Of a stretch of 64,000 bases of DNA, positions 1 through 64,000 are shown one piece after another. Position numbers and translations under genes: made by a program. Below the pieces are notes generated by a model. It was not told where the DNA came from and made no database searches. It saw only the letters and a program-made list of their open reading frames with translations. Positions within the stretch are counted from its first letter, which is position 1. Each line of letters begins with the position of its first letter. The DNA is from Sphyrna mokarran (lineage: Eukaryota): contig JAGIQG010000005.1 in NCBI GenBank assembly GCA_024679065.1, positions 63,116,001 through 63,180,000 on the forward strand, written 5' to 3'.

Positions 1-1773
1 TGTTAACTCATATAATGAGTACAATTAAAGGGTTGCTTATGAATAATAAAAAGCAATTCAATTTTTTGCTCATCTCAAGACTGTCAGCGCAAAATATAAA
101 TAGAGAAAATCTCATAGATGAATTTTGTTCACTGCTATGCAGCAAAGTGACTTTCACCTTACAAAATGTATGCTTTTTATATAAAGGTCAACTGTTATAA
201 AGGAAAACCAGTTCTGCAACATTTATGACTCAATTGCTATCATTGTTTGAATTTTTGCCTGCAAGAGAGAGCTGGCAGGTGTATACAATTTTATGGTGTC
301 ACTATGGCCAATTTAAAAGCATCTTTGTTCAATTGAATTAAATTGAAGGAATGTTGGGGTGGGACAGACACAAACTCTGCAGATAGTCATTTGTAGCAAG
401 TCAGGCATGGAAAGATACAACAAATCTATTAACTGAAACTAAGCAGTTTCATGGTTATTCAAGCTAAATAGCATATCCTTTGCTTTTTGATAATTAATTC
501 TTATGAATCTGAAGGCAAGATTTGTGCTTTCAGTGGATCAGGCAACAACTTTAACATTGTGTCCATTTAATGAGCTTAAAATTGGTGTGATGATTCATTT
601 GGGTCCTTATATTCGGATCCTATTTTAGGTGACCTTGGTATACAATCTGAAGTGAACATGCACCCTATTTCAATGTTGAAATAAAGCTCTTTGATTTAGC
701 TCAGGATTGGTAAATTTGGAGGTAACTCAAAATAAGATACAAACTTCCAATGATGTAGAATTTGTGGTGCTGCGGGAGCTCTTTCTTGCTGATCATGACA
801 ATTGTAGGCCCACCCCTCCTGGGTATTTCCTTTGGCCTCTTCCCATCTGGGTGTACTTTGAGGTGTGTGACAGAGCTGGGATGGCTCGGACAAGTGACTG
901 ATATTGAAATGTTAACTGACACCGTAGATCATCAGAATTATTGTGATTAAAGGAGAATTAGTTTAATCCTCGGATCTATCTGTTTCAACTTGCCTCTGGA
1001 ACTGAGTTCATAAATATATCTATGCCCAGCAGTTTCTCAACCTATTTTTGACTTTAGCTGGGTCCCACAATTTCTGGTTACAAAAATTGCAGGATACACA
1101 ATTAAAGTCAATATTTTAAAAATGTGTAAATGTTTATGTGTATGCCCAACCTTTGTCAAAAGCCAATTTCTGTTCATTAGAGTGTTCTAAATCTTTGCTC
1201 ATTTCATTTTTAAGAAGTGATCTATCTCAACAGGTTTTTTTTCCTGAGTATACCAGATTTTACCAGCTTAGAGTATAGTCTGTTCTCTTAGTCATAAATT
1301 AAATAGGGTTGAGCAGCAGGAGTAGGTTTCTTTCAAACAACAAAAATTATCACAAGCGCTGAACTCTAAACCTGTATGACAACTTAGACAAACATTCCTG
1401 AGATTAATTAATTTGCATACAGAAAATACATGGTACAGAAAGAGCCTCATTGTTTGTTGCATTTTATTCCTTCACAGACTTTAACCTGTCGTGGGATTGC
1501 AGAACCTTCCTGAAGAAACCAGAAAGTTTGACATGAACCCTGTGAATGTGATCGCATTTCTTTAATGAGGCTGAAAGAACACAGGCAGCGAGCTTCACTT
1601 CTTGTTATCCTGAAACAATTTTAAGTGGAAAACAGAAAGTTTTGAACAAGTACATAGTGTAATAGCTTAAAGAAGAAGGATTGAAGCACTGCAGCTTTTG
1701 AGTTGCCAATTTTCCCTGGCTGACTGCCTTCAGTTCACTCAAATTTCACTGAGGATAGTGTGGTTACTTGAAA

Positions 1774-1889
1774 ATGAAGACAGAGAAGATAATGGACCTG
1801 AGCTTTTTGTCTGAGGAAGAACAGTTAGCTCTTCAGGAAGTCCTTCAAAGAGACACTGCTCTTCAAAAGCTTGAAGAAAACCGCATCAA
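1774..1889 (+). CDS. First coding exon of a synaptotagmin-like protein / Rab27 effector (Slp homology domain 1); best resemblance SYTL1, then SYTL2
   Basis: Manual translation MKTEKIMDLSFLSEEEQLALQEVLQRDTALQKLEENRI(K) matches the Slp motif DLSFL-x-EEEQ...VLQRD..L...EE.R. Phase-2 donor AA|GTAAGA at 1889/1890. Upstream acceptor ttttattccttcacag| at 1477/1478, so the exon is 1478-1889 including 5'UTR. Too short for the ORF track. No downstream exon recognised in the window. Confidence 0.88.
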
Positions 1890-2209
1890 GTAAGAATTTT
1901 TTTTTACTTCCTACATGACCATTGTTTCCCCATTTGTACTTGGCCTTTCCTTCTGTTCCTTTGTCCCTTGGATAAGGCTTCAAACAGAGGTTCCATCAAG
2001 CCTCTCAGGTCGACAGCAAGAGCACAAAGGGATTGGAAGAGTTGTTTCACTGAATATTCCCTGAACTAACAATGCTTAACAAATTACCTGGTCATTATTT
2101 TGATGCTGTTTGTTGGACCTTTTTGTGTGCAAGTTGACTGCTGTGCTTTCTGTACATTACAATAGTGACTAATTTCAAAGTAGTTTGGGGTGTCCTGAGA
2201 AGACATTCT

Positions 2210-3160
2210 GGCCAGAATTTTCTGGTCATTTGCACTGGTGGGATTCTGTCGATGAGTTGCAATGAACAGTGATTTGACTGAGCATCAAATTTTCCATCCT
2301 TATTTACAGTGATGATGGAGCAAGAATGGCCCAAAATTCTGGTCCCTTGATCTGCAACTCTTTGGGGTGATTTTCCAGCCTGCGCGTTCGTGCACAGATC
2401 ATGCTGTGTCAACATGGGGTTAGAGAATGCTGGGAGGCAGAGCCTTGTAAGCTTAGCACCAGCGAAAACTCCTTTGAGATTCCCTGGCCCCAATGCAATC
2501 TAGTTCACACAGCGAGGTCAGAAACCAGATTAGTATATTTAAATACTCAGCTCAAAATGCTTTGACTATTTTGAGCTGAATCCTCTCTACTCCTGAGTTT
2601 GTCTGACCCTTGGCTCAGCAGGAAATCAGTGTGAATCATGAGTGGCCTCCACAAGCAGAGACCAGCCATGATGACCATATCGGGGGATTCGGAGGCCATT
2701 GAAGTCTGGTCATGGGTGCTCATGAAAGGCTGGCCGCTCTGCATTGGAACCCTAACATTGGCACCCTGGTACTGTCCCTGGCAGTGCTAATCTAGTACTG
2801 TCCTGGCACCACCAACGTGGCCCTCCTCTGACATCCTGGCAGCACCAAAACTGCAGGAGCCTGAAGATGTTGAAGCTTATAGGGGAACCCGATTCCAGCA
2901 ATCTATGTTTTGGGAGGAAGAAACATAACATCAATGGGGGGTGGGGAAGGAATCCTATTTTCTTAGGAGGAGGAAATGTTCTCCCATTTGACTTTGAGAT
3001 CAGTTGGGCCTGGATTCTTTGAAGCACGTTTAAGTCTCACCACTGTCCGAATTGGTGTAAAACTTGCTCCTTTCCAAAAAGTGACTAAGTATAAGAAAAT
3101 TAAGATCCAATTCATGCTGGAACCAGTTTTTTCATCCAAAATGACGGAAAATTCTGCCCA
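2210..3160. mobile_element. Two adjacent non-autonomous TIR elements (MITE-like; GG(G/C)NGA(A/T)TTT termini)
   Basis: ggccagaattt...aaattctggtc (2211-2344) and ggggtgattttcc...ggaaaattctgccc (2363-3159) have imperfect terminal inverted repeats. Similar termini recur at ~39727-39831 and ~52518-52643. Confidence 0.55.
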
Positions 3161-3807
3161 GTGTTTTTTTTAGTGGATGGTCTTTAGTATATATGTGCTG
3201 TTAGATAAATATTTTCATTTTGTTATACTTTGCTCTTTACCTCTGTCCCTGAATGTTTTTGCTTAACGCAGCAATGCTATCTGATAGACACAGGTAAGAA
3301 TTCTCCAGCGATTAACACCCCACCACCGCTGAAAGTGAAGATAGAAAATTTGGCGTTCAGTCAAATACTGGAGACTTCCGCCCACTGTGTTTTGTTATAG
3401 TGCAGTATAATGCAGTAGCATTATGTTCCATGATATCCTGTGCTTTTGTATTCATTGCATTGACTTGATCTGAAACATGAAATTAATTATTTCTCTTAAC
3501 TGTATATTATGGTGCAGTTCCTCAATCAAAATTTATTGTAATTGACTTTTTTATTTCAGTTCATTTGGATGTTCAGTCTATAAACTGAAGTGTGCCTAGG
3601 CTGATCAAATATATTATTAGTCCCATAAAGATCTGTAGAATTCTTGGTTTATGCAATTTAGTGTAGGTAAGAAATTTTACTTTTATGAGGCAGTTTTGAT
3701 ACCCGTAAATCCAAATTGTCATTAACAATTATTAAGATTGAGTTAGTGCAATAAATTTATTTCTGATTTATTTGGTGATTTTTTTTCCTCCTCTTTTTTC
3801 CATGAAA

Positions 3808-4097
3808 GCAGCACTGTGGTTAGCACTGCTGCCCCATAGACTAGGGACCTGGGTTTGATTCTGCCCTGGGTCACTGTTTATGTGGACTCTGCACATTCTC
3901 TCTGTGACTGCATGGGTTTCCTCTGGGTGCTCTGATTTTCTCCCACAGTTTGAAAGACGTGCTGGATAGGAGCGTTAGCCATGCTAAATTCTCACACAGT
4001 GTACCCAAACAGGTGCTGGAGTATGGCAAAGAAGGGATTTTCACAATAACTTCATTGCAATGTTAATGTAGGCTTCCCCGTGACACTAATAAATAAA
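3808..4097 (+). mobile_element. tRNA-derived V-SINE (HE1-related)
   Basis: A box gtggttagcac, B box gggtttgattc, V-domain tgggtttcctctgggtgctc..tttctcccaca, tail taataaataaa. Confidence 0.85.
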
Positions 4098-5321
4098 TTC
4101 CACATTCTATACCTACTTCTCCACATGAAGAAAGGAATCTTGTTTCTTGTTTTCAATCAGTGCTGCTCCTACAGCTGACTAATACAAGGTGTGGCTGGTT
4201 AGCCCAGTTTCGCGGTGGTTTCGCTTTTGACTTCTCTATTCCTCCTGGCTTTCAGAGTTCAAAATTTAAAACTCTGTTTAAGAAAATGGGAGTAATTGTA
4301 ATGTTGGAAGACGCTGTAAAACAGCAAGATTGAGCTGTCATCCCTATTGGACAGGGTCTTTATATCTGAGGTGTATATGGTGCGTATAATTTTATATTGT
4401 GCACTGGCATCACGTTTCAATATTAAATTTCCCCATGTATATTTAAAGCATTAACCAGAAATTGGCCTTTTTACTTTCTCACTGCTGCTTACTTCTGTGA
4501 AATTCTCATACATAAATAATAAAAAATAGTCAATGGTCTTAAATTAGAAAATCTCCACTAAAATGTTCACTCCTTCCCTCTGTTACTAACACAATATAAA
4601 AAATATTTCAGTATCACAACATATTTTTCTGTTTTTGTCATTTCATTTTTTGGGTGTGGGTGGTATGGATCCCTCTGTGCTGGGTGTTGGAGGGAGTGTA
4701 GCGTCGATCGCTCTGCTGGTGGCGTGGGAAACGGCCAGCTCTGCAGTTTGATCAGAGTATAAGTTACATTTAACTGCAGGGTGGCGCCTGCAAGATGGAG
4801 ATTGGGTGTCTTGATAGGCCATGGGATATATTGCTGTGGCCACAAAGAAAGTGGTGGTTGTTGGCAGTTGCTCACTGGAGTGGAGGCAATGATATTTCCT
4901 CTGGTGGCTTCCTAAAGCAATAGAGATTAGGATTGTCGTCTCAATGATTGAGACATTAATCTTTGTTCTTCCTACCACAGTTGCCATTTTAAATTATATT
5001 ATAAAAATCACCATAATCGGCTATTACAGGTGAAACATTCAATAAAGGAACCCCGACGTTAAAAACAGCTATGTACATCAATAATTTATGTCTCCTGTAT
5101 AGTTCAGACAAATTATTTTAATTAAGTAGATAAACACAGCATAAATTTGATTTGGTCTAGCACCAAAAGAGATTGCTGATGTTCTGGACGTTGTTAATGA
5201 GGAGGCAGCTCTGCCTGGAGATTTCAATGACTCTATCCGCAGATTACAATCAACAATTTTACTTGTCTCTAATCTACTGGAAGGAGATAAACATGCATTT
5301 CAATATAATTTAATCTTTTTA

Positions 5322-5590
5322 ATTTGTTCATGGGATATGGGCATCATTAGTTAGACCAGCATTTAGTGCCCATCCCTAACTGCCCTTGGTAATGGTGAGC
5401 TGCTGCCTTGAACCACTGCAGTTCTTGTCGTGTAAGCATTCTCATAGAGCTGCAAAGAGCGGAAATCTCAGATTTTGATCCAGCTGAAGTCTTGGAACGC
5501 TAGTATAGTTCCAAGTCAGGATGGTGTGTGGCTTGGAGGGGAGTTTGCAGGTGATTGTGTTGCCATGCATCCACCATCCTGCTCTTCCAC
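5322..5590 (-). mobile_element. CR1/L2-group LINE 3' fragment
   Basis: Reverse complement of the recurrent 3' end caagggcagttagggatgggcactaaatgctgg; same family at ~20160-20275, 28110-28275, 36095-36480, 38385-38860 and 55995-56310. Confidence 0.7.
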
Positions 5591-5596
5591 TGTTGG

Positions 5597-5805
5597 GAGG
5601 GGTTAGTTTAGCACAGTTGGCTAGATGGCTGGTTCGTGATGCAGAGTGATGCTAACAGCACAGGGGTTTGATTTCCATAGCGGCTAATGTTATTCATGAA
5701 GGCCCTGCCTTCTCAATCTTACTTCTTGCCTGAGGTGCGGTGATCCTCAGGTTAAATCATCACCTGTCAGCCATTGGCCATCTGGGGAACTATAGTGCCT
5801 TTGTT
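5597..5805 (+). mobile_element. tRNA-derived SINE
   Basis: tRNA-like head tagcacagttgg...ggtttgatttcc followed by gcctgaggtgcggtgatcctcaggttaaa body. Confidence 0.6.
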
Positions 5806-6577
5806 TAGTTTGTTCCACTGTTCATCTGAGAGTAAATTAAAATAAAAATATCAAATGAAAGCCAGGTCAGGTATTCAAAACTGTTAATAGTTTGTCTCAC
5901 AGCTTCACAGACTGTCATTCCAGACACAGAAGCTATGATTATTTCCTCTATAAAGAACGTCTGCTTGTTGCTATGGACATTACATTTATTATTAATGAGA
6001 AGAATAAATAATCAAGCCATCTGTTAAACTGGGAGAATTCTTCAATCAGGATCTGCAAGTGTAGTTGACACATTCAGAATACTTATTCTATGAGAATCTT
6101 CAGCCCGCTTTTCCAACATGACAAAAATAGATATGGATGAGGAAGACCACCCATACCAGTTATAACTCCTGCTGTGACAGAAATGCTATGTTGGCTCTTT
6201 TTCTTTCCTTTCTTAAACAAGGGAAAAGTTTGACAACACTTTCTTTTGGATGTGATTATTGTAATAGAGCCACTGTGGTCAATTTTAATCCGATTAGACT
6301 CTGGATTGTCTCTCTCAGCGACTTCATCCCTGGCCACTCAGGACCTACTTTGTTGCCAGCCTGCTACCTTTTAGGCTATTCAATATTGTCCATCCTGTTT
6401 GACTGGCAGCTCATCCATTCCATTTCAATTAGCCTGCTGAATGCTGCTCAGACAGGGTAGCCCACAAATTCCCTGGTGCCACCACTTAAACTTTGCAATT
6501 ACAATCTGTCCCACCAACTGAATTAGAAGGTGTTTTATTAAAAATTATCTTGTGCACCATCAGCTGGAGAGTTGGCT

Positions 6578-6985
6578 ACTTATTTGATTTGATTTATTAT
6601 TGTCACACATTTTGGGGTACAGTGAAAAATGTTGTTTCTTGTGTACTCTACAAAGCAATACTGTTCATAGAGTACACAGTGAGAAGGAAAAAAGAAGTGT
6701 AGAATGTAATGTTACAATCATAGCTAGGGTATACAGAAGGATCAGCTTAATTTAAGGTAGGTCCATTCAAACGTCTGATGGCAACAGGGAAGCTGTTCTT
6801 GAGTCAGTTGATATGTATTCTTAGACATTTGTATCTTTTTCCTGACTGAAGAAAGTGGGAGAGACCGTGTCTGAGGTGCATGAAGTGGATGATTATGATG
6901 GCTGCTCTTTGGAGGGAAGGAAGTGTAGGCAGAGTCATATACAAATATGAATAGAGATTGATAACTTTTGAAAAGATATTTGAAT
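6578..6985 (-). mobile_element. Rex1/Babar LINE 3' fragment
   Basis: ORF 6804-7013 contains HFLQSGKRYKCLRIHIN (Rex1 ORF2 C-terminus, LPSGRRYRSLR-like); (aaatc)n/aataaa tail. Confidence 0.7.
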
Positions 6986-7029
6986 TCCAGTGACAAACCA
7001 GATTGCACAACAAAATTTCAAATTTTAAT

Positions 7030-7650
7030 CACAAAAGGTTGGTTTGCAGTTGCAGCAGGTAATTATGAAGGCAAATGGAACTTTGTCCTTCATTGCTAGA
7101 GCAATGGTGTTTAAAAACAGCAAGGTTATGTTGCAGCTGTATAAGGTACTGGTGAGGCCATATCTGGAGTACTGTGTATAGTTTTGATCTCCTTACTTGA
7201 GAATGGATATACTGGCACCGGAAGGGTTGCAGAGGAGTTTCACTAGGTTGATTCTGGAGTTGAGAGGCTTGGATTTTGAAGAGAGACTGAGTAGACTGGG
7301 ACTATACTCATTGGAATTCAGAAGAATAAGGAGAGATCTTATAGAAACATATAAGATTATGAAGAGAATTGATAAGTCAGAAGCAGAGAAGTTGTTTCCA
7401 CTAGCTGGTGAAACCAGAACTAGGGGGCATGACCTCAAAATAAGGGGGAGCAGATTTAGGACTGAGTTGATGAAGAATTTCTCCACACACAGGGTAATGA
7501 ATCTGTCAAATTCCCTGCCCAGTGAAACAATTGATGCTACCTCATTGAATGTTTTTAAGGCAAAGTTTGATAAATTTTTGAATAGTGAAGTAATTGAGGG
7601 TTATAGGGAGTGGGCGGTAAATGGAGCTGAGTGCATGAGAAAATCAACGA
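7030..7650 (+). mobile_element. CR1 (HER1-like) LINE 3' fragment
   Basis: ORF 7197-7706: ERLSRLGLYSLEFRRIRRDLIETYKI...TRGHDLKI...NSLP, the CR1 ORF2 C-terminus. Confidence 0.92.
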
Positions 7651-7654
7651 TGAA

Positions 7655-8170
7655 TTCAGCAGATCTGCCAGCACCTGTTAGCAGAGAAACAGAGTTAATG
7701 TTTTGAGTCCTCTGACTCTTCATCAAAACTGAATGGAGGGCGTATATGTTAGAGCTGTGGAAACTGCAACTGTAAGAACAAAAGACTCATGACCTGATGC
7801 AAGGGTAGCAAGGTGCTCATTGATGCAATACATGTGTGGGGTAGTTTCATTTAAAAAGAGTTAAAGATGTTAGAGAATGGTCACAAACTAAAATTGCTGA
7901 AATTAATATTGAATCCCAAGAGCTGCAATGTGCCCAACCTGAGGATGAGTTGCTGCTCCAGGATTCTTTCGAGCATTGCAGCAGGTCAAGGTGGAATATG
8001 TGGCTGTGAGGGCAAGATGCTGAGTTAAAATGGCATCTAACAGGAAGGTTGGCATCATGCTTGTAGACTGAATAAAGGTGTTTCGCAAAGTGGTTCTCCA
8101 GTCTGTGTTTTGTCTCCTCAGTGGAGAGAAAACTGCATTGGGAGCAGTGAGAACAGAAGACCAAATAGAC
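7655..8170 (-). mobile_element. Penelope-like element remnant (GIY-YIG endonuclease plus degenerate hammerhead at 3' end)
   Basis: ORF 7847-8164 CSQCSFLSTEETKHRLENHFAKH...LPVRCHFNS is a decayed CxxC-LLYIGET-RL-RF-EH...HFN GIY-YIG. The minus strand at 7692-7730 reads tTGATGAa-GAGTC-agag-GACTC-aAAAC. Confidence 0.85.
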
Positions 8171-8191
8171 GCCCCCCCACCCCTACTGCTG

Positions 8192-8470
8192 AGGGCACAC
8201 AATGGTTAACATTGCTGTCTCACAGCATCAGGAACCCAGGATTGAATCCTGGCTTGGGTCACTGCCTATGTGAAGTTTGCATGTTCTGCGTGGATGTGTC
8301 TGCATGGGTTTCTTCCGGGTGCTCCATTTTCCTACTACAATCTAAAAGGCATGCTGGTTCAGTGCATTGATCTGAACGGGTGCTGGAGTGTGGCGACCAT
8401 GAGATTTTCACAATAACTTCGTGGCAGTATTAATGTCAGACTTACTTGTGACTAAATAAATTAATTTTAA
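8192..8470 (+). mobile_element. V-SINE (HE1-related)
   Basis: Same head, V-domain and tail as 3808-4097. Confidence 0.85.
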
Positions 8471-9016
8471 CTTTATCCTCTATGCAAGGATTAACATAAA
8501 ATTGCATGGACAGTATCTTCCATGGAATCCCCCCGGCAACCTCAAGATGATTTTATGTTGGGACAGAAAGGGACTCAGACTGGAATCCCATCCATGTCTT
8601 AATTAATCCTCCCAGTGGGTTGAGTGGCTGGTGGATGGGCACAGAGAATCTGCAAAAGTTAGAAGGCAGAAATCTATTGGTGTAAAATCAGATCACTATT
8701 CTCTCAAACATGGGTTAATAGTGGGTTACTTTTCCTGCTGGCAAATGGTACAAATGTCATTTGCATTTCATGAATGGTCTTTAAATCAGCCTTTTCAATC
8801 TTACATCGTGCCAATGGGAAGATTACTCCAGTGTTAAACCAGATTGCTAAAAGGCACATGCACAAGGTAGTCCTCAGTTTGCCAGAGACTTTGAGCTGAA
8901 TGCAACAAAGTCTTTCAGCCCCGTACAATGTTGCTCTCCATGTGCTGTATATTACTCTGCTTGGATAGACCTGCCTCCAACAATGAACCCTCTTGTATCA
9001 CTGATTGCTCAATTCA

Positions 9017-9165
9017 TAAAGCCTACCTCTTCGACCAAGCTTTTCGCATCTGATTTACTATCTCCTTATGTGGTTCACTGTCGTACTTGGTTTTGCAATG
9101 CTCAAGTGAGCTGCCTCGGGATGTTGCATCGGTGAAAGGTACTGCATCAGTATAAGTTGTTGTTA
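9017..9165 (+). mobile_element. L2 LINE 3' end
   Basis: aaagcctacctcttcgaccaagcttt (KAYLFDQAF) and tail ataagttgttgtt. Confidence 0.65.
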
Positions 9166-9310
9166 TTAGCTATTGTTGTTAAACAAAATAACTAGGCTCT
9201 GTCAATAAAGGGAATGACCACAAATTCTGACATTGAAAGGAATAATGCTTGAAAGCCACACTAGTTGATCAGCTGATAAATGATAAAGTTAATGTTTCAA
9301 TTGTAATCCT

Positions 9311-9379
9311 TTGTCAGAACTGATGGAAAAATAAGATAGTTATTTTTCTGTTGTCAGAACTGATGGAAAAATAAGGTAG
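9311..9379. repeat. Short direct duplication (29 bp x2)
   Basis: ttgtcagaactgatggaaaaataag(a/g)tag at 9311 and 9351. Confidence 0.9.
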
Positions 9380-10901
9380 CAAGGAAGAAGATAATAACTG
9401 CTCATATCACTGTTGATTTCAGGGGATGTATTAGATCAGTTTCACAAAAAAGTTGATTTATGCAGGGTTGAATAGTTTTTTTGTGAGTGTCCCAATGTAT
9501 TGCCATCTGAAAGGAACTCCAAAACATGAAATCCTCATCATCATCCTTATAAACTTGAACTGTCCTCTTGCATCACACCTGATGGCATCATAATGGGTAA
9601 ATCATTGTACAAAATGACTTCCGGAGAATCTGGCTGCCAGGTGCTATGCAGCTGTTTGGAGAGTTGCCTGCACATCATTAACAGAGATGAATGCAGAAGA
9701 ATCCCACCTATTCATCTGTCACCGTGGTAATCATTTTAGAATGAATAAATGTTGCTTCATCAGTGGAAATAAATTTGCATTCAAAGAAACCCAGGAAGAT
9801 GACCATTGTCCATATCTTATAGAAAGATAATCACAACCAAAGCTCTGATCTCTACCCATCCAATTCTCATTAACACAAAAGACATTCCCAATTGGAAAGA
9901 GTACAGAAAAATTGGACTTGGCCACAGCATGTAAAAATGCTGTAACTAGAAAAATGATCAGAGGCCCAGGGTATTGGGAAACGAGTGACGGTTTTTCATT
10001 AAGAATTAAGATGAAAGAGAATCAAATTTATCAGGCAGAATAATATTCCATTTTTAAAATTTTGTCAGGTTCAATTTTACTTGTGTGCAGGATGGCACTG
10101 GGGTTAAGCCATATTTAATTTGGAAAAAAACTTACAGTATTAATGGAACCAGAACGAAGTAGAATAATGGAGCCATATAATCTGTGCAATTAGAAATATT
10201 ACCCATGAAGGGCTTAGTGGTGTAAGTAGGTGGGATTTTGGGAATTGGGATTGGGTAGTTGCTACAAGGATTCTATGATAATACTCCACCAACATTTGTT
10301 TATATACAAGGTAAGACAAATTTTGAATAAACTTAACGTTTGAGCAAAATTTATTTTCAAAGAATTTTCAATTAGACCGGTTGGGAAGGAAATTGGACTC
10401 GGTCATGTTCATTAATTGTGCACTATCAGTTATGATCAAAGGTCAAAATTGCATCCTCTGTGCACCAATAATTGTGGTATGAATTTCGTTGGATGTGACT
10501 TGCTGAAGGCTTAGAATATGCACAACTAACGTCCACTGGAAGTGCACAGGATTTCCTGTCCCCCATCAGAGTGGGACCTACTATAAGGAATTCAGGGGCA
10601 GGACCCTAAGTCTATTGACTTTCAGCAGGGATGGTTGGAGTTGGATAATCTTGCCTAAAGTCAGCCAGTGTGCATTGCCAATCTGATGTCAGCATTGCCA
10701 TTTTAGAGCTTAAACTCCAACTGACCGCAATCTTGCATGACTGAATCTGTTAAGCAGCATGAACGAACCACCCATCAGAACTATTCAAAACTGTCATCTG
10801 CTAATGGTTGATTTCTTCTTGCTTTTGGAATGATTTTACAATTTTTTTTGGAGTTTTCCAAGTTGTTTCAACTTGCAAAAATCTGCAAGGAGTAATGTGA
10901 C

Positions 10902-13900
10902 TGTAATAATTTCATGGAGTTGAAGGTCCCGTTACTAAGGTTTCTTTATTTACAAGAGAATGTTATACAACGGAACTCTCGCTCTCAGTTGCTTCCTGCT
11001 TTAGCAGGCAGAGAGATTAACATAACTGCTTTAAATAGGGAACATGAGGTTCCTTGATTGGACTGAGAATTCGGATTCATCAGGAAGTACATACCCTAGC
11101 AGGCCAACGCCATTAATCATCACACTCCTTCCCCTCCTCCTCTCCCTAAATTTGAGGAATCCTCTTAGCTTGCTCTTCTTGGACCCTTTTTCTTCTGCTT
11201 GAGCCCTGGGTCTGGATCCTCCAACTTGGCCTCTGACGTTGATGGGGTGTAATATTCGGGCACCCATCTCCTCTGCAGTGAACACCAGAGGGCTGGTTCC
11301 TCTTCCACATCAGGTGGTATGGGAACCACTGCTGCTTTGTCCCCTGTGTCCATCACAAACTCTGAGGTCCCCACTGGGGTGGGGGATTAATCTTCGAGGG
11401 GGACTCTGCTTATCCCCAGGACTGTAAGGCAGATTCAGCTCAAGAACAGGTGGAGAGTTTGAGGCACAGATCTGGACCAGGTGTTATCTCACAACTGCCT
11501 TACTCGTGCATACTCGATAGGATCCTGACCCCATCTTGGATTTGATTATTCCTGTTGTCTATGTGGGTCCAGTAATTTAATTTCTTACCCAAGCTTTCTC
11601 ACCAGCATTAAATTGCCTCTCTTGGTGAGTGTTGTCATGGCCCCTGCATTGGGCTTCTTGGTGTCTTTCTAATTTCCCTCCCAAGTTTGGAAATAACAGG
11701 CTCAGTCTGGTGTGAGTTGTCTGCGCATCAGTAACTCTGCTGGAGTGATTTCATGGTGATGTATGGAGTGATCCTATAACTGAATAAGTGGTATGAGAAA
11801 TATAACCTTATAAGTAAGTCCCATAGCTGAATAAGTAGCGTCTCTAATGTTGCCACAGCTATTTTTTCAACCCAGCTTTCAAGGCCTGGGCTGTTGTCTC
11901 CATTAGCCCATTTGATGCTGAGTAATATGATGCCATCTTGATGCACTGAATCCTGTTAGATTTCATAAATTTTGTGAACTCTAGGCTGATGAAAACTGAT
12001 CCATTGTTGGAAACTAACACCTCTGGGATCCCATGTATTGCAAACAAGGTGCACAGTTTCTCAATGGTTGCCATTATGTTTGCCGAGTTCAGTTTGTAAA
12101 CGTTCAACCATTTGGAATGGGCATCTATTATTACCAAAAACACGGACCCCATAAACAGACCTGCAAAATCGACATGGAGTTATGACCATGGTCTACCTGG
12201 CCATTCCCATGGGTGCAGTGGGGCTATCAGTTTTGTCTTCTGCCCCTGTTGCCAGTTCTGGCACTGTCCCATAATTCCGATATGTCCTCCAGACTTGGCC
12301 AACAGACATAGCTCTTAGCCAGCATCTTCATTTTTGACACTCCAGAGTGCCCATGGTATAGATTGGTCTGATGCCCTCGTCTTGGGACTATGACCAGTAC
12401 TCTCCATAGCAGTATCCTGTTTTCCAGTTTTCTGCTCTCTTCTGCTACAGTATGGGTGGAACTGTGGTTGGACTGGTCTTTCCAACTTCCCTGTTAGCAC
12501 CAGGTGCTTCACCTTTGCTAATACAAGGTCTTTCTGTGTCCGCTAGTGTATATCGTGTGCATCCACCAGGAGGATATCCAAGAAACTTCACGTCATCACG
12601 GTCTCCTTTTCTTCTGGTACCAATGGTGGAGTGTCTGGTAATGTAACCTGCTTAGGGCATCAGCATTGCCACTCAAGTCCCTGGCCAGTGCTCCAAATGA
12701 TATTTGTATTCTACAAGCAATAATGCCCAGCACTGGATCTGGACTGAAACTATTGGCAGCACTGCTTTGTCCTCAAGTAGGTGATCAAGAGTTTATGATC
12801 TGTGATGATTGTGAATTTCCACCTGTATAAGTATTGGTGGAACATTTTAACTGCAAAGATTACAGCCAGACTTTTTTCAATTTGGGCATATCTTCATTCT
12901 GCTATTGCTAGGGCCCTGGAGGCACATGCCATTGGCTGTTCCTATCAGTTTTGCCATCTGTGTGCCAGGATTGAGCCAATCCCATATGAGGATGGGTCAC
13001 AAGTAAGCATTAATTCCCTTTTGAGGTCATAGTGTGCATTTTCGAATGAGAGTTGCTGTTTAATTTTCTTGAAGACTTGGTCTTGGTGAGTTGACCGTTC
13101 ATAGGCTTGCCCCTTTTTTAGCAACTAGTGGAGGGGATCCAGAATTGAGGCCCTATTCTATATGAATTTTCTGTAGTATGTCACCAGTCCTAGAAATGAC
13201 CATTACTCCTGGATGGTGGTGGGGCCAGGGGTGTCTTTTACTGCTCACACCTGATCCTACAGAGGATGTAGGCTTGACTTTTATTTACTTTGTTCCCAAA
13301 GTGACACATTTTTCTCTTTTCAAACACACCCCCATTGTGTCAATCTCCTTAAGACTTCCTCTAGGTTCTGCACATGTTTTGCCCTTATTTTTCCCATAAT
13401 GAAAACATCATGCAGGTAAATGGCACCCTGTAGTAACCCCTGTAGGATGGTCTCCATGGTCCTCTGGAATATAGCACAAGCTGACGATACCCCGAAAGTT
13501 AATCTTTTATATTGGATGAGGCGTTTCAGTGTATTTATTGTGGCAAATCTATGGATCGTCATCCAGCCATAGCTGCAGGTATGCGTGGCTTGTGACCAGT
13601 TTTGTGTGAATAGGAATCCTCCTGCCAGCTTTGCGTAAAGATCCTCAATCTGGGAATTGAGTATTTATCCATCTGAGTGTAATGATTTATTGTCTGTCTG
13701 AAATAGTACAAAGACACACCAAGACGTATGGCTTTATGATAGGTAATTGGTGCCACCCATTCTGAAAACTGGACTGATTTTGTTCTTCCTTTGTGTTGCC
13801 ATCATTTAATTTCCATGTCAGCTTTTTCCCTTTATGCAAATGATACTAGCCACACCTGGCAAAACTCTGGGATTGCTTCCAAGTCAACGTGTAATATCTC

Positions 13901-15878
13901 TTTAACTCATTTGATTGTTGCAAGGCCTTCCCAAAAAACCTCCAGGGCTTCACTCAAGCAACCACTTTACAGCTGAAAAATGTTTTCCCAAACTAGCTGG
14001 GCCTCTCTCAGCCAATGTTACTCTAACAGGCTCAGTCCTGAACTTTCCATCACCGTCAATCTAGCCTAACCAGTTGTTTTAGTTATTCCCCTGTATAAGT
14101 CCTCAGCCTCGCTGAAGCCTTGGTCAGGGCTTGGAGTCCACAGCGTATCTTGTTAAACACTGTCTCCCTGATGATTTGTGTCGACTTCAATTAAAATTGG
14201 ATGTCTGTTCAGACTCACTTTAGGTTGATGGGTTCTGATTTTGTCATCGCTGTGCAAAGAAGCTGCTCCTTGTCGGAGTGAGGTGAAGCTTCCAGGTTGT
14301 GCATTCTCCCATTCCTTGGCCTATGTGTTCTTTTCAGAAAGGTTGGTTTTGGAACCTTGCTTTTCTTCTGTGTCTCCTGACATGGCAATCATTGCAATGT
14401 CATGTCGGGCAGGACTCTGCAGGGACTGCTGTCACCTAGCGTTGGTCCGGCCTTGTCCAGGAGTGGTTCTGTAGGTGGACCTGGACTCCCTCTTACCTGA
14501 ATCCTTCCAAAGGGCTGCTATGTAACGGCCTGCCCCTTGGTGGTTGTCACGTAGCTCAGTTGCACTAGTGTTGGCTTCTACCTCCATTGGGATACCATGT
14601 AGCTCGTGCTAAAGACAAAGCCAGCTGTGATACCTGTTTACAGTCCAGCTGGACCTCTGTCAACAGGTGTTTCCCTACAGCCATATCATTGATTCCATAC
14701 ACCAATCAGTCTCAGAACAGCACCCTGAATTTGTAAGACTTGCCAAATGTCTTATCCTTGTCAGGAAACTGGTGATTGACTCCTCCACCTTTTGGAATGT
14801 GGAATAAAGCTGGTACCTCTGCAGGATCAGAGATGGCTTAGGGCCGTAATATTCTTTCACTAAGCCCAACAACTCCTGGAAGGACTTTGTGTCCAACGCA
14901 CCCGGAAAGTTAAGCTATATATAATAGCAAAAACTGCTGGTCCACAAGCAGTCAGCAGGATAACCCTTTGCTTCTCATTCGAATCATTGGCCCTGAAGAA
15001 ATACTTCATCCTTTCCACCTTTTGGACCCTGACCTCCACTGCAGGGTCAAGAGAGTCAAACTTCCTTAACAGTGGCATGTTTGTCCAACAATGGCTTGCC
15101 TTCAATATGTGTGGTGGTTAGGCAAGTTCCTTCAGGTCACTCATTTTTCCTCATTGCCACTGGCAATGTGAAGGTCTGGTCATCAAGACTTTTTTATTCA
15201 CAAGACAAACTATATAACAGAGCTCTCACTCTTGACTGCTTTCTGCTTCAGCAGGCAGAGACAAACCTGCTTTAAATAGGGAACATGAGGCTCCCTGATT
15301 GGACCATCAATTAAAATTCACCAGGGACATTGTTTGGTGTCCAACCAAATAAAACTAAATCAAATTAACTTGAGGACAACTCAAAAGGTGCAGCTCCCAA
15401 AAGAGGGAAACTGCCTGAAACAAAAGACAAAGCGGAAAGGAAACTTAAAACATCAAATTTAAAATGTGATTAAAGGTGTCAAAAATGCACCCCAGTCCCT
15501 GCAGTGCCCAGTGGGCACAGAAGGCATTGACAGTGCCCTTGGATACTACATGGTCCCTCTCCAGGGACATCCAACCCTGCTTGTAGAGAGGCAGACTTCC
15601 AGATTGGATGATCCCTTCAATCGTCCATTGCCTGGACTGTAGATGGCATGCCTTGCCAGGGCCAGGAGCAAGTTCACAAGGAAGTCCTCCTTCCACCACC
15701 CCTCCTCCCCCACAGACCTGGTGCCCGTAGATCAGGGGCTGAAGTGCAAACAAAAAATCAACAAAAGATTTTTGAGGAAACTGAAAAGGGAGTCCAGCCT
15801 ACAACGTGAAGCATAGGATTCATCAGGGAATTCATACTCTAGCAGGCCAACCTCATTAGCTTGACTGAATTCATCACA
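10902..15878 (-). mobile_element. Full-length decayed Ty3/Gypsy LTR retrotransposon (Mag/K02A2.6-like)
   Basis: LTRs 10902-11124 and 15161-15878 (the second is interrupted), both TG...CA. Perfect 5-bp TSD GTGAC at 10897-10901 and 15879-15883. PPT ggaggggaaggag abuts the 3' LTR. PBS tggcaatgagga (15148-15159) is a CpG-decayed tggcgacgagga, tRNA-Ser(GCT) type. Gag MPLLRKFDSLDP...ERMKYFFRAND; RT LTFGVSSACAIFQRTME...IYLHDV; IN FLVIIDAHSKW...GIPEVLVSNNG. All frames are disrupted. Confidence 0.95.
15328..15817 (-). mobile_element. 5'-truncated Tx1/L1-like LINE nested in the Gypsy 5' LTR
   Basis: ORF 15445-15753 ends SLERDHVVSKGTVNAFCAHWALQGLGCIFD, resembling a Tx1-type ORF2 C-terminus. Flanked by 12-bp TSD attca(c/t)caggga at 15316-15327 and 15818-15829. 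Absent from the other LTR. Confidence 0.75.
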
Positions 15879-18800
15879 GTGACAGGTGCTGCAGGATTTT
15901 TTATGACTTCAAAACTTCTGTACAAATTCATTGAAAAGCATCAGCCTTCCACCAGCCATGCTGCAGCCACTGGTATAGCACTGTATAGGAGGAAGAGCAA
16001 AGGCACACAGAATCCTGGCACAAAGGAAATACACACGGATAATTAGTTTATGTTTGGATGCAACGTGACATTCGTTCATTAATAGAACTGATTTGCTTAT
16101 TTCAAGTGATTTTTAATTTTCCATTGTAGTTGGGAGAATGCAGTGCTGGACAGTAATGTTGGGAAGATAAGGAACAGAACTATTGGTGAAAGAGGTTTTG
16201 AGGATTACTGGTATCCCAGTCCAATTAGTTCTGTGCAAATGGTCAGGGCACAAGGTTGCCTTCTTTTTCTGATTCTTCTGCTTGGCCCTCTTCCTTTTGT
16301 TCCTTCACCTTCCTCTTCTAGCAGGTTACATTCCTCTGCATGGTCTGACCCCATTCTCCTACTTGTGTCTTTGTCCAAGGAGAAAATCTAATCCTGCGCA
16401 CGTCCCTGGAAGCAAGGGGTTTGTTCAAGGGGGAGATAATCTCATCATGAAAGAGAGTTCTGAGATTAAAGATTCCCAAGCTGGAAAGAACAAAAATAAA
16501 CCCTTGGGAGCTAAGACTGAACTGATTCTGGGAGAATTCTATGGGGGGAAACTTATCAACAAATGGCAGAATGTTGTCTCCGGTGAGAAAACTGGCATGT
16601 TTCTCTCCAGACCTTATTAGACTCTGCCCAAGATATCAAGGGCAAATGTTTCACTATGTCAAGTGGTGGTGGAAGTGTTGCAGGGGAGGGGGAGGTAGAC
16701 TCAACACACCAGCAAAACCCAGCTGCACTGAGATCGGGGTGCCATCTTCAAATCTCCAGCTCACCATGGAGAACTCAGGATCTGCATCACCTCCCCTAAA
16801 CAGTCTCTTATCGCCTCTCCCCCCGCCCTAACTGATCATTAATCTCTTCTCCATCTTCTTCCTGATCTTTATCTCCTTCCCCCACCCTCATAGTCAAATC
16901 TAGCACACACCAAACGGCCATTGCCGACGTCTACTGCTCCTCTGTCTGCTCCCAGACTGCAACCAAACGTGAATGAAACACCTTCACAAACTCCCCTCTC
17001 ACCATCACCATTCTCTCATGAGGCTCCAATTGCTGTTTACCCCTTGCCACATGTTGGCATTGCCAGTTAGTTATGTGCATGTGTTTCATACCACTCTGCT
17101 AATGAGGGGCCTGGAAGATTGGAACTCAGAAACTTTCTGGCTGCTTTCCAGATTTTAAGCCTGTGTTGCCCTTCCTGCAAACAGAGTGCGAGTTCAAAGT
17201 TGCTCTCAATGTCTACATAAAGGATTGTATTACATAGATCTGAGTTTTTGGCTGTGCTAAAAGAGGAGACGGGGTGTTCTGTCTTGAGGTTTAAAGTAAA
17301 AGTGTCTCCAATATGTTTAGTCTTTTTTTATTGTAAAAATCTTAAAACATGAAACCTTGTCATTTGAAGGTCAAATTTATTTCTGATGATTATCAATTTA
17401 TATGAAGAATATATCAATAATGCAATAATCTTCTGTTGACTCAACCTCACTAAAGGTTCAGCAATTCAGAAAGGAGCTGCACTATCTCCTCTATGAATTT
17501 TAGGATATGTGAGCATGCCTTCCCCCTCCAGAGAGTTCCTATTGCCTCCAGTTATTTGCCAACTTGCCCTGTAAGAGAGAGACAAATGTTTCATGTGTCA
17601 TACAATCTCTGTGTCTATCATGGGTGAATCGCTGACAGTGTTTCAGACGGTGGATGTCAGGCCTGCAGCAATGCTAGTTGTTTGAAGTTGTGATTCTTAA
17701 ATATGTGTGAGATTGATAGAGATTGATGGTTGGTTGTTAAAGGGGATGTGATGATTTGAGCAGTACTGCAGGTGGTAGAATGTGGCATTTGAAGATGCGT
17801 CACTGACATTGACCACTCATGCAATGTCATTAAACTTTCCTGGACTCTGCAATCAAGTCCCAGCATTGACCTCCTTGGCTACCTGCTCTTGTTACTTTTA
17901 CAGCATTTGCCCTACAGGCCTTTCGAGCAGCTATAGCTGAAGGACATCTCCCCTACTTTTAATGCCCCCACTCCCACCCCCAGTACTTTACCCCAAAACC
18001 TGTGAGCCTGCTATTCCCATATCATTCTTCAGTTACACCCAGGTTAGGCTGACACCTGTCCCAGCCACAGTGAACCGTTTGTTTAGCTTTAAGTGCTGCT
18101 TGGAAATGACAATTTTCAGCTGCCTGCTGCTGGATATAGCCAATGAACACCTTAGTTTGTGCTGGCTGTACCCAGCAATCATTCTAATGAGTAGGCAGCG
18201 CAACGTTGGCACATTGTTTTGCAACTTAATCAATCATTGCAGTTAATTGTCCATCGCTTTCTGTAGCACTTCAATTTAATCTCCCTTCCCGATGTGACTG
18301 CCCTAATGAATCCCCATCTGCCAGGGCTATAGCAGTTAGTTCTGGTGAAAGATCATTGACCTGTGGCTAGAATCTTGTTGAGATGTTGTGAGTCTTGTCT
18401 GCTGGCTGGAGAGTTAGTGAGATACCCATGCTGTCTGTTTTCTGAGAGGCCTGTCGAACCACATGATTATCGGTTAGCAGTGAGGCCAGCGACAGGCCTT
18501 CAGGTCTCCAGGAGAGTAGTTACCTAGCCAGGACTGCTGGCCAATGGGACTAGCAGCTCTTATGCTCAGCAGAGCCACAGGGGAGGTTGTCCCTGTTGCT
18601 GCAAGAACATCACCCAGAGTTTCAGATCATGGAATGACCCAGGCCAAAGGCAAGTGATGCACTGGAGAGACTGAGGGGAGAGTCATCCTGTGGAGGTTGC
18701 AGGAAGTAGGAGGAACTTGGTATGGATGTTGGAAGCAAGAAAGGGGGAGTGGCTCTCAGTACTGACCCATTCCCTTGCTCTTGGGTGTCCAAACATGCCA

Positions 18801-20714
18801 ATCTGCCACTGAGTGCTTTCGATTGATGGACTCCGCCCCTGCCCTCCGCAAACACACAACTGGTGGTGACGAGCTGCCCACAGTAGCTATCATGCACACC
18901 GCATAGCCAATTGGCAGCTGGGCTAATCCCAGTAGCAGTGGAGTGAGTCCCTGAATGATCCTTAATTGGCCACTTAAGAAGCTCAATTGGCAGTAGGGCA
19001 GAAGGGTTGACCAAGGTTTCGTTGCCCAGAATTTTGTTCAGACAGAGGCAGGAAGGTGGTGTGGTCCAGGTGTGCCACCATCCTGCTTAAGTATATCCCC
19101 TTCCCATCTCCAAACTTGCCACAAGAGACATTGTGAGATTTTGCCTATTAATTCTACTATTTTCCCCACAGATGTTGCCAGACCTGCTGAGTATTTGCAT
19201 CATTTTCTGTTTTTATTTCGGATTCCTAGCATCTGTAGCATTTTGCTTTTGTACATCCAATTTGGAGCTGTGCTAATTTCAATTCTGAAGTAGCCCTTGA
19301 AATAGCCTAACCCCTTGTATAACCTTGTTGCAGCAGATGTCTTAATTATCATACTTCTTTGTGTTGAGTTTGAAACACTACACTACACTACTTGTAGGGG
19401 ATTTTGGCCATGGGAAGCTGGTGTTTTGCTGCGTTTGTGTATTTTGTTTGCTGACTGTGCCGATTTGTAAAATCTGTCCCTACTTGTTTACTTTTTAAAT
19501 TTGTCATTTAACTCCCTGGGCATACCACAATCTTGACAACTCAACTGAATGATGAAGGAATATAGTCAATCCTCTAATGAACATGTTATTCTTACGCATA
19601 CAATTCTTATTTTAAATAGGCATATTGGCTATGGTGTTAGCTTCACAAAAATGTGAGAGGAAGTTACTTCATGTTTTACACAATGGTGCCTGTAGGACAT
19701 GACTGTGTCCTTCCACGTGCGTGTATGGTTCAATTAACCAGGCTGCAGCATTGTCTGTAGGTAACCTGTTCTTTTTTGATGTGCTGCAGGTAAAATAGTT
19801 GTGACGATTAAAAAAATGTGCTCTCAAAGGTGATATGAGAGTGGAAGGCTTGGGAATTATTTTCATAAGGATTTATTTTCAAGGAAGTTGTGATCAGAGT
19901 CTGGCCAATCAGTTCAGTTGGGTAGAGTGTGGTGCCCAATAACGTTAATGATGCTGGTTGAGTCCTGGCTGCAGCTGAGGTGATTCTTGGAGCCTCTGTC
20001 TTGTACCATGGTATCATTGAACCATGGTTGGCAATCCTTGGACAGTTAGAATGCCACTTGGAATGAGTGGGATGTTACATAGAAAAAATAGCATCATTTA
20101 AAACCAAAGTGAATAAGAACATTCAGTCCTCTTCCTAGTGACATTGTAGGTCAAAGCATAGCACATGGCCTGCAGCGATTCAAGAAAGCAGCTCACCACT
20201 GCTTTCTCAAGGGCAATTAGGGATGGACAATTAATGTTGGTCAGTCAGCGATGCCCATGACCCACAAATGAATAAAGATAAAGGAAGAATTTGAAGGGGC
20301 TTGGAGGATTGGGATAATGAAGTTAAACACCGTGAAGCTGGATTTAACACAGCACTATAGCCCTCTATTCCCACACTAAAATGGCCAGTCCATGGTTCTG
20401 ATTGTTGCCCCACAGCCATTTGGCACCAGAAACGTTGGTAAGTGACTGCAGCTGGGACCTCAGACCCTCTCGGGAGGAAATCCCTCCTTGAAGAGCTGCT
20501 GGCCAATTGGACTGCCATTGGGAGCGATGATGGGCAATCCCACCATGCCAAGGAGCCCAGGTAAGTACAGCATCTGGGATCTTACCAGTGCCAGGCTGAC
20601 AGGTTGCAAGGAAGAGTGAGGGGATTTGGTGGGGGTAGTGGGATAGGCAGGTTCAAGAAGCCAGTGGAGAGCTAAAGGGGCTGGTCTTATGGGGGAGTAC
20701 ATCTCCTTTATGTT

Positions 20715-21160
20715 TTCATGGGATGTTGGCGTCGCTGGTAAGATCACCTGACGAAGACCAGAGGGTCGAAAGCTTGTGAGTTTACTATCAAATAAATCGG
20801 TTGGATTTAAACCTGGTGTTGTCAGACTTCTTACTATCGTTGGTAATGCCAGTATTCGTTGCTCATCCCTAATTTCCCCTGAACTCACTGGTGGTTTACC
20901 GTCAATCACGTTGCTGTGGATTTGGAGTCACGTTTGAGTCAGACCAGGTAAGGATGGCAGATTTTGTTCCCTGAAGAGTGTTAGCGAACCAGATGGATTT
21001 TTATGACTATTGACAATAGATTCATGGTTATCATGACAGAGTAGCTTCAATTCCAGATTTATTAAACAAATTCAAATTCCACCTGTTGCCATGACACGGA
21101 TTCCCAGAACTGGGTGCCTGGATTATTAGTTCAGTGATTTTGCAATTATGCCACCATCTC
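20715..21160 (-). mobile_element. tRNA-derived SINE with CR1-like tail (AmnSINE2-like body), interrupted by a Penelope-type insert
   Basis: Reverse complement of the element at 53853-54190 (ggaaatctgccgtccttacctggtctg-like core, gtgactcca). Confidence 0.7.
20744..20779 (+). ncRNA. Minimal type I hammerhead ribozyme in a Penelope-type terminal-repeat insert (20742-20836)
   Basis: TCAC-CTGACGA-A-GACC-agag-GGTC-GAAA-GC-TT-GTGA: stem I TCAC/GTGA, intact core, stem II GACC/GGTC, palindromic AGCT stem III. Insert flanked by tcg(c/t)tggtaa duplication (20732-20741, 20837-20846). Confidence 0.8.
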
Positions 21161-22104
21161 CTCTTGTCCTTTACCAGGTAGGTGGTGAGCACAATGCCTG
21201 ATGGAATTTACATGTTCCCCCTATCCCCACACCTTCAAATCTGCCAGAAATGGATCGTATCCTGTCCCTGAAACTCTAACATTTGGACGTTTCCCCCACT
21301 ATCCCGCTGCCCCCATGCTTTCTCAAGCCTCCATTTTAAAATATATGTTTCACTGAAGGTAATTTCTATTTTTAAATTACCTCCATGCTGTAGGCTGGAA
21401 ACAAAGCAAAAGCAGCAAATGACCTGCAGGTTTTGAACGACATTGTGAGCAAAATAGGCCATTCAAGTGGCTTGAAGACTGATTGGGATTGTTGAGTTTG
21501 TTCCATACAAACATTATGTGGTAATACTGGCAGATATTTCAATTTGACCACATGATTGGATTCACAAAAGGTTCCTACCTCCTACAAGCTATGACAGATG
21601 GTGCTGTTCCCTCCTGTATTATTTTATATAACGATTCCATTAGGCAATTGTTCAATACATGCTAAGGTGCGAATAGACTGGCTGAGTGGGATGAGATCAA
21701 ACACTCAGCATATCGATCCACGAGTATCTTTAATTTGTAAAGATACTGCACACATACTTCATCGATCAAGCACACATGGCTGACTTAAAATGAATACACC
21801 TACATTCAGTGGCTCAGTGGGAGCAGTAAAATTAGTTTAAGGCCCACTGGCTAAATAGAAAGAAAATTAGCCAGACTTTCCATTTCAAAGTGCTAATTAA
21901 TGCCACCTCCTGAAAAGAAAGTCTGCATGAGCATGTATCTATTTTTAATATAGAATCAAAAACTGGGCTTGTGGGAGCAATGCTCCCTCTCCATTGCAGA
22001 TAAGGACCTGGTCATTAGATGTGAGACACTTTTGATGTTGCTGCACATGGCGCAGGCCTGGCCCAACCTCACACCTGTGCTGTGACATTCACTGAGCAAT
22101 TTTC

Positions 22105-23220
22105 ATTTGAAGGTGAAAAATGGCCATGTTCGTAGGAACGTGGTGTACAAACCTCTTGAGAAAGGTGGGAGAAATGTGTCCAACATCACCCTACTCCTGA
22201 CTGCCAGCTTTGTGTGTTGCTGCATCAAGCTGAGTGTAGATCCTGTGTACGCAAACATCAAGTATTACTACATATTGAGGTTCTACCTATCTCTCGTGTT
22301 GTGAAGGATAGGTTTGGCCATGCTGCTGTGGAACACTCCAAAAAACTGCACTGTGCCGTACCACCTGACCCTCGTAGAAAATGTTATGCAGAAGAACACT
22401 CCTGACAAGAAGTCCATAAGCAAGTGGTCAGCACTTCCAAGAGGTCCTATGGGTAAAGAAGTTGGTGGATTGTATTGGCTGGTTCTCTGAGCAGACTGTC
22501 AGAGTCATTTGGCAGAACGTTTCATCACTATAACTTTCAAGCCAGCACCAAGATCTAGCTTGGCTGATGGTGAGAAAAGCCCTCCCTGACAGATCCTTCC
22601 TTCATGGCCATGGTTTCACTCCCTCTTTTCGTTGCCCTTGAATTGATTGTGATGGGGAAGAGATCATTATTCACCTTTTGGGATATGCCTTTGTAAAGAA
22701 GGTCTGGAGATGAGGTGGTTTTTGTTGAAGTTCATCGCTAGCAGCTTCCTGATGCAGGACTCTGGGCTGTTCCTAGGGACAATCTGAGGCCAACATCAGA
22801 TATTGCTGGAGGATCATCAACTCAGTGAAAGAAGCTCTTTGCTTGGCGCAAAACTTGTTGATCTTCCTGTGTAAAGAATTGTTGTTGATCCAGTTTTGCA
22901 GACTGACACATTCCAAAGCCCAGGACTATGTGTCTGGAGCAGCCATTGCAGGAGGGGGGGGTGGTGGGGAGATCACTGTCTAAGACCTTTCAACCATACC
23001 GAACCAAGAGGGGAAGAACCCTCTCGGGCTGAATGAACCATTGAATGTGCATAGTGAATATTACATGTATCCCATTGAAATACCTCTGGAGTGCAACCTG
23101 AAGTATGTAGACAATCTTTAAATATCTTTTGCATCATTTGTAAAGGCCATTTAAAAATGTCTGTAATGTTTCTTTGGCTGGATTGAAGCACCTCTTGAGT
23201 GTTACTTGATGTATGTAAGG
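22105..23220 (+). mobile_element. Tx1/L1-like LINE 3' fragment
   Basis: VRRNVVYKPLEKGGRNV...CIKLSVDPVYANIKYYYILRFYLS, followed by decayed zf-RVT region and ...RIINSVKEAL...CRLTHSKAQDYV. Confidence 0.8.
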
Positions 23221-23227
23221 CCATGAT

Positions 23228-23345
23228 ATGGAGATGCCGGGGTTGGACTATAGTGGGCACAGCTGAAGTCTCACACCAGGTTAAAGTCCAACAGGTTTAT
23301 TTGGTAGCATGAGGTTTCACAGCACTGCTCCTTCATCAGGTGAGG
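23228..23345 (-). mobile_element. Penelope-type terminal repeat with degenerate hammerhead
   Basis: Minus strand tcacCTGATGAaGGAGCagtGCTgtGAAAcctc...aaataaacctgttggactttaacctggtgt; homologous to 20742-20836. Confidence 0.75.
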
Positions 23346-26300
23346 GGAGAGTGTTAAGTTGAGCTAATGGTATGTCGTGTTAGTAGTAGCCAAAATGTGG
23401 CAATTATTACTTTAGGTTATTGATTTCTGTAAAGAACCTGAATAGTATTGTAGTTGTATGATAGCCATTCTGGAATGTTTGTTCTTGCAGATATTTTATG
23501 ATTTTTTTTGCAAAAAGTAAAGATGAATAATCTAGATAAAGTACTAGATGCTTGCTAACAATAATTGCCGTTCTCACATATCTACATAGTTAGAGCCAGT
23601 TTACAATTCTTCCTTCTCTGATTCAGTAATATATCATTGCTTCACTTCAAAAGAGCAATCATACTGCACTGGTGTAATTTTTTTTCTCTATAAGCCATGC
23701 TTGGTTAAATTTTTGCCTTCACTGCCTGGGTGGTAACATGGTGGAACAAATTGCCCATCCATTAAAGAATCTGTCCAATTTGCATTTCATCAGAATCTGT
23801 GGAGTGAAAATCAAGCTGTTTCCTTAACAGGTGAATGATCTGTTCTGCCAGATTTCACATGAGATGGAGACAAACATCTACCCTCTGTTCTAGCTGAGCA
23901 AGCTTGATCATTTTATCTCGTGGCAACTAGGAAGTTGGTTCAGACTGCTTGTTTCATATTCCAGCCTTAAGATAGATTGATAGAAGACAGATTCCAGGGG
24001 TTGAAATGACGTGTGAGTGCCATGTGCCACCCCATTATTTCCTATTTTTCCAACTGAAAATGCAGGTAGAAAAGAATCTGAGAAACATACAGGAATGCCT
24101 GTGTATTTCATTCATCCACCATGAGTTTTATTCTGTACAGAATACATACTTTCTCCTCTATTGCTATTAAAAGCACTTGGACGATTCTTGCCTTCCAATC
24201 TTCTGCTAACCATGTGCCATCTCATGCTGTCTTCCGCAGTCAGCCTCTGAATCTGATTGGGTATGCTGCAGTTATGAACCCCAAATGTTATTATGTTGTA
24301 AAGAGCTACAAGTGGCATGTTAGAATTCCATGTGCTTAAAATATTTATTATATATTCCGTATGTTTTGAATTTGGTCATCCTGTCTTACTCATTAGAAAT
24401 TGCTGGTTAGAAGTTCTGCCATGATTGGATTGTGTGTACTATGTTTACAATGTCAATTACAATTACAATTGATGTGAGCTGTTAATGTTCCAAAGCTTCC
24501 CACTGAACTTTTCTCCAAACAAGCAAGTTATCATGTAATTGAGTAATCCATCATTGAATGAGCACAGACATGGAGATGCAATTCAATTCTTCACCTGCAT
24601 AAGTTAGGATCATTGCTAAAGGATGCAACTGGCCTGATCATCTGTGTAAACAATATTAACCTTGAGGCTGCTGAATATCAGGAAACTCATTTGAATGCAC
24701 AGTACGTGTTGGAACTCAGTTAAAGGCACAACTGATGTTTCTGTGTCCCAGGCAAAGATTTAAACAATATAAAGCTCCCACCCAGGGCTAGGGATCTACT
24801 GGTGGATATAGACTCACTGGGGGTGATTTTTCGCCATCTTCTGATGGCCGACCGGGAATTATGATGAATGGGGCGAGGCCGAAAATTGGGATTCCCACCA
24901 GGGATAAGGGCTCTTGGGATTCAGCTGATTTACCCCACGGCCTCAATTGGGTTCTCACTCAGAGAACAAAGGACAACACATCATGGGAAACAGGCCCTTC
25001 AGCCCAACGAGTTGCCAGAGTGGATGGCAACTCGATAATTATGCAAACCTGCTAATTTGAATGTTATTAGAGGGTTTGACAGGCCATTCACCAGTGGGAC
25101 AGCACCAGGCAGGCTTTACATGTTCTACCCATAAGCCAGGACATGGCATGCTGCTCCCCAAGGATCCAGGAAAGCATCACCAACCCCTCAGAAAAGAGGG
25201 GCATCCACCCCCCCTCCCCCCCCACCATTCAAATCATGGTTCACCCCATCCACACATCACACAGACATGAGGATGATCTGATCAGAATCCTTTAGTATCT
25301 CTTAGATCTCTCCACCAAACCTTTCAGGGCAAGCACCTTGGCAGTGCCAACAGTGCACTGCCCCTTGCACACTGGCACTGACACCCTGGTCTGGTACCTT
25401 GGGCCCTGAGAGGGATCAAGGTGGTAGGACCAGTGGTCATTTGCATCTATGTTGCTTCACGGGTGCAGAGGAATGGTGTCATAAGGATTCTGGGAGTTGG
25501 ATGGGCCAGGACTGGTGACAAAGGGTTGACTTTGTCACCCTCCATTGGGATGGGGATGTCATGCCTGGACTACTCTTCTAACAGACATGAGGGTCACCCC
25601 TGGCATTGTGATTTCAGGCATTCCTGTGATCAATATTTGCACTCCAGTCTGGCTGGATCACTTTAATCTCTATGCCTCCTAGTCACCTGGTGAGATATTA
25701 AATCATTGCAGCACCCCATTCTGCAGCACAGATTTGCCTTCCTCCCTTTCAGAAGCAGGCAAGAGAATATCCCTTTGAAGTCCTTTGACAGAGAGGATGG
25801 CTGAAACTCTATCACCTCACTCACCCTGGAATTGGGACTAGCAAGGTTCCCGAAATGGAAATCTCCATTGGCCTTGGATGGGATGGCCGAAGCAAGGCTA
25901 TAAAATCCCAACCATAATGTCAATTCCACCAAAAGGGGAATGGGTTTCAGTCTGTCCAGCTGTGCACTCAGTCCCAATGTATGCCCACAGTTTTGATTTA
26001 AAATTGTTGTGGCTTCCCAGTGAGCTGAAATTGTTGAAATCCTCTCCATTGCACTTGAAGCCTTTGATCTGTAATAAGTTGAGCAAGTTTGACCTCATAA
26101 AAGATTCAGCTGTCAGATCGAGATTTCTATCAACCTCCAGCCACCTGTGTTTATTTTGATTTCTCTTGATGGTTGACTGCTCACATTGATCCACAATGTA
26201 GGCAGAGTCCAATCCTAATTCACAGCCTATGGTTTCACTTCCTTTTTTGCAAACCACTTCAAATCCTGGAGGGAGTTTTGCACTCCCTGGGTAGAATTTA

Positions 26301-27500
26301 ATTCAGATGACACCGGTCTCCCAACCAACTGGAGAGCCAATGAGTTTTCTCTGCCATCTGTGTTGGGGTAGGCCCTCCAAATTAAATGCCCATTGCATTT
26401 AAAGTGGAATAACGAAAAAAAGTTGCCATTGCAATTATGACTCAGTTTTACTTCCGAATTGATGTTTTCTATGTGTGACATCAGGGCACCACAAAAAGAC
26501 AATCAACTTAATTAAATTCGAACTGTGGACAACAGTATTTGCGAAAGTGAACTTTAATTTAAATTGAACTTTATAAACTGGAAGATATGAATGTGTTTAT
26601 TTGAATCTACAAATGATCTTTTCACTTGCTTCTCGCGTGGCATTGCAATAATTTGTTTTGAACCTTGGAACGTGTTTTTAGCAAAGTATAATAGAATAAT
26701 TGAAAATTTGACCATAGGTACTGATGTGAAAATTGAAGATGAGTGCAATTTGCCATTTTCATAAAAAGCATAAATCTACTTGCATCCCTTCTCTTGCTCC
26801 ACTTTTGATGATTATGTATAAAACCACCCCGACCCTATTTTCTACAATTGTCTCCTTTAACTAATCCACTTCTTCTTCTCAAAACCTATGCCCTTGGCCA
26901 TATTTCTGGTCACCTTTCAGCTGAACATCTAAATTTTGTTTGTGCCTTTGCCAGGCATGTTGCAATTTATGAAGCAAGCTGTATAAATGCAAATTGTTGC
27001 TGCTGTCTGTGCAGTGTATATCCATTCCCAATCTTGGGAGAGAAGAAGACGTATAATTTTTCAGTCATATTACAAACACAGGCTGCCATCAAACCAATTG
27101 GATCACACAGTCGTCCAACTGTTATTAACTTTCACAGTTGACAGAAAACTAATCTTCAAGACTCTATTCTAAAATTAGAAGTTAATTAACGTATTCATGG
27201 GATGTTGAGAGGTCAATCAGGCATGATTTAAATAGAACTCCACGACCAAGTGGAGGAGAAATTGGTTCCTTATACAATTTTTGTAATTGATTACCTGTAC
27301 AAATAGTCCCAATAGTCCCAATCAATCAGCAAAACAAAATTTAAATGGAATATGCCGGAAGCAAGGAGCAAATCGGTAATATCAGGGAAGAGACAAGATA
27401 GGTCAAAATAAAATTTTAACTCTATATTTTGGATTTTTTTAAAAGCTGAGAAAGGATGCAAATCTAGGCAAATATTTTGTGTTGCTCCAGCAAAATGGGA

Positions 27501-27812
27501 TCATAGAATCCCTACAGTGTAGAAGGAGGCTGTTTGGTCCATCAAGTTCGTACTGACCACAATCCCATTCAGGCCTTATCACCAGTAATCCCACATTTAC
27601 CTTGCAAATCCCCTGATGCTATGGGCAATTTAGCTTTTCCAATCAATCTAACTTGTATATCCTTGGAGAGCGGGAGGAAACTAGAACATCCAAAAAAAAC
27701 CCATGCAGACACAGAATGTACAAACTTCACATAGATAGTGACCCAAGCTGGGGATTGAGCCCATATGTCCCTGGCGTTGTGATGTACCAGTGCTAACCAC
27801 TGTGCCACCCAT
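27501..27812 (-). mobile_element. HE1 SINE (V-SINE with HER1 LINE tail)
   Basis: Head gggtggcacagtggttagcactg, V-domain, tail ccttctacactgtagggattctatga. Confidence 0.9.
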
Positions 27813-28705
27813 GAAAAGATGTAGCATTTCCTCTGTGCTGCACTGGATAATCAGACCACAGATTGTTCCAAGTTTCTGGATTGGGGCTTGAACTGACAAC
27901 GTCCTGATTCAAAGGCTGAAGTCTTGCTACTGAGCCAGAGCTCACAGCTAGGAGTGCCAGCACAATTATGATTGACCATATTTTATGTTGCAAATCTTGA
28001 AAATGAGCATAGTGTTAGAGAAGTTCAAGGGTCTGAATTGCCTTCCCAGCATTTTCTGTTTTAATTTTAGATTTTCCATAATTCACCATCCTGTCCTTCA
28101 CAATTGCATGTTAAAATCCTGGAATTTCCTTTGTAGGAATTTCAGTATGGGTGTATCTATATCTCAGGAGCTGCAGTGGTTCAAAAACAAAGCTCCCCAC
28201 CACCTTCTGAAGGTCAACTAGGGATGGGCAATAAATGCTGAACTAGGCAGCGATGCCCATATCCCATAAATGAATGTGGCAAAACAATTAAATAATTTGA
28301 TTATGATCATTTTAAGTTTAAGTTACTGCTGGCAGGGAGCTAATTGAAGGGCAGTGAACACACGAGTTTTGGATGAAGGGGACTTGGTGTGCATTAGAAG
28401 ACTGGGCAGGCAGGAAGGTTTTGTATGAGCTGAAGATTATGGAGGGTGAAAAATGAGAGGCTGGACAGGATAGCACTGAAATTCAGAATTAATGATGTGT
28501 TAGCCATAACATGGCTGTAACTATGCAGATAACAATCCTTGGGAATAAAATTGCAAGCTGGAAAAGATGAATTATCCATCTATCTCATCCATTTTAAGAG
28601 GGATTCTTAGTGTAAACTACTCCTTGTCTAAAAAATGGAGATGACTTTTGACCAGACTAACCTTTCTCCAATCACCTTCATCTGTCATTTCATGCCAAAG
28701 AAAAA

Positions 28706-28830
28706 GATGTGGAGATGCTGGCATTGGACTGGAGTGAGCACAGTAAGAAGTCTCACAACACCAGGATAAAGTCCAAACAGCTTTATCTGATGTTATGAGC
28801 TTTTGGAGCACTGCTCCTTCATTAGATGAG
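28706..28830 (-). mobile_element. Penelope-type terminal repeat with inactivated hammerhead
   Basis: Minus strand CTaATGAaGGAGCagtGCTCCaAAAgct; both core G residues are mutated. Confidence 0.72.
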
Positions 28831-29198
28831 TATCAAAGCAAAGGAGGAGGGCAAATTGTCTCCTAACTTTCCTGAAACTCAATAACATCCTTGGCAGAAC
28901 AGCCCATTTGATCAGCATCCCAATCACCATCTTAAACATTGTTCTCTCCACCACCTGCACACTGTGGTTGCAGTGTGTACCATCTAACCAAAACTGCTTT
29001 CAACAGCACTTCTCAAATCTGTGAAGATCCAAGGGCAGATGGAGAATAAGAATGTCATTATCTGCAATTTCCCGCACCAAGTTAAACATCAAAATGACAT
29101 GGAACTATATCTTCATTCCTTTTGGGTTAAAATCTTGGAACTCCCTAGCTAACGACATTGTGGAGGCGCCTTCACCACATAAGGTGCAGTGGATCAAG

Positions 29199-31198
29199 AA
29201 GAGTGAGCTGATTCAAACAACTCTTATGAGTTATGAATCATACTTCAGTTAGAACTGCTCTGAAGAAAAAATGACTGCACAACTAGCATTTATCATTATG
29301 TAATGACAGAACATGAAAGATTTACAGCATTGTCATTGTGCTTTCTGCATCCTAATTGCTACATATTAATGTTACATCAATGTATCTCATGATGAACATC
29401 TAGGTTATCAAATTATAACCTGACTTCATGAATTTTGACAAAGAAAATCTTTTTGTCAAAAAAAATAATATTAAAAGAAATACCATTGTTCTTCAATAGC
29501 TTCTAAAGTCAAGGAACTGTCTGATGTTTTACTGAGATATATGATCTGTGGAGGTCCCACTTTGATGTCATGTTCACTGTTTTAAACAAATTACTTTTTA
29601 TTTTGCCACAACCCTTTGGGGCTAAGTAGGGGAAATAAATCAGCAATAGCATCATTAACTGCTATGCAGTAATACTTGCTGCAAATTGCATCTCTGTGGA
29701 TATTGTGAAGACTTGGCCATGCTTGACTGTGCAGTCGGCAACAGTAAAATAGCCTTTTTGCACTTGAGTGTTCAGCCTGAAACATGCAAGATAGTCAATT
29801 GGGAAAGCAGCAGCCTCTGATATTATAATCTGATAGAAGAAGGGAGAAAATTGGAAGGCAATCTAATTATTTTAATAGCAGTGCAATAAAAGCACTGCCA
29901 AGAACTTCTTTAATGTTCACCACCACCTTCAAGGGCAATTAGGACTGGGTAATAAAGACTGGTCTCACTTGTGCTGCCCACATTTCACGAACAAATCAAA
30001 AAAAAATGGGGAGCTAAAGAGAAAAAGAAAACCAAGTGAGAGAGGAAAAAAGATCAACACAAATATCTTATTCTCCTGGAAAAAAGAGATGAAAGTTTTT
30101 CAGTGGAAGAAAATCCATCAGTGGGGTATGAGAGATCATTAACATTGTTGGCAATAAGCTATTGACAGAGTAGCTTGTCCAGCTATACTGACTGCACACA
30201 TTAAGGAAATCCAGTAAGTTGTACAGTGGAAGATGGTGTGCTGGATCAGAAAGAACTTGAGGCATCTGTTATTTGTATGAAAATATTTCTTAACGAGAGC
30301 TTGTCAGATTCTTGAGGGATGAGTTGCAAGTACCAGTCCAATGAACTGTGCCAGCTGCTGTCACTCAAACCTGTTTACTGTAAGAGTGAGCTGATTCAAA
30401 CAAATCCTATGAGTTATGAATCATATTTCAGTTAGAACCATTCTGAAGAAAAAGTGACTGCACAACTGGCATTTATCACTATGTAATGGCAGAACATGAA
30501 AGATTTGCAGCAGCGTTATTGTGCTTTCTGCATCCTAATCATTGCATATTAATACTTCATCAATGTATCTCATGATGAACAGCTAGGCTATCAAATTATA
30601 ATCTGAGTTCATGAATTTCAACAAAAAAATCTATTCTCTAATGGCGTTGACTAAAATATTCTTGTCTTCCATTGCTGAATGATTCCATTCAGCAACAGCA
30701 TACATGTTTATCGAGTATTTTTAACATAGTAAATCATTTTGGTGCACCTTTAATAGTAAAAGAACTCCCATTGCTCTTCAATAGCTTACAAAGTCAAGGA
30801 ACTGTCTGACATTTTAGTGAGATATATGGCCTGTGGAGGTCCCACTTCGATGCCATGTTCACTGTTTTAAACAAATTAATTGTTATTTTGCCACAATCCA
30901 TTGGGGCTAAGTAGGAGAAATAAATCAGCAGTAGTACCATTAACTGCTATACAGTAATATCTGCTGCAAGTTGCATCTCTGTGAATATTGTGAAGACTCG
31001 GCCATGCTTGACTGCGCAGTCGGCAACAGTAAAATACTCTTTTTGCACTTGAGTGTTCAGCCTGAAACATGCAAGATAGTCAATTGGGAAAACAGCAGCT
31101 TCTGATATTATAAACTGATAGAAGAAGGGAGAAAATTGGAAGGCAATCTAATTATTTTAATGCTGTGCAATAAAAGCACTGCCAAGAACAACTTTAAT
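29199..31198. repeat. Local direct duplication: 29199-29914 and 30382-31198
   Basis: Both copies start aagagtgagctgattcaaacaa and end gcaataaaagcactgccaagaac..ctttaat. Copy 1 lacks ~100-130 bp present in copy 2. Confidence 0.95.
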
Positions 31199-31256
31199 CC
31201 TTTTTTTTTCCTATTTCCCCTGAATGAACTGTATTTGTATTAAATATCTAAACTTG

Positions 31257-31580
31257 GGGTGGCATGGTGATCAGTGCCAGGGATCCTAGTTGAATTCCAA
31301 CCTTGGGTGACACTCTGTGTGTCGTCTGCTATCTTCTTTTTAAGTGTTCTCCCTATGTCAGTGTGGGTTTCCTCCCAAAGTCCAAAAATGTACAGGCTAG
31401 CTGGATTGATCATGGTAAATTTCCACTAAATGTCCGAAGATATGGAGGTTAGGGAATTAGCAAGATAAATATATGTGGGGTTATGGGGATAAATATATGT
31501 GGGGAGAGTGGGATGCTCTGAGTCAGTGCAGACTCAATGGGCCGAATGGCCTCTTTCTGCATTGTCAGCATTCAATGATT
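31257..31580 (+). mobile_element. HE1 SINE
   Basis: ggggtggcatggtg head, gtgtgggtttcctccc V-domain, gggccgaatggcctctttctgcattgt tail. Confidence 0.8.
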
Positions 31581-34009
31581 TGGAAGATCAACTCTTATTA
31601 AAATGATGGAGTTATAGTGAATAAGTAAGACAATATAAACTTTTAGGAAAATGTAGGTTTGGTAAGTGCTCAATCTAATTTACAATTTGACTTTGATTCC
31701 TTTGACTTCTTTTTAAAAAGTTGTTGTATTGTTTTCAGAGCCCTGCTTACTATGGGAAAATAGAAGTCTTTGGAACAGTGGCTAGTTGCACAAACTCTCA
31801 AGTTAGTTAGTTACTGAGAACATACAATCTGTCACAATCTCAGAAATTGTCACATCCATAGTAATAAGACAAATTACATAATTATGTTCCAATTTATTAT
31901 CCTCATGGAGGCTAAACAGGCGAGGCATATGTCTTGTTCATGATTTTCCTCTGTGCAACCAAACTAAATCAATTTAACAACATTTAAATTAATATGGTAC
32001 TGAGAACTTATTATCAGTTTTGTCCAGATCTTCATGTTTTGCTAACATAAAGGAGGAAAGGGAAATGAAATGGAACTAAAATTTTTCACTGGGTTCTGGT
32101 GTTAATGGGTTTAAAAAAAACAGATAGCTATAATGCCTGATAACAAGTGAACTTACAAGAGCAAAATTTAACATTTTGTCCAAGCAGTTAGAATCTTACA
32201 GAATTTCTCAATCCTTTTCTCCATTTAAAATGTGTATCAAATGGACAGTAGAGGAAAATGTAGCTTTTAGAGTCATCAATCTATTGTTTTCCAATCCCCA
32301 TCTGTCGTCTTCACAGCTCCTTGTAATGCATTTTCAAGTTCGACTGTTTAAGCCCATTTTACTCTGTGCTGTCCACCCATTTGACCAAATGTTGCATGTG
32401 ATTTGGTGGGGAAATTGTAGGTGGCAGTATTCTTATTTTCCTTTGGCCTTTGCCCTTCTAGACGATATAGGTCACAAAGGTATTGCCAAAAGATGTTTTG
32501 CCAAGATGGTACACATTGTGACCACAGAATGAAGATGGTGGAGAGAGAATGTTTATGGCAGTGAATGGGATGCTAAATTCCACAGTCAGACTTGGTTCTC
32601 TGCTCTTCAGATGTTTCTTTTGGATTTAATCAGTTATTTTAATCACCGTGGGATTCTCCTACGGCTCCAACATTCTGAATTTGTCTTTCCAGAGGCCTAT
32701 CTTCCTTATTTCAAATTTCTTTTCAGAGCATACCCCCTTCCCCTCTTATTATTTACTGAAGGCTGAACGAGACTTTTAGTATTTGTAAAGTTCCTCCTTG
32801 AAATTTTGCCTTGCTGCTGGAAGCACAGCCATTATTAGCTGCTGTGTGCTGGAGGTTCAGAAATCTGATTTACCTGTTGATGCTGTAATTGAAATCTGGG
32901 GAAGTCGATCTGAAGAAATTGGCTCCATGAGTGCCAATTTGCTGTACTGGAGGTCCTGTTATCACATGTCATGTTTGGGGAGCTGACATTATTAGGCGGT
33001 TTTAAATTTGCCAACTTAATTAGGCAATACACAATTCTAAGCTCTTTTGCTTTGGCACTTTTTTGAAGGTTAGCGTGGAAACATTGATAAAGTAATAAGT
33101 TCATTTGACTATCTGCTTAATATTTTTGCACATGAACTTGAGACAGGAAAGTGGGCAACATATTATGAATATTGATTGTTTGTGAAACCTATTGAGTATT
33201 ATTCTCCATGATGCAGCAACATCTCAGAAGAATAAATAGTCATTGGGCTCAGATGCCCTGGCAAACATTTTCAATTGGGAGGGATGGCTAATGACTGTCA
33301 GATTCGAATAAAATCAGCAATCTTCCACAATTTATTGCAATTGATATTTGTTTGCTCTTTAGAAGTATGAATAAAAAGCACAGTGGTATCTTTTTGTGTA
33401 AGTCGATGAGAGCAAGGCTGTGTAAATCACCTTATTGAAATTCTCTAATTAGGTTTAGAGCTGGTCATGTGCATACCTCTGTATAGGGCAGATTATAATT
33501 CCCAAAAGTAAACCAGCAGCACTTAAAATTGCCACTTGCTTTCCAGCACAGTTTAATCCCTGAAACGAATAGAATTTATGTAACTTTTCAATGGCAGTAG
33601 TCTAATTTTAATGTAGTGTTAATTAGAAATTGAATATTCTTTGTATATGAGAGCTATTATAAATACCATAAGCTTTTAGATAATTTTGCCAATAAGAAAT
33701 AAGGATTAAAGTTGCAATGAGGTTGTGATGGTTTTGTGAGAAGTATGGAACCTATATACTCTAATGCCTTTTCTTTCATCCATTCATAAAGAACTAATAC
33801 TGTCTGCCATTGAGGCAAAACTAATCAGTAAGAAAGTGCTGCAAGCACAAAGCAGATCAGATTTGTAGAGATAACGGGCAAGTCTGTAAACCAAAAGGTT
33901 ACATTGTCTGCTCCCTCAGCACAAACTGCCAGACCAACAGAATATTTTCTGCACTGGTTATTCCTTTTGAAACATTGGTAATATTTTTCTTTCAAAATGC
34001 TGTTATAAG

Positions 34010-35660
34010 TTCAAGAAGTAGTACAGCATATATGTGGCACTCTGGGAGACCAGCAATTGGCCGGACAATTGGACTAATACATTTATTCCCCTTCTAAAGA
34101 AAAGTAACATGGAACAATGCACAAATTATAGAACAATTGATTTGGTTTCCCATGCTGGTAAAATCTTGCTCAGAATCATCCTGGAATTAATCCAGAAGAA
34201 GTCAGTGAGATTGGTGATGAATAAGCTGGATTTGACATGGAAGAAGAACCGGAGACAAAGTTACTAATTTTAGAATCACAATGTGCAAGGTCCAAGAACT
34301 TCAGCAAGCAATGCACTTCATTGACTTTCAAGAAGGCGTTTGATTCAGCCTCACATGAAAAGCTTTGGTTGGCAATGTTAGACATGGAATACCCATCATG
34401 TTTAATCAACTTGCGGTCAAGATTTATTGTAAGCAATGAATTAGTCTCAGCGTTTCTGCCACTCTCACAGAATGTCCTCTCACCATATTTATTCAATACC
34501 CTGACAGAAATGGTTATGAGAGAGATATTTGCTAGGTACAAACATGGAATACGGATTGGCAGTCACTGAGTTTTGAATCTTCAATATGATGATGACATTA
34601 TTCTACTTGACAACTCAGTGGCATCAGAAGTTGATGGATTGCCTTCATCAGGTTCACAGAATCCTATAGCACAGAAGAAGTCCTTTGGTGCATTGAGGCT
34701 GCTCCAACACAACAGAAACATTGAACTTCTACCTAATCCCATTTATTAGTACTTGGCCCATAGCCTTGAATATTATGATGTGCCAAATGCTGGCCCAGGT
34801 ACTTTTTAAAGGATATGAGGCAACCCGCCTCTACCACCCTTCCAGACAGTGCATTCCAGACTGTCATCACCTTCTGGGTAAAAAAGTTTTGTACCACATT
34901 CTTACAATCCTCCTGCCTCCCAACTTGAACCTATGTTCCCTCGTAACCAACTATTCAACCAAGGGGAACAGCTGCTCCTTATCCATACTGTCCATGTCCC
35001 TCATACTCTTGTACACCTTCATCAGGTCGCCTCTCAGTCTTCCCTGCTCCAACAAAAACAACTCAAGCCTACTAAACCTCCCTTCATAACTTAAATGTTC
35101 CATCCCAGGCAGCATACTGGTGAATGCCCTCTGCACCGCTTCCAGTGCAACCACATCCTTCCAATAACGTGGTGGGTGATAAGCAGAATTGCACATCGTA
35201 CTCCAACAGTGGCCTCACCAAAGTTCTATCCAACTCCAACATGATGTCCCTACTTTTGTAATCTATTACATAGATTACAAAAAGGCAAGTGTCCCTTTTC
35301 ATCAACACACTAACATGCCCTTACATCTTCAGAGATCTGCGGACAAATGTGCCAGAGTTTCTTTGTTCCACAGAACTTCCTAATGTCATGCCATTCATTG
35401 AGAAGAAATACAATCTCCTGATAAACCTTGATGGGCCAAATGTGATGGGGCTGGATAGAAGACTTGCCTGGTTCTAACTGACAGAGTTTAGCTTGAAGAG
35501 ACTGATACCTTCTGCCACCTTGGGTCACTCATGGAAGTCCACTGAAGAAATTTGAGCTAAACTTAATAAAAACATATAGAGTAGCCACAGCATCTCAGTT
35601 AAAATGGAAATTTGCCTTCTGAAAGCTCTTGTGTGGCTGTAAAAGCTGGACCATTAAGAA
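34010..35660 (+). mobile_element. RTE-clade LINE RT fragment, split by a CR1 insertion
   Basis: LWETSNWPDNWTNTFIPLLKK...CTNYRTIDLVSHAGKILLRI, FKKAFDS, LSPYLFN, then YDDD. After the insert it resumes with KKYNLLIN...ICLLKALVW. Confidence 0.85.
34655..35400 (-). mobile_element. CR1 LINE 3' fragment nested in the RTE
   Basis: LVRPLLEYDVQF / ALEAVQRAFTSMLPGMEHLSYEGRFSRLELFLLEQGRLRGDL. Confidence 0.9.
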
Positions 35661-36485
35661 GCTATAATTACCAGCAGCCCAATTTTCAAGCCAGCAACAG
35701 CTGCTGAAGGGTATGAGATGACATGGTGTATCTATGTGGGCTCATTACCCATTGGTTAGGCTGACTTGTAATCATTGAGAGCAACAGTCAGAAATTGGTA
35801 TTAGTTTCACTGACTATGCAAATTGGGGGACCAAATGCCTTTGTACAAAATTGAGAGCTAAATGATATCAACACAAGCCTTGCAGGGTGGATGAGAGTTG
35901 CTGGGGAGAAAGTATGGTCCTCTTTCATGTTGGCTTTAGGTACGGAAGTCCGTGGCCACTCTGAGGTTCAAACACAAAATTGGGCTTAAACCAATTTTTA
36001 GGTTATATGCTGCTGGGTTGAGGAAGGAAATGGATATTTGCAAGATGCCAGGGATAGGGAGCAAAGGCTTGTGGATGGTTATGAATTTTTAAAATATATT
36101 CATTCATGGGACATGAGTGTTGCTGGTTGGTCAACATTTATTGCCCATCCCTCGTTGTCCTTGAGAAGGTAGTTATGAGCCAATTCTTGAATCGCTGCAG
36201 TCCATGTGCTGTGTGTTGATCCATAATGCCGTTAAGGAGGAATTCCAGGAGTTTGACTCAGCAACTTTGAAGGAATAACAATATATTTCCAAGTTGGGAT
36301 GGTGAGTGGCTTGGAGGGGTACTTCCAGGTAATGGTGTTCCCATGTATCTGCTCTCCTTGTCCTTCTAGATGAAAGTGGTCATGGGGTTGGAAGGCAGTG
36401 TTGCAGGATCTTTGGTAAATTGCTGTCGTGTGTCTTGTAGATAGTACACACTGCTGTTACTGAGTGTTAGTGGTAGAGAAATTAA

Positions 36486-37265
36486 ATAGAACATAGAACA
36501 TTACAGCGCAGTACAGGCCCTTCGGCCCTCGATGTTGCGCTGGCCAGTGGACCCTCTAACCTAAACTATTCCAATATCATCCATATGCCTATCCACCGAA
36601 CATTTGAATGCCCCAAAGTAGGCGAGTCCACAACTGCTGCAGGCAGGGCATTCCACGCCCTCACCACCCTCTGTGTAAAGAACCTGCCTCTGACATCCGT
36701 CCTATACCTACCACCTCTTAATTTAAAGTTATGTCCCCTCGTGTTGGTCATCACCATCCGAGGAAAAAGGCTCTCACTATCCACCCTATCCAATCCCTTG
36801 ATCATCTTATATGCCTCAATTAGGTCACCGTGTAACCTTCTTCTCTCTAATGAAAATAACCTCAGTTCCCTCAGCCTTTCCTCATAAGGCCTTCCCACCA
36901 TACCAGGCAACATCCTGGTAAACCTCCTCTGCACCTTTTCCAATGCTTCCACATCTTTCTTATAATGCGGCGACCAGAACTGTACGCAATACTCCAAGTG
37001 CGGCCGCACCAGAGTTTTGTACAGTTGTAACATAACCTCACGGCTCCTAAATTCAATCCCTCTACCAATAAAAGCTAACACACCGTACGCCTTCTTAACA
37101 CCTTTATCACCCTGGGTGCCAACTTTCAAAGAGCTATGTACTTGTACCCCAAGATCCCTCTGCTCGACAACGCTCTTAAGGGTCCTTCCATTAACCCTAT
37201 ATTTCATATGCCTGTTATTCCTACCAAAGTGAATCACCTCACACTTATCCGTATTGAATTCCATT
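36486..37265 (-). mobile_element. Young 5'-truncated HER1/CR1 LINE with uninterrupted ORF2 C-terminal frame
   Basis: ORF 36566-37264 (232 aa) MEFNTDKCEVIHFG...LVRPHLEYCVQFWSP...RVVRAWNALP; many CpGs retained; (ttctatg)n tail; inserted into an older LINE remnant (36095-37415). Confidence 0.95.
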
Positions 37266-37849
37266 TACAAAATGTTTGTAGATGTGCTGCCAAACAAGCA
37301 GGTTGCTTAGTTCTGGATGTTGACAAGCTTTTTGAGTGACTGGAGCAGCATACACCCACGTAAGTGGGGAGAGTTCCATTATACTTCTGACTTTACCTTG
37401 TAGATGATGGAAAAGCCATCTTGAATTTTGCTAAATTAACTTTTAGGGAGAAGGTCAAATTAGACAGTTCTTTTCCATAAATTAAATAAGGTAAATTTTT
37501 TGGTGCTTAATATTTGTACACTTTACAAAAGCAGTGGGTTTGAAGATATGAGTGAGCTTTATGCTCCTATGCCAGTCCCTTCCAAATTATAGAATGATTT
37601 AATTAGTTGTGAACATTTCTTGCGATGTGACCGTTGCTGGCAAGGCTAACATTTATTGCCCATCTCTAATTGCCTTTGTAAAACAGCTTTGATCCAGCAG
37701 CAGTGAAGTAATGATGATTTTAGGGTGGACTTTTTATTGGGCCAGTGTCCTAGACTTCTCAGCACAAATGTCAGGTTTGGGCCTAACCCAACTTTGCTGG
37801 CTTGCCTGTAGCAATTTAATGGCAGGTGGACTGCTAAGTGGTTTTGTAA

Positions 37850-38170
37850 GATCTCTACAGTGCAGACAGAAACCATTTGGCTCATTGAGTCTGCATTGAT
37901 GCTCCAACAGAGCATCCCACCAATGCCCTGTCTCTGCAACCCCACGTATTTACCCTACGTATCTTGGGACACTAAGGGACAATTTAACATGACCAATCAA
38001 CCTTACACTTAACCTAACCTGCACATCTTTTGAGTGCGGAGGAAACCGGAACACCCAGAGGAAACACTCGCAGAGATGGGAAGAATGTGTAAACTCCACA
38101 ATGGGGCCTCACCCAAGGCTGGAATTGAACCCACATCTGTGGCGCCATGTGGCAGCAGTGCTTGCCACCT
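37850..38170 (-). mobile_element. HE1 SINE
   Basis: Reverse complement has head ggtggcaagcactgctgcc, gggttcaattcc and V-domain gtgtttcctctgggtgttccggtttcctcc. Confidence 0.8.
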
Positions 38171-41100
38171 TCAGATTTGCCTTCCACTCTATTCAAATCG
38201 CTGGCAGCTCTCTGGTCTCAGCAATGCCACTGGCAACAATGGCCACTGCTGGGTCTTCCATTGCATTACACTTAATTTTATGCCCCCATCCATTTACCAA
38301 CTTCAGTTGTGGAAGGTGGAGGAGGGGTATAAAATTCAGCCCATAGATCCAGGGCAGAATGATGTGGACTGGAGGGCTACTTGCAAATGGTTGTGTTCCC
38401 AAGTGTCTGCGATCTTTGTCCTTCTACGAAGCAAAGATGAAATGATTGGCAAGTGCTATTAAAGATGCATCTTGTATACGGCGTACACCGTTGTGCACTG
38501 GTGGTCATGGAAATAAATGTTTAAAGTGATGAATGAGATGCCGATCAAGTAGGCTGCTTTGGCCTAGTTGGTGCCAAGCTCCTTCAGTGTTATTGGAGAT
38601 TTACTCATCCAGATAATTTGAGAATATTCCATTACACTCCTCACTTGCACCTTGTAAATAGTAGACAGATGTTGAGGAGTCAGGCAATGAGTGGCTTGTT
38701 GCAGAATATCCAGCTTCTGACTTTCTCCTCTGGTCACAGTACTGATATGGTTAGTCCAGTTTCTGGGCTATTGTAACTGTCAGGATATTGACGTTGGGAG
38801 ATTCAGCAATGGTAATGACATTGAAAGGCAGGGGGCGATGGTGTGATTCTCTCTTGTTGAAGAGAAAACTTTGTGAATTGCATTGCACAAGGTGACAGCC
38901 ACGTACAATGGTGTTATTTTCTATTTTTGAATGGCCCAATTAAGTTTGTTATTCACAGTGGTTTCTTTGACAAACAATGTAATTATTTTAGATGATATGG
39001 CCCAATTCAAAGGAAGGCTTAATCTTTTCAAGCATTATTTTAAAAGCTGTACGTTTTCAACAGGACTTTTGGAAGACAGCAGGATGTGGGAGCAGGCTTT
39101 TAAGATGGGAATACTGAAAATCTGTTCCTAATTGTGGGAATTAACCTTGGGTCCCATTTTAAATGATCTTTAGCTATTTTCTCACCCAACAGCAAGCTCC
39201 ATCCATTGAAGCTGTGCCTGTTGGTTGGGAAAGCAACTAATGAGTGGATGTCATATTAAATCTGAAACTACCGGGTACACAACTACATTGATTTTACAAA
39301 TTCGTTTGTGTCTACGTAAGTTTGCTGGGCCTGGGGAAACACCCTGACTCATTCTCACCTGCTAACAATGCAGTCAAGTGTCCCAACTCACTGACATAAC
39401 TCTTCCTGCCTCCATGTACCTGAGGCCCAGGAATCTGAGCATCCTTGCGTTAAAAAGTTTCAAAAGTTATAAAGTGATAAACACATCTCTTGAAAACAGA
39501 TTTCTCCCCTCCCTGCGCTTGAACACATATCCATTAAAAATAGAAGCGGTCAGGATAGAGGTGCGTTTAAGGATCATAACATTTTTATCATCCCATTTAC
39601 CTCGTCACTCATTTTTGAGTTGAAATACCCAATCCTCAAGATCAGTTTGGAAATCAAGTCACTTCAAACCTTTGGTTTCATGGGACGTGAGGTCTTTGCA
39701 GGAACTGTGTCACTTTGAGAGGTGTGGGACAGAATTTTCTAGACATTAAATGGCTGCAGGGCAGAGATCTGTCCCTCATTTGACTCCATGGATAGTGGGA
39801 TGGAAACACAGCCACCCATTAAATTCTGCCCATAGAATTGAATTGTGGAGTTGCATTTTATATGGGTGAAGGAGCCAGACTGCTAGCAGACCTGGAAGGC
39901 AAGTTGTCGAGAAGCTGACACATTCTGAATTAGCTAATCCCACAGTCATAATATGTTGCAGGTGGACTAAAATGATTAAGAGTGGGAGTTCCTCCTCTCA
40001 ATGGTAGAAAATCTCACCCAATGGAGCTACTGGCCAAACAGATTACCCTGGCAGTACCAGAGGTACTGCTGGAACTGCAAGAAGGAGCACGTAGAATATG
40101 GATGGCTGCCCCAGAAAGATAAATCCGGGGGTTCAGAGTGAGGGGGTTCAGAATGGGAAGGATCCTGTAGCACCCCTGGGAAAGAAGAGGCTGTGATCAG
40201 GGGTGGGAGTGGCTTTTGGAGAGTAGGTGAGGTGGAAGGAAGAAGAGTTAAATCATGGTGGGGTAGGGAGGGGTGTGGCTGTGAGAAGGGTGTCCCCTTG
40301 TCCCATTTCATCCTATTTTCATGTAGGTCACCATTGAAAGCAGCCTGCCCACTCCAGGCCAGCTGTCTATGCCAGCCATATTATATGTGAGCAATATATT
40401 ACCCAAGTAATATAAGCTTGCTGACAAGGCTAATAGACCTTTAATTATTTAATTACATATGGCAGGCTGGCTGCAGAGTTTAGCACCCATCATCTAATAT
40501 ATTGTGAGGGGTCAGCTCGGGGGTGGGTAGTAAGGAAGGGGGCTATCCATGCCACTCCCACTTGGTGAGGACATGTGCAATCCAGCCCATGGAGTTCGTG
40601 GAATACTTATTCATGGGTGAAATATTTTCTAGGCATAAAATAATGCTTGTAAACTGCAATTTTTATCCACCTGGTTGACTGTTCTTGTGCAAACAGTTAA
40701 CAGTTAGAGGCACAGATTAAGACTGCCAGGTCTTATGTTTACAACCAACTGTAGATAGATTGATTCATTACACTTGTTAAGAACAGAATGATAAACAGCC
40801 ACCATTGAGATTGTACATTGACCTTATTCTGAAATTGCTTGCTGAAAGGAACAACACCTATTGTTTGCCATTGTGAATGACTTATGTTTGTTGATTTCTG
40901 CTTTAGTATTAGCTCTCACTTTGACAGAAGTACTACCTTGTAACAATGTGAATTCACTCAGATACAGACTAATGAGTTTGAGGACTATGACCACGGTGTA
41001 TTATCCCTCCTTGTCCTTCTTGAGTTCTCAGCAGTCAGTGATGCAGTCAGTAAATCAATCTTCCAATGTCTCTCCTTTCCTGATGGGACTGCTCTCATGG

Positions 41101-41749
41101 TGCCATTCTTATCTCTATATTTCTGGCTAAAGCATCTCCAGCCATAGCATCCCTTTCTACAACCAGCTCCATTGTGTGCTACCCCTTGGCACATGATCCC
41201 CGAATACTGGGACCGTTTTCCACGTGTATACTGATACTCGCTCCACTGCCCTGCTATCTTACTTACTCTTTCACAGCCTTTGTGCTGCTGGTCTGTTAGT
41301 CTGAAATCCAGTTTTAAATAAGCTGTAGCTAAAAACAAAAAGCCAAAAGTCATTAATTTTGACTTCTGCAATAGACTTGGTTATGTTCACAACTGCCTTC
41401 TGTGACCATTTCCTCAGAGTGAACTAAACTGCTTGCACCCTACCGATTTGATCAAGGTGGCAAAACATGTTAGGAACATTTGCTGGGGGCTTCCCTCTAG
41501 TTCCATGTGTTGAGCCGAACACAGCTAATAGAAAGACTCGTGAAAGACAATATGAAGTTAAAGATGTTCTATATTTGACCAATATGCATTAGGAGAGTGA
41601 TAGTTAGAGATTCCAACTTCTCGCTCACATTGCAATACCTGTGTAAATCAGATGTATCTTTTCGAAGTTTCGTTTTTCCTGCCCAATCTATCATCCAACC
41701 AGATGATCAATTAGATTAGCACACATTATTTACCTTAGCCAGTAGCAGT

Positions 41750-42875
41750 TTACCTTCTCTACCAAACACCTAGCCAGCTTGTGAACCAACCACCTGGAGT
41801 AAATAGTTTGGGTTGCTTAAATTTCTCCATATCTTTTTTTAATGGGAGTAACCAGATTAGTAATGTTTTATGAACTATCTGGTGTGTGTGTGCAGCACTC
41901 TGATTCAATCACTGTCCATCCCTTTTCTGCCAAGACATAATCCAACACCAATCAATGTTAAAGCATCACTATACACATGGCAATCATCTAGTCATTTACC
42001 TTAGTAAGAGCAGTGGCTATATAATTAGCAACTTGTTCCAAAATAGGGTGTATAAGTATTGTTTCTTAAATCAACTTGGCTATCCCATATCATGAAAACA
42101 TTGTGAGAAGAACTGTTCTGACTCTGAAATTGCTTGTCAATATCTTGGTAAGGGAGGGATATAAAGAATGATAGTTGAATGGGATTATATATCCAAGGTA
42201 ACATGGTCCCTTCCATTCAACAGGGAGCCAAGGATATGCTGTACCCCTGCAAATCCAATATGTACTATTGTGAGTTGGATAAGTGTTGCCTTCGCCAAAG
42301 TAATGAGACATGTTACAAGACTGGTCATTACTGGGGTGGGAGGGTGAGGGGCTCGGGTATATCAGGTTGGTTTGGTTTGCTGTGTATTTACATTCACTTT
42401 CACTTAAGTTTTTGCCAGAGCCTTCCATGTTCCTTACACAATATGTTCTTTCTGACTGTGGATTTGGCTGTTAAAATTAAACTAGGAGCTCATTTTCTTA
42501 GGTTACAGATAGGTAAGCACTGCTTCATATGGCCTACCCTTTCTAGATTACTGTTTTGAAACTTCTCCCTCATCTCTTTACTATTCAATCTGGTAAATGG
42601 TGTCATTGTGTCCATGATATTTGAAACCCTGACCTGTTTGATCTGCCACTATCAATTCTGACCATTTCAGAGGTGATGGTTATAAAGGTATTTTCCCAGC
42701 ATGGATGGAGATATATGGGCAAACCCAACACTTAAACATTCTAGCATTTGTGTATATCGTACATAAGTATTCATGCACATCTTCCAAGGGTTAAGGATCT
42801 TAAATGCTGGTCCTACTTGAATCAAAGTCTGTGCATTCAATGCTAAAAAAACACAAAAGCATAGGTATTTCTCAT
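41750..42875 (-). pseudogene. env: ERV env (gamma-type SU/TM), disrupted
   Basis: CWVC (CXXC) at 42719-42730; STYWICRGTAYPWLPVEWKGPCYLGYIIP (ORF 42090-42428); ISD remnant L*H*LVLDYVLAEKG and ESECCTH at ~41885-41963; WFTSWLG. No membrane anchor seen. Confidence 0.88.
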
Positions 42876-42957
42876 AACAGCTTTTACAGTTTTCCCCTTT
42901 TTCACAAAATAAAACCCTAACTGTTGGTTAATATCAAGTAAGTTTTAAAAAAATCAA

Positions 42958-43040
42958 TGGCAGGAGTGGGATTTGTACTCATGCCTCCAGAGGAGACTGT
43001 GGCCTTAATGTAGCACCTTAAACCACCCAGCTATCCTGAC
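42958..43040 (-). tRNA. tRNA-Leu(AAG)-like gene, decayed, inside the ERV pol-env spacer
   Basis: 83 nt gtcaggatagctgggtggtttaaggtgctacattAAGgccacagtctcctctggaggcatgagtacaaatcccactcctgcca, colinear with the vertebrate tRNA-Leu(CAG) body including the long variable arm; followed by ttgattttttt. Confidence 0.8.
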
Positions 43041-43059
43041 TGCCAAACAAGGCAAGGCA

Positions 43060-43142
43060 GTCAGGATGGCCCAGCTGTTTAAGGGGCTGTGTTAAGACTG
43101 CAGTGTCCTCTGGAAGCTTGGGTTCAAATCCTATTCCTGGCA
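43060..43142 (+). tRNA. tRNA-Leu(AAG)-like gene, decayed, inside the ERV pol-env spacer
   Basis: 83 nt gtcaggatggcccagctgtttaaggggctgtgttAAGactgcagtgtcctctggaagcttgggttcaaatcctattcctggca; intact B box GGTTCAAATCC; followed by ttg-a-T9 terminator. Confidence 0.82.
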
Positions 43143-43449
43143 TTGATTTTTTTTTAAGTAAGTAAAACTTATTTATAGATTTGCACATCAATCACGTTAC
43201 ACTCTGTTGTTACAATCTCTGCTACACTCTCTGTCTCACACTCTTGACTTGATATCAGCAATGGGAGTTGTCTGTGATGTCTTGTCTGATGTGGGAGCCT
43301 GGGACTTTTCACTGGCAAGTAATATTCTGTAACTATAAACAAAAAATGACTTGTGGTCTTGAAGTTAGCATTTTACAATTTGAATCATTTCAATCTCCTC
43401 TCTTCTAATACCTTCTCGACTGTTCTTATGTCATGATGTGGCCTAATCT

Positions 43450-46400
43450 GTGAGCTTGTCTGCATATCCAAATTGTCCCTATTATCACAAAGGCAATTAG
43501 AAAAGCCAGAATAACCCCATCTTCAGTAGATTATTCATCCACTGGGGCAATTTTATTGTTACTGGATTACTCAATAGGATATGGGGAGGTTTCAGTGAGT
43601 TCAGTATCACCATTTCATCAATCAGGGTACGTGTTTGTCCTGTGACAGTCATGTTATAGGGCCCCTCCGCCAAACCCCAATCTTTGTCTGTCATGAGTTT
43701 CATCATTACCTTATTTCCTGGTGTAGGTAATTTAGGACTATTCTCCCCTGCCAGTTTCATCCAGTCTTTGTGCTGCTGCTGAGTGATTACCTGCTTTTTG
43801 AAAGAATATAAATTATCTACTGAATCCTCAGACATTGAAATACTGCTCTCGGCTAATTTCAAGTTTTCTTCCTCCTTTAATTGTCTCCTCTGGAAGGTGC
43901 ATTGTTCTTCCTGTTACCAATTCAAAAGAGGTTAGTCCTATTCCTCAAGCAGGAGTAGCTCTTTTTCACAGTAATATTGCAGACAAAGCCTATATCCAAT
44001 TGTTTCCCTTATCTAAAATAGCCTGAGTTAAATTATTCTTCCGTTTTTGGTTCATTCGTTCCATCATTCCTGAGCTCCAAGATAATATGGTATATGAAAT
44101 CTTTGTTTTATTCCTAATATTTGACAAACTTCTATAAAGATTCTTCCTGTGAAGTAGGTTCTCTGATTTGAGTCCAATTGAAGCAGTTCCCCATCTAGAT
44201 ATTATCTCATTTGCCAATATCAAAGCTACAGTTTTGGCTGTGGCATCTTTACATAATAATGCTTCAACCCATCCAGTAAACTGATCTATAATTACCAAAC
44301 AATATGTCTTTCCTTACTACCCAAGGTAATTTACAAAAATCCATTTGTAAATTTTCCCAAGCTCCTTTAGGTCGTAACTGATTTCTCATTTTAATCTTGC
44401 AGGGACAACCTGGTTCCATTAGAGTGCACTACTGGCACATTTGACAAAACCTTGCCACATCTCTCCCCATTTCCTTCCACTACCAACATTCCCTTAACAG
44501 ATTCAACATTTTTTCTCTGCATATATGTGCTAATCCATGGTACACTTTCAGCAGTGATTGTTGTATTACTCTTTTTCCTTCCCTTCTTCATACACCATAT
44601 TGACCTTTCTGCCCTTTGCATTTCTCCCACTTCTGCTTCTTCTCTCCTGATGCTTGTTCCTGTAACTACTTTACATCAATGTTTCTATTCTCACTAGTTT
44701 GTACTATTGCTAATCCTGTGGTTTGTTTCCATTCCCATTTTTGTTCTTTCACGACTTTATCAACATAGCTTTTCCCTTTCTGTGCTTGACTTTCAATTTT
44801 ATTATGAGCTTGTACTTTTATTACAGCTGCTTCTAAGGGACTGCAGGTTGCTTGGATTAAATCTTTAATCAAACTTTCATGCTGTACATATCCCCCACAA
44901 GAAATTAAAAAACTTTGTCTGTTCCAAGCTGTCATGTAGTCATGCATTACCCCAAAGGTGTACCTGCTGTCAGTATAGGCATTAACTCGCTTCCCTTTGT
45001 TCCATTCTAAAGCTTTAGTTAAAGCTAATAATTCCACTACCTGTGCTGAATTATTTCTGGGGACATGTTCCTGCAATCACTGTTCTCTCATCATTTACCA
45101 CTGCCCATGTAGTGCAGAGTTCTCCATCAACATATTTTCTTGGTTCTTCTGCTAAATCCTCACTTGCTTCTTCACTCACTTCTGCAACACATTCATGTTC
45201 TGTTCCCCATATTCAGTCCCCCCGTTGGATTTTCCTTGACACCTGTGTTGATTTCTACTTACCTGTCCTCTAGCAAGAGAGTTGCTTCCCGTTTTGAACA
45301 TCTCCCATTGGAAACTCCTTTCAGTCTCCCAGCTTCCAGAAGCTGGACAGTTGTGAGGGAGCTATGGAGGATTATGTTTCCCATCAGGGCAAGTGACTTC
45401 GACACACTTGCCTCCCCACAAGACACATGCTAACACTCTCACGTATCGATGCATACTTTTGGCAGCTGAATCTAATTGGGCAGAGTAATACCTCACTGGT
45501 CTTAAGCTATCCCCATGCTGCTGAGTAAATACAGGGGCTCGGATCCTGTCATCTTCCTGATAGAAAATGCGAAAAGATTTTAGGTCTGGCAATCCCAAGG
45601 CTGAGGCTTTTACCATTGCGTGTTTTAAATCTGAGAAAGCTTGTGCTTTCATCTCTCCCTATTCTACCTTTCCTTTGCTAGCCCTTTATCAAGTCTTGTA
45701 AGGGCTTTGCCAATGCTGCATAACCCTTTACAAAATTTCTACAATAATTGAAAAGTCCCAGTACTTGCTTCATTCATTTTATAGTTTGTGTTCTCTGCAT
45801 ATAAAAACTTGGCTTTCTTTTGATCTGTGGGAATGTCTTTCTTATACTGAGATATGATATGTTCCGAGTAAATTACTTCTTCCTTCTCTAATTGAGCCTT
45901 TTTTGTGTTCAACTTGAGCCCAGCTCTCTGAGTTGCCTGGATGACCCTGCAGTGGGCTAGGCAATACAATACTGAACTGTTGGAGGCTCTCAAAATATCA
46001 TTCACATACTTTCGGATGGCTGTGTGCCTGCGCATTCTAATAGATCAATTATTTGAGCTATATATTTGTGAAATATGGCTGGACTATTGTGAATTCCTGT
46101 GGCGGTTTGGTCCAAGTAAACTGCTGGTTCCTGACTGTGAACACAAATTTATACTGATGTTTCTTCACTGCAGGAATCAACCAAAATCCAGTAACTATGT
46201 CTAGCACTCTGAGTATTATCTGTTCTGACCCAACGTTATTCAGTATACTAGCTGGGTTGGCCATTATGGGATGCTCTTGAGTCATGTAGCAGTTTAAGGT
46301 TGTATAATTGGTCAATCAGTAATGGCCATTTGGTTTCTTAACTGGTCAAATTGGTGACTTAGTTTCAGAGGAAGTTTCAGTCACTATTTGTTGCTTTTCT

Positions 46401-47175
46401 AAGCCTGCAATAATGATTTTAACTGCTTCCATTGCTTCTGGCTTAATAGAATAATGTTTAACAGGGGGATGAGCTCTCCCAGGAATCAAAGAACAAAGAA
46501 AATTACAGCACAGGAACAGATCCTTTGGCCCTCCAAGCCTGCTCTAATCATGCTGCCTGACTGAACTAAAACTCCCTTCCCTTCTGGGGACCATGTCCCT
46601 CTATTCCCATTCTATTCATGTATTTGTGAAAACGCCCCTTAAAAACCGCCGAATCATTACTGGAAGAATGGCCAAATACCTACAATCTTGCTTATACGTA
46701 GCCCAAACCTGGGAGTACTGTAAAGCCAAATTTCCGCACACTCTTCCGTCCTGCCAATTAGTTTGGAGGATTGCCATCTGAGAAATTGTACTTTTTCCCT
46801 TTTGACCCCACCGATTTCACTTGTCAGATCTATGCCACACTATAGTACCTACTTTGGCATCAATTACAATTCCCAATTGTCCTAGCACATCTATTCCCAA
46901 AATACACCCTTATCCTGTTAAATATATCCAAATCTGAACCAATTCCCCCCAACCCCCAATCTCTAATGTACTATGCTCACCTTAATATTGTCATCTTTGT
47001 TCCCCCACTTATTCCTACTAACTGTATAGATTGGTGGGTCGTCCGCAAGGGTAAATGCATTATGGTTATGGTTGTCCCAGTATCTGCTAACATAGTAAAA
47101 TGACAACATCCTAGTTTTGTATTTGCATTTATGTTGGACCTCTCTCTGTAATCTCGAGACTTGTTAATTGTCATT
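43450..47175 (-). pseudogene. pol: ERV pro-pol (protease, RT, RNase H, integrase), disrupted
   Basis: PR MLADTGTTIT; RT LDIVTGFWLIP...YKFVFTVRNQQFTWTKPPQEF and YVND (YVDD); tether KASALGLPD...RPVRYYSAQLD; RNH SAQVVELLALTKAL...NAYTDSRYTFG; IN IIDQFTGWVEA...EIISRWG and GPY. Confidence 0.93.
46489..46650 (-). mobile_element. Short CR1 3'-UTR insertion in ERV pol
   Basis: (ttctttg)n tail and CR1 stem-loop; gaatca TSD at 46483-46488 and 46651-46656. Confidence 0.75.
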
Positions 47176-47179
47176 TCTG

Positions 47180-48636
47180 TCTGAGTAACATCTGTAACTC
47201 ATCTGCAGTCATATGGATTACTGTCTGTGATATTTGCTGTGCTGGTGTGGGTTCTTAGGGTGGAGCCTCAGAGAGCTGCTTCACCAACCTGGGACTATGT
47301 TCTTCCTTCCCTTTCCCTTTCAACCAACAGTCCTTCATGTCATGACCATTCTTCTGACAATTCTGACAATGATTACTCTCCACGCATTTATTTCAACCTT
47401 CTCTCGCAAAATATCCCTTCTTCCCATAGGAAAAGCATACTCTCTTACCTTTAAGCCGTGGCTGTGGGTTATCGATTATTTTTGGATTTTTCCTTATGAT
47501 TAGCTTCTGCTTTCATGGTCCAATTTATAATTTCCTCATATTTATTTCCTACCAGGACACTCGTTTCTATGATTCTAGTCAGGATAGAATTGAATCCTCC
47601 TTTAAGTAGACCTAAAAACCTGTCATTATCTCTGTCAGGGTCGGCTACTCTTCCATCTACTCACCCTAAACTTTCTTTCCCCATATTCTTATGCCGATTC
47701 TTTGGGTTCTTGTTTAACTAAGGTTATCTATGTCCAATTGACACTTCCCCTATCGATTGCCCATCCAATACCTCTTTTAAATTTGTCAGACTTTTGTTGA
47801 TCATTTTGGTCTTCTGCCTATATCCAGCTTCCCCTTTTGTAACTCAGAGTAGAAAATGCTACCCAGCATAAGCTAACATTCCCTTCACTAATAACATCAC
47901 ACATCTGAAGTTAAATTATGAACTTCCTTTAACTCGTTCATGTTTTCCCAAAAGGCTGAATTCTGATGATTTTGATATAACAGTTGTAATTTATTCATAA
48001 ACATCTGCTTTTCTGCCATCATTAGTGGTAATTGTGTAATGACGGTGGGTTCCCTGTATCCATCTTCACAAACTTTTCCTACAGTTTGAATGAGGACCAT
48101 GTTAGCAGACAGGGTTCCTCATGAGGGGAATTGGGATTAATAACACTCTGTACTATTTCTAAATCCAACCCCCTCGTTTATGCCTTCTCCCATGGGGTAA
48201 CTATTGTGGTACCTGATTGCTCCGTCATCATCCTTCCCACAGGGGTATTCATTGCTACTTCCTGTGCTGCCTTTCCAACGGCCATTTGCTTGTATTTTGC
48301 CAGCCTCTGGAGGTGGTTTTTCATCATAGTGGCTAGTGTCTCAGCTGCCATCTCTGCCTTATTTTGAGACTGGCCTTTCCACCATGCTTTTTGCTCCGGC
48401 ACTGGAGTCTCCGGATTATATCTTTTCTTCCATCGTTTTCTTTTGTATTTTTCCATACTCTGTCACTGCCTTGTGTATCAAACTGTTATCAGATCCCCAT
48501 CTTGGATTTTCCAAATCTGGATCGCTCATTGCCATCATGCAGTCCTTCGCCTTACTAGCATTTCCAGTTTCACTCACAAATCTCTCACTGGAGACCTCTC
48601 ATCCTTTTGTTTGAATTCCTCGCTGGAAATTCCAAG
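47180..48636 (-). pseudogene. gag: ERV gag, disrupted, with two CCHC zinc knuckles
   Basis: Intact CQNCQKNGHDMKDC (47327-47368) preceded in frame by degenerate CFSYGKKGYFAREG; lies upstream of the protease. Confidence 0.8.
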
Positions 48637-48799
48637 ATGCATTGGGAGGGAGAAACTGGAACCTCCGGCTGTATCTCTCCCAGTGTTGGTCAAATAAAGA
48701 ACATTTTTAATTTCATACTGTCTTTCTGTCTTTCTCGAGTTTTCATATTAGTTGAATACATGGAACCAGAGAGAAGTCCCTAGAAAACACTCTTACAAA

Positions 48800-49065
48800 G
48801 TGGCACTGTGGTTAGCTCTGCTGTCTCACAGTGCAAGGGACACAAATTCAATTCAATGTGTGGAGATTGCACGTTCTTCTCGTGTCTGCAGACGTTTCCT
48901 CCAATGTTCCAAAGATGTGCAGGTTAAATTGGTCATGCTAAGTTGCCCCTAGCAGGGACTAGCAGGGTAAATATGTGGGGTTAAGGAGATGGAGCCTGGG
49001 TGGGATTGTCGCTGGCCCTTTGGGCCAAATCACCTCTTTCTGCACTGTAAGGACTCTATGATTCT
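48800..49065 (+). mobile_element. HE1 SINE abutting the ERV terminus
   Basis: gtggcactgtggttagc head; ctgcactgtaaggactctatgattct tail; tacaa(a)g on both sides. Confidence 0.85.
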
Positions 49066-49344
49066 ACAAGTATATAACACCTGTCAACAAAGATCACCTA
49101 ATGTTACCTCAGTAACGTCACTGGCTTTCATCACCACCTAAGCAGAGCTCATTTTCCACTGAAATCATTTTGACCTTCCAGACTTACTTAATCCAAAAAT
49201 CTGCTGACTGTCCACCTTTTTTCATCCTGAAAAAACTTGAGCAAAGCTCTGTTGCCAGTACCCATTTCAAGTCCAACCTGTCCATCACCCTACCTTTCTG
49301 AACTTGCCTCTCAGCACTCTTAATGTCTTGCATTTCATTCTCAC

Positions 49345-50140
49345 TGTAAACAAACAGGAAATGCTGGAAATATTCAATAGGTCTGCTAGTATTTGTGGAG
49401 AGAGAAAACAGAGCTTACATTTCAGGTAGTGAGTACTCATCTGAATTAAACATGTTACAGATATAATACATTTTAAGTAAGTACAGAAGCAGAAAAAAAG
49501 GGAGAGGCCAAGAAAGAACATAAAGAAAAAATTTTTATCAGATGGAAAGCAGAAATGATTTAACTGACAAAAAGGTTAATAATGCCAGGCAAAAAGTGGT
49601 GATCATGGGACAAGTAAAAAAACAAAAGATGTGTGCAGCAAAGTGTGAATGGCAACAGTCAGATCAAAATCTAAATCTGCACTGCTAAAAGGAAGTGGGA
49701 TCAGTGGACATGATATGAAATTATTGAATTCGGTGTTGAGTCTGGAAATTTTAAAGGGCTTAATTGAAAAATAATGTGCGACAGAATCTTCCAACCATTC
49801 AGGCCCTGTTGCCACTGCAAGCAAAGAAAGAGAATTTGGAACTCAGCCAAATCTCTTTTCACCACAATGGCACCAGAAAATCCTGCTGGCATGAATGGTC
49901 AGAAAATTCTGACCATGCTACTTCCTGAGCTTCATTGGAAATGTAGGAGGTAAGAATGGAGTGGGACAGTGAATTAAAATTTCAGCAAATAGAAACTCTG
50001 GTAGGGTCCATTAATGATCTAAATAGAAATGTTCAGCAACTATCATCTAATCTATTTTATTCTCTCCAATATAGAGGAGGCCACTTTGTTAGAAGTAAAT
50101 ACAGTCGAATAAATAAATAGACATCCATATTATTTCTCCA
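49345..50140 (-). mobile_element. Penelope-like remnant (with a small TIR element inside at ~49782-49915)
   Basis: Minus strand GLLYIGE motif near 50060-50082; 3' region matches the element at 7655-8170. Confidence 0.65.
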
Positions 50141-50399
50141 TTATTCCTGAAGAAACAGAGGAACATCAAGCTTTTCCTGAGTCATTTGTGGAGCCATTAA
50201 TGTATCAATTTCATGGAAAAAGTAATTGCATTGTGAGAAATGAATCCAAAGCATTGATAGAGAGAAAGGGAATGATTGAAGTGTTAGGGGGGTGGAGGTG
50301 TTGGAGGAAGGTAGTGATCAGGGACAGTGATATGTTGTCTATCATAATTTTGATGGAAAGGTGTTTGGTATCTGGGGAAATCAGAATAAAATATTATTC

Positions 50400-50780
50400 T
50401 TTGGCAGTCCATCAAGGTGGAGGGTGCCTTGCATTTACTCTGGGGAGGTGGGTTCTGTAGTGGCTGACTAGTCCAATCCCAGAGCCGCTGACTCTGCTAC
50501 AGGTTTGGCAGGTAGTGTTTACTGAGGTGGGTGGGTGGGACATTCTGAGCTCTGAGCTTTGTGCTCTCTTTCCACTGTTCGGCCTTCGCGAACTCCACCT
50601 GATGATGCTCGAGATGATTGGCAGTTTTATGGATGCTTCTTCTCCAGTTTTGCATTCTTAAGGCAAGCATACTCCTATGTGTCCATGAGGATGGTGCATT
50701 TAGTGAGAGAAGTTTTTAGACTGCCCTTGTAGCATTTCCTCTGACCTCCCAGTGATCTTTTGTCCCTGCAGGGCTCGGAG
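50400..50780 (-). mobile_element. RTE LINE 3' fragment
   Basis: Minus strand GGQRKCYKGSLK...CQTCSRVSGSGIGLVSH, RTE C-terminal zinc-finger region. Confidence 0.65.
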
Positions 50781-53700
50781 CATTTGTTTCCAAGAATAAA
50801 TCATAGAGCACAGACGGAGGTTATTTGCCTCTTTGAAAAAGACATCCAATTAATTTCACTTCCTCACTCTTCCCCTTTAGCCCTGTACACTTTTCCTCAT
50901 CCAGTCCACGTTTTTACTGTCAGCATTATTTTTCTTGGATTTCGATTATACTTCTATCAAAGTTAGAGCAAATGAGGGGTTCTCCATGGAGACCTCTATG
51001 AAAACTCCCTGCCTAAAATCCAATGTCATGAATATGAATTGATCTAGTTAAGGCACCTTGAAGAAGCAATTTTGGATACTAACCTTCACTCATGGCAGAA
51101 CTTACAGTAATACATTATTTTATAAGTTGTGTATCTGTTATAAGGAGTTTGTCAGCTTTTCTGACCTTTTGCTATTGTTAAAAACAAAATGTCAAAGCGA
51201 CTATCTGTTTCAGGGAGCTTGGATGAGTATGGTAAAGGAGTGATGGCACTCTTTGATCAGTTGTATTTGTACTAAGCCAGTTCATTTGCTTAATCCTGCA
51301 ATGTTTTGTTGCATTATTAAAGCTCGGCTGCTTGTATTCCCTGCTTAAACCAAGGCTATTGGAAGCAGATGCAAAAGAGCTTGGCTGTTAATAGACACAA
51401 TGCTGAATGCCTCCCTGGTTGTGAAATTCTTCCCACTGGCTGTATATTTATATAGTTACTCTATTGTTGACACAGTTATTTCTCATAAAAACCTCCACAT
51501 CCCAACTACAAGCCAACAAATGCTTCACTTAAACAAACATGTCTGATCTTATTCTCATCTTTTGACTTGTCATTGTAGGGTTGTGAGTAGCTTTACATAA
51601 CCTTGCCCTAGTATCTTCATCTTCTCCTTTGTGTCAATAGGTGTAGAGCTAACTTAACTCAATAACAAATAGCAAGCAGCATGGAATTTTACATGGAAGT
51701 GCCATATTAAAAGGGTTTGTAATATATATGGATCAAAGGAAACCTTATTATGCACATCCTAGGTTGTCTTACCTCCTTGTGATAGTATTGCTTGTGCAAA
51801 AGAAAATCATGTTTACTTGTCCTCAAATCTAGTAAATGCTATTATTAGTTATTATTTAAAAACGTGGGCCTAATTTAATTGTTTTAAATATATATTTGAT
51901 TGTAAGAGAAAACATTTCGTTGTTTTAAAGCACAACATGGTTATTATGTTACAGATGAGTACAACAGATTTTGCAGTAAAGTTAAAATAAAAATGTATTT
52001 GAGTCTGGCTATGAAAGAATTTTAAAGCAAAACAAACAATCACTTTATCAGGAGGAAAACAGAAAGACATTGGAACATGGCTCTGCAGCTTAATCATGTA
52101 CTATGTTTGCATACAAATTTATGATTTCAAAAATGTCATTTGTTTGGACGAATTGATAGCAGTCCTGGAATTCAGTGCTTCTAATTACTGGTGATTATGT
52201 AATTTATAAGTAAAGAAAGTGTCTTGAACTAGACTGAGAATCAAGAATGATTGTGAAAAGAGAAAATAACAACTGGCAGGAAAAGAGATGCTTCTATGAT
52301 GATAGCATGGTTTGCAATGTCAGTTAAAAGAGGGACATAATTATATTTCTAATAAAATTGAGGGAAATAAGGGGATGGATAGAAGGTTGGGAGGTGGATT
52401 TGAGACCAGGGAATGACCAGGCATGATCTGACCGAATGGGGCAGCAAGTTCAAAGGGTTGAATTTGCCCACTTCTGTTCCTAATTCCTATGTTACTAAGT
52501 CAGCAGTGGGACACGTAGGGCAGAATTTTACAGCCTCGCTTGTCCTGAAACCATAAAACACCCCCTGAAGTCGATGGATCTTTTCATGGTCCACCCCTCA
52601 CTGCTCCAATTCCCATGGCAGGTGGGTCGGTAAAATTCCAGCTGTGAGGTTTTGATGTACATCAATCTTTGCATCTAACATATTTGTGACAAAAATCATA
52701 AAGAGACAATTATCTTCATCTGTTAAGTTGTGACACATGAGAAAACATGCAGAAGTTTGAAGGTGACTGAAACATTGATGGTGAATCACAGGAGATCCTC
52801 CACTCATGCACCAAATTTTCCTGAGTGTTTTGCAGGTTCAGTGCTAATATTTTGGGTGTTTCACATTCACCAAAAGACTCCCTCACTACATCATTGTGTA
52901 CTCATTTTTTTTCTATTTTACAGTATAATGGAAAAGTGATGGATTTTGCAAAATTATCTTTTACTTACAGCTATTAGATCCCAGGAGGTAGTGTCTTGGG
53001 TAGTACCTGATCAACTGTTATGCACAATGCCTGGTATTTAAATCCATCAGCTGTAATGGAACTGAATATCAGGCACTGTGCATAACGGGCAACGAATCTG
53101 ACACCACTCATCTTGCATTAGCACCTGAGATGAATTTCTACCCACATAATTATTACAGCAGACTTAAGCTTTATGCATTAAACAATATTCCATATGGCTA
53201 TTCGATAGATTAGCCAAAAGTCTTAATAATTCTTAGTCCACTACATATGGTAGCCCAGAAACTGGCAGAATTTGCTGTCCACTGAAGCTGACAGCACCTG
53301 GGAGCGCAGCAAAAATAATGAGGAAATGCAGAAATTGCAGTTGATGATATAATTCTCCAGATGGTGTGCTGTTGAGGACACCCAGCTGGCAATATATGGG
53401 TATTCTATGAATTGATGAAAACTTCCATTTGAACACTGTTGGTCTTGCTGTAAAAGTCCTTAGAAAAAGTTGCATGGTGACATGTTATTTCATTTTATTA
53501 GAAATATGACTATGTTCCTTTTTTAACTAATATTGCAAGCCATGCTACTATCATATGAGCATTTCTCTCTTCCTGCCAGCTGTTATTTTGCCTCTTCATG
53601 ATTACTCTTGCTTCTCCATCTAGTTTAAGACATTTTCTTTACTGGGTTAACTGGGTTTTTAATTGCATATTAATTTCATAATTACTGCTGAACACTGTTT

Positions 53701-53852
53701 CACTTGGCCTGAAAGGCTGGTTGTGAAATGTTAAATTTCTCTATTATGATTTCTAAAAATACACATTTTTATTAATTTTAGCCTCTATTTTAATCCAATT
53801 CTAATCACATATTTCCCGATCCAGAATGTTTAATTAGCAATGAAGGAATATA

Positions 53853-54190
53853 GGAGAGGCAATGGACTTGTGGTACTAATGCTAGACTATAAATCCAGCA
53901 ATGGGGACCTGGGTTTGAATCCCACCATGGCATGGTGAAATTTGAATTCAGTTTAAAAAAAAATGTGGAATAAAAGTCTACCGATGACCATGAAGTCATT
54001 TTTGATTGTTGAAAAAATCCATCTGCTCAGTCATGCCCTTGAGGGAAGGAAATCTGCTGTCCTTACCTAATCTGGCCTACATGTGACTCCAGAGTCACAG
54101 CAATGTGGTTAACTTTCAGATGGCTTAACAAGCCACTCTGTTCAAGAGCAATAGATGTCGGCAAGCCAACAATGCCCATGTCCCACAAAT
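53853..54190 (+). mobile_element. tRNA-derived SINE with CR1-like tail (AmnSINE2-like body)
   Basis: B box gggtttgaatccc; core gagggaaggaaatctgctgtccttacc...gtgactccag. Confidence 0.7.
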
Positions 54191-55389
54191 TAATAACAGA
54201 AAGTATTTTAACACCCGGGCTTTCTGTGTGTGAATGTGATTGCCTGTTGATATTGCTGCTGCAGCATCTCTGGAAGACTCCTTGAGTTATCAGGAAAGGG
54301 GAAAACTAGACCATGGAGACAGCTAGATCTTTGTCAGCAGCTTTCTTTGTGGTTGGTGGCAAATGCCGTTGCTTTTTTCCTGCACTTAAAGTTCTGGCCC
54401 ATTTGGTCACCAATTAAATTTCTAAGCAAGCAAGGGAATCACTGCATTAATGGAGATATTTATTTTATATTTAAAACTAGCTGTGCATCAAATTCATAAG
54501 CTATATTAGCTTGTTATAAGTGTTTTTTTAAATTCTTTTGACAGGATGTGGGCATCACTGGCTAGGCCAGCATTTATTACCCATCCTTAGTTGTCCTTTT
54601 TTCCAGCAAGAATATAGGCTCAATAAAGTGGACATTAGCTCAGATACTGAACAGCTGGTTATTGATTGTAATTCCTTAAATATTGAATTTACTTTACAAT
54701 TGTAGGGGAATGAAGGAAGAAAATAACTCCTGAATGCCTGAGCTGTAGGGTCTGAGCTTGAGTTGGACAGCCTCAATTCTTAGTAATTTATCGCTAAGTT
54801 TTTCCACTAATGGTCTAAGTTCAGAATTAAATACATTAATGCAATAAAAACCTGTTTATGTTTGTAAAAATGGTCATTCAACTAATCTTCCCCTATCATA
54901 CAAAATGGCTTTCATCTTGCAGTTTTTTTTTAACATTCTCTGACCATGGATTGAAGTTTAGAAATTAAAGCCCCCAAGATTCATAATTAGTCAAGCTGTA
55001 CCCACTGGAATGATCCCAGCAATGATGGATGTGTGCACATGAGGCATATAATGGGTATATATCCTACTGAGAAGGCAGAAGCTGGAGATTACTGGGTACA
55101 TTTAGCTCCTGGACTGCAACGTGCTTCAAGAATAACTTGATCATGTTGACCTAGTTTAGTAATTTTGTGATAATGCCTGTAAGTTAGCAATCAGTTACAT
55201 GTATTTTATAGTTGAATCAATTGTTAGCATGATTCAATGTAATTGTCAGTTCTCTACTAGGCTGGATTGAAAAAGAACTATGATTTCAGGCTTTCCTTCT
55301 TTCATTGTAAATAATTCAAAAATAGAACTTAGGTTGTGAAAATTCATCATTTACAGGCAGGGTACCTGTATAAGTAATGTTGCATTAGT

Positions 55390-55990
55390 TAAAAACAACA
55401 ACTTGTTTCTGTATAGCAATTTTAACATTATAAAACATTTTGGGGCAGGGGGACACAATGGTATCATGGTCACCTGGTGCTCTAGTTTCCTCCCACATTC
55501 CAAAATTGATTGGCCATGCTAAATTGCCTCTCAATGTAAAGGGATTAACAGTGTAAATACTTGGGGTTACAAGGATAAATCTGGGTGGGGCTGTTGGCAA
55601 TGCAGGCTCGATGGGCCTAATGGCCTCTCTCTACACTGTAAGGATTCTATGAAAACATCTCACGGCAGCTTTATAAAGCAACATTTGACAATGACCCATG
55701 TAAGATGCTGTAAGGCTGATGATCGTAAGCTTGGTCAAAGAAGTCGTTTTTAAGGAAGGTTGTAAAGAAGGCAAAATTGTTGACAGGTTTAGGAATGGAA
55801 TTCCAGAGCCTAGAGCTTAGGCTGCTGATGACACAATTCCCAATAGTAGAACAATTAAAGCGGGGGATGATGCTATTGAAACCAGAATTTAGATCATCTT
55901 GAAGGGCTATGGTACTGGAGAAGATTACAGAGAAGGGGAGGAATGAGGCCAAACAGGATTTGAAAACAAAGATGAGAATTTTAAAATTGA
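55390..55990 (-). mobile_element. L2 LINE 3' fragment interrupted by a deleted HE1 SINE (55446-55652, +)
   Basis: ORF 55671-56087 FKILIFVFKS...STIGNCVISSLSSRLWNSIPKP...LKNDFFDQAY. Confidence 0.8.
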
Positions 55991-58049
55991 GGGAGTATTT
56001 ATCGCCCATCCCTAATTGCCCCTGAGAAGATGTTGGTGAACTACCTTCTTGAATCATTGCAGTCCATGTGCTTGGGTTGACCCACAATGCTGTTAGGGAG
56101 GGAATTCCAGGATTTTGACCCGGCGACTGCGAAGGAACAGCGATATATTTCCATGTCAGGATGGTGAGTGGCTTGGAGGGGAACTTGCAGTTAGTGGAGT
56201 TCCCATGTATCTGCTATGTTTGTTCTTCTGGATGGGAGTGGTCATGGCTTTGAAAGGGGGTGTCAAAAGATCTCTGGTGAATTGCTGCAGTGCATCTTGT
56301 AAATAGTACACATAGTATAAGGCATGAAGCTTTAAAAGCATTTCCCTTTTTTCAGCAATACTCCAGTTTTGTACTATCAAGCAATGATTTGTATGTACAT
56401 TTAATCATATCTGCCATCTCCTGGCCATAATAGGGTAATTCCAACTGTTAATTTTAGAAAATGAATGCTTTACTGTTTTGCATGAGCTGACTTTTTGCTA
56501 GATTTATTGTTGGAAGAAATTACATATTTCCTTTACTTATTTAACAGGTTCAAACATTTCTGGATTTGATAGCACTGTTTCTCATTATTTGGAGTTCTAT
56601 TTGATAAGATTTGCTTGCCAATCATTTAAAATTGCAAGGGTCTGCCTAAAATCCTTTCTCAGGTGGAGAATTTTAATTAATAACTGTTCTTTGCTTCCTT
56701 TGGCCATTCATTTACTATGCTGTTCCTTTGCTATTGATCTGCTCAACTAGTCCTCCTTAACCTTGATATTCTTTGTCTGCAATAAATCCCTTTGTCACAC
56801 CCTGTTCATTAACCATGGCATGCTCAATTTTCCCTCAATCCAAGACAATGGACACCATTCTGACTGTTGGCCTCAACTCCTCACCAACATTATCATATCT
56901 CCCTGTACTAGCTCCACAACAACCCACCTCCTACGGCAACTTGCATTGCAAAGCATTGTCATCAGTAGTCTGTCATTATGATTTTTTCCCCATAGGCTTT
57001 TAAACCTGGCACTGGTCAGCCTGCCAAACTGTCTGCTTGCTGAGTAGGAAACAGTGCAAAAATTATAATCTTGCTGTAAAATTCAGCAGGATCTCTGAAT
57101 TCCTGATATTTTCAAGTACTTCACCAACCCACCATTGACAACCCCCCCATGCAAATCCTCCTCTCCCCCCCCCCGCCCCCCCACCTCCCACCTCCCCCAT
57201 GATATCCAACTCTGACTCTCCATTACCTTTCTCATTACTTGCACTATCTCTGGGTTGGTAGCCTGTTTTTCGAGCTTTCTCCCATTAAACATGGTCTTCA
57301 GCTGCCTCCCAATAAACACCATTGTTCCTTGAGCAATTCAATTCCCCTCTCCAGTCACTGTCTTAGGTTGAAAGTGAGTGTGTGCAACCTTAGCTAGCTG
57401 TGTTTCAATCTGCACCCAATTCCAGTTCATCCATTAGCTATGTATGTAATTATCTACATTGGTTTCTGATTTAAAGTTCTTATTCTCATGTTCATACCCT
57501 ATCCATGGACTCACTCCTCTTTATCCCAGTAAATTCCTCCAGTCCTACAATCCTCTGATATCTGTGTCCATCAGCTCTGATCAAACATTGATCCACTGTT
57601 GATGGTTGTGCCTTCGGCTGATAGGTCTTGGGCTGTGGAGTTCTCTACCTCTATTTTCTCTCATAAGAATGGGCACTAACCAGTTAGCCCCTAAAGCCTA
57701 TTTGGCCACTGATTGAGATCATGGATGATCTGCAACCTAATGGCATATTATTATCTTTGTACCATATCTCTTAATATCCCTGAAAAACTAAAATTCAGAA
57801 TCAACATTTATAATTGATCAAATTTAAATTGCTACTTGGGAGAAGAGTTCCAAACCTCTGCCATCCTTCTCATAAGGAAATGTTTTCTAATGCCTTCTGA
57901 AAGGACTGACACCAAGACTTGGATTTTTGCAGTTGGAAAAACTAAGCAGGTCTTTAAAAAAGAGGTGCTAGGCTCAGTTGTCAACTCTGTCAATTGAGAT
58001 TTGTATTGGGTTATTAGAATTTTATTTCATCTTTACATGGCTCCTGAGG

Positions 58050-58240
58050 GTTACCCGAGATGTGTACTGAATGAGAATTGAAGCTCCGAGTAAAGCATTT
58101 GTTTTAGGAGCTTCGCGTCAGGGATACTGATGTGGCCTGTCCAGCAGAGCTGATTGTACATGGTCAGTGCTTTGATGCCTGGAATTTCAGTCTGAGTGAG
58201 AACATAGACTTTGATGCACCTATCAACCAATGGATTGGCA
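58050..58240 (-). mobile_element. RTE LINE fragment
   Basis: VLTQTEIPGIKALTMYNQLCWTGH...LLKQMLYSEL. Confidence 0.7.
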
Positions 58241-59254
58241 GAATCTTGCACAGGCTGCGCTGGTTGTACTTTTTCAGGGTTTAGATGCACTTGCAGTGCC
58301 TAATCTATATCATGTCTATTATCTGCCTTCAGTTCCAGGGGTTTTGATTTTTAGCTAACAGTCTCTCAAGAGGAAGTTTCTCAAATACTTTAAGGAAGTC
58401 CATATAAAGAAATCCCATAGACATTCCCCTGTCCACCATGTGAATCATCTGTTCAAAAAAAAAATCCACTTGGTCACGCATGACCTAACCTTTTACAAAT
58501 TCTCGCTGGCTCTCTCTAATTTCTCTTTTTTTTACTTGAAACCTACCTATTTGACCTAGATTTTATTCATCTTACTTGGCTGGGCGCCAGTTTTTTTGTC
58601 TGATTATACTTGTGAGGTGCCTTGGGATTTTTCTTTCTATGTTAAATGTGCAAAATAAATGCAAGCTTTTTTAATGCAAGTTAATTATTTGTTTAGCATC
58701 ATCAGTAATTAGACACTCTAGTTAATTTTTGATGTGGAAGCTTGTCAAAAGGTTTATCAAATTCCAAAACAATAGAGTACAACTTACCCCATATAAATTT
58801 ACAGCATGTTCAATTAAAAAAGAGCAATATCTTCTGGAAGTAGAGTTGGGTAAATAAAATTATTTTTCTTTGTCGAAATTAATTCCTTCTTAATTCCTTT
58901 CCACTTATTTATGCACTTATTACACTATACTTGTATATATTTTCCCTTTTTAGAAAATATTTAGAATTGCAATTGTCTAGACTGTATGGTCTAGATAGTC
59001 ATTTGATGTAACCATATTTTTTCATGACAGGTCAATGGTTTTGAAATAATTTTAATTGCATTAAACTGTAGATCATGTATATCTATTAGTTGCAGCAACA
59101 AGGCAAATAATCAAGGCTAAAGAATTTTCTATCTAGACAGTATTCATTACTGATACCAGAGGGCAATTGATCTTTGAGCTAAGCAGTGATTGGCAGTAAT
59201 ATGGGGGCTATCCTACAGTCTAACTTGACAACTTTTCTCATTTTGAAGGGGGTC

Positions 59255-59690
59255 AAGGTATTCAGACAAAACTCCTACAAAATGAACTTTGATGGACTGT
59301 ACATTGTGTCCAGATGGCTGAAAACTGTTGGTCTTCACTGCTCTCAAATGGTCAACGTTCAGGCGAGAACAAAGACAATACTTCCAGGATGCTTTGAAAC
59401 TCTTCTCAAAAAGCAACAGCATTAACATCAAAGACTGGGAGAAGCTTGCTAATGATTGTTCAGAACGTCAACATATCGTCCATCAGATTGCTTCATGCTT
59501 TGAGTCGCAACATCTTAAAGATGAAGCAGAGTGGTGGCCGAAATGGGGAGAAAAAAGGAAGCAAATCATGCACTTTAGGTGCACTACACTGAGACGTCCT
59601 GCCCCATGTGCCCAAAGATTGGCCTGTTTAGTCGTATGAAGATTCATGGCAGAGACTCTCAATCAGGAAAAGACATCATCCAAGACATTG
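59255..59690 (+). mobile_element. RTE LINE 3' fragment
   Basis: QRQYFQDALK...INIKDWEKLANDCSE... followed by CPMCPKIGLFSRMKIH. Confidence 0.7.
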
Positions 59691-59694
59691 GTGG

Positions 59695-60000
59695 GTAGTG
59701 AGGCACAGTGGTTAGCACTGTTGCCTCGTAGCTCCAGGGACCCGTGTTCAATTCTAGCCTCGCGTCACTGTCTGCACCTTCTCCCTATGTCTATGTGGGT
59801 TTCCTCCTGGTGCTCCAGTATCCTTCCAAAGTCTAAAGGTGTGCAGGTTAGGTTGATTGGCCATACTAAATTGACCCTTATTGTCAGGGGGATTAGCAGG
59901 GTAAATACATGGGATTATGGGGATCGGGGCCTTGATGAGATTTTTGTTGGTGCAGGCTCGATGGGTCAAATGGTCTCCTTCTGCTCGATAGGGATTTGAT
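59695..60000 (+). mobile_element. HE1 SINE
   Basis: ggcacagtggttagcactg head, V-domain, ggctcgatgggtcaaatggtctccttctg tail. Confidence 0.88.
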
Positions 60001-63000
60001 CATTCTATGACATTGAAGGGACAGCCAACTGTGACAAATCACAGGAATCTCATTGATCATGATAGTACTATTTTCAAAAGATAATTCATGCATTTTTGAT
60101 GATCACCCGCTGGTTTGCTTGTATTTCACCTAGCTTAAATGTTAAAACTAACTATTTATACTTCTAAGAATATCCCAAATCCTTTTTTCAAACAATCAAA
60201 TTTTGAGCCACTGTTCAATTTTTAGGGCTCTTCCCAGAGTTTAGTGACTCGCAATATGTCAGCCAATCTTGCTTCGATTCATGATCTGATGATAAAGAAA
60301 ACTTTGTCTCCTTCAAGGACATCCAACTTTAATAATAGTCTTTGTTATCATCTGTTGACACTTCTCTTCTGTTTAGCTTTTTCTCTGTGGTTCCTGGAAA
60401 CCTAGAACTTGAAATATGACAGCACAAACTAGTTAGTTAGCCAAAAAAGTAGGTGTGGAAAGATCTAACATGGCATGCAATAAAAAAAATTCTTTTTGTC
60501 TCAATCGTAAATGGTTAATTCCTAATTCTGAGACCTTGGGCGGAGTCTTGTGGTGGCGATGGGAACCTTGGCTACCAGATAGAGCGCCAACTAGACCCCA
60601 ACATCCACTCATTTTGGGAAGATCTGCTGTGTCACTTAGTTTCTAGACAGGACAGCAGCAGCCTCCACCTGTCCCACTCCCTCCCCCCTCCTCCTCTTCC
60701 TCCTCCTCCTGAGATCAGCAATCCCAGGCACAGTAACCCTTCCCATTTAGAGTTGTCAACCAATCAGAGACCAGCAGCTTTTCTGCAACTAGCCATACTG
60801 CTGGGGAGGCAGTCGCAACTGCTCGTACTGCACCAACCTCCAGATCCCAGATCGAGAAAGCACCCAGGCAAAAGTATGTGATGATAGGAGGTGGTTTGCA
60901 GGGGAGGAGTGCAGGGATTGGTAGCAAAAGCAGTGTCTTCAGTGGCACACCTAACATGGTGAGGCTTTCTGTTAGCAGCTTGATTAATACCAGCTGCAGC
61001 CATCTGAGACTTATGAGTGGCCATTAATAGGCAGGAAGGTGGTTTATGGGCCTTATTCCTGTCTTTGACATAATCAGATGGATGCAGGAAGGCAGCAGGG
61101 TCCCCATCAACCACCTCTCTACCTGATAACATGCCCACTTACCACCAAACTAACCGTGGAACAAGGCACAAGATCCTGTCCCTTGATCCTATGTCCTAGC
61201 AGCCAGGGGAATAATTTTGGCAGCATCTTCTCTGTAAAACCTCTTAAAAATATATGTTTCAAGATCTTTTAGGAACTTGTCCTGAACACTCCTCTTTTTA
61301 ACCAAAAGCATGTATGCACACACATGTATGGGTGAAGGGATATAGTCAAAAGGCATGCATAGTCAATCAGCCTAACCTGCACATCTTTGGATTATGGGAG
61401 CAAACTGGAGCTTCCAGAAGAAACCCACACACACGTGGGGAGAATATGCAACCTCCACACACTCTACAAGAATGCTGCTTCCAGCAAGTACGTGCACAGG
61501 TACTTTACCTTGTGCATGTAACAGCCTTACTTAGGTTTAGCTGCCAGGTTTCCCAAGGCCATCCATGGTGGAATTCAAAATTATGAATTAACATGTGACT
61601 CGTCATCTCATTATAACGTCTGAAATACCTACCCAGCTCCTTAGACTGGATTTACTGGCTGCAGCACTCCTACCCCATCCCTATTAAAACTGGGAGAGAA
61701 TGCACTGAGATCAGGATTCTTCCTCTTCCACTGAACCCAAATCTAGACGTTTTTCAGGGTTAAAACTTCCACTTCAATATTTCTCTGTCACTGTTTTTCT
61801 CAAATCTTCATGAATGTTTGAATGGTACGATAACTGGGTATCTTTTGTTTTGACTTACTTTTCCATTCCAGGGTCGTTGCTAACGCTAGACTCAGAATTA
61901 TTTGTGTCATGTCGCCTTGTGCTATATGAAGGAAGGAAGCAATCTGAAAACATTTCTTAAAAACTTGCTACTCTTATTGAAAAATAAAATACTGTGAATG
62001 CTGGAAGTACAAATTCAAAACAGAAAATGCTGTTTTCTCTCTCCACAGATAGCACCTGTGGAGAGAGAAACAGAGTTATGTTTTGAGTCTGTAAGATCCT
62101 TCTGTTTTTCTCTCTGTACAGATGCTGCCAGACCTGCTCCTCTCTTTGGCTTGTAGTTTTCATTCTCTCTTTAATCAATACTGTGGAGGAGGTGGACAGA
62201 GAAAATGATTAATTGATTGTTGGGAATTTACAAAGAAAGAAAATGTTCACTTCTTCAACCTGCCTTGCACTCAAGGTTACTTCCACAAATTGGCTCTATT
62301 TATGTCCTTTTGCTGTCATCCACTTGAGTGTTAGGCCTGAAAAGGAATGAGATCTACAGAATATTTAAGAAAGGAGGACTTTTCTCTCCCTTGTATACGG
62401 ATGCCTTCCACAAGTTCTCTGAAACTTGGTACTATTTCAATCTCTTTCATTTCTCTAAAGTTGCCACATATAGTGCAATATTGTGAGATGCAAGCAGTTG
62501 ACTTCAGTTTTTGTAGTATAAGGGTTTGATACATGTAGATTAATGTGGGACTGAGTACATTACCACCCTCACACTGATGTAAAAGGACACAAAACTTGCA
62601 TGGTTCTAATGTTGCACAGCACGAGCAAGCTTGGAAACAGCTCCCAGTTTGTACTTTTAACTGTGGCTTTTGTAGTTAATAAGTACGAACAATTAATCTA
62701 CTTACGACAACGAAGATTTCATTAAGTCCACTGAACAGTATCCGATACTCTACGACATGGTAGCAGTTTTTGAAAATATCCAGAACCTCAAGAGAAACTG
62801 GAGCATAAATTTAAAAGCTGGAAAATTCAAGGAGCTGCATTTTAACCTGTCTGAAAACATCTGAAGTGAAGACACAGAGGGAGATAGACTGAAAGAATCC
62901 CCATGGCAAATTTGGAATCAGAGGGCAGAAGTAAAAAGGCTTTACTCATCGTTAAGACTTACTGAATGGTATTTAACACTTACAACAGTGTGTTACTAAC

Positions 63001-63129
63001 TTAATGGGATAGAAATTGGTATGCGTTATTGGCATATAACGGCATAAAGTCAGAGCAAATTAGCAGTTGAGTGCCTATGTCCAATCTACATTGGCATTGG
63101 TGCCACTACTAAACTTTTCATTCTAGGCA

Positions 63130-63352
63130 GCAGCCTTGGGTGACAGTCTGTGTGGAGTTTGCGTATAGTCCCAACGTCTGCATGGATTTTCTCCCACAGT
63201 ACAAAGATGTGCAAGTTAGGTGGATTAGCCATGGTAAGTGTGCATGATTACAGGGAGAAGTTGGACTGAAGGGCCTGGATTGAATTGCTCTTTTAGAGCA
63301 TTGGTGCAGACTTGATAAACTGAATGGCCTTTTTCTGCACTGTAGGGATTCC
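63130..63352 (+). mobile_element. HE1 SINE, 5'-truncated
   Basis: V-domain and ctgcactgtagggattcc tail. Confidence 0.75.
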
Positions 63353-63629
63353 AGGTTAAAACAATGTCAGGATGTTTGAGGTCATCAGTTAAGGTTCTAA
63401 AGGATTTCTGTACTTTAGATATCAATGAGCACGACAGTCCCTGCATTTTTCAGTATGTCCTGCAGCTGACAGAAAGCTTGAACTGAATTTTTCCTATTGG
63501 GTCAGCTGCCTGTAGAGATGTAACAAATACTGATTGCTCATGTCAAATACATTGACCAACTATTTTTTCTGATCGCTTGAGAAAAGCCCAAGGAGGAAGC
63601 CTTTAAGAGAATGAAATGTTTCAGAAGAG

Positions 63630-63880
63630 TGAAAAGAGTTTGCTCTTTACGGGAATCACGACATCATACAAGAAAGTCACCACGACATTCAATAGGAAAT
63701 TCAGAAGAAACTCCTTCACCCAAAAAGTGGTGAGAATGTGGAACTTACCACCATAGGGAGCACTTGAAGTGAATGGTATCAATGCATTTAAGCAGAAGTG
63801 AGGTGTCAGATTTAGAGGCAAAAATGGGAAAAGGCTCGAGTGCAGCATAAAGGCCATTGGCCCAACCAGCATGTTTATGT
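63630..63880 (+). mobile_element. CR1 LINE 3' fragment
   Basis: EFRRNSFTQKVVRMWNLPP motif. Confidence 0.75.
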
Positions 63881-64000
63881 GTTATGTATTGTATACAATC
63901 CTATATAATCATCGTACTTTTTGCTTTGGCCACCAGTAAGCCAAAAACTCAAACTAACATTGCAAGGGAAATCTCCCCCCTCCCCCACCAAATCTGTGGC

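What the first reader, a model, noticed from the sequence alone, without database searches (positions are those of the whole stretch)
41468..48797. Provirus bounded by inverted, not direct, LTR-like repeats (U5-type ends at both termini)
Seen: 41468-41634 (+) aligns with the reverse complement of 48638-48797, e.g. gaaagacaatatgaagttaaagatgttctatatttgaccaa vs gaaagacagtatgaaattaaaaatgttctttatttgaccaa. The first 44 nt are about 75% identical, similar to the divergence between the two tRNA copies. The element starts TGT and ends ACA. The repeat holds AATAAA (48693-48698) ~100 nt before its terminal CA, like R-U5. It is in sense orientation after env and in antisense orientation directly before gag, where I see no normal 5' LTR, PBS or leader. 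The flanks aaaca / aagta (after removing the SINE) may be a decayed 5-bp TSD. Known: retroviral LTRs are direct repeats; inverted termini are typical of DIRS elements and DNA transposons. Inference: either minus-strand strong-stop DNA (U5'-R') primed plus-strand synthesis at gag, giving an integrable molecule with two U5 att ends, or this is a retroviral lineage with an atypical replication scheme, or it is a post-insertion rearrangement.
Basis: partly seen in the sequence, partly recalled or inferred. Interest (0 to 1): 0.8.

Follow-up and report, generated by a model that had tools for sequence, protein, structure and literature searches.

The report
Ancient provirus with a folded-back end
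This is an old, broken retrovirus copy whose front end is an inverted piece of its own terminal repeat, likely made when the first DNA made by reverse transcription folded back and primed itself, a reaction usually treated as a dead end; the virus family itself has ordinary direct repeats.

Summary
The inverted repeat is real and not an assembly artefact: contigs of two related organisms span the junction. It is not a new replication scheme. The repeat is the 3' part of an abundant ~860-bp LTR, and 22 of 24 family 5' ends with a detectable LTR are direct. The right-hand copy is exactly R-U5, inverted. It starts at a TAR-like hairpin 31 nt behind a TATA-like box, and the 22 nt inside it are a second, sense copy of R: a fold-back. 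A second provirus (L036) has the same fold-back but kept the other arm. The detector flags 2 of 83 R ends, both on proviral 5' ends. Removing the SINE can give a perfect 5-bp duplication, AAACA (family TSD 5 bp; chance about 1.7%). Best reading (0.65): self-primed minus-strand strong-stop DNA became the plus strand, giving DNA with two U5 ends that integrated; one palindrome arm was lost then or later. Against: the two repeats are no closer than random copies, and no empty site was seen.

The parts
41463..41467 (.). Left target-site 5-mer (AAACA)
   Evidence: family TSD is 5 bp
41468..41758 (-). 3' LTR remnant: end of U3, R (inferred start near 41625, hairpin), decayed polyA signal, U5 ending in CA at 41468. 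The 5' ~590 bp of U3 and the PPT are absent.
   Evidence: matches positions 592-876 of solo LTR L018; joined directly to env-side sequence; hairpin z -1.7
41759..42700 (-). Region 3' of pol, env by position only
   Evidence: collinear with the same region of L133, L136, L137; no Pfam hit and no protein hit for the open stretch 42090-42470
42936..43163 (.). Separate insertion: head-to-head pair of decayed tRNA-Leu copies with 3' trailer, flanked by an 8-bp direct repeat (42936-42943, 43156-43163)
   Evidence: absent from copy L124; arms 83-85% like tRNA-Leu(CAG) genes on C982
43990..44313 (-). Integrase fragment
   Evidence: Pfam rve E 0.0015, below the curated cut-off
44666..45076 (-). RNase H fragment
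   Evidence: Pfam RNase_H E 7.5e-12; best PDB hits MLV/XMRV-type RNase H, E 5e-15
45362..46315 (-). RT and connection fragments, in several broken frames
   Evidence: RT_RNaseH_2 E 4e-7; weak hit to Pr125Pol RT, E 5e-4
46487..46644 (.). High-copy short repeat inserted in pol
   Evidence: depth above 1e5 and loose ends at both limits; skipped by family copies
46650..48631 (-). pro/gag remnant and last part of the leader (gag by position and family collinearity)
   Evidence: 64-75% collinear with family copies
48632..48653 (-). Inner fold-back arm: sense copy of the R hairpin's 3' arm and the following ~14 nt, joined to the leader
   Evidence: 19 of 21 to L018 sense R; fits sense better than continued antisense in 45 of 48 copies
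48647..48797 (+). Outer arm: inverted R-U5 with AATAAA (48693-48698), ending in the U5 CA
   Evidence: matches L018 positions 717-876; 717 is the first base of the R hairpin
48798..49068 (+). Right target 5-mer split by a SINE: AA (48798-48799), SINE (48800 to about 49066, lacking its first ~9 nt), ACA (49066-49068)
   Evidence: SINE limits; perfect parse needs one shared base; chance about 1.7%

Best explanation
The element is a defective endogenous retrovirus of a normal direct-LTR family whose 5' LTR is replaced by an inverted R-U5 with a fold-back junction, likely a fossil of self-primed minus-strand strong-stop DNA that was integrated with two U5 ends. Shown: the inverted piece runs from the first base of the R hairpin to the U5 CA; a sense copy of R follows it directly; a second provirus has the same junction. 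Inferred steps: (1) tRNA-primed synthesis made strong-stop DNA; (2) its 3' end paired back on the other hairpin arm and was extended on itself, so the growing end became plus-sense; (3) it switched to a minus strand made from the co-packaged genome, through the PBS as L036 suggests or directly into the leader, and copied gag-pol-env to the 3' LTR; (4) integrase joined both U5 ends, duplicating 5 bp; (5) one arm of the adjacent palindrome was lost: the inner arm here, the outer arm in L036. The copy has no 5' U3 promoter, PBS or PPT, so it would not have replicated further.
For: Outer arm = L018 717-876. 717 is where a hairpin starts (mean -11.2 kcal/mol over 25 copies against -2.4 to -4.9 for windows at -60 to -20 and +10 to +70; z -1.2 to -4.8 in 5 copies). 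A TATA word lies 30-33 nt upstream in 12 of 25 anchored copies. The inner 22 nt match sense R better than continued antisense in 45 of 48 copies, median 16 vs 11 of 22. L036 reads inverted R, then sense R-U5-PBS-leader-gag, with the same turn point. 2 of 83 R ends are fold-backs, both on proviral 5' ends, none in solo LTRs. The outer arm stops at the U5 CA, an end defined only by the tRNA primer and integrase (established retrovirology). Family TSD is 5 bp (18 of 38 copies at least 4/5, 10 of 38 perfect), and AA+ACA matches the left flank. Self-priming at an R hairpin is a known HIV-1 reaction (PMC6088434, passages).
Against: The two repeats are not detectably closer than random copies: 78% against 75.7 +/- 4.1% for 599 random pairs and 75-88% for 7 same-element pairs. 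They are not sisters in a 158-column tree of 80 copies, where the partner ranks 68 and 36 of 79. The TSD needs one of 12 parses and one base shared with the SINE tail. The three bases plus TGG after the right-hand CA also resemble the U5-PBS spacing of 5' LTRs, which would fit an arm that once ran further. L036 has lost its outer U5 next to a common repeat, so its outer end cannot be checked. My ungapped junction test was inconclusive for L036 (19 of 48). Only one fold-back was found without selection. L081 holds an inverted LTR piece that does not end at R, so other routes to inverted pieces exist. Self-primed products were not detected in HIV-1 endogenous reactions.
Confidence: 0.65

Rival explanations
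1. Host-side fold-back after integration: a replication fork or repair end turned round at the same R quasi-palindrome, duplicated R-U5 in inverted orientation, and deletions trimmed the result.
For: A duplication at a hairpin needs only DNA synthesis. All copies are heavily deleted. L081 has an inverted LTR piece beside a SINE. The tRNA pair in this provirus is an inverted duplication with its own 8-bp direct repeat, so likely made in the chromosome. The spacing of TGG after the right CA resembles a PBS start.
Against: It needs a second break exactly at the U5 CA, loss of all 5' U3, and a chance 5-bp match (about 1.7%). Solo LTRs carry the same hairpin and are the majority of copies, yet none of them shows the fold-back.
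Confidence: 0.22
2. A separate, oppositely oriented solo LTR lay upstream, and a deletion removed the real 5' LTR, leader, host DNA and the solo LTR's U3.
For: The LTR is abundant (161 candidates). The two repeats are no closer than random copies.
Against: It does not explain the sense copy of R at the junction, the break at the R start, the same junction in L036, or the matching 5-mer.
Confidence: 0.08
3. A retroviral lineage that replicates with inverted termini, like DIRS or a DNA transposon.
For: Two loci share the fold-back.
Against: 22 of 24 5' ends with a detectable LTR are direct. Solo LTRs have 5-bp TSDs. PBSs exist, three matching tRNA-Ser. No other locus spans this junction among 40 scored of 71 candidates or 40 of 91. 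The two fold-back copies keep opposite arms and are only about 69-70% alike in gag.
Confidence: 0.03
4. Assembly artefact.
For: Inverted repeats can be misassembled.
Against: The arms differ by 22%. Contigs of organisms B and C span the junction at about 90% identity, and X1 spans it with 0 differences.
Confidence: 0.01

Closest known systems
[quoted passage not shown]
   Same: A hairpin at the 5' end of R lets the 3' end of strong-stop DNA fold back and be extended on itself.
   Different: Described in vitro as a dead end and not detected in endogenous reactions. Here the product appears joined to a whole gag-pol-3' region and fixed in a germ line.
Guppy PrERV-1 with an inverted 5' LTR (PMC5210030, passages)
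   Same: A fish ERV whose 5' LTR is inverted.
   Different: The authors left the mechanism open (recombination, unclear). The passages seen do not say whether only R-U5 is inverted or whether there is a fold-back.
HIV-1 proviruses with asymmetric LTRs or aberrant strand transfers (PMC9278108; PMC12657518; passages)
   Same: Defective proviruses made by template switches between co-packaged genomes, including a 3' LTR deletion rescued by the other genome; rare inversions.
   Different: Those keep a direct 5' LTR. PMC12657518 discarded sequences with reverse-complement regions, so U5-U5 forms would not have been counted.
DIRS retroelements and TIR DNA transposons such as Ginger (recalled)
   Same: Inverted termini; TG...CA ends.
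   Different: Here the repeats are LTR R-U5 pieces with a polyA signal, the family has direct LTRs and PBSs, and the enzyme set is RT-RNase H-rve integrase.

Membership tests
Endogenous retrovirus (LTR, integrase type) | RT, RNase H and rve integrase in that order | tested here: met
   integrase hit is below the Pfam cut-off
Endogenous retrovirus (LTR, integrase type) | Direct LTRs (TG...CA) in the family | tested here: met
   22 of 24 5' ends with a detectable LTR are direct; two-LTR copies L061, L123, L130, L133
Endogenous retrovirus (LTR, integrase type) | Direct LTRs in this copy | tested here: not met
   5' end is inverted R-U5 only
Endogenous retrovirus (LTR, integrase type) | tRNA primer-binding site after the 5' LTR | tested here: met
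   In family copies (L002, L032, L040 complementary to tRNA-Ser(AGA) 3' end); absent in this copy
Endogenous retrovirus (LTR, integrase type) | Short fixed TSD | tested here: met
   5 bp in solo LTRs; one parse gives 5 of 5 here
Endogenous retrovirus (LTR, integrase type) | env gene | tested here: inconclusive
   Region collinear in family copies, but no Pfam or protein hit
ERV class (I vs III) | RT phylogeny | tested here: inconclusive
   RNase H best hits MLV/XMRV-type; RT fragment weakly hits Pr125Pol; no tree built
Self-primed strong-stop product | Inverted arm starts at the RNA 5' end (R start) | tested here: met
   Start inferred from TATA offset and hairpin base; no transcript data
Self-primed strong-stop product | Sense copy of R continues from the hairpin's 3' arm | tested here: met
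Self-primed strong-stop product | Outer arm ends at the U5 att and shares one TSD with the other end | tested here: inconclusive
   Ends at CA; TSD split by a SINE; no empty site seen
Self-primed strong-stop product | Both ends derive from one virion (sister sequences) | tested here: inconclusive
   78% lies inside both the true-pair and the random range
DIRS | Tyrosine recombinase, no TSD, inverted termini as a family trait | tested here: not met
   rve integrase, 5-bp TSD, direct LTRs
TIR DNA transposon | Same inverted termini on many copies | tested here: not met
   No second locus spans this junction among those scored

The most novel reading that the evidence does not exclude
Self-primed strong-stop DNA is not a dead end in vivo: it can be rescued as the plus strand and integrated as a provirus with two U5 ends, often enough to have been fixed at least twice in this germ line (2 of 24 proviral 5' ends seen). 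Such proviruses would be overlooked by LTR finders and by provirus sequencing that discards inverted reads.
Probability: 0.45. Interest if true: 0.65.

Novelty: new variant of a known kind. Interest (0 to 1): 0.45.

Why it matters
It would be natural evidence that a side reaction known from the test tube, and said to be suppressed by nucleocapsid, can yield integrated proviruses, and that a U5-U5 DNA is integrable. It predicts a class of defective proviruses that can be sought directly in long-read provirus data and in ERV catalogues, and it offers a mechanism for ERVs reported with unexplained inverted 5' LTRs. It also shows a TAR-like hairpin at the start of R in a very old retrovirus family. 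It is not a new kind of mobile element.

Tried and rejected
Atypical lineage, DIRS or TIR transposon: rejected. Assembly artefact: rejected. Identity, rare shared letters and a tree to show that the two repeats are sisters: no power at this age. Empty site in relatives: none among the 15 joints listed, 705 not shown, and the relatives carry the element. The joint 41536-48725 is likely other LTR copies switching between the two homologous arms, not a junction. Idea that the tRNA pair is a family trait or was captured in the same reverse transcription: the one informative copy (L124) lacks it, no second pair among 40 scored of 98 candidates, and it has its own 8-bp direct repeat; pre-tRNA packaging is known (PMC4997597 passages), so capture is not excluded. 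Idea that loss of PPT/U3 forced the rescue: both fold-back copies have a 3' LTR cut on the U3 side, but so do several direct copies (L061, L123, L040), so it does not discriminate. Search for the lost outer U5 of L036: not above shuffles. Relaxed ARAGORN on loci: noise. Two folds were out of register and were redone. Protein searches for env and pol names: nothing. Rfam: nothing. Earlier findings of the scan: none. Paper searches for a described U5-U5 or fold-back ERV (listings, plus the passages cited) found only the guppy case; most subscription papers are not searched, and Guo 1997 and Driscoll 2000 were not held, so absence from print is not shown. No supplements were read.
Full report
Observation. 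The inverted repeat is real: 41479-41634 matches the reverse complement of 48638-48787 at 71.5% over 158 nt (E 3e-13), with a local score of 129 against at most 37.5 in 200 shuffles. It encloses broken pol fragments on the minus strand: integrase, RNase H and RT pieces. The structure is not an assembly artefact. A contig of organism B spans 47524-48923 (141 other letters, 27 gaps), one of organism C spans 48310-48726, and run X1, which may be the source of this DNA, spans 48430-48940 with no difference. The element is therefore older than the split from these relatives.

The repeat is part of an ordinary LTR. It has at least 161 candidate copies in the genome (40 scored). Full copies are about 850-900 bp, start TG and end CA. 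Of 42 copies with both ends located, 4 were set aside for a TGG right behind them; of the other 38, 18 have at least 4 of 5 matching flank bases and 10 have 5 of 5, while 4- and 6-bp registers match at 26% and 28% per base. The TSD is 5 bp. Copies next to gag carry a PBS; three fit tRNA-Ser(AGA) genes of this genome. I examined 39 loci with gag or leader, the window included: 22 have LTR sequence upstream in direct orientation, 15 have none detectable in the stretch fetched, and 2 have an inverted piece (my tally). The lineage replicates normally.

Anatomy of this copy. The left repeat, 41468-41758, is the 3' LTR in the correct orientation, cut to positions 592-876 of solo copy L018 and joined straight to env-side sequence, so the PPT and most of U3 are gone. 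The right repeat, 48647-48797, equals L018 717-876 in inverted orientation. Position 717 is the base of a stem-loop: 40-nt windows starting there average -11.2 kcal/mol in 25 copies, against -2.4 to -4.9 for windows at -60 to -20 and +10 to +70 (single copies z -1.2 to -4.8). A TATA word lies 30-33 nt upstream in 12 of these 25 copies, 22-23 nt upstream in 3, and is absent in 10. I infer that R starts at this hairpin, as HIV-1 R starts at TAR, and that the right repeat is exactly R-U5.

The junction. The bases inside the inverted arm, 48632-48653, do not continue into U3. They match the sense strand of R from the hairpin's 3' arm onward: 19 of 21 to L018, and better than continued antisense in 45 of 48 copies, with 2 ties. 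The family leader resumes at about 48631-48640, with at most a two-base overlap. Part of R is thus present twice in opposite orientation, which needs DNA synthesis on a folded-back strand, not a simple inversion.

A second case. L036 (G000:C2, near 25,164,500), found through its gag match, reads about 60 bp of inverted R, the same turn point, then sense R-U5-PBS-leader-gag. Its outer U5 is gone, and a common repeat begins about 40 bp further out. A detector run over 83 distinct R 5' ends flags only these two (scores +33 and +18; next +2; median -18). The window was chosen for this feature, so the unbiased count is 1 of 23 other 5' ends. L081 has an inverted LTR piece that crosses the U3/R boundary and lacks the turn.

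The ends. Both termini are U5 ends in CA. A SINE occupies 48800 to about 49066. Keeping the two bases before it and resuming at 49066 gives AAACA, identical to the left flank. Some perfect parse among 12 arises by chance in about 1.7% of random trials. The parse needs one base shared with the SINE tail. The three bases plus TGG after the CA also resemble a U5-PBS junction, which weakens the reading a little.

Mechanism. Shown: the arm limits, the sense copy of R, the second locus, the family's direct LTRs and 5-bp TSD. Inferred: strong-stop DNA folded back at the R hairpin and primed itself, as HIV-1 strong-stop DNA does in vitro without nucleocapsid (PMC6088434, passages). Its growing end was then plus-sense. 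It moved to a minus strand from the co-packaged genome and copied the rest of the provirus, giving DNA with U5 at both ends, which integrase joined. The adjacent palindrome lost one arm, during synthesis or later in the chromosome. I put this at 0.65. A host-side fold-back at the same hairpin (0.22) must also break exactly at the U5 CA and should affect solo LTRs. A separate solo LTR plus deletion (0.08) does not explain the sense copy of R.

Results against. The two repeats are 78% identical (110 of 141), within the range of 7 same-element pairs (75-88%) but also of 599 random pairs (75.7 +/- 4.1%). In a multiple alignment they score 68% and are not sisters in the tree. No empty site was seen among the joints listed. 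How the relatives read letter by letter at the junction remains open. The review cited states that self-primed products were not detected in HIV-1 endogenous reactions.

Comparison and novelty. Aberrant strand transfers, asymmetric LTRs and rare inversions are documented for HIV-1 proviruses (PMC9278108, PMC12657518; passages). An ERV with an inverted 5' LTR of unclear origin is reported in guppy (PMC5210030; passages). Six searches of the held library showed no description of an integrated self-primed product, but older subscription papers are not covered. Verdict: a new structural variant of a defective ERV, of interest as a likely fossil of a reverse-transcription side reaction, not a new element class. 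Interest 0.45.

Noticed in passing
window 42936-43163: Head-to-head pair of decayed tRNA-Leu copies with 3' trailer and T-run, flanked by an 8-bp direct repeat, inserted 3' of pol. Absent from family copy L124, covered by contigs of relatives X2 and X6. Likely a target-primed insertion of precursor tRNA with an inverted duplication.
   Followed up: partly
L036 2247-2424 (G000:C2:25164440-25164620): Second provirus with the same fold-back at the R hairpin, keeping R-U5-PBS-leader.
   Followed up: yes
L081 1800-1950: Solo LTR with an inverted copy of its own U3/R segment inserted in U3 next to a SINE.
   Followed up: partly
L035 506-1147, L036 101-266: Internal inversions of pol segments in two family copies.
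   Followed up: no
L127 649-2160: A leader piece is embedded inside a direct 5' LTR, at about the R hairpin position (LTR 732/752).
   Followed up: no
L032, L040 versus L034, L035, L036: Family copies carry different PBSs: tRNA-Ser-like in some, another in others.
   Followed up: partly
L061, L123, L040, L120, window: 3' LTRs cut on the U3 side are common in this family, as in asymmetric HIV-1 proviruses; the search query may favour this.
   Followed up: partly
G000:C982 8.1-12.9 Mb: Large cluster of tRNA-Leu(CAG)-like genes.
   Followed up: no
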